This document shows positions 1 through 64,000 of a stretch of 64,000 nucleotides of DNA, in pieces (within the stretch, counting starts at the first letter, position 1; each line of letters opens with the position of its first letter). The stretch comes from an uncultured Rivularia sp. (GTDB lineage: Bacteria; Cyanobacteriota; Cyanobacteriia; Cyanobacteriales; Nostocaceae), in assembly GCA_963665115.1 (NCBI GenBank), contig OY762007.1, positions 3,040,001 to 3,104,000 of the forward strand, written 5' to 3'. Under the pieces are notes generated by a model, which saw only the letters and a list, made by a program, of their open reading frames with translations, was not told the DNA's origin and did no database searches. Made by a program: the position numbers and the translations under genes.

Positions 1-1570
1 CAAACGATTCAATGCATTTACATAAGCCTGAGCCGATGCAACGATAATGTCTGTATTAGCAGAACGTCCCGAATAAATCTTATCTTCATACTTTAAGCGA
101 ATCGTTACTTCCCCAATCGCATCAATACCAGCAGTTACCGATTGTACGGAAAACTCAATCAAGTTATTCGGTACATTTACTACGCGGTTAATGGCTTTAT
201 ATACAGCATCTACAGGGTCCCGTACCAATCGCTGCGTCGATTAATTCTTCTCCTTCAGGATTGCGTAGAGTTACGGTTGCGGTAGGACTTGCATTGCTAC
301 CACAAGAAACTTGTACCAATTCCAACTTGAACAATTCGGGTGCTTGTTGAATTTCATCATTAACAAGCGCTTCTAAATCCCAATCGGTAATTTCTTTCTT
401 TTTATCAGCAACTTCTTTAAATCTAACAAATGCTTTGTTTAATTCATTTTCTGACAGTTCAAAGCCTAATTCTTTCAAACGACTACGAACGGCATTTCTT
501 CCAGATAGCTTGCCCAAAACAATTTTATTTTCTGTCAAACCAATTGATTCGGCATCCATTATTTCATAAGTAAGCTTGTTTTTTAACACGCCATCTTGAT
601 GAATTCCGGATTCATGAGCAAAAGCATTTATTCCGACAATTGCTTTGTTTGGCTGTACCATCATTCCCGTTAAGTTGGAAACCAAACGAGAAGTTTTATA
701 TATATGTTTGGTGTCAATATTAGTTAATGGTGCTTCCGAATCTACATCTCTTCCTAAGAAAGGATTGAAATATTGTCTGCGAACGTGCAAAGCCATGACT
801 AATTCTTCTAAAGCTGCATTCCCCGCACGTTCTCCAATACCATTGATGGTACATTCTAATTGTCTTGCACCATTTTTTACTGCTTCTAAAAAGTTAGCAA
901 CAGCTAAACCTAAATCATTGTGTCCGTGAACAGAAATAATCGCTTTATCAATGTTTGGAACATTATCTTTAATTCCTTTAATTAAAGCCCCAAATTCACT
1001 CGGAGTTGTATATCCAACGGTATCGGGAATGTTAACTGTTGTTGCTCCAGCTGCGATTGCTCTTTCCAATACTTGGTAAAGATATTCTGGATCGGAACGT
1101 ACTGCATCCATTGGAGAAAACTCTACATCTTCTATAAAAGATTTAGAGTAAGCAACCATTTCTTCTGCTATTGATAGTACTTCTTCTCTAGTTTTCTTTA
1201 ACTGATATTTTAAGTGGATATCAGAAGTTGAAATAAAAGTGTGAATTCTTCCCTTCACAGCAGGTTTTAAAGCTTCGGCTGCCGCTTTGATATCGTTTTT
1301 AATTGCTCTTGCCAAACTACAGATTACCGGGCCATCTTCGGTACCTACAGTTTGAGCGATTTTGCTAACAGCTTCAAAATCTCCAGGACTTGTAACAGCA
1401 AAACCTGCTTCAATTACATCCACACCCAAACGGGCTAGCTGCTTGGCAATAGTTAACTTTTCATCGATATTTAACGCTGCTCCCGGAGATTGTTCTCCGT
1501 CGCGGAGAGTGGTATCAAAAATAATGATTCGTTCTGGATTTGTTTTCATAACCCTGTTTTTGTCGTTCAT
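1..1570 (-). CDS. leuA: 2-isopropylmalate synthase; apparent +1 frameshift at 215-217; C-terminus runs off the window start
   Basis: [16 protein letters not shown] and GIGERAGN motifs. Removing one base from GGG at 215-217 restores [16 protein letters not shown]..., which stays open to position 1. Confidence 0.95.
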
Positions 1571-1644
1571 ATCGAAGGTGCCGGAGCAATACTTTCTAGT
1601 TTAATTTTTTTTACTATTAATTTTCTAAATAATTGTAAAGATTA

Positions 1645-2166
1645 TTAAGCTTCAGTTTTTTCTATACTGTTTCTAATTTCATTTAAATCAATATATCTAT
1701 CGGTGACATTACGTAATTCTCGTGCTATCATTCCCTCTGTAGACACGACAGTTATATGAGTGTTTTTCGAGCGTAATAATTCAATTGCTCTTTCAAAATC
1801 TCCATCTCCACTAAATAAAATTACTTTGTCATATTGGTCTACTGTATTAAACATATCTACGACAATTTCAATATCTAAATTGGCTTTTTGAGAGTAACGT
1901 CCGGAGGAATCGTCATAATATTCTTTAAGTATTTTAGTTCGTACCGTATATCCTAAACTAATTAGAGCATCCCTAAAACCTCGTTGATCCTGTGGGTCTT
2001 TTAAGCCTGTATACCAAAACGCATTAATTAAATCTGTATGTATATGTTCGTATTTGAAGTATTCTAATACTCGTCGCGGATCGAAAAACCAACCGTTCTT
2101 TTGTTGAGCATAGAACATATTATTTCCGTCTACAAAAATAGACAGACGAGTCATACGAGATTCCAT
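1645..2166 (-). CDS. NYN-domain (LabA/DUF88 family) protein
   Basis: IFVDGNN, K..DIEIVVDM and LFSGDGDF motifs of the PIN-like NYN fold. Confidence 0.9.
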   Translation of the reverse strand: MESRMTRLSIFVDGNNMFYAQQKNGWFFDPRRVLEYFKYEHIHTDLINAFWYTGLKDPQDQRGFRDALISLGYTVRTKILKEYYDDSSGRYSQKANLDIEIVVDMFNTVDQYDKVILFSGDGDFERAIELLRSKNTHITVVSTEGMIARELRNVTDRYIDLNEIRNSIEKTEA

Positions 2167-3228
2167 AGGAAATTACACCATTAAATATAAACGAATCCAG
2201 ATTGAACAATAGATTATAGCAATAATAAAATGACAAATTCGCCCTTTTTTATAAATTATATTGTCATGTATAGCTTTTATCTATCATTTCTCAATTTAGG
2301 AGATTGACTAAAACATAAAATTGTGGTTAAAACACAATTTGAGTGTTTTTCACCTTTAATATGCTATAAGCACCCTGTAATCAAAATCTACCAATAAAGT
2401 TGACTAAGTAACAGAATTTTTAACTGTATATTAGTTAAGTTTACTCCTAAAGGTGGTAAGTAACTCTCAAGCGCCTAGTTTGACGCGCTTAGTTTCCTAC
2501 GCTCTTCAGGGAATAATCGTGGTTTTCATGAGTTTGAATAAACACCACTATGGTGCTACTACGATCAAAAATTAAAAATAATTGTTTTTTACTTTGTGCC
2601 AAGAACTCCGAGAAGGCGCTATAACGGCTTCGGAGTATCTAGAAGGCAATTTAATGGTAGAAAATTTTAACGATAACTTACAAATAATAGAGTACCCACT
2701 TTCAGACAATAAATCATCTTGCCAGCAAAGCGTCGTAATGAGTTTGAGCCAAAACTCACTCCGTAACGCAAAGCTCAACTCGATATTGTATTGTTAAGCC
2801 ATTGCAGCATTTCTAGGCGAGTTCTATAAAATATTTTTGCCGTATTTAAACTTACTTGTAAAAATAATTCAACATCAAAGCATAAACCCGCAGATTTACT
2901 TTCGCTATATATAATTTGAATATAAAACATACATATTCTTACTTAAAACGCATACGGCTATAATCGCTAATTTGCCCGCATATTTTGCATAAATAGAATT
3001 TAAGGAAACGCCTTTCGACCATAGCTTAAGCGGTATTGATTCTGGAACCGAAAAATTTACTCTTATTAAGGCGACAAAAAACAACATCAGATGATAGTTT
3101 ATAGAAGTATAATATTTTCATATTTATATAGTTTCGTTTAAGTGTTATCAATTGGGTGGCTTGCACAAATAAATGTGTAAACTAAGACGACATTGCATTA
3201 TTGTACGTAAATCAATTCTAAATACAAT

Positions 3229-5571
3229 ATGGCAGAAGATCCTACATATAACATAACTAAAAAATATGTGTCTGCTGCTAAGAAACTGCTGAACCTTCCC
3301 AAGCAAGGTACTTCCACGGTGTCGGCACAGTCATTTAAGATGATGGCTCGTTTGGGTCATATTCTTAGTGGTGCTTCGGTTTTGGGGGCTGTATTACTGG
3401 CAGGTTCTAGTTCTAATTTAACGGCTTGGATAGAAAATCAAGCAGAAAGCGTTTTTTATGTACTGCGAGGAAAGGTAACTCCTCCAAAAGATATTGTCGT
3501 TTTGGCAATAGATAATGAATCAATATCGCGCCCCAAGGAATCTTATGAAATAAATCCAATTGAGTACGCTTATTTAGAACCGCTCAAGTCTTATCCCTTT
3601 CAACGCAAAGTATACGGTGAAGCTATTAAGAAATTAATCCAAGCTGGAGCGCGTCATGTTGCCATAGATATACTTTTCGATTACCCAAGCAGGTACGGGA
3701 AAGACGACGATAAACAGTTTACTGAGGTGTTAGAACGTTATGGAGACAAAGTAACCTTAGCCGCACTTTACGAAAAATCTGAGTCATACCAAGGAATTTC
3801 CTGGCAATTAGTCCTACCACATCAGCAATTTCGCACGGGTTCAGTATCTGTAGGTTCCGCAAATTTTCCCCTTGAAATAGATGGCAAAGTTCATCGGTTA
3901 GCAAGCGTATTTCCCGAGCTATTAGCGGAGCAGGATGACATAGTTCCTAGCGTCATACCCTCATTTGACCAATCCGTACTTTTGGCCGCCGGTATCAAAT
4001 ATCCTCAGCCAAAAGGCGATCGCATTCATTTTTATGGAGGGGCACAGACATTCGAGACTCGCTCTTTTTGGAATTTATTCGATCCAGAATTTTGGGATAC
4101 AAATTTAGGTTCTGGAAAGTTTTTTAAAGATAAAATCGTCATCATTGGCTCTACGGCTAGGACGCACAAAGGAGAAAATTACCGCTCTGTCGCCGTATCT
4201 TCTGAATGGCTATATCCAGAAAAAATGTATGGAGTCGAAATTCACGCCCACGCGATCGCAACTTTGATGCAAGGGAAAACAATCGTTTCTCCACTTTCTT
4301 CTTCATTACACCGGAGTTTCTTTATACTCGTTTTAGTTGGTGGATCTACGTTGATAATTGCTAGAGTCAGACAAGGCACAACTAGACTTGCGGCGAGTCT
4401 TGTGCTGGCGACGATTTGGGGAGTAATTAGTTACAGTTTATTCGTCTACGCTCAGTTAATTCTTCCCACGAGCCTACCAATAATTACAATATGTACGGTT
4501 GGACTTTGCTATTTTGGAACCGAAGTGGCTCGGGAAAAGTTAAGAAAAACTCAGCTAGTTGATATTTTACAAAAGCACGCTTCTAATCGCGTCGTACAGG
4601 AGATAATATCTCAGCAAGAAGATTTAAAAGATTTATTAGGACAGCGCTTAAAAGAAATATCGGGTAAAGTACTAGACGGTAGATATAAAATAGTCGAAGT
4701 TTTAGGTTCGGGCGGATTTAGCGAAACTTATATCGCTGAAGATACCAGACTTCCAGGCAATCCTCGATGTGTTGTCAAACAGCTAAAGCCAGTCAATAAC
4801 AGATCGGAACAATTACAAGTAGCCAGACGCTTGTTTAAATCAGAAGCGCAAACCTTACAAGTATTAGGAAACTACAATCAAATACCCCAACTTCTAGCTT
4901 ATTTTGAAGAAGAAGAAGAATTTTATTTAGTTCAAGAACATATTATCGGTGGTCCCTTAAATCGAGAAATACTTTTAGGTAAACGTCTTCCAGAACCAGC
5001 AGTAATTGAAATACTTAAGGATATACTGCAAACATTAGTGTTTGTGCATAACAAAGGTGTAATTCACCGCGATATTAAGCCCAGTAACATTATACGACGC
5101 AGATCGGATGAAAAGTTAGTGCTGATTGACTTTGGTGCTGTAAAACAAGTATCGACTCAAGTACTCAATTCTCAAGAACAAACAGCCTTTACAATTGGTA
5201 TTGGTACCAAGGGTTATGCGCCACGAGAGCAATGTTTGGGCTATCCGCAATACAGTAGCGATATTTATGCTGTAGGGATGATCGGTATCTTTGCCTTAAC
5301 TGGTATACCCCCTCATGAGTTGCCAATAGATGAAAACCAAGAAGTCGAATGGGTTGACAAAGCAACTATCAGTATTGCCTTTGCTCAAATTCTCAGCAAA
5401 ATGATACTTGACGACCATCATTCCAGGTATCAGTCAGCTATAGAAGTACTTCAAGCGCTTAATAATTTGACAGGTTCTACTTCTTCCAATTTATTCACAG
5501 ATAACTCATCAATAGATACTGTATCTCTGAAGGATTCAGATGCTCCTACAGAACCTTGGAATAATAATTAA
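3229..5571 (+). CDS. CHASE2-sensor Ser/Thr protein kinase
   Basis: CHASE2 motifs (IVVLAID, AIDILF, KIVIIG, GVEIHA), three TM helices, then kinase motifs GSGGFS, HRDIKPSN, DFG. Confidence 0.92.
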   Translation: MAEDPTYNITKKYVSAAKKLLNLPKQGTSTVSAQSFKMMARLGHILSGASVLGAVLLAGSSSNLTAWIENQAESVFYVLRGKVTPPKDIVVLAIDNESISRPKESYEINPIEYAYLEPLKSYPFQRKVYGEAIKKLIQAGARHVAIDILFDYPSRYGKDDDKQFTEVLERYGDKVTLAALYEKSESYQGISWQLVLPHQQFRTGSVSVGSANFPLEIDGKVHRLASVFPELLAEQDDIVPSVIPSFDQSVLLAAGIKYPQPKGDRIHFYGGAQTFETRSFWNLFDPEFWDTNLGSGKFFKDKIVIIGSTARTHKGENYRSVAVSSEWLYPEKMYGVEIHAHAIATLMQGKTIVSPLSSSLHRSFFILVLVGGSTLIIARVRQGTTRLAASLVLATIWGVISYSLFVYAQLILPTSLPIITICTVGLCYFGTEVAREKLRKTQLVDILQKHASNRVVQEIISQQEDLKDLLGQRLKEISGKVLDGRYKIVEVLGSGGFSETYIAEDTRLPGNPRCVVKQLKPVNNRSEQLQVARRLFKSEAQTLQVLGNYNQIPQLLAYFEEEEEFYLVQEHIIGGPLNREILLGKRLPEPAVIEILKDILQTLVFVHNKGVIHRDIKPSNIIRRRSDEKLVLIDFGAVKQVSTQVLNSQEQTAFTIGIGTKGYAPREQCLGYPQYSSDIYAVGMIGIFALTGIPPHELPIDENQEVEWVDKATISIAFAQILSKMILDDHHSRYQSAIEVLQALNNLTGSTSSNLFTDNSSIDTVSLKDSDAPTEPWNNN

Positions 5572-5587
5572 GCGCAATTAAAAGTAT

Positions 5588-7648
5588 CTAAGTAGATATC
5601 GGAGGTTTCTCCGGTGGATTTGTTGGTGTTGGTGGTTCTGGCGCTGGTGTTGTTGGTGTTGGTGGTTCTGGCGCTGGTGTTGTTGGTGTTGGTGGTTCTG
5701 GCGCTGGTGTTGTTGGTGTTGGTGGTTCTGGTGCTGGTGTTGTTGGTGTTGGTGGTTCTGGCGCAGGTGTTGTTGGTGTTGGTGGTTCTGGCGCTGGTGT
5801 TGTTGGTGTTGGTGGTTCTGGCGTTGGTGTTGTTGGTGTTGGTGGTTCTGGCGCTGGTGTTGTTGGTGTTGGTGGTTCTGGCGCTGGTGTTGTTGGGGTA
5901 CCGCCACCTGTTGTTGGTGGTTCTGGTGTTGGCGCTGGTGTTGTCGGAGTTGTTGGTGGTTCTGGTGTTGGCGCTGGTGTTGTCGGAGTTGTTGGTGGTT
6001 CTGGTGTTGGCGCTGGTGTTGTTGGCGTTGTTGGCGTTGGTGGTGTTGTAGGAGTGGTTGGAGTTGTTGGAGTACCACCACCCGTTTTTGGTGGTTCTGG
6101 CGTTGGTGTTTGTGGTGTTGTTGGAGTTGTTGGGGTACCGCCACCTGTTGTTGGTAGTTCTGGCGTTGGTGTTTGTGGTGTTGTCGGAGTTGTTGGAGTA
6201 CCACCACCCGTTTTTGGTGGTTCTGGCGTTGGTGTTTGTGGTGTTGTTGGAGTTGTTGGAGTACCGCCACCTGTTTTTGGTGGTTCTGGCGTTGGTGTTT
6301 GTGGTGTTGTCGGAGTTGTTGGAGTACCGCCACCTGTTGTTGGTGGTTCTGGTGTTGGTGTTTGTGGTGTTGTTGGAGTTGTTGGAGTACCGCCACCTGT
6401 TGTTGGTGGTGTTGGTGTTTGTGGTGTTGTTGGTGTTGTTGGGGTACCGCCACTTGTCGGTGGTTCTGGCGCTGGTGTTGTTGGTTTTGTTGGTGTTGTT
6501 GGGGTACCGCCACTTGTTGGTGGTTCTGGCGCTGGTGTTGTTGGTTTTGTTGGTGTTGTTGGGGTACCGCCACTTGTTGGTGGTTCTGGCGCTGGTGTTT
6601 GTGGTGTTGTCGGAGTTGTTGGAGTACCACCACCTGTTGTTGGTGTTGTTGGTGGAGTTGTTGGAGTTGCTGGTACTGTTGGAGTTGTTGGGGTACCGCC
6701 ACCTGTTGTTGGTGGTTTTGTGGGAGTTGCTGGAGTTATGGGAGTCTGCGGCGTTACTGTATTATCGTTATCAGAAGCTGATTTATCTTCGTCTTTGTCT
6801 GGAGTATTTCTAATAATTTGCTCAGTATCTAAAGGATTTACAGGTAAATTCTTTTGACCAACTTCTTCACCCGGTATATCTGAAGAAACAGGACTCAATT
6901 CTATAAAAGATGGATTTTCAACTACTTGATCGCCAACAATCGGCACCTGTTTTGTTAAAGCTTCGGAGGTTTCTGCTTGAACGCTAGCCATAGCGGGATC
7001 TGAAGAAGCTGAATCGCTAGGTGTAATTAGATCGAGTCCTCGCACTAAATCGCTTGTGTCGTAAAAAGTTCTTAAATCAAAATTATATAGTCCCTCAATT
7101 CTTCCTTTAACTACTACTATAAATTGTCCCGCTTTAAGTACTTGAGAGCGAGATTCATCTTTATTAAAAACTTCTATACCGCTATTAGTCAGCGAACCTA
7201 CAACCGTAGTATCTGTTTGCTCGTCATAGCGTACAAATAATGCCGAACCACGAATCGTTGCAGCAGCACTACGAGTTCTTACTCTTGTTCGTCCCTGCCC
7301 TGGTGGTATAAGCAGCAGTACAGTTCCGTTCGATAGTCTGAATGTTCGAGTTCTAGGCAAAAATCTAAATACTGCTCGCTCGCCAATCCGCGCTAAAGAA
7401 CCATCATTGAAACGCAAGTCAGCCAAAGAAGCTCTACCTGTTGCCAACCCATCCCCAGGATTCATCAGATCGCTTCTTCTAGCTCGACGCTTTGGTCGAT
7501 TCTGAGGCATGAGTTGTACCCAGTTATGCAACTTCTTAACTACAGCCCTAGTCAAAGGAGTTGATGCATTTGCCGCACCACGCGGTAGCGGTATCAATAC
7601 AACTCCCCATAGACTGGCGATCGCCAAAGGAACTAACTTGCGAAACAT
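5588..7648 (-). CDS. Exported FecR-domain protein with a long Pro/Thr-rich repeat tail
   Basis: Signal peptide; FecR-like LATG...LRFNDGSLARIG...AATIRGS; C-terminal half is P/T repeats. Confidence 0.85.
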   Translation of the reverse strand: MFRKLVPLAIASLWGVVLIPLPRGAANASTPLTRAVVKKLHNWVQLMPQNRPKRRARRSDLMNPGDGLATGRASLADLRFNDGSLARIGERAVFRFLPRTRTFRLSNGTVLLLIPPGQGRTRVRTRSAAATIRGSALFVRYDEQTDTTVVGSLTNSGIEVFNKDESRSQVLKAGQFIVVVKGRIEGLYNFDLRTFYDTSDLVRGLDLITPSDSASSDPAMASVQAETSEALTKQVPIVGDQVVENPSFIELSPVSSDIPGEEVGQKNLPVNPLDTEQIIRNTPDKDEDKSASDNDNTVTPQTPITPATPTKPPTTGGGTPTTPTVPATPTTPPTTPTTGGGTPTTPTTPQTPAPEPPTSGGTPTTPTKPTTPAPEPPTSGGTPTTPTKPTTPAPEPPTSGGTPTTPTTPQTPTPPTTGGGTPTTPTTPQTPTPEPPTTGGGTPTTPTTPQTPTPEPPKTGGGTPTTPTTPQTPTPEPPKTGGGTPTTPTTPQTPTPELPTTGGGTPTTPTTPQTPTPEPPKTGGGTPTTPTTPTTPPTPTTPTTPAPTPEPPTTPTTPAPTPEPPTTPTTPAPTPEPPTTGGGTPTTPAPEPPTPTTPAPEPPTPTTPTPEPPTPTTPAPEPPTPTTPAPEPPTPTTPAPEPPTPTTPAPEPPTPTTPAPEPPTPTTPAPEPPTPTNPPEKPPIST
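5620..6740 (-). repeat. Coding tandem repeats: ~9 x 30 bp (PTTPAPEPPT) and ~8-9 x ~60-63 bp (TGGGTPTTPTTPQTPTPEPPT-like)
   Basis: Visible directly as (ggt/gtt)-rich periodic sequence. Confidence 0.95.
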
Positions 7649-8005
7649 AATTGTGTGCCTTGCATAATTTTACAATTACCACACCGGCCAACACGGGCAG
7701 CGGAGTAAAAAATTCGAGCCTGTAAACTGTTATAGCAGTTATTTTAAGTAATTCTGCTTAAATTGGTTTAAAAATTAAATATAAAATAAGCGAATTTACC
7801 ATATATTATTAACTTTAAATTTCGGACGGCAATACTAAAGAAAATCTTATTATTAATCAAGCTAATTATTAAAAAAAATTATCTTAATAATTTCGTTATT
7901 ATCTCAATAAATAAAAGATGTTAATTTAGTGCGAAATTTAGGATTGTAGGCTGAGTAGTTGTAATTTTCATTCTTGAGTTTAATCAAATTAAAACAAGTT
8001 GTAAT

Positions 8006-9647
8006 ATGAAATCGAAAGATTGGAAAAAATTGTGTTTATATGCAATATTCGCGTCTAGCAGTACAACATTGTGCTTTACAAACGTAGAAGTGGTAAAAGC
8101 TACCAATTCAAGCAGACAAACGAAGCAACGAGAATTTGTATCAAAGATATCATTGTCGGAAAAATCGGGATTCATTTCTAAATCATTTGATAAATTTTCC
8201 TCAAATGGCAATCGCCTCAAAGCACAGGGTAAGAAGAAAATAAAACAAAATAACAATACTTCGGTGATTTTGCGGTCTAGAATTCGTCACGCGAATACTT
8301 CCGATAGTAAAGTGCAAGCATCGGTGAGAAAGCAAAAATTTAGCAAAAGCATTTCGCTGCCTATTATTCCAGAAACCGCTAAAAGATACAGTCGTTTCAC
8401 AATCGGTGCAGAATAAGATTATTTCGGTACCCGTAGAAGATGGGATTGTTTTGCCATCGATAAAGGATACAAGCGCTACAGATAAAAATATTATATCTCC
8501 AGATAAAAATATTATACCCCCGGAATTTTCGGACTTCTCAACTCCAAATAAGGAATTACCTCCGATATCGGTAAAAATAGTACAAAATTCGGAGCCACCA
8601 CCAGCCCCCACTCCAGAAAATGTCGAAAAAGATCCTCCACCTTTAGAAAGTCAACCTACAGATTTTCCTGCAACTTCTCCAGAAGAAGTCGAACAAAAGT
8701 TAGATACTCTTGAAGACGAACGTTCTATAAGATTAAGAAAGTTATTGCAGCTAATTGAAGAAAATCAAGAAAAACAAAAAGAAAAAGAAGAACAGCTTCA
8801 GCAGACTTTCAACAATGAATTAGGAACTATTAGAGCGATAAAAGTTCCAGAACCACCGCAGCCTTTAGATCCTAAACAACCACCACCAGAAAAACCCGAA
8901 GAAAAATTTAAACCTGTAGGTTATTTGTTAGGTCGTGTAGGATACTTTCATACAAGCAATATCTTTTCTTCTAGAAACAACCCAGTTGATGATGGTTTAA
9001 TATTTTCTGGACTTACACTTGCAGCAGCACCTTTCAGAATCGCACCTAAAACCTTCTTAAACGGATCGATTGACGGCAATATAATTCGATACAGCGACCA
9101 ATCCGAATTTGACTATAACCAGATAAGATTTAATTTAGGTATTTACCAACAGTTGACTAGTAAAATGTACGGTGAAATTGGATGGAATAATCAGCAATTA
9201 TTTTATTCTAAAGATAGTAAACGCTTCAATTTTGCATCGGGAGACAAATTTTTAAACGAAAACTCTTTTCGCTTATCCGTAGGCAGAAGAGATCCTTTAG
9301 CGCCGAAATTAAATTTGGATAGCTTTTATGAAATTCGTTTAAGTTTGACAAACCCACCAGAAAAACGGAACCGAGTTATCAACTATATCTGGCTATCTTT
9401 AAATTATCGTTTACAACAGTCATTAAGAGTCGGAGTTGACTATCAATTTAGCTTATCCAACTTTTTAGAAAGAACTAGAGAAGATCAGTACCATAGAATA
9501 TCCGCTAACTTAAAATACGGTATATCCGACCTCAGCAGCATAAACTTACAAAGCGGCTTTGCTCTAGGTGGTTCCACAGATCGTAATATTGATTTTGACG
9601 GCTGGTTTTTTAGCGTAAATTACAGTTGGGATATAGGGCAGTTTTAG
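8006..9647 (+). CDS. Secreted protein with a Pro-rich linker and C-terminal outer-membrane beta-barrel; one gene split by an apparent +1 frameshift near 8373-8375
   Basis: ORF 8006-8416 has a signal peptide. Removing one A from GAAACC joins it to the 8406-9647 frame (PEPLKDTVVSQ). The C-terminus has alternating beta-strands and ends in Phe (YSWDIGQF). Confidence 0.7.
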
Positions 9648-9712
9648 AATAGGGTAAAGGTATTAATAATTAACCACTAACTTTTGACAATGCCCTTCGG
9701 TCCCATGCCCAA

Positions 9713-10543
9713 TTACATATAACTAATCCAATCGCTCCAACTACCGGGATAAAGTTTACCTTTGTGAATACCTGCTAATTCTAAAGAAAGTAAATTAACG
9801 CAAGCTGTAACACCAGAACCGCAATAAACGATGATTTCTCGATCGTTTTCTAATTGTAACCAGCGGTTAATTTGCTGTTGTTGTGGAAGTAAATAACCAT
9901 GCGAATCTGTTACTTCTTTCCAAGGATAATTAATAGCACCTGGAATATGACCGGCTATTTTATCTATTGGTTCTCTAATACCTTGGTAACGATCGTTTTC
10001 TCTTGAATCTATCAAAGCTGTTTGTGATGAATCTTTGCAATTTTTTACCGTTTCCCTGTTTACTATCATCTGTGTTTGTAAGCGAGGTATAAACTTACCG
10101 TTACGCGAAGCGGGAAGAACATCTGTAACCGGATACTCTGATGCAAGCCATCCATTAAAACCTCCATCTAAAACCGCTACTTGTTCGTGCCCTAAATAGC
10201 GTAGCAACCACCACAAACGAGATGCAAAAGCTAATCGCGAATCATCATAAGCTACAACCAAGGTTTGACCGGAATTTACTCCCATTGCTGATAGTTTATC
10301 GGCAAATTCTTCAATATTTGGTAAAGGATGTCTTCCTCCATATTTTTGCACTATCGATGAAAGGTCTTGATTCAAATCTAAGTAATATGACCCTGGGATA
10401 TGACTGGTTTGATACTGCTGTTTTCCCTCTTGCGGATTAGCCAGAGAAAAACGACAATCAAATATGGCAATATCGGGATGATTCAGATTTTCAAAAAGCC
10501 AATTATTAGAAACAGTTAAAGAAGTGTCTTTCATCATTATCAA
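9713..10543 (-). CDS. Sulfurtransferase (tandem rhodanese, SseA family)
   Basis: HIPGS, GRHPLP, GHIPGA, YCGSGVTA and YPGSWSDW motifs. Confidence 0.92.
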   Translation of the reverse strand: MIMMKDTSLTVSNNWLFENLNHPDIAIFDCRFSLANPQEGKQQYQTSHIPGSYYLDLNQDLSSIVQKYGGRHPLPNIEEFADKLSAMGVNSGQTLVVAYDDSRLAFASRLWWLLRYLGHEQVAVLDGGFNGWLASEYPVTDVLPASRNGKFIPRLQTQMIVNRETVKNCKDSSQTALIDSRENDRYQGIREPIDKIAGHIPGAINYPWKEVTDSHGYLLPQQQQINRWLQLENDREIIVYCGSGVTACVNLLSLELAGIHKGKLYPGSWSDWISYM

Positions 10544-10678
10544 TTATCGGCTGACGAGTTTATTTTAAATTATGGTTCTTTCGTTTCTAATATGCGGCAT
10601 TAAATAGTCGAAAAGAGGGAATTGGGAATTGGGAATAGGAAATAGGGAAAATGCCTGAACAATGTTATCCAAAATCGA

Positions 10679-11548
10679 ATGACTAATCAAGATTTTACAC
10701 CCCGCGAGACAGCAGATGGTTCAAAAACTTTCTTTTCTGAAGAATTTAACGAATCATTTCATAGTCATTTTGGAGCCAAACAAGAAAGTTATTTCAAGTA
10801 TGTTGTTCCTACTTTATTAATAGAAAAAGCTTCCAGTAAAGTTTTGCGATTATTGGATATTTGTTATGGACTAGGATACAACACGGCAACAGCTATTGAA
10901 AAAATTTGGGAAATCAATCCGGAGTGCTATATAGAAGTAATTGCTCTGGAATTAAATCCAAAAGTACCTCAAGCTGCGATTGAACATCAATTATTTGAAA
11001 ATTGGAACGCTAATTTAATAGACAGTTTAACGAAGTTGGCTTTTGAGGATCGGGTGCAAACACAATCTCTGAAAGCCACACTGGCAATTGGCGATGCTAG
11101 GAATACAATCAACCAAGTTTATCAATCTGGTTTCAAAGCTGATGCAATTTTTCTTGACCCTTTTTCACCGCCCCAGTGTCCTCACTTATGGACAATTGAA
11201 TTTTTACAGCTAGTTTCTCAGTGTTTGCGGGTAGATGGTTTGCTAGCTACTTACTCCTGTGCTGCTGCTGTACGCACGGCGCTTTTAAACGCCCGATTAA
11301 ATATCGGTTCAACTTCTCCTGTCGGTAGAAAAGCTCCCGGTACCGTCGCCGGGTTTAATGCCTTATGTGTCCCCCCTCTCTCGCAATCGGAAAAAGAACA
11401 TTTACAAACTCGCGCTGCTGTTCCCTACCGAGATGCAAAACTAATGGACTCCCCCGAAGCGATTATCAAACGGCGCGAACTCGAACAACAAGGTTCTGAC
11501 TTAGAACCTACATCACGTTGGCGCAAACGCTGGTCTCTAGTAAATTAG
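10679..11548 (+). CDS. MnmC-type (MnmD-like) SAM-dependent methyltransferase
   Basis: TADGS.T, FHS..GA..E, LDICYGLGYN, FLDPFSP..CP.LW and LATYS motifs. Confidence 0.85.
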   Translation: MTNQDFTPRETADGSKTFFSEEFNESFHSHFGAKQESYFKYVVPTLLIEKASSKVLRLLDICYGLGYNTATAIEKIWEINPECYIEVIALELNPKVPQAAIEHQLFENWNANLIDSLTKLAFEDRVQTQSLKATLAIGDARNTINQVYQSGFKADAIFLDPFSPPQCPHLWTIEFLQLVSQCLRVDGLLATYSCAAAVRTALLNARLNIGSTSPVGRKAPGTVAGFNALCVPPLSQSEKEHLQTRAAVPYRDAKLMDSPEAIIKRRELEQQGSDLEPTSRWRKRWSLVN

Positions 11549-12104
11549 TCAACAACGCTTGCGGTAACTGCTGGTATCATATCTGTTGGCATATAACCGC
11601 AACTTCTCCCATTACTTAGTATAAATGTATAGTTATAATTAATACTCTATCTACTAAGTACACGTTCTATTAAATGTTAAATTAATCTAAAATTTATTAC
11701 TTAGTATTTAAATGAGTCTTACTGCCATAGCGTGCCGCACCCAAGTAAATAAATATCTAACAAAGAGGGCAAAAATGCTATAAATGGTTTACTCAATGTG
11801 ATTTTTCATAGTTAAAATGCTGAATTTTCCTGATATAAATACCGTTATTTAAAGATTATGTAAACATCGTTATAAATCTAAATATCCGTGTAAAACCTGA
11901 TTGAACGTCGGCTTCAATTGACCATACTGTAATTATAGAACTAGGACAAATTGTCAGTAATCGTTTTTGTGCATTTTTTAAAAAACATTAAAACAATTAG
12001 TATTGTATTTTGAGGCAAAATACTTGGTCGCAAATAATTAAAAACCCATAAAAAACCTTTTTAAAATACATTCAAGTACTAAACTAGTTTTTAAGTATAT
12101 TACA

Positions 12105-13365
12105 TTGTTGCTAAAAAAATGGAGTCCCTTTGTGATTCAATGGAAATCCAATTATACAGGCTCTACCGAACTAAAAGTTAGTGGGTCAAACCCCACAACC
12201 TTATACAATCAAGTCGGTAAAAATCATGCCTTAACAACAGAATCAGAGCGTCATAGTTCGGAAGTATCTAATTATGATTTAAAGGTAAAAGAAACGATTA
12301 GCGAGGGAAAGAGTAATTATGCTCTGAGAAAAGCGAATCACGATTTAATAGTCTCAACGACGTTGCAGGCTAAAGGATATACGCTCAATAGCTTTGAAAA
12401 TGATGTTCCCAAGGTTTTGGTCGTTGATGACCATGCTGCGAGTCGGATGACCGCTGTAGCCCTTTTAGGAATGGAAGGTTACGAAGTTATTGAAGCCGAA
12501 AACGGTTCTGCTGCCGTGCATTTGGTAAGCGAAAAACAACCGGATTTGATTTTACTTGATGTAATGATGCCGGAAATGGATGGCTTTGAAGTTTGTCAAC
12601 TGCTCAAGCAGGACGAGCAAACAAGGTTGATCCCCGTGATTTTCATTACGGCTTTGAACGATAGGCGATCGCGAATCCGGGGAATTGAAGTAGGGGCGGA
12701 TGACTTTCTCAGCAAACCCTTTGACAGAGTGGAGTTGGCTGCACGAGTTAAGTCTTTGGTGCGCCAAAAACGTCTGAATGAAGATTTAGATCATGCTGAA
12801 AAAGCGCTGTTTTCCATTGCCAGGGCAATTGAAAGCCGGGACCCCCAACACCGGCGATCATTGCGAACGTTTGGTTAACTTGGGCAAAGCTTTTGGCGAA
12901 TATCTCGGTCTTACACGTTATCAAATTAGGGATTTGATGTGGGGGGGCTATCTTCATGACATCGGTAAAGTTGGTATTCCCGATTCGGTGTTGCTTAAAA
13001 AAGGAAAGCTAACCGCATCGGAGTGGGAAGAAATGAGAAAGCACGTTTTGATTGGGGAAAAAATCTGTCAGCCATTACGCAGTATGCGGGGAGTAATTCC
13101 CATTATCCGCAGCCATCACGAACGGTGGGACGGTAGTGGCTATCCCGACGGACTCAAGGAGGATGAAATTCCTTTCTTGGCCCAGGTGTTTCAAATGATT
13201 GATATTTATGACGCTTTAACAAGTGAAAGACCTTATAAGAAAGCCTTTCCACCAACGGAAGCGTTATCAATTATGGAGGAGGAAACGAATAAAGGCTGGC
13301 GCGACAAAAAACTCATGCAGCAGTTTACTGAATTTATCAGCACCATAAATAACAGCGAATTGTAA
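12105..13365 (+). CDS. Response regulator with an HD-GYP phosphodiesterase domain; apparent +1 frameshift at C5 12842-12846; start uncertain
   Basis: REC motifs (VLVVDD, DLILLDVMMP, KP), then HD-GYP motifs (LHDIGK, HHERWDGSGYPDGL). Removing one C restores ESRDPNTGDH. Confidence 0.9.
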
Positions 13366-13456
13366 GCGATTAACATTTCGGTTTGCGATGTAATCGGGTA
13401 TATTTAAGCCGAAAATAAAATATGCAATCGTATTTATCTATAGCTGTTGGCTGATT

Positions 13457-14806
13457 ATGGTAGTAGTAGCAATTTTAGCGGCTGGACGCGGTACAAGAAT
13501 GAAATCAAACCTACCCAAGGTTTTACATTCTTTGGGAGGAAAATCTCTTGTCGAAAGAGTTATTCAAAGTGTTGAACCGCTGCAACCAGAACGTCGGATA
13601 GCGATCGTTGGGTATCAAGCCGAAGAGGTAAAAACTGCATTAGCGCCGATTTCCGATTTAGAATTTGTCGAACAAACCGTACAATTGGGAACGGGTCATG
13701 CCATCCAGCAATTACTACCTCATTTAGAAGGGTATAAGGGGGACTTGCTTATACTGAATGGAGATGTACCGCTGTTACGCAGCGAAACTCTAAAAAATTT
13801 CTTACAAATCCACCAAAAAAACCAAAATGCGGCTACTGTTCTCACAGCAAAACTTCCCAATCCTAAAGGATATGGGCGAGTTTTTTGCGATGACAACAAT
13901 GTACTACAGCAAATCGTTGAAGACAAAGACTGTACTGCTGCTCAAAGAGAAAATCAGCGTATCAATGCTGGAGTTTACTGTTTTCGCTGGCCAGATTTAG
14001 AAAAGATATTACCTCACTTAGAAGCAAACAACGCCCAAAAAGAATATTATTTGACCGATGCCGCAACTCAAGTCACCCCAGTCATGGCGGTAAATGTAGA
14101 AGATTTCCAAGAAATTGGAGGCATCAACGACCGCTTACAATTATCCGGTGCTTACGACATATTGCAAGCAAGAATCAAAGAAAAATGGATGAAAGCTGGT
14201 GTGACTTTGATAGACTCCGCCAGTATCACTATTGATGAAACAGTAGAATTAGACCCAGACGTAATCATTGAACCCCAAACTCATCTGCGGGGCAATACAG
14301 TTATTAAAGCAGGAAGTCACATTGGTCCGGGAAGCTTAATTGAAAACAGTTTAATTGGTGAAAATGTTACCGCAAGATATTCAGTAATTTCTGATAGCGT
14401 AGTCCAAAAAGAAACCCAAATTGGACCCTACGCTCACTTACGCGGTCATGTAGAAGTAGGTGAAAAATGCCGCGTAGGAAATTTCGTCGAATTGAAAAAT
14501 ACCAAGCTAGGTGACGGAGCCAAAACTGCTCATTTATCTTACTTAGGAGACGCAACCATCGGCACCAAATCAAACATCGGTGGAGGTACGATTACAGCCA
14601 ACTACGACGGCGTTAAAAAACATCGAACGATAATTGGCAACAACACCGGAACTGGTTGCAACAGCGTTCTAATTGCACCAATCACTATCGGTGATAATGC
14701 ATACGTAGCCGCCGGTTCAACAATTACAGAAGATGTCCCCGACAACAGTTTAGTTATTGCTCGTCAGCGGCAAACCGTTAAAGAAGGCTGGGAGATGAAG
14801 AAGTAA
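13457..14806 (+). CDS. glmU: Bifunctional UDP-GlcNAc pyrophosphorylase / glucosamine-1-P acetyltransferase
   Basis: [22 protein letters not shown] motifs; hexapeptide LbH repeats; ANYDG. Confidence 0.97.
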
Positions 14807-14810
14807 GAGA

Positions 14811-14997
14811 TGGGGTAGAGGGTAGAGGAGGTAGAGGGGGCAGAGGGGGTAGAGGGGGCAGAGGGGGTAGAGGGGGTAGAGGGGGTAGAGGGGGTAGATA
14901 GGGAGCAAGATGCTCCCACTAGCAATGCCCAATCCCCAATCCCCAATCCCCAATTACCAATTACCAATTACCAATTACCAATTACCAATTACCAATT
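14811..14997. repeat. Intergenic repeat block: 9-mer GGGGTAGAG-type array, palindromic GGGAGCAAGATGCTCCC element, CCAATCC/CCAATTA heptamers (STRR-type)
   Basis: Seen directly. The palindromic element recurs inverted at ~54520-54540. Confidence 0.9.
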
Positions 14998-14998
14998 C

Positions 14999-15994
14999 TT
15001 AACAATTTCCAATCTGCATCTCTCCCGATACTTCTAATGTATCGCCGATGTTTTCGCCGTCGTGGTAAGCAGCAAGTAAGACTTCACTGGTTTTACCCCA
15101 AGCAATTGTTCCTTTCGCATCAAGGGCGATCGCACCCAAGTCTCGCTTATTTTGTTGCGATTCAGCAAAGGAACGCTGCATGGCATCTTCAAGGCTCATC
15201 CCATCAGCTACGCGCACTACAATTCTTGGTGCCAAACATTCATCGATAATATCTTCGCCAATACCGGTACAGCTTACTGCCGCTTCATTGGTAGCGTAGT
15301 TACCTGCTGGCATGGCAGAATCACTCACACGTCCGATGCGCTCGAAACCTTTACCACCTGTAGAAGTTCCAACTGATAAATTTCCTTGACTATCTAAAGC
15401 AACTACGCCAATAGTGCCGCGTCGGGCGTTGCCGTTCGATACAAGTTCTTTCTCGGCTACTACTCCAGCCATCGTTTTTTGAAAGTTGCCTTGCCGTTCT
15501 TGCAGCCATTCTTCTAAACGCAAGTCAGTTAAAGGATTGTAACTAGGAATCTGTAACTCCCGCGCTAGTTCAGCAGCACCATAGTCCGAAAGAACTCGGT
15601 CTGGAGAACTTTGTAAAACTTGCGCTAAATCGATCGGATTTTGTATTCGCGTAATATTAATTACACCGCTAAAGCTTTGTTTCGTACCATCCATCAAAGC
15701 AGCACTCATGCGGACTTGGCCATCAGATTGCAGCACGGAACCAGTACCAGCATTAAAACAAGAGTCATCTTCTAACATTTGACAACCCTTGACTACCGCT
15801 TCACTTGCACTACCTCCCGACATCAGCAGAGAATAAACTTCCTCTACTACCTTATAAAGAGAGCGGCGTACCCTTTCCACTCCTCCTTTACCTTGAAGAG
15901 AGCTACCAGCTCCACCGTGAATAATTAATTTAGGTTGCACCAAGAGATTCATTTTTATTAGTTTTGTGTAAGTCTTATAGGGATTTATTGACAA
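14999..15994 (-). CDS. iaaA: Isoaspartyl peptidase / L-asparaginase (Ntn hydrolase); start probably at the later Met (MNLLVQPK)
   Basis: IIHGGAG, FNAGTGS, GTIGVVALD, TSTGG, GRVSDS and TGIGE motifs. Confidence 0.9.
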   Translation of the reverse strand: MSINPYKTYTKLIKMNLLVQPKLIIHGGAGSSLQGKGGVERVRRSLYKVVEEVYSLLMSGGSASEAVVKGCQMLEDDSCFNAGTGSVLQSDGQVRMSAALMDGTKQSFSGVINITRIQNPIDLAQVLQSSPDRVLSDYGAAELARELQIPSYNPLTDLRLEEWLQERQGNFQKTMAGVVAEKELVSNGNARRGTIGVVALDSQGNLSVGTSTGGKGFERIGRVSDSAMPAGNYATNEAAVSCTGIGEDIIDECLAPRIVVRVADGMSLEDAMQRSFAESQQNKRDLGAIALDAKGTIAWGKTSEVLLAAYHDGENIGDTLEVSGEMQIGNC

Positions 15995-16112
15995 TTAACA
16001 ATTAATAAGACGAGAAGAAGATTAATTACTTTCTCTTTCTTCTTCTACTTACTCTTAGAGATATTGAGAATCAATATTTACAATTATCTCAGTTCCCAGC
16101 ACTTAAGTTTCA

Positions 16113-16271
16113 CTATTTTTTATCAGCTTCCGAACGCCGACGACGGCAACGTTCGGAACAATATTTTACGTCATCCCAGCAATCTGCCCATTTTTTGCGC
16201 CAAGTAAAAGGACGCTGACACACCGGACATATTTTGGATGGTAAATCCGATTTAGAACGGTTGCGTCCCAT
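16113..16271 (-). CDS. DUF2256-family small Cys-rich protein (52 aa; not in the ORF track)
   Basis: Translated by hand: MGRNRSKSDLPSKICPVCQRPFTWRKKWADCWDDVKYCSERCRRRRSEADKK. LP.K.C..C.RPF.WRKKW...W..VKYCS.RCR is the DUF2256 signature. Confidence 0.9.
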   Translation of the reverse strand: MGRNRSKSDLPSKICPVCQRPFTWRKKWADCWDDVKYCSERCRRRRSEADKK

Positions 16272-16493
16272 GAGAATTTTGCATTATCGCGACAGTTTGA
16301 TTCGCTAATTATAACCAGGGGATGGGGTAGATAGGGAGACAAGGGGACATTATTAAAGTAGTGAGTAATAAGTAGTGAGTAAAAATAGAAGTAAGACGGC
16401 AGCGACATTTATGACAACAATAATAAAAAGTGATTTACTTGCTACTCTCTACTCATAACTCCTTACTCCTAACTATTCCTAATCCCCAATTCT

Positions 16494-19385
16494 CTATTCA
16501 ATCGGTAAAAGCAAACGACTAACCACCCTAGCATCTGGTAATTGATAAAAATCTAATTGTCCTTCAAGTTGCTGGATCAATTTCTTGCATATTAATAAGT
16601 GCTTTATGGTTGGTTGTTCTCGCTTGGAAGGAGCAAGTACGTCTTTGACAGTATCTTGCTGTAATTCTTCTAATAACTGGGGATGAATTGTACCGTTGTC
16701 TGTAATAGATAGTTCCAAGATTTGCTCTTCCGAACGACGACACCAAATATCGATTCTTCCGCCATCCTGAGAACGATGACAAGCTGCAATTAACAATTCG
16801 CTTAAAATTAACTTAATTTTTACAATGTCGCCGCTTATGGTTATTTGTGAATTAGATATAAGGGAATCATCAGTATATGACTCCTCACCCTCGGACTTTT
16901 GTCCCAAGCCATGTACTCCGATCCAAAGTTTGTGATGCTTGAACAGTTTGTTAACTCCTTTCAAACAATCATTGATTAAACTTGCTATTGCTACCGTTTC
17001 TCTACCAAAAACGAATTGCCACTGTTCGAGCTTTAATAATGCAGTTGTTGAAGCAACAGTATTATCTAACTGTCGTAGCAATTGCTGATAGCGTGTTAAA
17101 GTTACTTGATTATCCGGAACACCTAAGTCGTGCATTTGACTCAGTAATGTTACGGTACTGTGACGAATATCTTCAAAACGCCGATGCTTATACCAATTTA
17201 ACTGCTGTAATTCCACGTTTTGTGAGTGAAGAAGTTGTGTCACTTGTTGTTGCCGACGCGACCAAGCTAATTGATTGACAAGAGTTTCTAGAGCATCTAA
17301 AGTTTCTGAGGACCATTGTCTTTCGGGGTAATCTGCCATCAAGATTATGCCCGTAGGCTCATATTCGTGGCTCGTGCGTAGAGCTATAAGCAAAATTTCC
17401 CCAATTCCAGAACCGCAAAGCCATTCTGCGGTAGATTCTGGTAAATCCGAGGCATTAAGGCTGACTAAACCCTCATTAGCGAGTGCGGAGTTGATCGCTA
17501 CATCGGTTTGGAGGGGTATAGCTGTATCGGCATCAACTGTAAAATTATTATTAGCAATAAACCCAGGTATAATTTGTGCAAATTCATCGCCAGGATTCCA
17601 AGATAAAAGCAAAGTTAAAGGACAGTTGAGAATTGTAGCTATTTGTTCGAGTACTACAGTTTCGGGTTGTTTTTCTGCTTCATTAACTAAGTAATCTTGT
17701 ATGGGTTCGAGAATGCGTAAACTTTGCACAAAGGTATGCCAAATTTGTTGCTGATGTTGGTTTTGTTGATAAAGTTGCCACTGACGAACAATTGCTCCGA
17801 GTTGTTGAGCAACGGCTTGTACTAACTCCTTCTCTACAGTTGTCCAAGAGCGATTGTTTTCACTGCCAATAATTAGAATCGCATTACTCATATTTTGAGC
17901 AGCGCAGTTGCTAACCAAAACCGAACGCAATCCAGCTTGGAGTAAGGAAGAACGCCAGTTAAAGAATCGTAAATCCTCTTCTAAATTCTCTACACCTACA
18001 GCTTGTGTCGAACGCTCTAAAAGTTGTGCGTCTACTTCCTTTAATCGATCCAAAGTAAAGTTTAAAGGTTTGCGTAACACCTTTGGTGTCATGCTTTGCA
18101 TATCGCCTTTCGGTTGGCTTTGGTAAAAAAGGCTGTATTCAGATACTTCTACTTCTTGGTCGCAAAACAATAATAAAAATCTAGTTGCAGCTAATCTTTT
18201 TAAAACTTTTGCCGCACAGTCATGTAAAACTTGCTCAATATTTTCGTCGTTATAAATACCTTCTACAATCTGGCTTTTAAGTTGAGCGTCTTCTTGAATT
18301 TCTTGGATAGTGGTTTCCATATTTTTGGTGAGGGAAACCAACGAAATTAACCCCGCAGCACCTTTAACAAAGTTTTTATCTACTTCCGTCCACATACGAG
18401 GTTCTTTACCTTCCACCGCCAAAAATCCTAACAAGTCCTTTTGCCAAAGAATTGGAGCAACCAGAAGACTTCTTGCATCAATTTGTTTGAGAAGTCTCTT
18501 AGTACTATAGCTTTTCAGCGAACTACGTCCTTCCCCAATCCAAACAAGTTGATTCGCCGACAAAGCATAATAAAAATCGCTTAAATCTTCCACCGTTACG
18601 GCGGTTTGTGCTTTCTTTTGATTCGATTTACCTAAGTTCAAATATTGAGTGCTGATTCTACGCCAAAAACGACGTTTTTGGGGATCGAACCAGTAAACGT
18701 TTGTTCGAGTTGGCAGTAGGAACTGATGAGTCGCAGAGACTACAGCCTCTAACCTTTGTTCTAAAGTTGCCAGAGTTCTTAATTTTTCTAGCAGTCGCAG
18801 CAATACCTCGTCTGGACGCTTAGTTTGCTTGTATTGCGAATCTATTTCCAGTCGAAAAAGTGCGGCTGCGAGTTCTCCTAACACAATCATCAATTGCGAT
18901 CTAGCTTCGCTACCTATTAAGTAACCCCAGCGTTTTGAACCCAGCATTACCACACCCAAACAACGATCTTTGTGGCGGATGGGTAACATAATTGTTCCTT
19001 GGATATCGAACTTCGTAGCAATTTCTTGCCATCCTTCCGCCCGTTTTTCCATTCGTAAATCCGCTACACCCATTGGACGCTGCTGGATGACGACTTGTTC
19101 TAACAAATCTCCTGGACTCAAAACTACCCGTTGTTGCAAATAACTATTTTCACTATCGGGTGTAGCACCGCCTTTGCCGAACAATATATGATTGAGACGG
19201 TCATAAAGAGCAATCCAAATTAAAGAATAATCAAATTGCTCCTTTAAATATAAGATGGTCTTTTCAATCAGAACCTCAGCATTATCCTCTTCCCTCAAAA
19301 TTTGAAGGATGCGCCCCAAAGAGAAAAGTTGCTGCTCTGCGGGTGTAAATTTTTGATGCTGCCTCATCTGATTATTGGTAAACAT
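16494..19385 (-). CDS. Multi-GAF sensor with a degenerate histidine-kinase-like C-terminus
   Basis: Several GAF-like segments (LPIRHKDRCLGVV, LVAPIL...LGFL). The HATPase-like part has ITDNG but non-canonical N and G2 boxes. Confidence 0.75.
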   Translation of the reverse strand: MFTNNQMRQHQKFTPAEQQLFSLGRILQILREEDNAEVLIEKTILYLKEQFDYSLIWIALYDRLNHILFGKGGATPDSENSYLQQRVVLSPGDLLEQVVIQQRPMGVADLRMEKRAEGWQEIATKFDIQGTIMLPIRHKDRCLGVVMLGSKRWGYLIGSEARSQLMIVLGELAAALFRLEIDSQYKQTKRPDEVLLRLLEKLRTLATLEQRLEAVVSATHQFLLPTRTNVYWFDPQKRRFWRRISTQYLNLGKSNQKKAQTAVTVEDLSDFYYALSANQLVWIGEGRSSLKSYSTKRLLKQIDARSLLVAPILWQKDLLGFLAVEGKEPRMWTEVDKNFVKGAAGLISLVSLTKNMETTIQEIQEDAQLKSQIVEGIYNDENIEQVLHDCAAKVLKRLAATRFLLLFCDQEVEVSEYSLFYQSQPKGDMQSMTPKVLRKPLNFTLDRLKEVDAQLLERSTQAVGVENLEEDLRFFNWRSSLLQAGLRSVLVSNCAAQNMSNAILIIGSENNRSWTTVEKELVQAVAQQLGAIVRQWQLYQQNQHQQQIWHTFVQSLRILEPIQDYLVNEAEKQPETVVLEQIATILNCPLTLLLSWNPGDEFAQIIPGFIANNNFTVDADTAIPLQTDVAINSALANEGLVSLNASDLPESTAEWLCGSGIGEILLIALRTSHEYEPTGIILMADYPERQWSSETLDALETLVNQLAWSRRQQQVTQLLHSQNVELQQLNWYKHRRFEDIRHSTVTLLSQMHDLGVPDNQVTLTRYQQLLRQLDNTVASTTALLKLEQWQFVFGRETVAIASLINDCLKGVNKLFKHHKLWIGVHGLGQKSEGEESYTDDSLISNSQITISGDIVKIKLILSELLIAACHRSQDGGRIDIWCRRSEEQILELSITDNGTIHPQLLEELQQDTVKDVLAPSKREQPTIKHLLICKKLIQQLEGQLDFYQLPDARVVSRLLLPIE

Positions 19386-19557
19386 AGCCTGTTACCATAT
19401 AAGGTGCCCAAAAAATTGCCTTAACTTTAAGTTTCAATTATTTTCAGATGGAGAAAGTGGGAAATGGGGAGACAAGGTGAAGAATTTCTAACTACCTACT
19501 CTTAACTCCTAATTCCTAACTAAAAACCGTAATTCTATTTTATTTTTTTAAACTAAA

Positions 19558-20709
19558 TTGGATATTTATCAAGTTGCACTACGTCCGCTCTTATTCAATC
19601 TAATCAAAGCAGACCCCGAAAACTTGCATTCTAAGACAATTCGCACTTTAGAGTGGTTAGGAAATAGTGGATTTCGCCCACCTGCAAGTTTAGTAAAAAG
19701 TCGCTTACAGCAATCGTTTGGTCTGCAAGATTCGCGTTTGTCACAATCTTTGTTTGGACTGCAATTTCCCAATCCCGTAGGTTTAGCAGCCGGATTTGAT
19801 AAAGATGGTGTTGCTACTCCTATGTGGTCAAGTTTGGGTTTCGGTTTCGCAGAAATTGGAACTGTAACATCACTTGCTCAGCCGGGAAATCCTCGTCCCC
19901 GTTTGTTTCGCTTACCTAACGATGAAGCCGCTCTTAACCGCATGGGTTTTAATAACTGCGGTGCGGAGGCAATGGCAGCACGTTTAGCGAAGCTCACTTC
20001 AAAGCCAAATCCATTAATTCCTATCGGTATAAATTTAGGTAAATCTAAAGTAACACCTTTAGAAGAAGCGGCTAATGATTATCGTCACAGCTTTAGCTTA
20101 CTGCAAAATCACGGTGATTACTTTGTAGTAAATGTTTCTTCACCAAACACCCCAGGATTGCGAAAATTGCAAGATGCGGCGATGCTAAGTTCTATCTTGG
20201 ATGCTTTGCACGAAGAAAATAATTTAAAAAAACCAATCCAAAAACCAATTTTTGTCAAAATTGCACCGGATTTGGAATGGGAAGCGATCGCAGAAATTGT
20301 TTCCTTAGCTCAAAGTTATAAATTGGCAGGAATTATCGCCACTAATACAACAATTAAGCGTGAAGGATTAAAGACTCAAATACTGGCTCAAACTGGTAAA
20401 TCGCTATTAGAAGAAGCAGGTGGAATCAGCGGAAAACCAGTAAGAGAACGTTCCACAGAGGTAGTTAGGTATATTTGGCAACAAAGTAAAGGGGAAATTC
20501 CTATTATCGGCGTTGGTGGTATTTTCACCGCAGAAGACGCTTGGGACAAAATTACTGCTGGTGCGTGCTTAGTCCAAATTTATACTGGCTGGGTTTATCA
20601 AGGGCCAGGAATGATACGCCGTATTCTCCAAGGTTTGCTTTTGAAATTAGAAGAAAACGGATTGAATTCCATTACTGAAGCTGTGGGATTAGCAGTAAAA
20701 AATAGTTAG
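19558..20709 (+). CDS. pyrD: Dihydroorotate dehydrogenase (quinone, class 2)
   Basis: NPVGLAAGFDK, NRMGFNN, VNVSSPNTPGLR, KIAPD and GGISG motifs. Confidence 0.97.
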   Translation: MDIYQVALRPLLFNLIKADPENLHSKTIRTLEWLGNSGFRPPASLVKSRLQQSFGLQDSRLSQSLFGLQFPNPVGLAAGFDKDGVATPMWSSLGFGFAEIGTVTSLAQPGNPRPRLFRLPNDEAALNRMGFNNCGAEAMAARLAKLTSKPNPLIPIGINLGKSKVTPLEEAANDYRHSFSLLQNHGDYFVVNVSSPNTPGLRKLQDAAMLSSILDALHEENNLKKPIQKPIFVKIAPDLEWEAIAEIVSLAQSYKLAGIIATNTTIKREGLKTQILAQTGKSLLEEAGGISGKPVRERSTEVVRYIWQQSKGEIPIIGVGGIFTAEDAWDKITAGACLVQIYTGWVYQGPGMIRRILQGLLLKLEENGLNSITEAVGLAVKNS

Positions 20710-20833
20710 TTGTTAGTTGTTAGTTGTTAGTTATTCCCCATTCCCTTTTTAAACAAAACAAAGGGTGCATTCGCTGTTACTCAATTAAGAACCGCTACAA
20801 AATATGCACCCAAAAATTTGAAATTAACTTCTA

Positions 20834-21605
20834 TTAACTTGAGACTTTGCTTTCGTCTTCCACTGGGAAAAACTCCTTAGTATCCGGAGAAAAAGTCCAA
20901 GCAATTCCATCTGGATCTTTATTGCGACTCCATTCAGGAAATGCTGGATCGTCTCTACGCTTGAACACCGTACTGGAATATACTCCTAAACGTTTAGCAA
21001 GCTCAGATTGAATCAACGAACCCAAGAACAATTGTTTTTCCAGAGGCTTTACGTGTTCTGCTTGTTCTACCTGTTCTAAAGTCTCCTCCGGTAACTCCTC
21101 CTCCACATTTACTAATTCAACAACAGGTTTCTTCTTCAACTGTTACCGGGATAGGTTCGAGAAGTTCTTTGTTTAAAGTCGCAACGGGTGCATTACTAAA
21201 GTCGATTTCTGGTTCGCTACTATCAAGGATGCTGCCCAAAGTATTAGCAGTCATAAAGTAGTAAACTTTGTTGCCATCATCCGAATCAGCAATACTCGCG
21301 CCAAATTCAGAAGCTTTAGTATCTAAGTAGCGCTTTGCCTTTCCTCCGTTGAAATTACCGCGCAAAGCTAAATCCATAGGGGTCATTCTGCCTTGGTTTT
21401 CCCCAATTAATTGTTGAAAAACCGGATTCACCTTATTGCACCATTTTTGCCATTGATAGGTTCGCCACAAATTGAACCCGACAACTACGGCAAAGAATCC
21501 CAGCAAAACCCGCCAAGCAGAAACTAGGAAGATAATTAAAAACGAAAGTGGCAAAAGTAGGAGCAAAAAACCTTTGCCCGAGGTTTCTAGTGTTTTTTCG
21601 CTCAT
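20834..21605 (-). CDS. Hypothetical membrane-anchored protein with a C-terminal HTH-like segment; split by an apparent +1 frameshift at 21128-21130
   Basis: Two N-terminal TM segments. Removing one A from GAAACC joins ORFs 21117-21605 and 20834-21139 (VEEEPVVELV). C-terminal LIQSELAKRLGVYSSTV. Confidence 0.7.
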
Positions 21606-22136
21606 GCCTAATTTATTGCTAATTGATTTATTTTAGGAAATATTATCATCTTGGCAAAAATTGGGACATTAATTTGTATTGCTTGTAGATTTGCTGGTTT
21701 TTTTTGGCAAAAACTGACTTTGTTTATAGTCGTAAATTCGCCAATATTTAGCTAAAAAACCTTTATCAGCTTATATTTACGAAGTTTAAAATAGGTTTTG
21801 CAAAAAAATTAAGAAGATTACATTTAGGCAAAGCTGGGAAATGAAGTAATTAGCGATACAATTACATACTGAAAATCAGTAGTAATCCAACATCCGAGTT
21901 TTGATTACAACTTTAAATAAATATGACGGTGAAAACATCTTACTGGTTAAAAAAAGCGGGCTAGTACTCCGCCACATTAATTTTAAGAGGTTCGTAGTTG
22001 GGCTTCAGCCCCTCATATTAGAGAATTCGGAGGGGCTGAAGCCCAACTACAAGCCTTTATTCCCCCTCTTTCCCTCACCCGGCATTTTTTTATGAGAACA
22101 CTAAAAGCCAACACTACAAATTCCTGAGTCAACATC

Positions 22137-22165
22137 TTGACATCTCATAATACACATACTACATT
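22137..22165 (+). promoter_or_regulatory. Putative sigma70-type promoter for the tRNA-like array / TROVE operon
   Basis: TTGACA (22137-22142), 17 nt, TACATT (22160-22165); ~140 nt upstream of the first unit. Confidence 0.55.
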
Positions 22166-22306
22166 AATAATACAGAGCGAAAAACACAGCACAAATTAGT
22201 AAAACTGCCTTCTATATTTGACTGCTGCGATATATTTTTCAATCTCTTTTAAACAAGCATTATTTACGCAAGGAAGTAATGTATTAAAAAATTAGAATTT
22301 CGTATG

Positions 22307-22447
22307 TAACGGGTGGCGGAAATAGTAGACGCGCTAATTTAAACCTTGATTTAACAACTTGCCCAACTTCCACGTTAGGACGAAGAATCTAGGGTTATCG
22401 GGATTTAGTAACTAATAGTTGTGCAGGTGCAAATCCTGTCCCGTTAC
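22307..22447 (+). ncRNA. tRNA-like element 1 (Leu-like scaffold) with the conserved module in the anticodon arm; putative Y-like RNA
   Basis: Acceptor TAACGGG/CCCGTTA; Leu-type D region TGGCGGAAATAGTAGACGCG; variable arm AACT-AAT-AGTT; T arm GCAGG-TGCAAAT-CCTGT; module CAACTTGCC..GGACGAAG..AGGGTTATCG. Confidence 0.85.
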
Positions 22448-22491
22448 ACAAAACATTCAGAATTTAGATATTCAAAATCTAAAACATTCAA

Positions 22492-22621
22492 GCAGGGATA
22501 GTTTAGCAGCCTAGAACGCCGTAAATATCCTTATTCACAACTTGCCCCATTGGGGACGCAGAATTTAGGGTTATCGCCTTCCACGCCGGAGACGCGGGTG
22601 CAAATCCCGTTCCCTGTTCCA
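22492..22621 (+). ncRNA. tRNA-like element 2 (Gly-like scaffold, encoded CCA) with the conserved module; putative Y-like RNA
   Basis: Acceptor GCAGGGA/TCCCTGT then T then CCA; D arm GTTT/GAAC; T arm GCGGG-TGCAAAT-CCCGT; residual loop CTTCCAC. Confidence 0.85.
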
Positions 22622-22657
22622 ATTAATTTAGGTTTTGAATTTTGAATTGTTTTTTAA

Positions 22658-22801
22658 GAAGGGGTTGCCAAGTGATAAGGCAGCGGAAGGGTAAATTAAT
22701 TATCCTTATTCCTTGATTAACAACTTGCCCGTTTAAGGGACGAATATCAAGGGTTATCGTGATTTCGCCATTCGCAGGTTTGAATCCTGCCCCCTTCACC
22801 A
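22658..22801 (+). ncRNA. tRNA-like element 3 (His/Gln-like scaffold, encoded CCA) with the conserved module; putative Y-like RNA
   Basis: Acceptor GAAGGGG/CCCCTTC then A then CCA; D region GCCAAGTGATAAGGC; anticodon stem GCGGA/TTCGC; T arm GCAGG-TTTGAAT-CCTGC. Confidence 0.85.
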
Positions 22802-22828
22802 ACAAATCTAAAATCCAGAATATTCATG

Positions 22829-22957
22829 TGGCGAGTAGCTCAGTTGGATAGAGCAACAGAAGAATATCCTTTTTCACAAACTTGCCTTTCAGGGGACGAA
22901 GAATTAGGTTTATCGATTTTAATCTGAATGCCGCAAGTTCGAGTCTTGCCTCGCCAC
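22829..22957 (+). ncRNA. tRNA-like element 4 (Lys-like scaffold) with the conserved module; putative Y-like RNA
   Basis: Acceptor TGGCGAG/CTCGCCA; D arm GCTC-AGTTGGATA-GAGC; CAGA/TCTG stem with residual TTTTAA; T arm GCAAG-TTCGAGT-CTTGC. Confidence 0.85.
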
Positions 22958-22993
22958 CTTTCATTTTGTCCGCAAGGGCTGGGAGTTAAAATA

Positions 22994-24604
22994 ATGAACT
23001 ATAAATTTTTTACTAAAAATAATCAAAATAAAAATACACCGCAAAATCAACCTATCCCTGGCAGAGAAGCTGAAATGATTCAGGGAAGAAGCGGCGGTTA
23101 TATGTTTGATGCTGGTATATGGCAAATGCTGCGACGCTGTTTGCTAATTGGTACCGCTAAAAGCACTTATTATGCAGGAAAGCGCGAATTAACAGAAGAT
23201 TTTGTTTCAACCGTTCAAAAAGCTGTTGATGAAAACCCAAATCGAGTTGCTGAAGAAATTCTCTATGCTAGCGATGGACGAGCTATCAATAACAGCGCTC
23301 CTATTTTTGCTTTAGTGTTGCTATCGATGGGTAAAACACCGGAAGCTAAAAAAGCTTTTACAGAAATCTTTCCGCAAGTAGTTCGTACTGGCAGTCATTT
23401 TTATGAATGGTTGAGTTATACCAAATCGCTGCGGGGTTTCGGTAAAGTTGTCCGCGAAGCTGGTAAAACCTGGTTATCGCGTGCAGATGCTAAAGCTTTA
23501 GCTTATCAATTGTTGAAATATCAGCAACGTCATGACTTCACCAACCGCGATGCTTTACGATTGTTTCACGTCAAACCACCTTCCCAAGATCATGAATTAT
23601 TGTTTAATTGGGTAGTCAAAGGTTGGGAAGAATTACCAACGAATATTCCCAGCGAAGCATTAGCGCAAATTTGGTGGTACGAATGGTTGAAGCGCAATCC
23701 AGATCGAACCCATGAAGCTATTACTCAAGGGCGTTTGACTCATGAAATGTCTGCTCCGGTGGGCAAAATGGATAAGCAAGCTTGGCAATTGTTATTTAAC
23801 GAAATGCCGATTGGCGCAATGTTGCGTAACTTGGGTTCGCTGACTGAATTGGATGTATTGCGAACTGATGAAACTGCAAACCTCGATCGCGTTGAAGCAG
23901 TTTTAAATAGTAAAGAGCGTTTACGAAAAGGACGCATTCATCCGATTGATGTTTTGAAAGCCCTTAAAACCTATCAATCGGGAGGAAAATTAGGACGCAG
24001 TAAAAAGACTTGGAATCCAGTTAGCCGCATAGTAGACATTTTAGAAAAAGCGTTAGAACTGTCTTTTGATGTAGTTGAGCCTACGGGTAAAGTTTTCATG
24101 CACGCGGTTGACATTTCCGGTTCGATGTCTAGCAGTACCGTCAGTTCGGTTGGACTTACCTGCTGTGAAATTGCTACTACAATGGCATTAGTTACCGCTA
24201 AAGCTGAGAAAAACTATATGATTCGCGGTTTTGCTACCGACTTTCGCAACTTGGGCATAACTGCAAAAGATAGTTTTAGTTCGGCGATCGCCAAAGCTAG
24301 AAATCAAAACTTCGGCGGAACTGATGCTTCAGTTGCTTATGATTGGATGATTAAAAACAACTTCAAAGCTGATGTAATTTGTTTTTGGACTGACTCAGAA
24401 AGTTGGGCTGGTAGAAGTCATCCATCGCAGGCATTAGCACGATATCGTAAGAGAGTCAATCCCAATGCGAAAGCCGTTTATATCACTCTTGCACCTTATC
24501 AGATTACCTTAGTAGACCCCAAAGACCCGTTATCGTGGGACATCGGCGGATTCGATCCAGGTGCGCCGCGTTTGATTCAAATGCTTGCTGAGGGTGGATT
24601 ATAA
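22994..24604 (+). CDS. rsr: Ro60/Rsr-family TROVE + vWA RNA-binding protein
   Basis: TROVE motifs (SGGYMF, LRRCLLIGT..STYY, LLKYQQR, MPIGAMLRNLG, RIHPIDVL) and vWA MIDAS (DISGSM, GGTD, TDSE). ATG 22994 follows GGGAG; the ORF-track start at 22928 lies inside tRNA-like element 4. Confidence 0.93.
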   Translation: MNYKFFTKNNQNKNTPQNQPIPGREAEMIQGRSGGYMFDAGIWQMLRRCLLIGTAKSTYYAGKRELTEDFVSTVQKAVDENPNRVAEEILYASDGRAINNSAPIFALVLLSMGKTPEAKKAFTEIFPQVVRTGSHFYEWLSYTKSLRGFGKVVREAGKTWLSRADAKALAYQLLKYQQRHDFTNRDALRLFHVKPPSQDHELLFNWVVKGWEELPTNIPSEALAQIWWYEWLKRNPDRTHEAITQGRLTHEMSAPVGKMDKQAWQLLFNEMPIGAMLRNLGSLTELDVLRTDETANLDRVEAVLNSKERLRKGRIHPIDVLKALKTYQSGGKLGRSKKTWNPVSRIVDILEKALELSFDVVEPTGKVFMHAVDISGSMSSSTVSSVGLTCCEIATTMALVTAKAEKNYMIRGFATDFRNLGITAKDSFSSAIAKARNQNFGGTDASVAYDWMIKNNFKADVICFWTDSESWAGRSHPSQALARYRKRVNPNAKAVYITLAPYQITLVDPKDPLSWDIGGFDPGAPRLIQMLAEGGL

Positions 24605-24612
24605 TTGCTTAA

Positions 24613-24650
24613 AGAGATAAGGGAATGAAATTAACATCCCTTTTTCTCTC
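24613..24650 (+). terminator. Stem-loop right after the TROVE stop codon (terminator or processing/stability hairpin)
   Basis: GAGATAAGGGAATG ... CATCCCTTTTTCTC imperfect inverted repeat. Confidence 0.45.
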
Positions 24651-24656
24651 AATCAT

Positions 24657-24768
24657 GGCGGGATTTCCTGGTTCGCAACTTGCCCATATCGGGACGATGA
24701 ATTTAGGATTATCGGCATCAAATCTCCACCATTTAGGGGATCAACGGGTTCGATCCCCGTACCCGCCT
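24657..24768 (+). ncRNA. tRNA-like element 5 with the same module placed where the D arm would be; putative Y-like RNA
   Basis: Acceptor GGCGGG/CCCGCC; module CAACTTGCCC-ATATC-GGGACG..AGGATTATCG directly after the 5' strand; hairpin ATCTCC/GGGGAT; T arm ACGGG-TTCGATC-CCCGT; followed by a T-run. Confidence 0.8.
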
Positions 24769-24913
24769 TTTTATTAAATAAAGCAGCACAATACTTATTA
24801 AGAATGATTTATTTGGACTGCTATATATGCCTTGAGGGCAGTTTAGTAATAATTTAGAACTGTTAAATTGTTGATGAAAAATAATTTGCAGTTTATAACT
24901 TGATACTTAAACA

Positions 24914-25588
24914 ATGGCATTTAAAGGCGTAATTTTGGATGTAGATGGAACTTTAGTTATCAGTAATGACGCTCATGCTCATGCTTGGGTAGAAGCATTT
25001 GCAAAATTCGGTTACGAAGTAAAATATGACGAAGTTCGACCATTAATTGGCATGGGTGGCGATCAAATTATTCCTAAATTCGCGCCAGGGCTTTCCGATG
25101 AAGAAGGAACAGGCAAAGAAATAACTAGTTACCGCAAAGAAATAGTACTTGATAAATTTGTACCACAAATCTCTGCCGCAAATGGTGCTAGGGATATGGT
25201 ATTAAAACTGCAAGAAAAAGGAAAACGTATAGTAATTGCGACTTCAGCAAGTTCTAAAGTCCTAACATCTTTACTCAAAGTTGCAAAAGTAGACGATATT
25301 CTCAGTCAAGATGACGCTACAAGTTCGGATGATGCAGAAAATTCAAAACCAGCACCAGATATCGTCGAAGCTGCTTTGAAAAAGTTTGAAATGCAGCCTA
25401 ATGAAATTGTGATGATAGGCGATACTCCTTACGATATTAAAGCAGCAAATAAAGCTGGAGTACAAGTAATTGCAGTGCGTAGCGGTGGTTTTGATGATTC
25501 TGAGTTAAAGAGTGCGATCGCCATTTACAACGATGCGGCTGATTTGGTAGAAAACTACGATAATTCACCGCTAGCAAGCGCGAAATAA
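24914..25588 (+). CDS. HAD-superfamily hydrolase
   Basis: DVDGTLV, ATS, KPAPD and IGDTPYD motifs. Confidence 0.92.
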   Translation: MAFKGVILDVDGTLVISNDAHAHAWVEAFAKFGYEVKYDEVRPLIGMGGDQIIPKFAPGLSDEEGTGKEITSYRKEIVLDKFVPQISAANGARDMVLKLQEKGKRIVIATSASSKVLTSLLKVAKVDDILSQDDATSSDDAENSKPAPDIVEAALKKFEMQPNEIVMIGDTPYDIKAANKAGVQVIAVRSGGFDDSELKSAIAIYNDAADLVENYDNSPLASAK

Positions 25589-25677
25589 TTGTAATAGATT
25601 TATTTTTGTCGTAGTGTGGTTAAGAAAGGGTTATTTGAATTTCTAGCCACCTACATAAAAAATAAAATTCAAAATTT

Positions 25678-25974
25678 ATGAAATTAATTGCAAGCGTGCT
25701 GGTTTCGCTAAGTATTATGTTTTCATTCGCTTTACCCGCGAATGCTGCTATAAGCTGCCGCGATTTTAACGGACATGAAGTTTGCGTTCTTAATATTAAG
25801 CGTAGTGCTAAAAGATATTGGAATTACAGAACAACTATTAGTATTGATGGCAAGAAACAACCTAGAGAAGTCTATAACTGTCGTAGCGAATACAAGATTC
25901 AAAATGATGGAAAAATAGTCAAGTTTAAGGAAGATGGTGTAGGTAATTTAGTATGCAAATATTTTAAGAAATAG
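25678..25974 (+). CDS. Small secreted hypothetical protein with four Cys
   Basis: Signal peptide ending PANA; KRSAK.YW.YR and YNCR motifs. Confidence 0.75.
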   Translation: MKLIASVLVSLSIMFSFALPANAAISCRDFNGHEVCVLNIKRSAKRYWNYRTTISIDGKKQPREVYNCRSEYKIQNDGKIVKFKEDGVGNLVCKYFKK

Positions 25975-26389
25975 TTGGTTTTGTTTAGAATATTTGAATA
26001 AAAAAACCATTATAGACGCAGAGGGCGCAGAGGGAAGAGATTGAAGAGGAATAACTCGTTTCAGTATTAGAAATGAGTTATTTTAGCTATGAGATTTTAT
26101 TTGTTACTTGCTACGAGTATACAGGCAAGAATGAAGACGGTAAAACCTACGTAACTAAATACGGTTATCCAATCTTGCCAGTTAGGGGGAAGGATAAAAG
26201 ATGAATTGTTCATTGATGAAAATTAAAAGTATATTTTAAGTAAACTTTCTCTAAATTGAATTTCGATCTAGTTCCCAGGTTCAACCTGGGAACCAGTGTT
26301 TGTAGGCTCTGCCTCCAATTATTGCAACTGGTGCAAGATGTTACTTCTTATCTAAATAAATTTTAAATTTAAAGTTGTGACTAAAGTCA

Positions 26390-26737
26390 ATGGAAAAGGT
26401 AGAAAAATATCGAGAATATATTCAAAGTATATTAGCAGATTATGCTGAAAGTAAAACTTCATATAATCCCGATGATAAATTGGAAATGCAAACCATTTTT
26501 GATACAGTGCGCGACCATTATCAGCTAATTTATGTGGGATGGGATAAAAAAGGTAACAGAGTTTATGGTCCAGTAATGCACTTAGATATTAAAAATGGCA
26601 AGATTTGGATTCAGTGGAACGGTACGGAAGATGATATTGCTGTTGAATTAGTGGAAAAAGGTGTTTCTAGAGAAGATATTGTTATAGGATTTCAAACGCC
26701 ATTCATGCGTAAGTTTAGTGATTATGCTGTGAGTTGA
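26390..26737 (+). CDS. xisI: XisI-family protein
   Basis: FD..RDHYQL..VGW, HLDIKNGKIWIQ..GTE..IA.EL..GV.REDIVIGF. Confidence 0.92.
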   Translation: MEKVEKYREYIQSILADYAESKTSYNPDDKLEMQTIFDTVRDHYQLIYVGWDKKGNRVYGPVMHLDIKNGKIWIQWNGTEDDIAVELVEKGVSREDIVIGFQTPFMRKFSDYAVS

Positions 26738-26740
26738 TGT

Positions 26741-29113
26741 TTAATAGGTAAGTTTGCGTTTTTCAATTTCAGCGATAGGTAAGAGTAAGGTTTCTTCGAT
26801 GTAGGAACGAATTTTGGAAGTTACATAGGAATCGCTATTTAGGCAGTCTACTATTACCTTATTAGCAAAACAGTATTTATGTAATAAATTCTGTTGTTCT
26901 TTGTTGAACTGCCAATCATAACCAATATTGCGATGTTCAATCATGATTTCTCTTAAGAGTTTAGTCCACTTCTGACCGTTGACTTTCCACCATACACAAA
27001 ATTTATCTTTATCCACTTCCGAATTAGGTAAATCATTACTCATTTTTTGCAATGCTTGCTTTAATTTAGGTTCAAATGCACGGGTAAGACTTGCTATCAA
27101 AGAAATATATAAACACTCGCTAAAACTTTCCTTTTTAAGATTGTAAGGGGGATTCATTATAGATGAATAAAATAAAGCTAAAATAAGACTACAATCTAAA
27201 AGTAAGTTTTTAGTATAAGTTGGATGAACAGAAGAATCATTTACCGCATCTACTATTGGGATAATATTACGTTCTAAGGATGGATCTATATTAAATTGAG
27301 GCAAACAAACTTGTGTATCCCACAAATAATAACAGATACGAACACCGGCTGGTTTATAACTATCTGTGACAGAAAGAGATTTATCTTTTAACCATCCTAA
27401 ATACTGTTGAAACTTTTCATTCCTAGCTAAAAGTTCATCAACCTGCTTTTTCATCAACAATAATAAACAGTCAGCATTTGGCAACATCTCAACTGTCAGT
27501 AGAAATACTTCTTGCCATCTAGATTCATCAATATGGCTGGCAAGACTTTGCAAATCTTTATCATCTAAAGAATATGGATTACAGCTATTAACTATTTTTC
27601 TCGCGGTAAAATACTCCTGAAACGTCAAATGGGAAAATGAGTAAATTTCTCTTGCTCTTTCTACGAACAATCCATGTTGAGCTTCAATTGACTTGAGTAC
27701 AGCTTCACTATCAAGCTCTAGTGCTTTTGAATCTGTTTTTGCATCTGGTAAGTTACGAATATAATCAGCAATATATCGTTCAATATCTTTTTGTTTGAAA
27801 AAATAATTTTTATTCTCAAATGTAGTAAAAGCAACTTCACTCAATAAATCTTCTTTACGCTGAACAGATAGCTTCTTATAAACTTGTTCTCTAACAATTC
27901 CACGTTTTGCATCCCATTTTCTTAATAATGTATGGGTTGCTCTTTTATACAATTCTGCACGTTCAGCAGGAAAATCACCTGAATCTTCAAATTCTAAGCA
28001 TAGTAACGTTAGCAATAAAGGATTTGTAGCTAATTCTTTTATTTGCTTATTTTTCTTGAGTTGGCCAATAAATTTATCAGATAATTCCAATTCTTTAGTA
28101 TTAAACCACTTATCTACGAATATCCGAATCTGCTTATCATCAAAATCGGCTATTTCCACTTCTGTAAATTCTTCAAAAGTGTATTCACTAGCTGCAATCC
28201 TACAGGTTATAACAAATTGATTCTTGTAATATTTGAATAAATTTTTAATCTGTCTTAATACCCGCTGTATATCTTCTTCTCTGACTTCATCTAAGCCATC
28301 AAGACAAAAAAATGTTCTACCTTGTTTTAGTAAATTATCTACTTGAGCAGAGTTAATCTTATTGTTAACAAAAGTTTGAATAATAAATTCTGAAAAATTA
28401 GGGTGATTCGGGGTTTCAGCAAATTCTTTTAGCGTTATGAAAATTGGTACTTGATTAGCTTGTAACTCACCTCTTATGCATTGAATGGCTAAATACTTTA
28501 AAAATGTTGTTTTACCTGCTCCGGGTTTACCTAATACCATCAGTTTAGAATTGTTTTTTACAGCTTCTAAACCTGGTACTCGCTTTTGTTCAATATCCGT
28601 CAATCCATAGCGGTTAAAGTCGTGAAATTCTAGGTCAAAATTTTGTTGTAGTTTAGCTATTTCTAACCGTCTACGCCCTGTGATTTTCTCTAAAATATTT
28701 ACATCAGTATAGATATTATTTAAGCCGACAGGCTGCGTCATATCTAGTACCCGCATAGTGCCGCAGCGTTGCTGAATCGTTTCGTAAAATTGCGATCGCA
28801 ATTTTTCCACTAAATCATCTATCTGTTCTTGCGTACACTCAAAATTCTCAGTTGTTAAATTATTTACTTTTGCGAATTTAGTAGTAAGCCAGTTGAGCAA
28901 TTTTGTTTGTTTACCCGTACCTTTACCTTTAATACTAAACTTTTTATAAACGTTGCTCATTCTAGTTGTAAAGGCACTTTCGGAGATACATAGTTTGTCT
29001 GCTATTTCCTCCCGTGTATTCTTGCTTCTAAACAAAGCTACAAAAGTTTCCTCTTGTTCTGGTGAAAGCTCGTACTTACGAGCCATTTCAGTTAAAAAAT
29101 CATGCGGTAACAT
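26741..29113 (-). CDS. NACHT-family STAND NTPase with an N-terminal HTH
   Basis: N-terminal REEIADKLCISESAFTTRMSNVYKKF; Walker A GKPGAGKTT; LDGLDEV; ITCR; NPLLLTL; FSHLTFQEYF. Confidence 0.92.
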   Translation of the reverse strand: MLPHDFLTEMARKYELSPEQEETFVALFRSKNTREEIADKLCISESAFTTRMSNVYKKFSIKGKGTGKQTKLLNWLTTKFAKVNNLTTENFECTQEQIDDLVEKLRSQFYETIQQRCGTMRVLDMTQPVGLNNIYTDVNILEKITGRRRLEIAKLQQNFDLEFHDFNRYGLTDIEQKRVPGLEAVKNNSKLMVLGKPGAGKTTFLKYLAIQCIRGELQANQVPIFITLKEFAETPNHPNFSEFIIQTFVNNKINSAQVDNLLKQGRTFFCLDGLDEVREEDIQRVLRQIKNLFKYYKNQFVITCRIAASEYTFEEFTEVEIADFDDKQIRIFVDKWFNTKELELSDKFIGQLKKNKQIKELATNPLLLTLLCLEFEDSGDFPAERAELYKRATHTLLRKWDAKRGIVREQVYKKLSVQRKEDLLSEVAFTTFENKNYFFKQKDIERYIADYIRNLPDAKTDSKALELDSEAVLKSIEAQHGLFVERAREIYSFSHLTFQEYFTARKIVNSCNPYSLDDKDLQSLASHIDESRWQEVFLLTVEMLPNADCLLLLMKKQVDELLARNEKFQQYLGWLKDKSLSVTDSYKPAGVRICYYLWDTQVCLPQFNIDPSLERNIIPIVDAVNDSSVHPTYTKNLLLDCSLILALFYSSIMNPPYNLKKESFSECLYISLIASLTRAFEPKLKQALQKMSNDLPNSEVDKDKFCVWWKVNGQKWTKLLREIMIEHRNIGYDWQFNKEQQNLLHKYCFANKVIVDCLNSDSYVTSKIRSYIEETLLLPIAEIEKRKLTY

Positions 29114-29225
29114 CAGATATTTCGTTATTTATCTAAAAAATTGAATAAATCCGGTTTAGTCTTTCATATTGCTTATTTTGACTTATAAATAGCAATTTTG
29201 AGCCAGCTACACACATGATTGGAGT

Positions 29226-29255
29226 TATGTCAGTCTAAGTCAGCCTATGTCAGTT
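29226..29255. promoter_or_regulatory. Three 10-bp direct repeats (TAWGTCAG core) between divergent genes
   Basis: TATGTCAGTC TAAGTCAGCC TATGTCAGTT. Confidence 0.45.
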
Positions 29256-29322
29256 TCAGTATGAGAGTTATCTCCAAAACAAAGTTGCAAGAATAAATAA
29301 GCGCAACTTTTAGGAAATAACT

Positions 29323-29973
29323 TTGATGAAAACCACTTACATCAACCAACCCTATCACCACAAACAAAACAATCTTCCCAGCGTAACCACCGTTTTAAAG
29401 TCAACACAATCGGCAAAGTCTTTAGCAGCTTTATCTTCTTGGCGTAAAACAATCGGTAAAACAAAGGCAAATCAAATAGTATTTAATAGCTTTCGTCGCG
29501 GAAAAGCTTTACATCAAACAATTCAAGAACATTTGCAAGGTAACTTATATAAACCGAAAAACAAGTTTATCGAACCTTACTGGGATAGTATTCAATCCGT
29601 GCTAAACGAACTTAGCGATATTCAATTAATTGAAAAACTTATACCCAACTATCAAGAAAGCTATGCGGCAAGAGTAGATTTAGTAGCACGTTACAAAGGT
29701 ATTCCTCACGTAATTGAATGGACTACTTCTGAAAAACCGAAATTTAAACTTGAAAATCTTTATGACAAGCCTTTACAGCTAGTTGCTTATGGCGGTGCAA
29801 TTAATAGATATTATGGTGAAAGTCTTTTTTGCTGTAATATTCGCCGTGCTTTAATCGTTGTCGCTTTACCTGATAGAGAAGCAGAGATTTTTGAATTTGA
29901 CAGAGCAAGCTTGATTGATTACTGGAAATTATGGCATTCCCGACTAAAGTTATTTTATCAACCTAATACATAG
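29323..29973 (+). CDS. PD-(D/E)XK exonuclease-like protein with a degenerate catalytic motif
   Basis: LPSVTTVL, L..WR..G, RG..LH, YAARVD and LQL.AY motifs; IEWTTS in place of the usual IDWKTS. Confidence 0.75.
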   Translation: MMKTTYINQPYHHKQNNLPSVTTVLKSTQSAKSLAALSSWRKTIGKTKANQIVFNSFRRGKALHQTIQEHLQGNLYKPKNKFIEPYWDSIQSVLNELSDIQLIEKLIPNYQESYAARVDLVARYKGIPHVIEWTTSEKPKFKLENLYDKPLQLVAYGGAINRYYGESLFCCNIRRALIVVALPDREAEIFEFDRASLIDYWKLWHSRLKLFYQPNT

Positions 29974-30047
29974 AAGTTTAATGATTTTTTAGTCCGCGAA
30001 GGCGGACTTTGCTTCTGTAGCCCCACCCTTTGAGGGTGAGGGCTATT

Positions 30048-30659
30048 TTATGACGATTCCAAATCCCCCGGAGAATTGCAATTAAACAACATCAAATCCG
30101 CCTTCTCATCAACATTTAAAGCTTCTACCTCAATCCCCGAAAGCAACTCCTGAAACGAACGCTTTCCCTTTTTCAAAAAACTATCTAATTCTGTTTTCAC
30201 CTCTTTTCTATAAAAACCACACATCGGTTCCCAAATATCCGAACGTTGAGGAACTAAAGCTAATGTTGAAGTTGGAATTTGTGCAAGTTTATTTATCCAG
30301 CTTTGAATAATTTCTATATCTAATAAAGGTAAATCGCAAGCAAGTAATAATATCCAGTCGGCGGAAATTTGCTCTAAACCTTCGGATAAACCATTTACTG
30401 GCCCTTTTCCTGGTTGACTTTCAATTAAATACTGACAATCTGACGGCAAAATATTTTGATAGCGTTCAATCCAAGGAGTTAAAACATAAACTTGTTCGGT
30501 ACAAGCAGCAGCAACTTGATAAACCCGTTGCAAAATTGGTTTACCTTGATAATTTACAAGTGCTTTATCTGTGCCCATACGAGAACTTTTACCGCCAGCG
30601 AGGATTAAGGCGGCGATGGGGAGATTGGGAGATTGGGAGATTGGGAGATGGGGAGACAA
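30048..30659 (-). CDS. mobA: Molybdenum cofactor guanylyltransferase
   Basis: LAGGKSSRMGTDKA, GP..G, LACDLP and FNCNSP motifs; next to narB. Confidence 0.93.
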   Translation of the reverse strand: MSPHLPISQSPNLPIAALILAGGKSSRMGTDKALVNYQGKPILQRVYQVAAACTEQVYVLTPWIERYQNILPSDCQYLIESQPGKGPVNGLSEGLEQISADWILLLACDLPLLDIEIIQSWINKLAQIPTSTLALVPQRSDIWEPMCGFYRKEVKTELDSFLKKGKRSFQELLSGIEVEALNVDEKADLMLFNCNSPGDLESS

Positions 30660-30718
30660 GGGGATGAGTAGTTAGGAGTTATGAGTTATTTACCTTTAAC
30701 CTTTGACCTTTAACCTAT

Positions 30719-31171
30719 TTACACTAACCCAAATTCCTGAACTGCTGGATAAAAGTTCTTGTTTTCATGGCTACTACGACTCAATTTTATTAATGCAAAA
30801 CGTTGCAATGGTGTCAGTTTTTCCCATTCTTCAACTGCAATATTTACGTTAGATTCTGCGGCTTTTGTTTGTATTGTTTCGGGAATTTCTTTGTCGTTCA
30901 TCCAAGCGGGATTGTCTTCTACGGGAAGTTCGCTTGCTGCGGTTCCTGTTTTTTCAATAATCAAGTTTTGCAAATATTCTCGATATTTCTGACATTCTTG
31001 ATTACTCGTACATGGCATTTCAACTAATGCTTGGTGCTCTTGTTCGGTAAATTGATGCCAGTGAGATAATTTTAATTTGACTCCGCAGTTGTCAAGTTTA
31101 TAACGTACCTGCATGGGGATGCAGCGCAAGCTATCAACAAAATCAGCCTCGAATTTAAAAAAGTCGCTCAT
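30719..31171 (-). CDS. narM: Nitrate reductase-associated protein
   Basis: FFKFEADFVDSLRCIPMQVRYKLD..GVKLKL and LQRFALIKLSR motifs; next to narB. Confidence 0.9.
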   Translation of the reverse strand: MSDFFKFEADFVDSLRCIPMQVRYKLDNCGVKLKLSHWHQFTEQEHQALVEMPCTSNQECQKYREYLQNLIIEKTGTAASELPVEDNPAWMNDKEIPETIQTKAAESNVNIAVEEWEKLTPLQRFALIKLSRSSHENKNFYPAVQEFGLV

Positions 31172-31219
31172 TTTAATTATTCCAAATATTTCTTTTTTGC
31201 CACATTTTTCAAAAATTCT

Positions 31220-31233
31220 GTAACTCTCATTAC
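31220..31233. promoter_or_regulatory. NtcA-box consensus GTA-N8-TAC
   Basis: GTA ACTCTCAT TAC, 49 nt upstream of the narM start; a GTT-N8-TAC variant lies at 31252-31265. Confidence 0.45.
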
Positions 31234-31326
31234 TTTTTGTAAAAATAAACTGTTACATTGACTACATTTTTGCAATTTTATCTAAAATGAAATTGCAGAA
31301 TTATTTATTTGAGAAAAGGTTTTGAG

Positions 31327-31545
31327 ATGAATGTCAAACATTTAGGTAGCAATTTAGAACATAATGCTGAGTTTGATCGGCATCCGCAGCATAATCTTCG
31401 CACGATTTTTCTAGTTGTATTCGCTTCGTTTACTTTGGGTGCAATTCCGATTACTTATGGTTCGAGGTTGACACCGGCATCAAGTCAGAATACTGTAACG
31501 GTTCCTGGTGAAGCAACTCTTTGGAAATCTGTTGGGGAAAGGTAA
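31327..31545 (+). CDS. Possible small single-TM protein overlapping the narB 3' end antisense
   Basis: ATG at 31327; hydrophobic [19 protein letters not shown] segment. Confidence 0.35.
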
Positions 31546-33742
31546 CTGGTACAAGTTGCACGGCACAAGCTTTCAGTTCTGGTTGTAAGGAAATTGGACA
31601 AGATAAAGGATGAGTCAAGTTGTTAGCTTCGGCGTTGTCAGCCCACAAAGCGCCCCAGTGCATAGGAACGAATACGGTTTTGGGTGCGATCGCCTTAGTT
31701 ACTTTTGCGGGAAATTTAGCTGTTCCCCGACGGGATTTTATTTCTATCCAGTCTCCTTCTTGAATATTTAATTTTGCTGCATCGCGGGGATGAATTTCGA
31801 TGAAGGGATGAGGATGCATTTTGACGATTTTCTCAATTCTTCCCGTGCGGGTTTGGGTGTGCCAGTGACCGTATAATCTCCCGATAGTGAGAACAAAAGG
31901 ATACTCTTCACTCGGTGGTTCTGCTAAACCGCGAGAATGATAAGCCGCAAATTTAGCCCTCCCATCAGGGGTTTGAAAGCGTAAATCGGTGTAGAGACGC
32001 TTTCCTTGAAGTGGTTCTTTTTCAGTAAAACCTTTTAATAAAGATGACCAGAAACCAGAATCGTTTTCTTCGATTTCGATCTCTGCTTTTTGGGTGTCGT
32101 ACCACTGCATCGGGCCAATATTTGCCAAATTTTCGTGACTAATTTCTCCCATATCGCAAGGGCGATCGCTAGTTAATTTCACGAATTCGCGATGAACTGC
32201 GGCTGCATCTGCAAAAGCAAATTTATCCTCAAAACCAAGACGACGACCGACTTCGGCGAAGATTTCCCAATCTGCTTTCGCTTCACCAGGTGGTTCTCGA
32301 AACTGCGGACACAAGGTAACAACTCGTTCTGAGTTGGTCATGGTTCCTGTTTTTTCGCTCCATTGGGCTGCTGGTAATAAAAGGTGAGCGTAAGCAGAAG
32401 TTTCGGTGGGATAGTAAGCGTCTTGATAAATAGTGAAGGGAGATTTGAGTAAAGCAGCTTTGGTTCGCTGCAAATCTGGCATACTTACCGCTGGATTAGT
32501 GGCTGCAATCCACAGTAGTTCGACTTCACCAGTTTCCAATCCTGTAATCATACTCCATGCATCGCGACCGGGTTCGCCATCGATTTGACCTGAATTTAAA
32601 CCCCAAAGTTGTTCTACTTCGGCTCGATGTTGGGCGTTTTTAACGGAACGATATCCAGGGAGAATATGAGCTAAACCTCCGGCTTCTCTACCACCCATTG
32701 CGTTGGGTTGTCCGGTTAATGAAAATGGCCCGGTACCGGGTTTGCAAATATTTCCCGTCATCAAATGCAGGTTAATCAAGGTGCGTACTTTTGCAGTACC
32801 CTCAGAAGATTGATTTATCCCCATCGACCACAAAGACAAAACTTTTTTAGAATCAGCCCAGTAACGCGCTGCTTGTTCGAGTTCGTCTGTACTAATACCG
32901 CACTTTTGCGAAACTACTTCTGGCGGGTAATCTTGGATAACCTGAGCGTAATCAGAGAAACCTTGAGTACATTCATCGATAAACAAACTATCGAACGCAT
33001 TCCAACGCATTAATAAATGAGCGATACCGTTGAGTAAATCAATATCTGTGCCTGGATTAATTGCCAAATGTAAATCTGCAACTTCTGCTGTCTTAGTGCA
33101 TCGCGGATCTACAACAATCATTTTGACGTTGCGATTTTTTTTATGATGTTTTCGCAAACGGTTAAAAACAATCGGGTGACATTCAGCGGTATTAGTACCA
33201 ATCAAAAAAGCGCAATCTGTTAATTCTAAATCTTCATAGCAACAAGGTGGCCCGTCAGCACCGAAACTTTGCGTATAGCCCGCAACCGCTGAAGACATAC
33301 ATAAGCGTGAATTAGCATCAAAATTATTAGTTCCCAAACAGCCTTTAATTAATTTTTGGGCAATATAATAATCTTCAGTTTGAAACTGACCGGAACCATA
33401 CATACAGATCGCATCCGCACCGTGAGAGTGGCGAATACTTTGAATGCGATCGACGATTTTATCAAAAGCTTCATCCCAACTCACTTGACGAAAAGATTCT
33501 GACAGAGAATCTCGCATCATCGGGTATTTAAGGCGATTTCGATCGAGAGATTCCGCAACGGTAGCACCTTTAACGCAAACCATACCTTTAGATGAAGGAT
33601 GACTTTTATCGCCAACTACCTTCCAAATCGGATTACCTTGACTATCTCGATGAGTTGCACGTCCTGATGCTGCGGGAGGAGATACTTCTAAACCGCAGCC
33701 AACACCGCAGTAAGGGCAAAGGGTTTTAACAGAGTCAGACAT
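31451..33742 (-). CDS. narB: Ferredoxin-nitrate reductase
   Basis: [35 protein letters not shown] and QPELKACAV motifs. Confidence 0.97.
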
Positions 33743-34189
33743 ATTTTATTTAGGGGTTATTAAATATTAGAAAATTCACAAGGTGAAATATTTTTTTAAA
33801 ACCTTTTTTAACTAAATAAATTACTAAAATACGTCTGATGTGAATTAAGCGCTCAAACCATTATCATTACGTTGATAATAAATTAAGAATTGAGATTTAA
33901 GCGAGCTTAAAAACCCTTGTAAAAAAAAGGGACATTTTTAATTCACATTAGGCGTAGAATAATTCATCTTACTATAATTGTTATGTTAATAAGTGATAAA
34001 TCACTTACTACAAACTTTTCTTTTAAAGATAAAACAATTAGACTATAACCTTCTCTTAGCGCACCTCCGCGTAAACCTCAGTCAAACTTTGCGTTGAATC
34101 CTTTTCCTCTCATCAATCAAACTAAAAAAAAAGGAACCGATAAATAAAATGCATTGCTTATCGATTCCTCAAGTCAAATAAATTAAATT

Positions 34190-35738
34190 CTATTGACGAA
34201 TTCCTTTAGGTTCAATTACCAATTCAGAATACTCATCTTCTCCTTCATGATGTTCTGCAAAGGAGCCTTCAGGTTCTTTTAAGAAAAACCAACATAAGAA
34301 AGCAACTATCAAAGCCGCAATACCCATCATCTGGAAAAAGACTGTGTTCGACTGAGCAATAACTGCTGGAGTCTGTTCGCCACCACCGCTCAACCATTCT
34401 GGTAACAAGCTGAATATAGTCAGATAAGCAACTGCGCCAACGTTTCCATAAGCTCCAACGTTACCTGCAATTTGTCCAGTAACTCGACGTTTCACCAAAG
34501 GAACGATCGCAAATGTCGAACCTTCTCCAGCCTGTACGAAGAAAGAACAAGCCATAACCAATAAGATAGCTAAAGGTAGCCACCAACCGCTGCCTACTGT
34601 TCCGAAAATCATGTAGCCTATACCCATACCACCAGTCAAGACTGCCATAGTCACTCTGCGGCTACCCAGTTTATCGGAAATTAATCCACCGCCAGGGCGA
34701 GATACCAAGTTCATGAAGGCATAGCTAGCTGCAATCATTCCAGCCATTGCTGGGTTTAAACTAAATGTTCCTTCAAAAAACGCCGGAAGCATCGAAACCA
34801 CGGCCAATTCGGAACCAAAGTTGACTACATAGGTTAATTCCAGAATCGCGACTTGAGAGAAATTGTAACGATCTTTTGCAGGATATTTTTTCTTACCCGA
34901 AAGCAAATCTTTGTTTACAACCCAACAGTTATAAGCCTGGAATAAATATAAACCAAGCAATCCAGCCAAAACCAATAAGAGAGTACTGTCACCGTATAAA
35001 CCAACCTTTTTCAAGCGCCAAGCCAGAACCATCAAAATACCTGTTAAAGGTAAGTTCATTAGCATCAAGAACCAGAAATCGCGGACGGTGGTAACTTCCA
35101 AACCTCTAGCATTCTTAGGCTTTTGATAGACTTTTCCAGGAGGATGATCCTCTACATTGAAGAAATACAGAATTCCATACAGAGCAGCAATAACACCACT
35201 TCCAGCAATACATAATCTCCAGTTAAGAGTACCACCTGCTCCAAAAGCTAAGAATGCACCAATTGTAGGTAAAGTAAAAGCCGCAGCAGCCGAACCAAAG
35301 TTACCCCAACCGCCATAGATTCCCTCAGCTAAACCAATTTCTTTGGGAGGAAACCATTCTGCAACCATCCGGATACCAATTACAAACCCTGCACCAACAA
35401 TACTCAATGCCAAACGGCTGATTACTAATTGAGTGAAGTTTTGAGCGCTGGCAAAGGCAATACAGGGAATCGCTGCATAAATCAGCAATAACGAATAAGT
35501 AATTCTTGGGGCCGAATTTATCCAATAGCATCCCGATAATGATTCGAGCCGGAACCGTCAACGCAACGTTACAAATCGCTAAGGTTCTGATTTGGCTGAC
35601 TTCTAAACCAAAATCTGCTTTTACCTGCGTTGCTAAAGGAGCAAGGTTAAACCAAACAAAGAATGAGAGAAAGAATGCGAACCAAGTCATGTGCAGGATT
35701 TTGTACCTGCTGCGAAAAGATAACAATTCTCCGAGCAT
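34190..35738 (-). CDS. nrtP: MFS nitrate/nitrite permease (NarK/NrtP); apparent +1 frameshift at G4 35508-35511
   Basis: LHMTWFAFF, GGWGNFGS, NFGSELAVVSMLP and GNVGAYGNVG motifs. Removing one base restores DKFGPRIT. Confidence 0.92.
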
Positions 35739-35951
35739 TGATTAACCCCTTAATAGTTCGTAGTAAGATTTACTTTTAGATAGATACAGCAACGGTGCAT
35801 ATTAAAGCTGAGTACAGATAATTATTCGCTTATTTTTGGAGCAAAGATTTAATTAATTATGCTCGTTAATTGTGAAAATTACTGTATCAGTTTAGACTTT
35901 ATTAAATAGTATTAATACTAATGAGATATATTTGTTTATTCATTGTATTAA

Positions 35952-37501
35952 CTAATCTTGCTTTGGCTTTGCGCCGAAAGATTCTATCAAAATACCCTTT
36001 AAGACATTATTAATCTCGTCACAGGGAATACCTTTCTGTACGCAAGTCCCTAATTGGGCATCTTTGCCTACCTTGCCTCCCATATACAAGTCCACCCCTT
36101 CAACCGTCTTGCCATCTTTACGAACCTTTGTTCCCATCAGTCCGATATCGGCTACCTGCGGTTGTCCGCAAGAGTTAGGACAGCCTGTCCAATGAATTCT
36201 TACAGATTTGGGCATCTCCAATTCTGCGTCAAGTTGTTTGGCTAATGCCAAGGCTCTATTTTTGGTTTCCACCAGCGCAAAGTTGCAAAATTGAGAACCC
36301 GTACAAGATACCAAAGCCCTTTCTAAAGGTTGGGGTTCGATCGTAAATTTTTGCAGCAAAGGTTCAGTAAGGAAAACTTGCAAATTATCGTCAATAATAT
36401 TGGGAATAATTGCGTTTTGCTCAACAGTTAAGCGCACTTCACTATTACCGTAAACTTCGGCTAGCTGTGCTAAATCAAACATATCTTGAGCATCAAGCCG
36501 TCCCCCACGGGAATGTGTAAACCAACGTAATTTAAACCAGGTTGGTTTTGCTTATAAACCCCAATGCAATCTCTTTTTTCCCAATCGATTTCGTCTTTTT
36601 CGGCTGCGGTTGCTAAGGTACGTCCAAATTCTTGTTCCACCATTGAACGGAATTTCTCGATTCCCAATTCATCAATCAGCCACATTAATCTGGATTTTTG
36701 ACGATTAGCTCTTGCTCCGTTATCCCGAAAAATAGATAAAATTGCTCGACATAAATCGACAACATCGTCGTTGTTGGGAGGAACCCAAGCATTTAGAGGT
36801 ATTGCACCTTCACAACGTTTAGCAGAGAAAAAGCCACCAACTAAAACGTTGAATCCTAAATCGCCGTTTTTATAAGCTGGAACAAAGGCAATATCGTTGA
36901 TTTCGGCATGAACTGAATTATCCCGTCCCCCTTCAATCGCAATATTAAATTTTCGAGGAAGATTAGTAAATGCATAATTACCTTTACCATTATTGGTAAT
37001 CATGTCTTGAACTTTCTGCACTAATTCACGGGTATCAATCAGTTCCGAACCATCAATCCCTGCAACTGGCGAACCAGTAATATTACGAACATTATCCATC
37101 CCCGACTGCATAGAAGTCATTCCTACTGCATCCAGACGACGAAAAATATCTGGTATATCTTCGAGACGAACTCCCCGCAACTGAATATTTTGGCGAGTTG
37201 TAATATCGGCACAACCATCAGTTCCGTATCGCTGCACAATTTCGGCAAGCACCCGTAACTGACTGCTAGATAAAATCCCGCTAGGGATTCGCATCCGCAA
37301 CATGAATTTACCTGGTGTAACGGGACGATAGAAGACTCCTACCCATTTAAGACGATGTTCCAAATCTGATTTTTCCATCGCCTCCCAACCGATTTGGGCA
37401 AATTTTTCTAGTTCGTCTTTAACGTCTAATCCATCTTTTTCCGCTTTAATTTTTTCAAATTTATTAAGAGTTGCAGGTTTATTTGATTGGGTAGTAGACA
37501 C
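35952..37501 (-). CDS. nirA: Ferredoxin-nitrite reductase; apparent frameshift (2 extra nt) at C5 36502-36506
   Basis: TTRQNIQ, MDNVRN, LPRKFN, CTG..FC and WTGCPNSCGQ motifs. Correcting the run restores HIPVGRLDA. Confidence 0.95.
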
Positions 37502-37668
37502 GGTTGGTTTACCTTAAAAATCCAAGATTAACTGGTAGAGAAGAGTTGCGAATATTTACACTATCGTGCGATCGAATTGATTTCTTTTGCCCCAAAATTA
37601 TCAATCAAAGTGTTTCAATATTTACTTGGTTAAGTACTCATTAAATAAATAAACTCGTTGTTTATTTT

Positions 37669-37723
37669 GTATCGCTTGTAACTATTTATTCTTTTTATGG
37701 TTAAAATTTTGCGTTATTTGCAT
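37669..37723 (-). promoter_or_regulatory. Candidate NtcA site (GTT-N8-TAC on the minus strand) and LysR/NtcB-like TGC-N7-GCA site upstream of nirA
   Basis: Plus strand GTA TCGCTTGT AAC at 37669-37682 and TTGC GTTATTT GCAT at 37709-37723. Confidence 0.45.
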
Positions 37724-37848
37724 GAATTTTATTTATTTTTTGCATATTATCATCAAAAAACAGCATTACATATTCTCTAAGAGAACGGTAAATACTTAAA
37801 ATTCGTGACACAGTTAAATAAGAACCACGTAAAATCAACGCTCTTACT

Positions 37849-39072
37849 TTGGTAATATATCAAATGTTAGAAACTCTTGACATAATTGCGGATGCTGTAA
37901 CAGAAGCGAATTGGATACTGGTTAATCAGCAGTTACATCAGCTATTAGACAAGAATCGGGTAAAGGCTGTAGAAAACGGTGAATTAGAACAAGCTGTTGC
38001 AATCGCCATACAAATTTTGCGAGTAGGGGATTTTCAAACCAGGTGGGATATAGCAAAGGTTTTCCCCAAAATAGGTAAACCAGCAGTTGTTCCCTTACTC
38101 GAAATATTGTCAGACGAAAAAGCTGATTTGGAGATTCGTTGGTTTGCGCTTCGCATTTTAGGAGAATTTAACGAACCGCAAATAGTTATATCCTTAGTAA
38201 AATTACTTGAAGAAACACAAGAAGAAGAATTGGCGATCGCCTGTTCCCAAACGCTAGCAAAAATCGGACAACCTGCGATTAGTGGGTTAACTGAATTACT
38301 CCTTGACGAAAAATCTAGGTTGCTAGCAGTAAAATCTCTTGCTCAAATTCGCCGCTCGGAAGTCATCGAACCTTTACTTTCGGTTGTCGATGATTCTATA
38401 GCAGAAATGAGAGTTACAGCAATTGAAGCTCTCGGTAGTTTTCACCACAAACATTTAATTCCTGTATTTATTAAAGCTTTGCAAGATACATCTTTTTCTG
38501 TTCGCAAAGAAGCAATTATCGCTTTAAAAATGCGTGCTTATCTTAAAGAAGAATTTGATTTAGTTAATCATATACAACCTTTGCTTTACGACTTTGATTC
38601 ACAAGTGTGTCAGCAAGCAATATTAGCAATGGGATGTATGAAAGACGAGGCGGCGATTAAAGCGTTGTTTGATATTTTGAATTTTAAAAATACTCCTTTA
38701 TTTCTGAAACAAGAAGTAGTGCGTGCTTTGAATTGGAGTAGTAGTTTTACAGCTTTAGATTATTTAAAAGAAATTCTTTATTCAAACGATATTGCACTGA
38801 GTAAAGAAATTATTAATGTGTTGGGGAGACAAGAATCAGTTAAGTTAAAGTCTTATGCTGCTGAGATTTTGATTGACTTTGTTAATAGCGAATTAGAAAT
38901 AACGCATCAGTCGGGGATAAAACAGGTAGTAGCGACATCTTTGGGAGAATTGGGAGATTTACGCGCTTTGACTCATCTTGAGAAAATGGCTTTGGATGAT
39001 GATTCTAAGGTTAGATTGTATGCGAGGGCTGCGGTTAAGAAATTGAATGGTAGACTTTATCCGACACCCTAG
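37849..39072 (+). CDS. HEAT-repeat (PBS lyase-like) protein divergent from nirA, probably the cyanobacterial NirB-type accessory factor
   Basis: Repeated HEAT motifs (RWDIAKVFPKIG, RWFALRILG, RVTAIEALG, VRKEAIIAL); position next to nirA. Confidence 0.8.
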   Translation: MVIYQMLETLDIIADAVTEANWILVNQQLHQLLDKNRVKAVENGELEQAVAIAIQILRVGDFQTRWDIAKVFPKIGKPAVVPLLEILSDEKADLEIRWFALRILGEFNEPQIVISLVKLLEETQEEELAIACSQTLAKIGQPAISGLTELLLDEKSRLLAVKSLAQIRRSEVIEPLLSVVDDSIAEMRVTAIEALGSFHHKHLIPVFIKALQDTSFSVRKEAIIALKMRAYLKEEFDLVNHIQPLLYDFDSQVCQQAILAMGCMKDEAAIKALFDILNFKNTPLFLKQEVVRALNWSSSFTALDYLKEILYSNDIALSKEIINVLGRQESVKLKSYAAEILIDFVNSELEITHQSGIKQVVATSLGELGDLRALTHLEKMALDDDSKVRLYARAAVKKLNGRLYPTP

Positions 39073-39462
39073 AAGGGTGCGGCTACACAAACAAAGCCCA
39101 CCTGCGTGGGCTTGGAAACTCTCATAGCCCACGCAGGTGGGCTTTGTAGTATTAGCCCCAGGCTTATAGCCTGCGGGCTTTTTGCCTGGATTACTCCCTT
39201 CCCGTACAATTAACCATCTCTCCTTATCTCTTTCCTCTGCGCTCTCTGCGTCTCTGCGGTTTTTTATATTAAAGGGATTGAGGGGAAGAAGAGGTGATAT
39301 CAAATCTGTTGGTATCGGGATTATATTTTTTACAGCCTCGGAGCGCGGAGGTAAGCGCAGAGGGGCGCGGAGTTTTATTAGTGATGTATTTGGTAATTCC
39401 GATGTAAGGAGTGAAAGAAGTGAGGGGGATTGGGAATTAGGAGGTTTCCTAATTATCGGGGG

Positions 39463-42400
39463 TTAATTTTGTAATTTATGTAATTCATTCATTACATCTT
39501 TATAAACATAAGTATGACCTTGAGCTTTTGATAATTCTGCTGCTTTTTGTAATTCTTGAATAGCTTTTTGTTTATTCCCTAATTTAATTAGAGTTAATCC
39601 TCTTTGGTAGTAATAAAAATCAGCATTATTAGGATTTATTTCAATAGCTTTGCTATAATCAGCTAATGCTAAATTATATTTTTTCTGTTTTCGGTAAGAA
39701 TTTGCTCGCGATATATAATTAGAAGCAGGATAGTTACTAGAATCAAGTTCAATAATTTTACTGTAATCAGCTATAGCTAAATCCCATTTTTCTTGCTCTT
39801 TGTAAATCTGTGCCCGATAACTGTAAGCAATAAGATTTTCAGGCTCAAGTTCAATAACTTTACTCAAATCAGGTATAGCTAAATCTTTTTGTTTTTGGCT
39901 ATTATAAATAGTTGCTCTTTTAAGATAAGCTTCAGTATTGTGAGGATTCAGTTCAATAACTTTACTCCAATCAGCTAAAGCTAAGTTATATTGATACCGT
40001 TCATCATAGTATTTAGCTCTATTGTAATAAGCTTCAGAATTATCCGGATTACTTTGAATTGCTAAATCCAATTGTTTCTTTTTTTGTATATCCTTTTGTA
40101 TGGATTGGAGTAAAATATTTGCATAACTATATGAAGTAGTTTGACCTTGAGCTTTAAATAGTTGGGCTGCTTTATAGTAATCTTGAACAGCTTTATTTTT
40201 ATCCTTAAGTTTTTCATACATAAATCCTCGGTAAGCGTATGCTTCACCATTTTGAGGATTGAGTTGAATTGCTTTATTATAATCAGCTAGCGCTAATTCC
40301 GATTTATACCGTTTATTATAAATATGACCACGGTAAATATAAGCTCTAACATTCTGAGGGTCAAGTTTTAAGATTTCGTCTAAGTTAGCTTTAGCCAAAT
40401 CCATTTTTTCTTGGATTACGTAAATTAATGCTCGATTAAAATAAGCTTCAATATCTTGAGGTTCAAGTTTAATTATTTTATTGTAATAAGCTATTGCAGA
40501 ATTAAACTGTTGTTTCTCGATTTTTAATTCTCTTGAAACATATGAAAATGGATCGTAATAATCAAAACCAAACTTTATTGCTTTTTTGATATCAGCCATT
40601 GCTAAATCCCACTTTTGTTGTTCGAGATAAATAAGCCCACGGTAAGCGTAAATTTTATCTGACTTAGGATTAAGTTTAATGACTTTATTGTAATCAGCCA
40701 GTGCTAAATCCCATTTTTCCTGGCTTCGATAACTATTTGCTCGCTTAAAATAAGGTTCAAAATTTTTAGGCTTAAGTTGAATCCATTTACTATAATCGGC
40801 TATCGCTAAATCCCATTTTTGCTGCTCTACATATAAACGCCCTCGGAGCTGGTAAGCATCATCTGATTTAGGATTCAATTCAATTGCTTTATCAAAATCA
40901 GCTTTAGCTAAATCCCATTTTTTCTGTGCCATATACATAATTCCTCTCCAAGAGTAATTAATTGCACTAGGATTTAGTTTGATTGCTTCTGTCATCGTTG
41001 CTTGTGCTTCTGTATAGCGTTGTAAATAAATCAAAGTTGTCCCTTTCACAAAATATCCGCTAGGATTTTTTGGCTGAAGTAGAATTGTTTTATTTGCTGC
41101 GATTAATGCTTTATCATATTGTTCTATGTTCATGTACATAAAACTCAGTATTCGCCAAGCACCAACATAATCAGGTTTGAGTTTTACCGCTTGCTCAAAT
41201 GTTTCTACAGACTCTTTATATTTCTCTTGGCTTGAAAAGTTTAAACCTTTACCAAAATAAGCTAGGTAAGCGAAAGATGATTTACGTTTAATTACTTCAT
41301 CAAAGGCTTTATCTGCTTCTTCATATCTTCCTAAACGCAACAGTTGGTTTCCTCTTTCTAACCATTTGTCAGCTGTTGCATTTCCACCTGAAACCTCTGC
41401 TGTTAGTGCTGCTTTTTTAATAGATTCAATTTGTTGAGGATTCAGTTGAGGTGGTCTATTATTTTCTAAATTTTGCGGTTTTACACCCAATCTGGGAACC
41501 AACCCTAAAAAGGTACTTACAGGAATCCCCAAACTAAATCCTATCTGAATTTGACATTTAGAACCAGAACCCCCACAGTCTCCTGTTTTTGAATCATAGG
41601 CTTCTTCCCCTTCAGCACGTCCGTGAATACCTATTACTCGCCCTTGTGAATTTAAAACTGGACCACCACTCATTCCACCATAAGTGATGCTGGTGTAAAC
41701 TAACTCATATCCTCCAGTTAAGGAATTGATACCTTTTGAACCTAAAGAGCCTACTCCTGATCGCGAAAAGTCGGAATCTTTTACTAATAATAATCCCTCT
41801 TCTTTACTAGTAATTTGCCCGACAGTAAACCGCCAAGGAGAATCATTACCTAATTTGGGATATCCCGCAGTAAACATATAGTCATCTTCATTAGGATTGT
41901 AATTTGCAAGAGTTGCTATTTGATAATCTCCAGAACTTTTAAATTTAACTACCGCTAAATCAACCCCTTCCTCAATTTTGATGCTGCTTTTATCTACAGA
42001 ATATTTATTTCCATCTGGTGCAAGTATTTCATAATTAAATCCACCGCATGGCTTTGTTGCATCTACTCTTTCACACAACACATGAGCCGATGTTAAAACT
42101 GTGTAATTATTCCCTTCTCTAGCAATAATTATTCCCGAACCATTGGCGTTACTACTGCTATCAATTCTGACAGTAAATTGTTTAGCTTTTTGTTCTAAAT
42201 CCTTTACCCATTTTGGATAGTCTGGTTCCAGTATTGTATTTTTACCTTCTGGAAAAGGCAATTTATAAGCAGTCAAAACATCACCATCAACCCACGTTAA
42301 AACAGTTGAAATCGGAATTCCCCAACTCAACTTTCTCATTTCTCTAATTTCTGCTTGATTCGGACGTTTACCGTTTTGATAAACATAACCAGAATTTAAA

Positions 42401-43023
42401 ATAGGATAAGCACTTTTACCATTTATCCCTACAAGTTCACCCATTGAATTAAGAATTGCACCACCGCTCATTCCTTGTTCGATGTTGCTGCTGTAACCGA
42501 TTTCGTATCCTTCTTTTAAGTTAGAAGTCTTTTTAACTTCTCCTTCGCTAAATATAATATTTCCCGTGGAACCAGAAAAACCCGCAGCAACTACGGGAGT
42601 ATTAATTTCAGGAGTAGTTTTAGCAATTTCTGATAAACAATAACTTTGACTGCTTTGGAATTTTAATAAAGTTATATCTGATTTTTTAAATTTATTTTGC
42701 GGTACAATTTCTGCTGAATAGGTTTTACCGTCGGCAGTTTGCAATGTAATCGAATTAACTCCTTGGATAACGTGAGAATTGGTTAACACTAAATAATTAT
42801 TTCCTTGTTTACCGATAAGCGTTCCCGAACCACCGTTGCGATCGCCGATGATTTTTACTGTGATTTTATTGGCTAGGGTTTGTAATTGTTTTGTTGAATA
42901 AAATTCCTCTTCTCGTTCGATTCTGCAAATTGAATTTTGAGCAATGGAAGCAGGAGCGGCTTTGATGGGGATGGGGATTTGGAGCAGGAGTAGGGAGGAA
43001 AGAAAGATTAGATTGCGGTTCAT
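39463..43023 (-). CDS. Secreted protein with two trypsin-like serine protease domains and a long TPR array
   Basis: Signal peptide; two sets of GSG..I / LT..HV / GMSGG motifs; many 34-aa TPRs (A.ADY.KAI.L.P). Confidence 0.92.
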   Translation of the reverse strand: MNRNLIFLSSLLLLQIPIPIKAAPASIAQNSICRIEREEEFYSTKQLQTLANKITVKIIGDRNGGSGTLIGKQGNNYLVLTNSHVIQGVNSITLQTADGKTYSAEIVPQNKFKKSDITLLKFQSSQSYCLSEIAKTTPEINTPVVAAGFSGSTGNIIFSEGEVKKTSNLKEGYEIGYSSNIEQGMSGGAILNSMGELVGINGKSAYPILNSGYVYQNGKRPNQAEIREMRKLSWGIPISTVLTWVDGDVLTAYKLPFPEGKNTILEPDYPKWVKDLEQKAKQFTVRIDSSSNANGSGIIIAREGNNYTVLTSAHVLCERVDATKPCGGFNYEILAPDGNKYSVDKSSIKIEEGVDLAVVKFKSSGDYQIATLANYNPNEDDYMFTAGYPKLGNDSPWRFTVGQITSKEEGLLLVKDSDFSRSGVGSLGSKGINSLTGGYELVYTSITYGGMSGGPVLNSQGRVIGIHGRAEGEEAYDSKTGDCGGSGSKCQIQIGFSLGIPVSTFLGLVPRLGVKPQNLENNRPPQLNPQQIESIKKAALTAEVSGGNATADKWLERGNQLLRLGRYEEADKAFDEVIKRKSSFAYLAYFGKGLNFSSQEKYKESVETFEQAVKLKPDYVGAWRILSFMYMNIEQYDKALIAANKTILLQPKNPSGYFVKGTTLIYLQRYTEAQATMTEAIKLNPSAINYSWRGIMYMAQKKWDLAKADFDKAIELNPKSDDAYQLRGRLYVEQQKWDLAIADYSKWIQLKPKNFEPYFKRANSYRSQEKWDLALADYNKVIKLNPKSDKIYAYRGLIYLEQQKWDLAMADIKKAIKFGFDYYDPFSYVSRELKIEKQQFNSAIAYYNKIIKLEPQDIEAYFNRALIYVIQEKMDLAKANLDEILKLDPQNVRAYIYRGHIYNKRYKSELALADYNKAIQLNPQNGEAYAYRGFMYEKLKDKNKAVQDYYKAAQLFKAQGQTTSYSYANILLQSIQKDIQKKKQLDLAIQSNPDNSEAYYNRAKYYDERYQYNLALADWSKVIELNPHNTEAYLKRATIYNSQKQKDLAIPDLSKVIELEPENLIAYSYRAQIYKEQEKWDLAIADYSKIIELDSSNYPASNYISRANSYRKQKKYNLALADYSKAIEINPNNADFYYYQRGLTLIKLGNKQKAIQELQKAAELSKAQGHTYVYKDVMNELHKLQN

Positions 43024-43092
43024 TTTTTTGGTGGGTGAATAGATGGCGAATGAATAATGAATAGCGGGGGATTTTTTCTTTGTTGCGGAAAA

Positions 43093-43147
43093 TGTAGAGA
43101 CGCGATATTATGCCCTATCGGGCAGGCTGCGCTAACGCGTCTCTACA
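43093..43147. repeat. Palindromic small dispersed repeat with a nested hairpin insert
   Basis: TGTAGAGACGCG ... CGCGTCTCTACA enclosing ATGCCCTATCGGGCAGGCTGCGCTAAC. Confidence 0.75.
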
Positions 43148-43447
43148 AATCAATGGGTGGGTAACAAACAGTTACTAATTACGTTAAATTTAGGTAATCA
43201 AATTGACCGTACAAGATGCATTAATCTCAGTCAATACACTTAACGGCAATATTTTTGTGTAAATTCATCTTCAACCCTTGGAAATAAGCTTCTGATGGCA
43301 TTACTGTCCGAATAATGATTTTTTACGCAAATTATTGAATTTTTTGGAAGTATTTTATTCTTTTGTGGCGAATATTCGGATTGATTGTTCGTAGCTTTCA
43401 TATCATCCACTTGTTAAGCAACCATTGATGATAAAAACCGAAAGCTG

Positions 43448-43629
43448 ATATCTTTCACCATTGTCGTTAAGCTCAAATACCCGCCTCGGAATCAATTCCA
43501 AGGCTTATATACAAAGTACGTTTTAACGTACTAAAAGCCTTGTTCAGTCGGATTTATCAGACTTTGTGTATTAGCCTGAGAATTTATTCTAAGGCGGTTT
43601 AGGAAGCTAACAAAAATGGTGAAAGATAT
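43448..43629. mobile_element. MITE-like element, copy A
   Basis: Terminal inverted repeats ATATCTTTCACCATT/AATGGTGAAAGATAT; ~100 nt core shared with 53868-53967. Confidence 0.65.
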
Positions 43630-43926
43630 AACATTGCCAGAGTTGGGTTGCACTCCGCTTAACCCAACCTACGAATTCATTAACTACGAACAATTGACAA
43701 TAACGTGAGTCCTATTATCTATTTAACTAGTATAAAAACAACAAAAGAACCATTGTTTTACCGTTCGAGGTAGCAATATAAGTGACAATTACTACAAAAA
43801 AATATTGAAACAGTATTTCTCTTAATATTTTATAGTTCCAATTTGACAATTTTATTTATTCAAATAGTAATAAACGTACAAATAAATATTAGAATATAAA
43901 GTTCGTCCAGGCGTGTAATTCCTCCC

Positions 43927-46374
43927 ATGACCGCTACATCCCAACCTCCGTTTTCTCCAGAAGAAATAGCCAAAGAAGGCATAAAACCCCAAGAATACCA
44001 AGAAATCGTCAACAGATTAGGTCGTCATCCTAACAAAGCCGAATTAGGAATGTTTGGCGTAATGTGGTCGGAACATTGCTGTTATAAAAATTCTCGACCT
44101 TTATTAAAACAGTTTCCTACAACCGGAGAGCGCATCCTTGTAGGTCCCGGTGAAAATGCTGGTGTTGTAGACTTGGGTGATGGTTTACAACTCGCTTTTA
44201 AAATTGAATCTCACAATCATCCTTCAGCAGTGGAACCCTTTCAAGGTGCTGCAACGGGAGTTGGTGGTATTCTCAGAGATATTTTTACAATGGGTGCGCG
44301 TCCGATCGCGGTGTTGAATTCACTGCGTTTCGGTAATTTAGAAGATGCCAAAACCCAAAGATTATTTAGCGGTGTGGTATCGGGAATTGCTCATTACGGT
44401 AACTGCGTGGGCGTTCCTACGGTTGGTGGTGAAGTCTATTTTGACCCCGCTTACTCTGGCAATCCTTTAGTAAACGTTATGGCGTTGGGATTAATGGAAA
44501 CGCCAGAAATTGTCAAATCCGGTGCATCAGGTATCGGCAATCCGGTACTGTATGTCGGTTCTACTACCGGGCGCGACGGTATGGGAGGAGCAAGTTTTGC
44601 CAGTGCAGAATTAACCGACGAATCAGTTGACAATCGTCCAGCAGTGCAGGTTGGCGACCCATTTTTAGAAAAATCCTTAATTGAAGCTTGTTTAGAAGCC
44701 TTTAAAACAGGTGCGGTAGTGGCAGCACAAGATATGGGTGCGGCAGGTATTACCTGTTCCACTTCCGAAATGGCCGCAAATGGTGGTGTCGGTGTGGAAT
44801 TTGATTTAGATAAAATTCCCAACCGCGAAACCGGAATGATTCCTTACGAATATCTACTCAGCGAATCTCAAGAGAGAATGCTGTTTGTTGCCAAAAAAGG
44901 TAGAGAGCAAGAATTAATAGATATTTTTGTGCGTTGGGGATTAAATGCAGTCGTTGCCGGAAAAGTCATAGAAGAACCCATAGTAAGGATTCTTTACCAA
45001 GGAAAAGTCGCAGCAGAAATACCTGCCACAGCTTTAGCAGAAAATACCCCGATTTATAACCGAGAATTATTAAAAGAACCTCCAGAATATGCCCGCAAAG
45101 CTTGGGAATGGACACCCGATTCCTTACCAGCTTGCACTCATGAAGGTATTGAAATTAAAGGAAAATTGCAAACCTGGAACGATATTCTGCTAACTTTACT
45201 TGATACTCCCAGCATAGCTTCAAAAAGTTGGGTTTATCGTCAATACGACCATCAAGTGCAGAATAACACCGTTATGTTACCCGGTGGTGCGGATGCGGCA
45301 ATTGTGCGGTTGCGCCCAGTTGGGGAAGACAAGGAGACAAGGAGACAAGGAGACAAGGAGATGAGGAGAGAAGAAAATTCCAATGCCCAATCCCCTATGC
45401 CCCATGCCCAAAAAGGTGTTGCTGCAACGGTTGATTGCAATTCTCGTTACGTTTATCTCGATCCTTACGAAGGTGCAAAGGCTGTAGTAGCTGAAGCCGC
45501 ACGCAATCTTAGCTGTGTAGGTGCAGAACCTTTAGCGGTTACAGATAACTTGAATTTTGGCAGCCCGGAAAAACCGATTGGTTATTGGCAGTTATCAGAA
45601 GCTTGTCGGGGATTAGCGGAAGGTTGTCAAGAATTATCGACTCCGGTAACTGGAGGAAATGTCTCTCTTTATAATGAGACTTTTGATACGAACGGCAATC
45701 CAAAACCAATTTATCCGACTCCCGTTGTCGGAATGGTAGGATTAATTCCTGATTTAACAAAGATTTGCTCCCAAGCTTGGCAATCGGAAGGCGATATAAT
45801 TTATCTCCTCGGTTTACCAATTCAATCGGAAACCGAATTAGGAGGAACGGAGTATTTAGCTACCATTCACGATACTGTTGCCGGAAAACCCCCAAGGGTA
45901 GATTTTGGCTTGGAACGTCGCGTACAGCAAGCTTGCCGTAAAGGTATTCGCCAAGGTTGGGTGCGTTCCGCTCATGATTGCGCTGAAGGTGGAATTACCG
46001 TCGCTTTAGCTGAATGCTGTATTAATAGTCATCTCGGTGCTGAGATTAAATTTGAATTACCAGCTGATTTACCAGCAAGCAATCCTCAGAGATGGGATGA
46101 AATACTTTTTGGTGAAGGAGGAGCAAGAATTATTGTTTCAGTTGCGTTAGCCAAGCAACAAATTTGGGAATCATACCTACAAGAACAATTAAACGATCGC
46201 TGGCAAATAATTGGCAAGGTCGGAAATTTCCAAACTGGTTTGGGGGTCTTAACCACTGATAACAAAACTTTAATAAACGTTACGATAGAAGATGTAAGCA
46301 ATCGCTTTCATCAAGCAATTACCAGGCGTTTAGCCGTTCCCCAACAGCTAAATACTCAAATGACAATTAAATAA
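43927..46374 (+). CDS. purL: Phosphoribosylformylglycinamidine synthase subunit PurL
   Basis: [30 protein letters not shown] and GGNVSLYN motifs. Confidence 0.98.
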
Positions 46375-46513
46375 CTGGCAACTTACTATTAGTATCGCTG
46401 AGCATAAATACTGTACTGTGGTAAATAGATGGTTAAGAATTAATTAAGTTTTATCTAACTATCCAGTTTCACAATCCCAGTGGCTTGACATCATCATCAG
46501 GAGCATAGCTAGA

Positions 46514-48016
46514 ATGATTCCCCAAAATTCCAAAGCCGTCACTTCGGATAAATACGCCCAAACTAATCCCAATCCAATTAATCAAGATGAACGTCCTGAC
46601 AAGCAAGAAGAAGCTTGCGGGGTTTTTGGCGTTTACGCACCCAAAGAAGACGTTGCTAGACTAACTTATTTCGGATTGTATGCCCTCCAGCATAGAGGTC
46701 AAGAATCCGCTGGGATTGCCACTTTTGAAGACAAAAAGGTACACCTGCATAAAGATATGGGTTTAGTATCTCAAGTCTTCAACGAAACTATCCTTGATGA
46801 CTTACCAGGTAGTATTGCTGTCGGTCATACCCGTTATTCCACCACAGGTTCAAGCCATGTAGCCAATGCCCAACCTGCTATTGTCCAAACTCGACTAGGT
46901 GAAATAGCCCTTGCACACAACGGTAATTTAGTCAACACAAAGCAGTTGCGCGACGAACTGCTCGAAAAAAGCTGTAACCTAACTACCACAACCGACTCAG
47001 AAATGATTGCCTTGGCGATCGCCGAAGAATTAAACGACGGTTCCCAATTATTGGAAGCTGCGATTCGGGCTTTTCATCGTTGCCGAGGAGCCTTTAGTTT
47101 AGTAATCGGTTCCAGTGAAGGTGTAATGGGAGTGCGCGATCCAAACGGCATTCGTCCCCTGGTAATTGGAACTTTAGAGGGAAGTCCAACACGTTACGTT
47201 TTAGCATCCGAAACCTGCGCTTTGGATATTATTGGCGCTAAATACCTGCGAGATGTAGAGCCAGGTGAATTGGTTTGGATTACCGAATCAGGTTTAGCCT
47301 CTTTTCAGTGGAGTAAAAAGCAAGAAAGAAAGCTATGTATCTTTGAAATGTTTTACTTTGCTCGTCCCGATAGCATCATGAACGAGGAAAGCTTGTATAG
47401 CTACCGGATGAGATTAGGGCGACGATTAGCACAAGAATCTCTTGTAGATGCCGATATAGTTTTTGGAGTTCCAGATTCGGGAATCCCTGCTGCAATTGGT
47501 TTCTCAGAAGTTTCCGGTATACCTTACGTAGAAGGATTGATCAAAAATCGTTACGTCGGCAGAACCTTCATTCAGCCTACCCAAGCAATGCGCGAATCGG
47601 GTATAAGAATGAAACTAAATCCACTTAAAGACGTATTATCCGGGAAAAGAGTAATCATCATTGATGATTCAATTGTGCGAGGTACCACCAGTCGCAACTT
47701 AGTAAAATCCTTGTACGAAGCGGGTGCAACCGAAGTACATATGCGAATTTCTTCCCCTCCAGTTACCCATCCCTGTTTTTACGGTATTGATACCGATAGT
47801 CAAGATCAATTAATTGCTGCAACCAAATCAGTAAAAGAAATTGCCAAACACTTAGAAGTAGACAGTCTGGCATATCTAAGCTGGAAAGGAATGTTAGAAG
47901 AAACCAAACAAGATACCAATAGTTTTTGTTCCGCGTGTTTCACCGGAGATTATCCCGTACCAGTACCCGAAAGACTCAAACGTTCTAAATTAATTTTAGA
48001 AGAAGCAGTTGTTTAA
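46514..48016 (+). CDS. purF: Amidophosphoribosyltransferase
   Basis: EACGVFG, LQHRGQE, GHTRYST, HNGNL and DDSIVRGTT motifs. Confidence 0.98.
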   Translation: MIPQNSKAVTSDKYAQTNPNPINQDERPDKQEEACGVFGVYAPKEDVARLTYFGLYALQHRGQESAGIATFEDKKVHLHKDMGLVSQVFNETILDDLPGSIAVGHTRYSTTGSSHVANAQPAIVQTRLGEIALAHNGNLVNTKQLRDELLEKSCNLTTTTDSEMIALAIAEELNDGSQLLEAAIRAFHRCRGAFSLVIGSSEGVMGVRDPNGIRPLVIGTLEGSPTRYVLASETCALDIIGAKYLRDVEPGELVWITESGLASFQWSKKQERKLCIFEMFYFARPDSIMNEESLYSYRMRLGRRLAQESLVDADIVFGVPDSGIPAAIGFSEVSGIPYVEGLIKNRYVGRTFIQPTQAMRESGIRMKLNPLKDVLSGKRVIIIDDSIVRGTTSRNLVKSLYEAGATEVHMRISSPPVTHPCFYGIDTDSQDQLIAATKSVKEIAKHLEVDSLAYLSWKGMLEETKQDTNSFCSACFTGDYPVPVPERLKRSKLILEEAVV

Positions 48017-48390
48017 TAATTTTGCATTAAATTGGGTTTGTTTTTTCAGAACACTATAAATCACTTATGTAGAGACGTAGCAGTGCTACGTCTTTTTGAT
48101 TATGTAAAGTACATTCGGACGGGCAGGGATGCCCATCCCACAAGAGTTGTAGTATAACTGGTTCCCAGCCTCCCTCTATAACTGGTTCCCAGTCTCTGGC
48201 TGGGAACCTATTGCTTGAGGCTCTGCCTCCAATAAATACGCGAGGCAGAAGCTCGAAAACTGCATTCCCAGGTGAAACCTGGAAGTAACTCTTCACTCCT
48301 AACTAATAATTAATAAATCCTCAATTTTGATGGAATTAATATAGTCATTTATGTAATATGTAGTGAAATTGCGCTCTTTTAAAACCACTT

Positions 48391-48810
48391 ATGGAACCGA
48401 TAACCGCTGCAACTATCGCCACCCTTGCTTTTACCAAAGCCTTTGAAAAGACGATTGAAAAATTTACTGAAGCAACCTGGAGTAAAATTGAAGCGCTACG
48501 CAAGAAGATTTGGCAGAAATTAAGCGGAAATAAACAAGCGCAAAAAGTTTTAACTGCGGCTGAAACTGGTTCAAAAGAAGATTTGAAATTAGTTGCTCAA
48601 TTTTTGGAGCAAGAAATGGAATGGGATAAAAACTTTGCTCAAGAAGTACAAACTTTAGCTCGTGAGATCGATCAAGAAATTAATATCGGTCAAATACAAG
48701 GGCAAAACGTGCAAAATGTTTATGGTGGAGAAGCGCAACAAAATAATGCAAATAACACCAATGCACCAGTAATTCAAGGTGGTAGCGGACACAATATTAC
48801 ATTTAATTGA
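48391..48810 (+). CDS. Small helical protein (Bell-like effector candidate) with a Q/N/G-rich C-terminal tail
   Basis: ~95 aa helical region, then INIGQIQGQNVQNVYGGEAQQNNANNTNAPVIQGGSGHNITFN. Confidence 0.75.
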   Translation: MEPITAATIATLAFTKAFEKTIEKFTEATWSKIEALRKKIWQKLSGNKQAQKVLTAAETGSKEDLKLVAQFLEQEMEWDKNFAQEVQTLAREIDQEINIGQIQGQNVQNVYGGEAQQNNANNTNAPVIQGGSGHNITFN

Positions 48811-51800
48811 CTACAGTCGTCGGCAGGGGAACCGACAAAGTATCATCCCATTAAATATATACCGAAATTTGGCAGCGATAACTTTGTCGGAAGACAAGAT
48901 GAACTTGCCAAAATTCACGATAAGTTTTCAGAAACAAACAATAAAGTCGCCATTTCTTCTGTATCTGGTATGGGTGGTGTTGGAAAAACAGAGTTAGCGA
49001 CGCAGTATGCACGAAAACACGAAAATGATTATCCCGGTGGAATTTGCTGGTTAAATGTTAGAGGTACAAATTTAGCTGCGGGAATTATTCAATTTGTCCA
49101 ACAGATGGGTTTGGAAGTTCCCCAAAAAGATTTCCAAGAAAATGCGCTGACTCTAACTCAACAAGTAGCTTGGTGTTGGCAACATTGGCAACCACCCGAA
49201 GGTTTTGTGTTGATAATATTAGATGATGTGACTGATTTAGAAGATATTTCTGAGTTACTACCATCTTTTCAGCGCTTCCGGGTTTTGATGACAACCAGGT
49301 TGCGAGATATCGACACTAATGTTGAGGAAATATCCCTTGATGTGTTGTTACCAGAGGAAGCTTTAGAATTATTCAAAAATTTAATTGGTGAAAAGAAAGT
49401 AAATAAAGAATTAGAAACAGCTAACGAACTATGTAAATGGTTGGGATATTTACCTTTAGGGATAGAGTTAGTCGGAAGGTATATCAAGAAAAAACCTCCC
49501 CATTTTACTTTAAAGAAAATGTTGCAGCAGTTGCAAGAACAACGACTGTATCAAGAAGCGATGAATCCCCAGCAAAAAGGATTACGTACAGCCCAATTAG
49601 GAGTTTTAGACGCATTTGAATTAAGTTGGAAAGAACTCAATCCTACAACACAGGAGTTTGCTACATTATTAAGTCTATTTGCAGCAGATATTTTTGAGTG
49701 GCAATGGGTAGAATCGATAAGTAAATCCCTCAATTGGGATGAATCTGATGTTGAGGTAGCTATTGAGGAAGTTTACCAACGTTACTTGGTGCAGTCTTTA
49801 GAATATGAAGATGTATCTTACTATCAAATTCATCCTTTAATTCGAGAGTTTTTACAAGATAAATTAAAAGCATCTGCACAAATAAATGAGTTCAAACAAG
49901 CATTTACCAGCACTTTTATTGAAATTGCTCAAACAATTCCTGATTCAGTAACCCTGGAATTTATTAACTCAGTCAAAAACGCTATTCCCCATTTAACAGA
50001 AGTCGCAGAAAATCATCTTGATGCACTCAGCGATGAAAATTTATATTGGGCTTTTACTGGTTTAACTAATTTTTACCAGGGACAAGGTTTATATGCTTTA
50101 GCTGAACCTTGGACACAGCAATGCGTATCAGAACTAAAATCCCGTTTGGGAGAAAATCATCCCTATTTTGCTACCAGCTTGAACAATTTAGCTGAACTCT
50201 ACAGAAACATGGGAAGGTACGAAGAAGCTGAACCTATTTATATCCAAGCTTTGGAGTTAAGAAAACAGCTACTCGGAGTTAATCATCCCGATGTTGCAAT
50301 GAGCTTGAACAATTTAGCTAATCTCTACCACTTGCAAGGAAAGTACGAAGCAGCAGAACCTCTTTATATTCAAGCATTGGAGTTATATAAACAGCTACAG
50401 GGAGTTAATCATCCCGATGTTGCAACCAGCTTGAACAATTTAGCTGAACTTTACCGTTCTCAAGGAAAGTACGAAGCAGCAGAACCCCTTTATATTCAAG
50501 CTTTGGAGTTATATAAACAGCGACTCGGAGAAAATCATCCCCATGTTGCAATGAGCTTGAACAATTTAGCTTTACTCTACGATTCTCAAGGAAAGTACGA
50601 ACTAGCAGAACCCCTTTTTCTGCAAGCTTTGGAGTTATATAAACAGCTACTCGGAGAAAATCATCCCCATGTCGCAATGAGCTTGAACAATTTAGCTGAA
50701 CTTTACCGTTCTCAAGGAAAGTACGAAGCAGCAGAACCCCTTTATATCCAAGCTTTGGAGTTAAGAAAACAGCTTCTCGGAGAAAATCATCCCGACACTG
50801 CAATGAGTTTGAACAATTTATCTCTACTCTACAACTCCCAAGGAAAGTACGAAGCAGCAGAAACCTCTTTTAATTCAAGCTTTGGAGTTAACAAAACAGC
50901 TACTCGGAGAAAACCATCCCCACGTTGCTATGAGCTTCAACAATTTAGCAGGACTCTACAAATCCCAAGGAAGGTACGAGGAAGCAGAACCTCTTTATAT
51001 CCAATCTTTGGAGTTAACAAAACAGCTACTCGGAGTTAATCATCCCCACACAGCAATGAGCTTGAACAATTTAGCTCTACTCTACAACTCCCAAGGAAGG
51101 TACGAAGCAGCAGAACCTCTTTTTATTCAAGCATTGCAGTTAAGAAAACAGCTACTCGGAGTAAATCATCCCGATGTTGCTACCAGCTTGAGCAGTTTAG
51201 CTTACCTCTACTACTCCCAAGGAAGGTACGAAGCAGCAGAACCACTTTTGATTCAAGCATTGGAGTTATGTAAACAGCTACTCGGAGTTAATCATCCCGA
51301 TGTCGCAACCATTTTGAACAATTTAGCTTTACTCTACAACTCTCAAGGAAGGTATGAAGCAGCAGAACCTCTTTTGATTCAAGCTTTGGAGTTAACAAAA
51401 CAGCTACAGGGAGTTAATCATCCCTCCGTCGCAACCAGTTTGAACAATTTAGCTTTACTCTACAACTCTCAAGGAAGGTATGAAGCAGCAGAACCACTTT
51501 TGATTCAAGCATTGGAGTTAAGTAAACAGCTACAGGGAGTTAATCATCCCGATGTCGCAACCAGTTTGAACAATTTAGCTTTACTCTACAACTCTCAAGG
51601 AAAGTACGAAGCAGCAGAACCTCTTTATATTCAAGCATTGGAGTTATATAAACAGCTACAGGGAGTTAATCATCCCGATGTTGCAACCAGCTTGAACAAT
51701 TTAGCTGAACTTTACCGTTCTCAAGGAAAGTACGAAGCAGCAGAACCTCTTTATATTCAAGCATTGCAGTTAAGAAAACAGCTACTCGGAGTTAATCATC

Positions 51801-52255
51801 CCGACACAGCAGGCAGTTTGAACAATTTAGCTTTACTCTACGGTTCTCAAGGAAAGTACGAACTAGCAGAACCCCTTTTTCTGCAAGCTTTGGAGTTATA
51901 TAAACAGCTACTCGGAGAAAATCATCCCCATGTCGCAATGAGCTTGAACAATTTAGCTGCACTCTACTATTCTCAAGGAAGGTACGAAGAAGCTCAACCC
52001 CTTTATATCCAAGCTTTGGAGTTAAGAAAACAGCTTCTCGGAGAAAATCATCCCGACACTGCAATGAGTTTGAACAATTTAGCTTATCTCTACTTTTCCA
52101 TCGGAAAGTACGAAGAAGCTGAACCTCTTTATATCCAAGCTGTTGAGATTGCGGAGCGGATTTTGGGAGAAAATCACCCCAATACGGTGCTTTATCGGAA
52201 AAATTTGGAATATTTACGCGCACAGCGGGGAGAAGGTGGAAGCAGCGAAGAATAA
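48811..52255 (+). CDS. NB-ARC + TPR (NLR-like) protein; the frame opens right after the upstream TGA; apparent +1 frameshift at 50861-50863
   Basis: NFVGRQDEL, GMGGVGKTELA, IILDDV, MTTR, GYLPLGI and IHPLIR motifs; ~16 x 42-aa TPRs (HPDVATSLNNLA.LY..QG.YE.AEPL). Confidence 0.9.
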
Positions 52256-52291
52256 ACAGTGAGCAGTGAGCAGTGAGCAGTTTCCGTGATT

Positions 52292-52656
52292 GTCATTGCG
52301 AATGTAGCGAAGCGAAATGTTAGCGGAGCGTGTCCGGAACGGACATAGCAATCACAATAACTCGTTGGTGTTGAAGATGTTGGGATTGCTTCCTTCGTCG
52401 CAATGACGGAAACCGAGTTGTCATTGCGAGTGGAACGGAGTGGAACGAAGCAATCGCAATAACTCGTTGGTGTTGAAGATGTTGGGATTGCTTCCTTCGT
52501 CGCAATGACAGAAACCGAGTTGTCATTGCGAGTGGAACGGAGTGGAACGAAGCAATCGCAATAACTCGTTGGTGTTGAAGATGTTGGGATTGCTTCCTTC
52601 GTCGCAATGACGGTTTGAGAGTTACTCGTTGGGATTGCTTCCTTCGTCGCTATGAC
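52292..52656. repeat. Tandem REP-like palindromic units (GTCATTGCG...GCAATC...GATTGC...CGCAATGAC): three full, one partial
   Basis: Units at 52292-52407, 52420-52509 and 52522-52611 (102-nt period for the last two); half-unit at 52631-52656. Confidence 0.9.
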
Positions 52657-52688
52657 AGCTTCAAAATAACTCGTTGGTGATGACAGTT

Positions 52689-52979
52689 TCACAATAAACC
52701 GTCATACAAATCACACCATTGTGGATTCATACTATTAACTAAATCGATTTTCTTTTGTCTGGAACCAGCTTTAATTTGTTTCTCTCTTGCTATAGCATCA
52801 TTAATATCAGCAAAAATTTCGTAATAAACCAGTTTATTAACGTTGTACTTTTTTGTAAAACCTGCAATTAATTTTTCTTTGTGTTCGTAAACTCTTCTAA
52901 TTAAATCATTCGTAACACCTGTATAAAGCACTGTATTATATTTATTTGTGATTATATAGATATAGTATTGCTGGCTCAT
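52689..52979 (-). CDS. Small GIY-YIG nuclease-family protein
   Basis: YYIYI..N....LYTGVTNDL.RRV.EH, FT.KY...KLVYYE and AI.REKQIK motifs. Confidence 0.93.
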   Translation of the reverse strand: MSQQYYIYIITNKYNTVLYTGVTNDLIRRVYEHKEKLIAGFTKKYNVNKLVYYEIFADINDAIAREKQIKAGSRQKKIDLVNSMNPQWCDLYDGLL

Positions 52980-52988
52980 TGATTGTAA

Positions 52989-53255
52989 TTACGCTTTACC
53001 CTTTCTGATTGCTTGGTTTCTTTGACGTAGTTTCTCAATTACTTTTCTACCGTCAAGTCTTTCCCCACCTTCGGAAGCTTCAACCCCAACCATAATTTCC
53101 CGTTTCAATTCCTCAAATCTACCTTTGTAAATCCTTTCTCTTTCCTTGAGCAATTTAATACCCGCAATAATCACTTCCTCAGTTGAGGAATATTTACCAC
53201 TTGCAATTTGACTTTGAATAAATTCTTCTAATTCAGGAGTTAGGGAGATACTTGT
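52989..53255 (-). pseudogene. ParD-like (RHH) antitoxin lacking a canonical start codon and a partner toxin
   Basis: The frame reads SISLTPELEEFIQSQIASGKYSSTEEVIIAGIKLL. The codon before S is ACA, and an in-frame TGA lies just upstream. Confidence 0.65.
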
Positions 53256-53279
53256 AAATATTGCTATTCAAACTGTTTT

Positions 53280-53327
53280 CTATATTCTGATTATTAATTG
53301 CTGCTCGTCTGCGTAAAAACGTGCCAT
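53280..53327 (-). pseudogene. Remnant of a DUF5615 PIN-like toxin (N-terminal 9 codons)
   Basis: MARFYADEQ-QLIIRI* starts 3 nt after the DUF433 stop and matches the start of DUF5615 proteins. Confidence 0.6.
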
Positions 53328-53330
53328 CAA

Positions 53331-53657
53331 CTAGGCTACCTGATTACGCTCGATTGCCAATTCTATTTCATCGGGATGAGCTTTTGCATAAATCCAAGCA
53401 TTCGCTAAATCTGTAGCAGTAATAGTTGGATAGCTGATTAAAAGGTCAGAATCACTATATCCGAGACTTTGAGCTTCCACAAGCACCCAAACTGGAATAC
53501 GAGTTTTTGTAATCCGTGCTTCTCCACCACAAACTCTAGGTGTTTTCTCAATCCCTTGCCAATTGCTACCCAAACTTTGAGCAAGTAACTGTATTACTTG
53601 TACTTTTTCATTGGGATTGAGGGCAAGAAGTTGTTGCTCTAATTCTTTGAGTGTCAC
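53331..53657 (-). CDS. DUF433-family antitoxin-like protein
   Basis: IEKTPRVCGGEARI..TRIPVW.L......G.S...L..YP.I. Confidence 0.9.
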   Translation of the reverse strand: MTLKELEQQLLALNPNEKVQVIQLLAQSLGSNWQGIEKTPRVCGGEARITKTRIPVWVLVEAQSLGYSDSDLLISYPTITATDLANAWIYAKAHPDEIELAIERNQVA

Positions 53658-53794
53658 AAATCAAAATACCTTACTGCGCTAGTTAAGCTGCTTTCCATAT
53701 TCTTATTATAGAAGGGAGGCATCGCATTGTAATGAAAGCTGTGTTTTTTGCTGAGTTGGTTGGAAAGTGCGATTTGTTAGGTGGGTTAATTATG

Positions 53795-53988
53795 ACATCT
53801 TGCACCATTCTTAATAAACCCTTAAATCCACCTTGTAAGCCGGAGGCTTTCTCGCAGAGAAATTTCAAGGCTCATATACAAAGTACGTTTTAAACGTACT
53901 AGAAGCCTTACCCAGTCTGATTTATCAGACTTTGTTTTTTAGCCTGGGAATTTATTCCAAGGCGGTTATCGCAACTGGTGCAAGATGT
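53795..53988. mobile_element. MITE-like element, copy B
   Basis: Perfect 13-bp terminal inverted repeats ACATCTTGCACCA/TGGTGCAAGATGT; core shared with 43501-43598. Confidence 0.7.
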
Positions 53989-54160
53989 AAGTTAATTTGC
54001 TCTTTAATGATGAATAGGTTGTCTTCCATCAAACTTACTTATCCAAAAACAAAATCCCATCAACACAAAATAAACTCCCTAATTCCAAAGCCTGTTGTGA
54101 AGTTATTTCTAAATCACCATTTTCAAACAATTATCAATTAACAATTACCAATTACCAAAT

Positions 54161-54445
54161 TTAACTTTGTGATAAAAAATCGATTTTAGGTAATAACGGA
54201 TCAGTTACCATACCCACACCATTAAAACTCCATCGTTGAAGTACAGTTTTTAATTGAGTACCTGAAACAGTTTCTACACCGAGACGGTTAGCTAAATCGC
54301 CAGCATGAGTATTGATATAGCTCAAAGCATCAAAATTTTCACGAAACAGCAGCACAAAAGTAGACGCATCATCTTCATTTGGACGTGCTGCCAAATAACG
54401 GCCATCAGCTTTAGAACGAATTAAATAATACGTTTCAGACAACAT
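54161..54445 (-). CDS. Hypothetical protein
   Basis: Clean 94-aa ORF with protein-like composition, co-oriented with its neighbours. Confidence 0.7.
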   Translation of the reverse strand: MLSETYYLIRSKADGRYLAARPNEDDASTFVLLFRENFDALSYINTHAGDLANRLGVETVSGTQLKTVLQRWSFNGVGMVTDPLLPKIDFLSQS

Positions 54446-54452
54446 GGGATTC

Positions 54453-54676
54453 AGGTTAAAGGTTAAAGGTCAAAGGTTAAAGGTTAAAGGTCAAAGGTTA
54501 GGAATTATGAAAATATTTGTAGTGGGAGCATCTTGCTCCCTTTATAATTTACCCTACTTATCAATGCCCAATGCCCAATCCCCAATTCACCATGCCCAAT
54601 CCCCAATTCACCATGCCCCATGCCCAATGCCCCATGCCCCATGCCCAATGCCCCATGCCCAATCTCCAATGCCCAA
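54453..54676. repeat. STRR-type heptamer arrays (GGTTAAA; CCAATGC/CCCATGC/CCAATCC) and a palindromic GGGAGCATCTTGCTCCC element
   Basis: Seen directly. Confidence 0.9.
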
Positions 54677-54677
54677 C

Positions 54678-55727
54678 CTAAGATTTCCCAAGAGTAATCC
54701 TTGGATCGGCAACTTTGAGTAATAAATCTGCTACTAAGTTACCAACAATTAATAAAATTGCGCTCATTATCAAGCTAGCCATTAGTACATATATATCTTG
54801 AGCGCGTACTGCTTGCAAAGTTAGTCTACCTAAACCAGGCCAGTTGAAGAAAAATTCGGCGATAAAAGCACCACTTAATAAGGCTGCTAGCTCAAAACCT
54901 AATAAGGTAATTAATGGGTTAATGGCATTACGAAGCGCGTGAACGTAAATAACGCGATTTTCCGGTAAACCTTTGGCTCTAGCTGTTTGAATGTAATCTT
55001 GACGCAATACATCCAACAATTCACCGCGAGTAATACGCTGCAATCCAGCAAAACTGGTAACACTCAAAGCAATTGTGGGCAAAATCATGTGCCAAAGAAT
55101 ATCAATAACTTTTCCCAAGGGTGAAAGTTGAGCATGAAAAATGCTTGTCATACCTCCAACAGGAAACAGAGGAGCAGTAATTTGAGCAAAAATCAATAAC
55201 AACAAAGCTGTAATAAAGCTGGGAAAACCTTGTCCGGCATAGCTAAGTACTTGCAAAATTCTGTCTGTAGCCTGGTTTTGTTTGACAGCAGCGAAAATAC
55301 CCAAAGGAATGGCGATCGCCCAAGTTAAAATCAAGGAAGCAAAAGCTAAAAGTAATGTCGCGGGTACTCTTTCCCATATTAGTGAAGCTACCGAACGCTG
55401 AAAAACAAAACTCTGACCAAAATCTCCTTGGGAAATAACTCGCCACAGCCACAAAAAATATTGAACGTGCCAAGGTTTATCCAAACCAAACTGTTGTTGC
55501 AATTCGAGAATTCTTTCTGGAGAAATTTTAGGATTTTGCCGCAGGTTATCTAAATAATCCCCTGGAGCCAGTTGAATAATAATAAAAGAAACTATCGACG
55601 CTAAAAAAATCGTCAGCAGCGCCTGTAATACTCGTTTGACAATATAAAGAAATGTTTCGCTAGTAACTATTTTGAGCAAAGAATCTCGACTCGATTCCCA
55701 AAAGCTTTTTGACGTTGTTGCAGTCAT
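54678..55727 (-). CDS. Peptide/nickel ABC transporter permease (OppB/DppB family)
   Basis: LAPGD, FGLDKP..QY..WL, DYIQTARAKGL, F.WPGLG and DPRI motifs. Confidence 0.93.
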   Translation of the reverse strand: MTATTSKSFWESSRDSLLKIVTSETFLYIVKRVLQALLTIFLASIVSFIIIQLAPGDYLDNLRQNPKISPERILELQQQFGLDKPWHVQYFLWLWRVISQGDFGQSFVFQRSVASLIWERVPATLLLAFASLILTWAIAIPLGIFAAVKQNQATDRILQVLSYAGQGFPSFITALLLLIFAQITAPLFPVGGMTSIFHAQLSPLGKVIDILWHMILPTIALSVTSFAGLQRITRGELLDVLRQDYIQTARAKGLPENRVIYVHALRNAINPLITLLGFELAALLSGAFIAEFFFNWPGLGRLTLQAVRAQDIYVLMASLIMSAILLIVGNLVADLLLKVADPRITLGKS

Positions 55728-55818
55728 AGCACCTGAATTAGAGGTTAAAGGTTAAAGGTTAAAGGTAGAGGGGGTAAAAATTACCAATGCCCAATGCGAG
55801 GGGGCCCAATTCCCAACT

Positions 55819-56337
55819 TTAGTATTCAACAAGAGAAACAATCGGCACGTCTGGTAGTTTTTTACGACCTTGTAATTCTTGTAGCTCGATGATAAATGCA
55901 AATCCGACTAATTCACAGCCTACCTTTTGAATAAGTTCGGCTGTAGCGCAAGCTGTTCCACCTGTGGCAATTAAATCGTCGGCAATTAAAACTCGACTTC
56001 CCGGTTGCAAAGCATCCTGATGCACTTCTAAAGTATCCGTACCATACTCTAGTGCATATTCAATTGCATGAATTTTTGCCGGTAATTTACCTTTTTTACG
56101 GACGGGAATGAAACCAGCTTCTAATTTATATGCTAGAGGTGCCCCGAAAATGAATCCTCGCGACTCCATGCCTACTACAAAATCTGCTGTCATTCCAGCA
56201 TCAATACATTTTTGCGTAAATAAGTCAATCGTGTATCTTAACCCTTGGGCATCGCGCAGCAAAGTAGTGATATCTCTAAATAAAATTCCGGGTTTAGGGA
56301 AATCAGGAATGTCCCGAATTAAAGATTTAAAATCCAT
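55819..56337 (-). CDS. apt: Adenine phosphoribosyltransferase
   Basis: [33 protein letters not shown] and DDLIATGGT motifs. Confidence 0.98.
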
Positions 56338-57125
56338 AATATAGAAGAGTCTACAATTAGTACTGTTCTCAAAACCTTACCCTAAATCTTAGTGCTGGGA
56401 AACCGAAACAGTGGGATGGTTATCAATTAACTATCAGCAAGCATTTAAAACTTTTTCTATCCGATAAAATATTTTACAGATTTGAATTACCAACAGAAAA
56501 TTTAATTAGAGCCGTTTTTTAAGTTTATTTTTAACGTCTTTTTAGTATATGAGGTCTAATATATAACGTCGGGGAAATTTTAGCGATGGAGGTTCAAAAA
56601 TTAGTAGATCGGTATTATTACAAATGACTTTACGCAGCATATCGCGACAGAATAATTGAATTGACAACCGAATTGCAGCGATCGCCGGTTAATACACCGC
56701 GACAATACATAAGTACATTCATATGTATGGTTATTGCAACAAATTGTTGATGTTAGCTGTAAAGAAGAACCCGTAAAGGTTTAGGCTATAGTGGAGCTAA
56801 CTGCTTTCGGCAAAGCAAACGCTATTGAACGTGCAGCAGCTAATTTGCTCGCATTTAACAGAATATACGCCAATTATCCAAGTTGCGATAGCCCTTTATA
56901 ACAACGCGAAGGCGTATCGCACTAACCAAATTGCAAACGGATGAACTAATAATGGTTTAAAACTTAGATTTTCGGTATACGGAAAGCTTGGATATGAAAC
57001 AGTAATTAATGTATATATCAGGCAGTTGGATTACTGCCATATGCCAACATATTTATATTTGGCTACCATTGTTTAATTAATTTTACCTATTTTTCTAGGA
57101 TAGCAGCCCTACAAGGAACTGATAA

Positions 57126-57752
57126 ATGAATGTTTCCGCTCCTTCAACGCCGATGAACAGTTCGGCAGAACAAGATTTGCCAATGATTCTGGACACCCTA
57201 CCCGATCCAGCAATAGAGGGACAAGGGTGTCCTCGTAGAACTAGACAACAAATTGACCTTATTTTACTCGCAATTGAAGCTTTGGATCTTGGCGGATCTG
57301 AAGCAATTTTGGCATTTGCTCAAGAATTGGATCTTAAAGGTATTATCAAAGATAGAGTAAATTTATGGCGGATGCGTAGCACTAATCCTTTACGCAGAGC
57401 TAATATTCGCCGTCCTTTAACCATTATGGAAGCAAAAGCTTTAGTGGTTATTTCCTGCTATTTAGCTAGGCGATTGACGGTTGTGATTCGTCAATTGTTA
57501 ATGATCAATCAACAGATGGTTGAAAAGCAGATTCCCTTGGAACAGAATTTGCGTCTCTCTAATTATTTGGAACGATTTCGAGCGCATTTTAGAAGCCGCA
57601 TGAATAAAAGACGTTCTGGATTAATGGCACTTAATTCTGACGATAAATTAAATGAACTGGCTGTGAATCTATTAGCACAGTTACTTTTCTGTACGGGAAC
57701 AGCCGGAATGCAGCGCTTCTGGATTAGTCTTTTTGATGGTGAAGTGGAATGA
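57126..57752 (+). CDS. DUF3038-family cyanobacterial protein
   Basis: DLILLAIEAL, RVNLWRMRSTNPLRR and LLFC.G..GMQRFWISLFDGE motifs. Confidence 0.8.
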   Translation: MNVSAPSTPMNSSAEQDLPMILDTLPDPAIEGQGCPRRTRQQIDLILLAIEALDLGGSEAILAFAQELDLKGIIKDRVNLWRMRSTNPLRRANIRRPLTIMEAKALVVISCYLARRLTVVIRQLLMINQQMVEKQIPLEQNLRLSNYLERFRAHFRSRMNKRRSGLMALNSDDKLNELAVNLLAQLLFCTGTAGMQRFWISLFDGEVE

Positions 57753-59161
57753 ATATTCAACGTAAATACAGTTTACCTAATTGCACGCTACTTTTAGAAG
57801 GTTTAAATGACGCTTCAAAAACCACACAGTTTCAGGAAATGCGCCCGGAATTGTCTATTTTGGTAAATGCAGAATGTACTGTATCTGGCTATACTCAAAG
57901 CCTAGCGGGTGGTAGAGATTTTTTTGAAAGTTTGGTTAGAGCTGTTAGTGCCTATGCTCAAGAGTTTTTGAGTCATGTTTCTAACCCGCAAGCGCACAAC
58001 TCCGAATCGGAATTAGTGCAGCTGGAAAAAATTAATGCTAATAGCCACAAATTAAAAGTACTTTCGGACATTGCTCCGGGGGATTTAAATAATGGTGGCA
58101 ATGGCAAACACACAGTGGAAGTTAATTTAAATTCAGTACAATTGTTCGACTTGGTAGAAGCGGTCGATCAATTTTTTGCGGATACTCAGACTTTACCAGA
58201 ATTAACGCTAGAACTACAACCAGTTGCTAGACCTCATAGTGCCGTTAGTGGTGCTTTACTCCAACAAGCAGTTCCGGCAACTGTCGGACTTGGTACTTTA
58301 GCTGCTGCTGCGATCGCATTTAATTTAATGCCAGCACCAGAATTTAAAGAACCAGTTGAAGCAAAAGAAAAGACATCAACTGCACAAACCGTTGAGCCAA
58401 AAACCGAAGGTAATAAAACTCAACCAAACGCAACTCCGACTAATACAGCATCGGAAAATACACCGCAACAACAAGTAAGGGATTTAGATAAGCTACTTAA
58501 TTCTGCTCCCGAAATTACGAACGGATCGCGATTGAGAAAGCTAAACAATCAAGTATACAACCAGGTGAATCAAGCTTGGGAAAATCGTGGAGAATTGCAA
58601 TCTGACATAGTTTATCGTATAGGCACGGCTGCTGACGGTGCGATAATCGGTTACAAAGCAATAGATAAAACAGCCAATGCGGCTATCGATCAAACTCCCC
58701 TACCCAAATTACTTTATAGCCCTGCTTCAAGTGGTGCGATCGCCAACGAACCAATTGCTCAATTTAGAGTAGTTTTTAGAAGAACGGGAGTACTAGAAGT
58801 TAGTGCTTGGAGGGGAATTGGCAATAAGTCCGATAATCTAGGCACAAAAATTACTGACGAAAAAGTACTTTCTAATTTAAATCAAAAACTATCAGCATCT
58901 CTAAACCAAAATTCTGGGGGTAATACTACTTATAAGGAAGATTTAAAATATCGAGTAGCGGTTAAGCAGAATGGGGCGATCGCCGACTACGAACCCCTAA
59001 ACAAAGCAGCCTATGATAATTTTCGACAAACACCCATTCCTAAATTATTCCCAAGTGATAATACTAATAATGTAGAGACTAAAGAACCCTTAGCTCAATT
59101 TCAAGTTGAATTTAAACCAGGTGGGAAAGTCGAAGTTACACCTTGGCAGGGCTATCGGTAG
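57749..59161 (+). CDS. DUF4335-family protein with a TM segment and duplicated C-terminal domains
   Basis: RKYSLPNCTL..EG and QLFDLVEA.DQF motifs; ATGA overlap with the DUF3038 gene; two YR.....G.I..Y...EP.AQF.V.F repeats. Confidence 0.8.
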   Translation: MNIQRKYSLPNCTLLLEGLNDASKTTQFQEMRPELSILVNAECTVSGYTQSLAGGRDFFESLVRAVSAYAQEFLSHVSNPQAHNSESELVQLEKINANSHKLKVLSDIAPGDLNNGGNGKHTVEVNLNSVQLFDLVEAVDQFFADTQTLPELTLELQPVARPHSAVSGALLQQAVPATVGLGTLAAAAIAFNLMPAPEFKEPVEAKEKTSTAQTVEPKTEGNKTQPNATPTNTASENTPQQQVRDLDKLLNSAPEITNGSRLRKLNNQVYNQVNQAWENRGELQSDIVYRIGTAADGAIIGYKAIDKTANAAIDQTPLPKLLYSPASSGAIANEPIAQFRVVFRRTGVLEVSAWRGIGNKSDNLGTKITDEKVLSNLNQKLSASLNQNSGGNTTYKEDLKYRVAVKQNGAIADYEPLNKAAYDNFRQTPIPKLFPSDNTNNVETKEPLAQFQVEFKPGGKVEVTPWQGYR

Positions 59162-59170
59162 TTGGGATGG

Positions 59171-59440
59171 GGAGACAAGGAGACAAGGAGACAAGGAGAC
59201 AAGGAGACAAGCAGACAAGGAGACAAGGAGACAAGGAGACAAGGAGACAAGGAGACAAGGAGACAAGGAGACAAGGAGACAAGGAGACAAGGAGACAAGG
59301 AGACAAGGAGACAAGGAGACAAGGAGACAAGGAGACAAGGAGACAAGGAGACAAGGAGACAAGGAGAAATAAATTCCTTATTTGCTACTCACTACTCACT
59401 ACTCACTACTCACTACTCACTCCTAACTCCTAACTCCCAA
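59171..59440. repeat. 24 x GGAGACAA octamer array followed by CTACTCA/CTCCTAA heptamers
   Basis: Octamer array at 59171-59362 (one GCAGACAA variant), between convergent genes. Confidence 0.97.
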
Positions 59441-59444
59441 CTCT

Positions 59445-61712
59445 TCACCTGACAACTTTACCCATATAACTTCCCCATAGTTGAGCAGCTTGAGCGCTGC
59501 TACCAGAAGTGGGAGAATTGTTATCGTTTCCTAACCAAATACCCGTCGCAAGTCGCCTACCGGGGATAAAGCCAATAAACCACAAGTCAACATTTTTATC
59601 TGTGGTGCCGGTTTTTCCACCTTCTCCAAATCCAATCGCAGCACCGCGCCCCGTACCTCTAGTGACTACTTGACGCATTAAATTAGTCATGGTGTTGGCT
59701 ACGCCAGTTTTCAAAACTCGCTTGTTAGCTTCTTGATCTTGATTGAAATCATAAATTACGCGGCAGGTTGTTAAATCATTACGGTTTTTACAGTCACTGC
59801 TGTCAAGAATCCGTTTAATGGCATGGGGACGATTCCATACACCCCTGTTACTAATAGTCGCGAAGGCTCCAGTCATCTCTAATACTGTAGTTTCGCTTTG
59901 CCCTAGCACTAAACCAGGAACTGGATTAAGTTCCGAACGCACTCCCATACGTTTTGCCATTTTTACTACGTTATCTAGCCCAACATTTTGAGCAACTCGC
60001 AGAGCAATTGGGTTTTCTGAGAGAGCATATCCAGTCTCAACGGTTAAGGGAGCAGTTCCACTTCTACAAGGTTTATACCTAATACCCTGCCATCTTACAG
60101 AAGTACAGCCATAAGTTCTTCCTGTGGAAATTCCTTTTTCGATAGCGGCGGTGTATGGAAAAACTTTAAAGGTGGAGCCAGGTTGTCTTTTAGCTTGAAA
60201 AGCACGATTAAACTGGCTGGTGGCAAAATCGCTACCGCCAACCATTGCCAAAATACCGCCCGTACTTGAATCAAGAGTAACTATAGCTCCTTGAGAAAAC
60301 CCAAAACTTGCTCCGGCAGTTTTGATATGGTTTTTTAGTGCAGTTTCAGCTTCGGCTTGGATTCTTGGGTTCAACTGAGTTTCAATAATAAAATTTCCTT
60401 CAGCCGCCAAGTCTTTTCCCAAAATAGATTCAAGCTCGTTAAATACATAACTGTAAAAATAAGGAGCAATTCTTTCGGCTTGACGCTCGCAAACCTTAGA
60501 ACTGACTTCAATCGGCGAACGTCTGGCGCGATTATACTCATCTTGTTTGAGATCGCCCATCTGATTCATTCGCTCTAAGACGCGGTTGCGATAACCTATA
60601 AGATTGCGCCTGCTTCGGGTATCGCCGCAAAAATTAAAACCGTTAGGGGCGGGTAAAATTCCGACCAAAGTGGCAGACTCCGCTGCGGTTAGATCTTTAG
60701 CTGATTTATCAAAATAATACCTTGCAGCATCCTCAAAACCTGAAGTATTTACTCCTAGATAAACCCGGTTAAGGTAGCTAAGCAAAATTTCGTCTTTACT
60801 GTAAAACGTTTCTAGCTTTAACGATACAATTGCTTCGCGTACTTTACGTCCTAAAGAATCCTGTCTACCTACATAATCCCGGAATAAACTGCGGGCTACT
60901 TGCTGAGTAACCGTACTAGCACCTTGTCGAACATCACCGCTGCGGGTATTAATCAACACGGCTCGCAAAATACCGTAAGGATCGACACCGAAATGCCAAT
61001 TAAAGCGGCTATCTTCCGAAGCTACTACAGCTGAAGCTAAATAAGGTCCGAAATCGGACAGCTTTTTCAAATCTACGTGAGCGGTGGTTCGAGGCTCTTG
61101 TAAAGGTGTTGCACCATCACCAGCATAAACAACTACTGGCCCTTGAGTGGCTGCGGGTAAAGGTCGCACGGAGAATTTCAGCCACTCTACGCCAATTACC
61201 AACGTCAGTAAGGCACTGACACCAGCAACTCCTAAACCCGCCCAAGTCGCAGCTTTGACGTAAAAAGGTGGAGGATCTGAATATTGTAAACGTACCGAAG
61301 CTGCCAGTTCCGGTGGTCCTAAAGTTAGAACATCGCCGTGACGTAATTCCAAAGAATCAACCCTACGCTTACCTCGATAAATGCCATTAGTTGATTTTTC
61401 ATCCTTAATGACAAAAACTGGCTTGCGTTGAGAGGAATCTCGCGATAGCGACAAATGAATTTGGCTGACTACCGGATTTCGGACAACAATATCGCAGGAT
61501 TTAGAACTGCGACCGATCATATAGCGATCGCCAAGCAAAGGATACATTTGGGCGTTCGTTGCACCAGCTTCTTGAACCAAAAGTTCTGGCACTCTCGCAT
61601 TAGGCTTGAGCGCCAGCTTGGAAAAATCGACCTGAGCTTGAATTGTCTGTACTGCTTGAGTCAGTTGACCAAGTAAAGTTTGCGGCTTTTTAGGGGGTTG
61701 AGGGGAACTCAT
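59445..61712 (-). CDS. Class A penicillin-binding protein with an N-terminal FHA domain
   Basis: FHA motifs (IGRS, VSQIH, STNG); transglycosylase motifs (SEDSRF..H.GVD, GASTVTQQ); transpeptidase motifs (QPGSTFK, SEN, KTGT). Confidence 0.93.
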   Translation of the reverse strand: MSSPQPPKKPQTLLGQLTQAVQTIQAQVDFSKLALKPNARVPELLVQEAGATNAQMYPLLGDRYMIGRSSKSCDIVVRNPVVSQIHLSLSRDSSQRKPVFVIKDEKSTNGIYRGKRRVDSLELRHGDVLTLGPPELAASVRLQYSDPPPFYVKAATWAGLGVAGVSALLTLVIGVEWLKFSVRPLPAATQGPVVVYAGDGATPLQEPRTTAHVDLKKLSDFGPYLASAVVASEDSRFNWHFGVDPYGILRAVLINTRSGDVRQGASTVTQQVARSLFRDYVGRQDSLGRKVREAIVSLKLETFYSKDEILLSYLNRVYLGVNTSGFEDAARYYFDKSAKDLTAAESATLVGILPAPNGFNFCGDTRSRRNLIGYRNRVLERMNQMGDLKQDEYNRARRSPIEVSSKVCERQAERIAPYFYSYVFNELESILGKDLAAEGNFIIETQLNPRIQAEAETALKNHIKTAGASFGFSQGAIVTLDSSTGGILAMVGGSDFATSQFNRAFQAKRQPGSTFKVFPYTAAIEKGISTGRTYGCTSVRWQGIRYKPCRSGTAPLTVETGYALSENPIALRVAQNVGLDNVVKMAKRMGVRSELNPVPGLVLGQSETTVLEMTGAFATISNRGVWNRPHAIKRILDSSDCKNRNDLTTCRVIYDFNQDQEANKRVLKTGVANTMTNLMRQVVTRGTGRGAAIGFGEGGKTGTTDKNVDLWFIGFIPGRRLATGIWLGNDNNSPTSGSSAQAAQLWGSYMGKVVR

Positions 61713-62163
61713 GGGCTATTCACACCACGGTTATTATTTAATAATCGGGCAAAATGCTGCCCTAAAATGCTGTTATTTCACCATTCTATTCACAAGAATA
61801 TATGAAGTTTGGCGATACTGAATTGTTCCAGTACACATATGATACAAAATCTACACTTAATTATCGAAAAATCGCGGTTATTTTTATTACAGCGTCTTGA
61901 TGGTAATTGATTGATTGTTGATTCCTTAATTGTTTTCAAATATTTGTTTTTTCTTGTTTTAGAGCATCATTATCTGACAAAGCAACACTATGGATACAAG
62001 TATATATATCAACTAATAGGCTGCGGAAAAGTGATGAAATATTTATATTTTTAATTATCAAGCTATATAAATTTAAAAAGACACATCCTCATTTAGACAG
62101 ATTTTATAAATCCATTTGTTTGATTTAATGGGCGTTGGTATTACTTTTGAGGAGTGAATAATT

Positions 62164-63315
62164 ATGAAGGGCAAATTTCTAACCCTTATTGGCACAGCCC
62201 TGACTCTAGCATTAAGTAGCACTGTTGCAGTTGCTCAATCGACTAAATTTCCTGAGCGAGACTTTCCAGAGCGCGAGGAACCTACAAGTATTTCAGAATC
62301 TGATGATAATCTTGTTGCTGCGGCAGAAGAAGAACTTTCGCCAGATGCAATGGAGATTTTATGTGTCCGCTTCCCACTCAATTCTCGTTGCTCCGGTGCA
62401 AATGCAGCAACCCCCTCTCCAGAAGAATCAACAACAGAAGAAAGTATGCCTGCGGAAGATAGCACTTCCCCAGATAACAGTTTTGAAGAAACTACACCAG
62501 GGGCACCTCTTCCAGGTACAACTCCTGAAGGCATAACTCCAGCACCAGGGGCACCTCTTCCAGGTACAACTCCTGAAGCAATTCCAAGCGAAGATGATGC
62601 TCCAACAAACATCACTCCAATGCCTGGTGATGTAACTCCTGAAGCAATTCCAAGCGAAGATGATGCTCCAACAAATATCACTCCAATGCCTGGTGATGTA
62701 ACTCCTGAAGCAATTCCAAGCGAAGATGATGCTCCAACAAATATCACTCCAATGCCTGGTGATGTAACTCCTGAAGCAATTCCAAGCGAAGATGATGCTC
62801 CAACAAATATCACTCCAATGCCTGGTGATGTAACTCCTGAAGCAATTCCAAGCGAAGATGATGCTCCAACAAATATCACTCCAATGCCTGGTGATGTAAC
62901 TCCTGAAGACGTAACTCCAAGCGAAGATGATGCTCCAACAAATATCACTCCAATGCCTGGTGATGTAACTCCTGAAGCAATTCCAAGCGAAGATGATGCT
63001 CCAACAAATATCACTCCAATGCCTGATGGTGTAACTCCCGAAGGAGAAGCAACCCCCAGCGAAGAAGATGATGCTCCAATGAATATCACTCCAATGCCTG
63101 ATGGTGTAACTCCTGAAGGAGAAGCAACCCCCAGCGAAGAAGATGATGCTCCAACAAACATCACTCCAATGCCTGGTAGTGTAACTCCTGATTCAGATTC
63201 CCCTAGCAACATGAATCAGCCAGGAGAAACAACTCTTCCCGATTCAGATTCCCCTAGCAGTACCGAAGAAATGACTCCTACTGAAGGTGGAGCAAAGATA
63301 TTAGCTCCTCAGTAA
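62164..63315 (+). CDS. Secreted acidic Pro/Thr-rich repeat protein
   Basis: RBS GAGGAG; signal peptide; CVRFPLNSRC motif; ~9 repeats of 22-25 aa (TPEAIPSEDDAPTNITPMPGDV). Confidence 0.85.
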   Translation: MKGKFLTLIGTALTLALSSTVAVAQSTKFPERDFPEREEPTSISESDDNLVAAAEEELSPDAMEILCVRFPLNSRCSGANAATPSPEESTTEESMPAEDSTSPDNSFEETTPGAPLPGTTPEGITPAPGAPLPGTTPEAIPSEDDAPTNITPMPGDVTPEAIPSEDDAPTNITPMPGDVTPEAIPSEDDAPTNITPMPGDVTPEAIPSEDDAPTNITPMPGDVTPEAIPSEDDAPTNITPMPGDVTPEDVTPSEDDAPTNITPMPGDVTPEAIPSEDDAPTNITPMPDGVTPEGEATPSEEDDAPMNITPMPDGVTPEGEATPSEEDDAPTNITPMPGSVTPDSDSPSNMNQPGETTLPDSDSPSSTEEMTPTEGGAKILAPQ

Positions 63316-63527
63316 GAGTGAAAATTGGATACTGATTTAGTAGAAAACTAAAAAATAAGAGTAAAAAAATAAGTTCTGGTTTCTCGCATATTGGTAATTG
63401 GCTTTAAAGCTATACCTAATACCAATAGCGGGTGTCCAGAATTTTTTTTGAATGCAACTAAATCTAATCCTGAATTAAGAAACCGGGTTTCTCAAAATTA
63501 AAAATTAAAAATTAAAAATGCTCATGG

Positions 63528-63998
63528 CTAAGAATGAGGATTTGGAGGTGTTTTTTGAAAAGAAGCAATTATTAAACAGGCAATACCAATATTAATAAAT
63601 ACATCTGCCAAATTAAATACTGGAAAATTGATTAATCGAAAATCCAGAAAATCTACAACATAGCTTAAGACAAACCGATCGATACCGTTGCCCATAGCGC
63701 CACTTAAAATTAAACCGTATCCCCATTGCTCCCAACTAAGTAAAACCGGAGTGAATAAAGCCAATGCTATCAATGCTATGCTCACCAATAAAGATAGCCA
63801 GCGCAACCACTCTACTTTGCCTGCAAATAGACTAAAAGCAGCCCCAGTATTTCGGACATAGGTAAAGTGAAATATTCCTTTTATTAATGGTTGTGTTTCT
63901 CCCAGACTAAAAGTTTGCATAACCCAGAATTTTGTCAATTGATCCAATACAAAACCTGTAATAGCAGTTATCCAAAAGAAGCGATTTTTTAAACGCAT
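63528..63998 (-). CDS. lspA: Lipoprotein signal peptidase
   Basis: DQLTK, NTGAAFS, GAMGNGIDR, VVDF and FPVFNLAD motifs. Confidence 0.97.
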   Translation of the reverse strand: MRLKNRFFWITAITGFVLDQLTKFWVMQTFSLGETQPLIKGIFHFTYVRNTGAAFSLFAGKVEWLRWLSLLVSIALIALALFTPVLLSWEQWGYGLILSGAMGNGIDRFVLSYVVDFLDFRLINFPVFNLADVFINIGIACLIIASFQKTPPNPHS

Positions 63999-64000
63999 TT

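Follow-up and report, generated by a model that had tools for sequence, protein, structure and literature searches.

Predicted Y RNAs in tRNA order beside the Ro60 gene of an uncultured Rivularia

The window, a 64,000-nucleotide stretch of DNA from an uncultured Rivularia, contains an array of tRNA-like units next to the gene for the Ro60 protein Rsr. Judged from their sequence, these units are very probably Y RNAs of Rsr in which the arms keep the order of a tRNA, that is, an un-permuted form of the bacterial Y RNA YrlA. Each of four units upstream of rsr combines an acceptor stem that pairs within the unit (7/7) with D and T arms and a single copy of a common module (repeat family D1, four copies in the window). 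The initial annotation, which had noticed these four units, left the module without an identity; it is predicted here to be a Ro60-type binding helix, and it lies beside a Ro60 gene.

The rsr gene (22994–24604, + strand) encodes 536 amino acids with TROVE and vWA_Ro60 domains (Pfam), is similar over its full length to Xenopus Ro60 (1yvp, E = 3e-70) and Deinococcus Rsr (2nvo, E = 1e-69), and has its nearest relatives in Rivularia (97–98%). It was the sole TROVE locus found in the genome. The units lie on the same strand, 37–690 nt upstream, with A/T-rich spacers of 24–40 nt between them, and rsr begins 37 nt past the last. Unit 1 (22306–22450, +) has an 8-bp acceptor of a type that recurs throughout the family, a Leu-type D arm and anticodon stem, and a long variable arm; its module (22344–22399) stands in place of the anticodon loop, and it scores 54.9 bits with our covariance model. 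Unit 2 (22492–22621, +) has a 7-bp acceptor, U73 and an encoded CCA. Its module (22522–22575) lies between tRNA positions 29 and 30 and leaves the loop CT TCC AC intact (Gly anticodon, 22580–22582). Unit 3 (22658–22801, +) also has a 7-bp acceptor and an encoded CCA, with A73; its D arm, stem and variable loop are of Gln type, and the module, which runs to 22758, comes after an additional hairpin (22687–22707) and before a GTG triplet (22759–22761). The unit scores 49.7 bits. Unit 4 (22828–22957, +) has the family 8-bp acceptor without an encoded CCA, a module that runs to 22914 and a Lys-type UUUUAA loop (22917–22922). Units 2 and 4 score 100.4 and 108.9 bits, both being part of the model's training set.

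A fifth unit (24657–24767, +), overlooked by the initial annotation, lies just past rsr. It is reduced to an acceptor-like stem, module, hairpin and T arm, without a D arm (the module part scores 34 bits), and an equal layout was found 3' of rsr in 57 of 80 loci. The strict module pattern occurs five times at the rsr locus, with 19 further genome-wide matches to that loose expression, and the strong host-genome matches to the covariance model, among the matches listed, are all at this locus. Of four sequencing runs compared, one yielded a contig from a related strain that covers the whole locus, and the array is therefore not an assembly artefact. This contig differs by 42 changed letters and 11 gaps, many of them in the module of unit 1; the other three runs yielded short pieces only. 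No RNA run holding the locus was listed among the public runs, which has no bearing on expression. Scanning eight neighbouring open reading frames recognised no nuclease, ligase or PNPase gene.

The module reads, in order, outer stem, ACUUGCC, loop, GGACGAAG, outer stem and UUAUC. It thus carries the Y-RNA motifs GNCGAA and YUAY, joined by a loop and set within the anticodon arm. YrlA was defined by Chen et al. (2014; PMC4201824) by the motif GNCGAAN0-1G together with YUAY. Units 1 and 4 of the window have the former as GACGAAG, unit 3 as GACGAA and unit 2 as GACGCAG, and TTATC (YUAY) is present in all five units. The motif lies within a bulged helix (helix 5) of which both strands are kept, with 96% pairing in 50 units, and ACUUG in the module matches the end of the Rfam YrlA consensus. 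The module therefore corresponds to the two ends of YrlA joined by a loop, and the unit as a whole to a YrlA circularly permuted back to the order of a tRNA. The insert is about 55 nt long and sits between positions 29 and 30 with anticodon stem and loop intact in unit 2 and most relatives; 137 of 151 standard-length units pair at 30:40 and 31:39.

Likeness to YrlA (RF02553; PMC4201824; Wang et al. 2018, 10.1101/312249) extends to the surroundings: as described there, YrlA genes lie on the same strand within 4 kb of Ro60, several per locus, and share GNCGAA, YUAY, the ACUUG strand and tRNA-like D and T arms. The present units fit this in strand and distance, and their D and T stems covary. Where they differ is in order. 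YrlA runs from T arm through a closed acceptor loop to D arm, its Ro-binding stem is made from the RNA ends, and these accounts describe it without an anticodon loop or a free CCA end. Within each covarying unit, by contrast, the D arm comes before the T arm and the acceptor has free ends; a loop closes the Ro helix, and the anticodon loop is often intact. The units resemble Yrn1 and Yrn2 of Deinococcus and the vertebrate Y RNAs in keeping both strands of the bulged helix, beside a Ro60 gene similar to that of Deinococcus Rsr; as described, those RNAs form the helix from their 5' and 3' ends and, unlike the units, have no complete cloverleaf.

Could the mature RNAs nevertheless be ordinary YrlA, each starting at the GNCGAA of one unit, crossing the spacer and ending with the D arm and ACUUG of the unit after it? 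This is the register in which Chen et al. modelled cyanobacterial YrlAs, starting them at the GNCGAA motif with an oddly long 'acceptor stem', and their supplement lists examples from Rivularia (including PCC 7116), Nostoc, Calothrix and Stanieria (PMC4201824). The best Rfam match to YrlA, at the junction of units 3 and 4 (22756–22883; 23.7 bits, E = 0.024, against a gathering score of 69), is in the same register. However, where the acceptors of neighbouring units differ, halves from different units pair less well than those of one unit in 108 of 144 cases, equally well in 34 and better in 2, a comparison in which the parser favours the in-unit side. The spacers across loci vary from 19 to 297 nt and are not conserved; in 74 of 77 loci no partner half precedes the first unit, and in 68 of 68 no D arm follows the last. 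Single units also exist (L083, L096), and five loci have one parsed unit. We therefore consider the permuted register very improbable. The tRNA-ordered form further suggests an anticodon arm in what is labelled 'V arm' in several aligned YrlAs (the Streptosporangium, Gordonia and Mycobacterium rows of the published alignment).

The tRNA-ordered reading draws on a wider family. We collected loci from the best 80 of 345 Rsr hits and the window, and found such units in 77 of the 81. A parser gave 269 candidates, of which 228 upstream units with at least 6 acceptor pairs and a length of at most 175 nt were kept, a few of them mis-parsed. As the loci are the best 80 of 345 hits and mostly from Nostoc, counts of units are not independent, and the count of in-unit acceptor pairing is circular because the parser demanded it. 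Covariation was examined in 50 distinct standard-length units (48 that a 93% filter left of 134, plus units 2 and 4 of the window). Of the cells of the proposed structure 96.5% are paired, and both sides change at 23 of 36 pairs and at 7 of 8 in the acceptor; none of 500 shuffles reached the observed level, and slid controls paired at 41–52%. As unconstrained folding misses the cloverleafs (z = -0.25, 0.20, -2.05 and -0.47), the structure rests on covariation.

The covariance model (R1) also matches ordinary tRNAs, with up to 56 bits over about 79 nt, so only matches of at least 59 bits and more than 110 nt were counted; one 152-nt match of 50.7 bits in genome G052 and 957 weaker matches were left out. 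On this count full-length units occur in 16 of 151 genomes of the phylum, and all 16 have a full-length Rsr at most 5.5 kb away. Units were found in all 14 genomes with a close Rsr (at least 69%) and in 2 of 6 with a distant one. Among viral contigs, a loose module pattern gave 120 stretches, with no full units (and three short matches of tRNA length) among the 80 examined; the strict pattern gave one true unit, at L083 on a contig of high G+C, about 720 nt from a Ro60 gene.

Several loci depart from the common layout. At L094 (genome G038) two units lie 5.5 kb from rsr rather than adjoining it. At L097 and L099 (genomes G070 and G082) tRNA-ordered units stand within long arrays of tRNA genes near a distant Rsr (34–37% identity), and L097 has a YrlA-ordered RNA alongside its tRNA-ordered unit, so that both orders coexist. 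By a rough rule, 30 of the 228 units have a 'type B' topology, in which the motif hairpin directly follows the D arm, the partner of the outer stem lies downstream, the anticodon loop is absent and the T loop is often TGAAAAT. Type B units were seen first in the array at L013, L014, L016, L019–L027 and others. Short insertions ending CGCT..GC(T/G)AAC interrupt T loops in unit 3 of L001, in the first unit of L004 and at L089, as they do in several genes of the host tRNA array (G000:C1 2710600–2711450); they are reminiscent of the small dispersed repeats of cyanobacteria.

As canonical tRNA genes the units were rejected: they carry the 55-nt insert, units 1 and 4 have 8-bp acceptors, ARAGORN in default mode called no tRNA in the window (with introns allowed, unit 4 alone), and Rfam reported nothing there at gathering level. 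A related possibility is that the module is an intron, spliced out to leave working tRNAs. Without its module, unit 2 would be a plausible tRNA-Gly(UCC) with U73 and CCA, and the genome encodes two RtcB ligases. Such elements were interpreted as group I introns by Mohanta et al. (2017; PMC5733544), whose motifs (CTTG.CT, AAG.C, GAAGAAT and GG) and lengths (38–49 nt) fit the module; the sections of that paper relevant here make no link to Ro60. The insert falls short of the length of a group I intron, and the Rfam scan of the window matched no intron family. Group I introns in tRNA genes have a catalytic core of some hundreds of nucleotides and are inserted in the anticodon loop. The module, in contrast, sits in a stem, at 29/30; its removal leaves units 1 and 3 without a normal loop; and in the host genome it is confined to the Rsr locus, among the matches listed. 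Splicing of any kind thus seems a very poor explanation of the module.

What is the origin of the tRNA scaffolds? The initial annotation saw one module grafted onto four different tRNA isotypes, and the observation holds. The scaffolds are not copies of one another: without the module they align pairwise with scores of 0.44–0.55, like unrelated isotypes (median 0.51 over 1127 host pairs). Unit 1 is of Leu type, with a long variable arm and a core like Leu(CAG/UAG) (z = 3.3 among 49 host tRNAs). Scores for whole scaffolds cannot assign isotypes, since the best (0.56–0.69) fall within the range of best different-isotype scores of host tRNAs (0.55–0.78), and isotypes were compared over core positions 8–48. 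On this comparison the remaining labels need adjustment. Unit 2, labelled Gly, has a Gly anticodon loop but a core that is weakly Glu/Asp-like (z = 1.7). Unit 3, labelled His/Gln, has a His-type GTG triplet and a Gln(UUG)-like core (z = 3.3), and its core is better called Gln. Unit 4, labelled Lys, has the Lys-type loop but an Arg-type D loop and no clear isotype (z = 1.4). Thus, the cores are tRNA-derived in at least two lineages (Leu in unit 1, Gln in unit 3), on the evidence of these comparisons. In four orthologues of unit 1 from Nostocales, positions 8–31 are the same as those of the host tRNA-Leu(CAG) at 25 of 25 nt, and across the family the D-arm class follows the variable-loop class on the other side of the module, as in real tRNAs. 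The description of the units as diversified tRNA mimics is borne out, and parts of them derive from real isotypes.

Most of the acceptors, however, are of one family type. The form GTRRYRRR fits 191 of the 228 units, among them units 1 and 4 (which agree with the family consensus at 12 of 16 positions), and none of 49 host tRNAs. Among units with this acceptor, 184 pair at -1:73, and ACCA follows in 64 of 111 that are non-terminal, giving an 8-bp stem, a discriminator and CCA. An acceptor of 8 bp recalls bacterial tRNA-Sec, which avoids EF-Tu. By inspection, units 2 and 3 seem to have acceptors of the family type that lack one pair.

These data bear on the strictest form of the earlier proposal, that the module was inserted independently into four complete captured tRNA genes (Leu, Gly, His/Gln and Lys). 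The agreement in class of the cores on either side of the module, the unit 1 orthologues, the 7-bp acceptors with encoded CCA in units 2 and 3, and the single units inside long tRNA arrays in two genomes of the non-oxygenic clade (L097 and L099) all fit such captures. However, the shared acceptor would require later homogenisation, the D arm and the anticodon are of different types in units 2, 3 and 4 and at L003, L009 and L011 (Pro-type D arms with Lys- or Phe-type loops), and a single scaffold bears Asn, Lys, Gly, Ile, Tyr, Asp or His loops among relatives. Independent capture of four complete genes is thus improbable. Some of the cores are those of real isotypes, as had been proposed, but whole genes were not simply captured. 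The simplest reading is that one Y-RNA gene was duplicated and that D-arm, stem and loop segments of tRNA genes entered its copies.

The D and T loops were previously described as eroded. Their sequences had been given correctly (T loops TGCAAAT, TGCAAAT and TTTGAAT in units 1–3, with the D-loop GG missing from all three; the T loop of unit 4 is TTCGAGT), but the changes are coupled in pairs, which is not what erosion describes. In 60 distinct combinations, GG occurs with U55 in 36 and never with G55, while non-GG loops occur with G55 in 20 and with U55 in 4. Units 1 and 2 have an A18/G55 elbow. The GA of unit 3 accompanies U56 (an A19/U56 elbow), as in the tRNA-Asp of the host array, and unit 4 is canonical. 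The switch in unit 1 is derived, since its Nostoc orthologue has the canonical pair. This coupling points to an elbow that is maintained rather than decaying, the tertiary pairing itself being predicted.

The anticodon loops are varied but obey the rules of tRNA. We found 36 distinct loops with 22 anticodons for 13 amino acids; U33 is present in 34 and a purine at 37 in 35, and G37 accompanies G36 in 8 of 10 loops compared to 1 of 26 others. Ten loops equal a host loop, against 2.8 expected from column shuffles (P = 0.00025). Such loops could stem from copying of tRNA genes, with or without selection. A canonical anticodon loop is lacking in unit 1, unit 3, the fifth unit and the 30 units of type B, so not every copy can serve as a bait through its anticodon.

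A sigma70-type promoter (TTGACA-17-TACATT, 22137–22165, +) precedes the array, found by a scan whose overall count was at chance level. Its -10 hexamer is overlapped by the 8-bp box ATACTACA (22156–22163, +), which is the reverse of TGTAGTAT, the site reported for TrcR (PMC10272220). The exact 8-mer precedes the first unit by at most 300 nt in 60 of 76 loci, compared to an occurrence in 0.8% of 5000 random genome windows, and the promoter fits the direct-repeat signature given in PMC8421152 with one mismatch. In the host genome the tRNA array has the box twice, one rtcB promoter matches it at 7 of 8 positions and the other rtcB promoter has none. The same 8-nt box over the -10 element is described for the trn operon (L-array) of Anabaena and the TrcR regulon (PMC8421152, PMC10272220), where the tRNAs, unlike our units, are uninterrupted; neither 'TROVE' nor 'Ro60' appears in the main text of the two papers. 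A second candidate control element lies between unit 4 and rsr. This mini hairpin (22966–22985, +) is a small copy of the inner hairpin of the module and runs into the Shine-Dalgarno sequence GGAG of rsr. It overlaps the Shine-Dalgarno in 70 of 80 leaders, which suggests a site for autoregulation of rsr by Rsr. At L048 the array is absent from the 900 nt before rsr and the mini hairpin is retained.

We propose a scheme that would join these elements. A putative TrcR would repress the single promoter and release it under translational stress, together with the trn array and rtcB. The polycistronic RNA would be cut at acceptor ends by tRNA-processing nucleases, and the insert and 8-bp acceptor would keep the products out of translation. 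Rsr would bind the bulged helix, so that the tRNA body projects from its ring with elbow, acceptor end and anticodon loop exposed, and the varied loops could then engage anticodon nucleases or other enzymes that read tRNA loops. Such engagement might spare real tRNAs, or bring damaged RNA to repair or decay linked to Rsr. Free Rsr, in turn, would limit its own synthesis through the mini-site on the Shine-Dalgarno. Taken as a whole, this explanation, in which tRNA-shaped, Rsr-bound Y RNAs serve as decoys or baits for tRNA-attacking enzymes under translational stress, seems to us slightly favoured by the sequence data. Its functional core, a decoy or bait role towards enzymes of tRNA loops, is the leading candidate function, and we put its chances at about even.

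The decoy role is favoured because the varied loops obey tRNA rules, because the array appears to share its control with rtcB and the trn array, and because a competitive-inhibitor role has been considered for YrlA (raised in PMC7790460). Cleavage and a role as sponge have similarly been raised for RNAs of the trn array (PMC8421152). It counts against a decoy that Salmonella YrlA was not cleaved by a damage-induced anticodon nuclease, as reported in PMC7790460, and that the eight neighbouring reading frames scanned yielded no nuclease, ligase or PNPase gene. A more elaborate version would see the array as a fast-diversifying, stress-induced library of whole-tRNA decoys on Ro60, in which every copy presents its own anticodon loop or tRNA body; recombination with tRNA genes would renew the set, and selection would fit it to the specificities of anticodon nucleases. 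This version would also make the tRNA-ordered RNAs ancestral to permuted YrlA through a register shift in a tandem array. We regard it as possible but doubtful.

The main competing account of function is that the tRNA-ordered Y RNAs attach Rsr to a partner that binds the elbow, PNPase or another, in the manner of the Deinococcus RYPER complex, with the tRNA shape serving stability and the variety of isotypes and anticodons arising neutrally from recombination with tRNA genes. Tethering is the only role shown for bacterial Y RNAs in the accounts given in PMC4201824 and PMC12135203. It would fit an elbow kept by paired changes, the lack of an anticodon loop in some copies, and the near-maximal entropy at positions 34–36 (1.94–1.98 bits), which drift would also give. 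It sits less well with U33, purine 37 and the G36–G37 link, all kept across 36 distinct loops, and with arrays of up to about six different copies beside one rsr gene, more than a generic tether would need. On balance we judge the tether rather unlikely.

Another tRNA-like RNA occasionally found in such company is b7a-tRNA, reportedly described by Burroughs and Aravind in 2016. It occurs at times beside Rsr in RNA-repair neighbourhoods, but it resembles an authentic tRNA beside a Band-7 protein, and its description in 10.1101/312249 includes no Ro-binding insert.

Loci of this kind are already in print, as putative YrlA in another register (Chen et al. 2014) and as group I introns (Mohanta et al. 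2017), and the tRNA-ordered reading corrects both. The literature searched contained no description of tRNA-ordered Y RNAs, of their variety of anticodons or of control of rsr by TrcR, although the form may already be covered in three Wolin-laboratory reviews (Sim and Wolin 2018; Boccitto and Wolin 2019; Sim et al. 2020). The role of the tRNA-like domain of bacterial Y RNAs is posed as an open question in PMC4201824 and 10.1101/312249. Free acceptor ends, varied intact loops, a likely known inducer (TrcR, translational stress) and culturable Nostocales make the proposals above directly testable. The units also offer a route to YrlA, in which the register of tandemly arrayed tRNAs bearing the module would have shifted; the alternative set out in 10.1101/312249 is a dimeric-tRNA model in which the Ro site arose afterwards.

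Three further features were noted in the window and the host genome. A strong inverted repeat at 21983–22060 (27-nt arms, 93% complementary) belongs to a dispersed repeat outside the array, with 35 BLAST pieces in the genome. Between 26390 and 29113, 1.8 kb downstream of rsr, a XisI gene lies opposite a NACHT-domain gene with an N-terminal helix-turn-helix-like stretch. Elsewhere in the host genome (G000:C1 203125–203273) there are two orphan tRNA-like genes, one of which ARAGORN labels Pyl(CTA).
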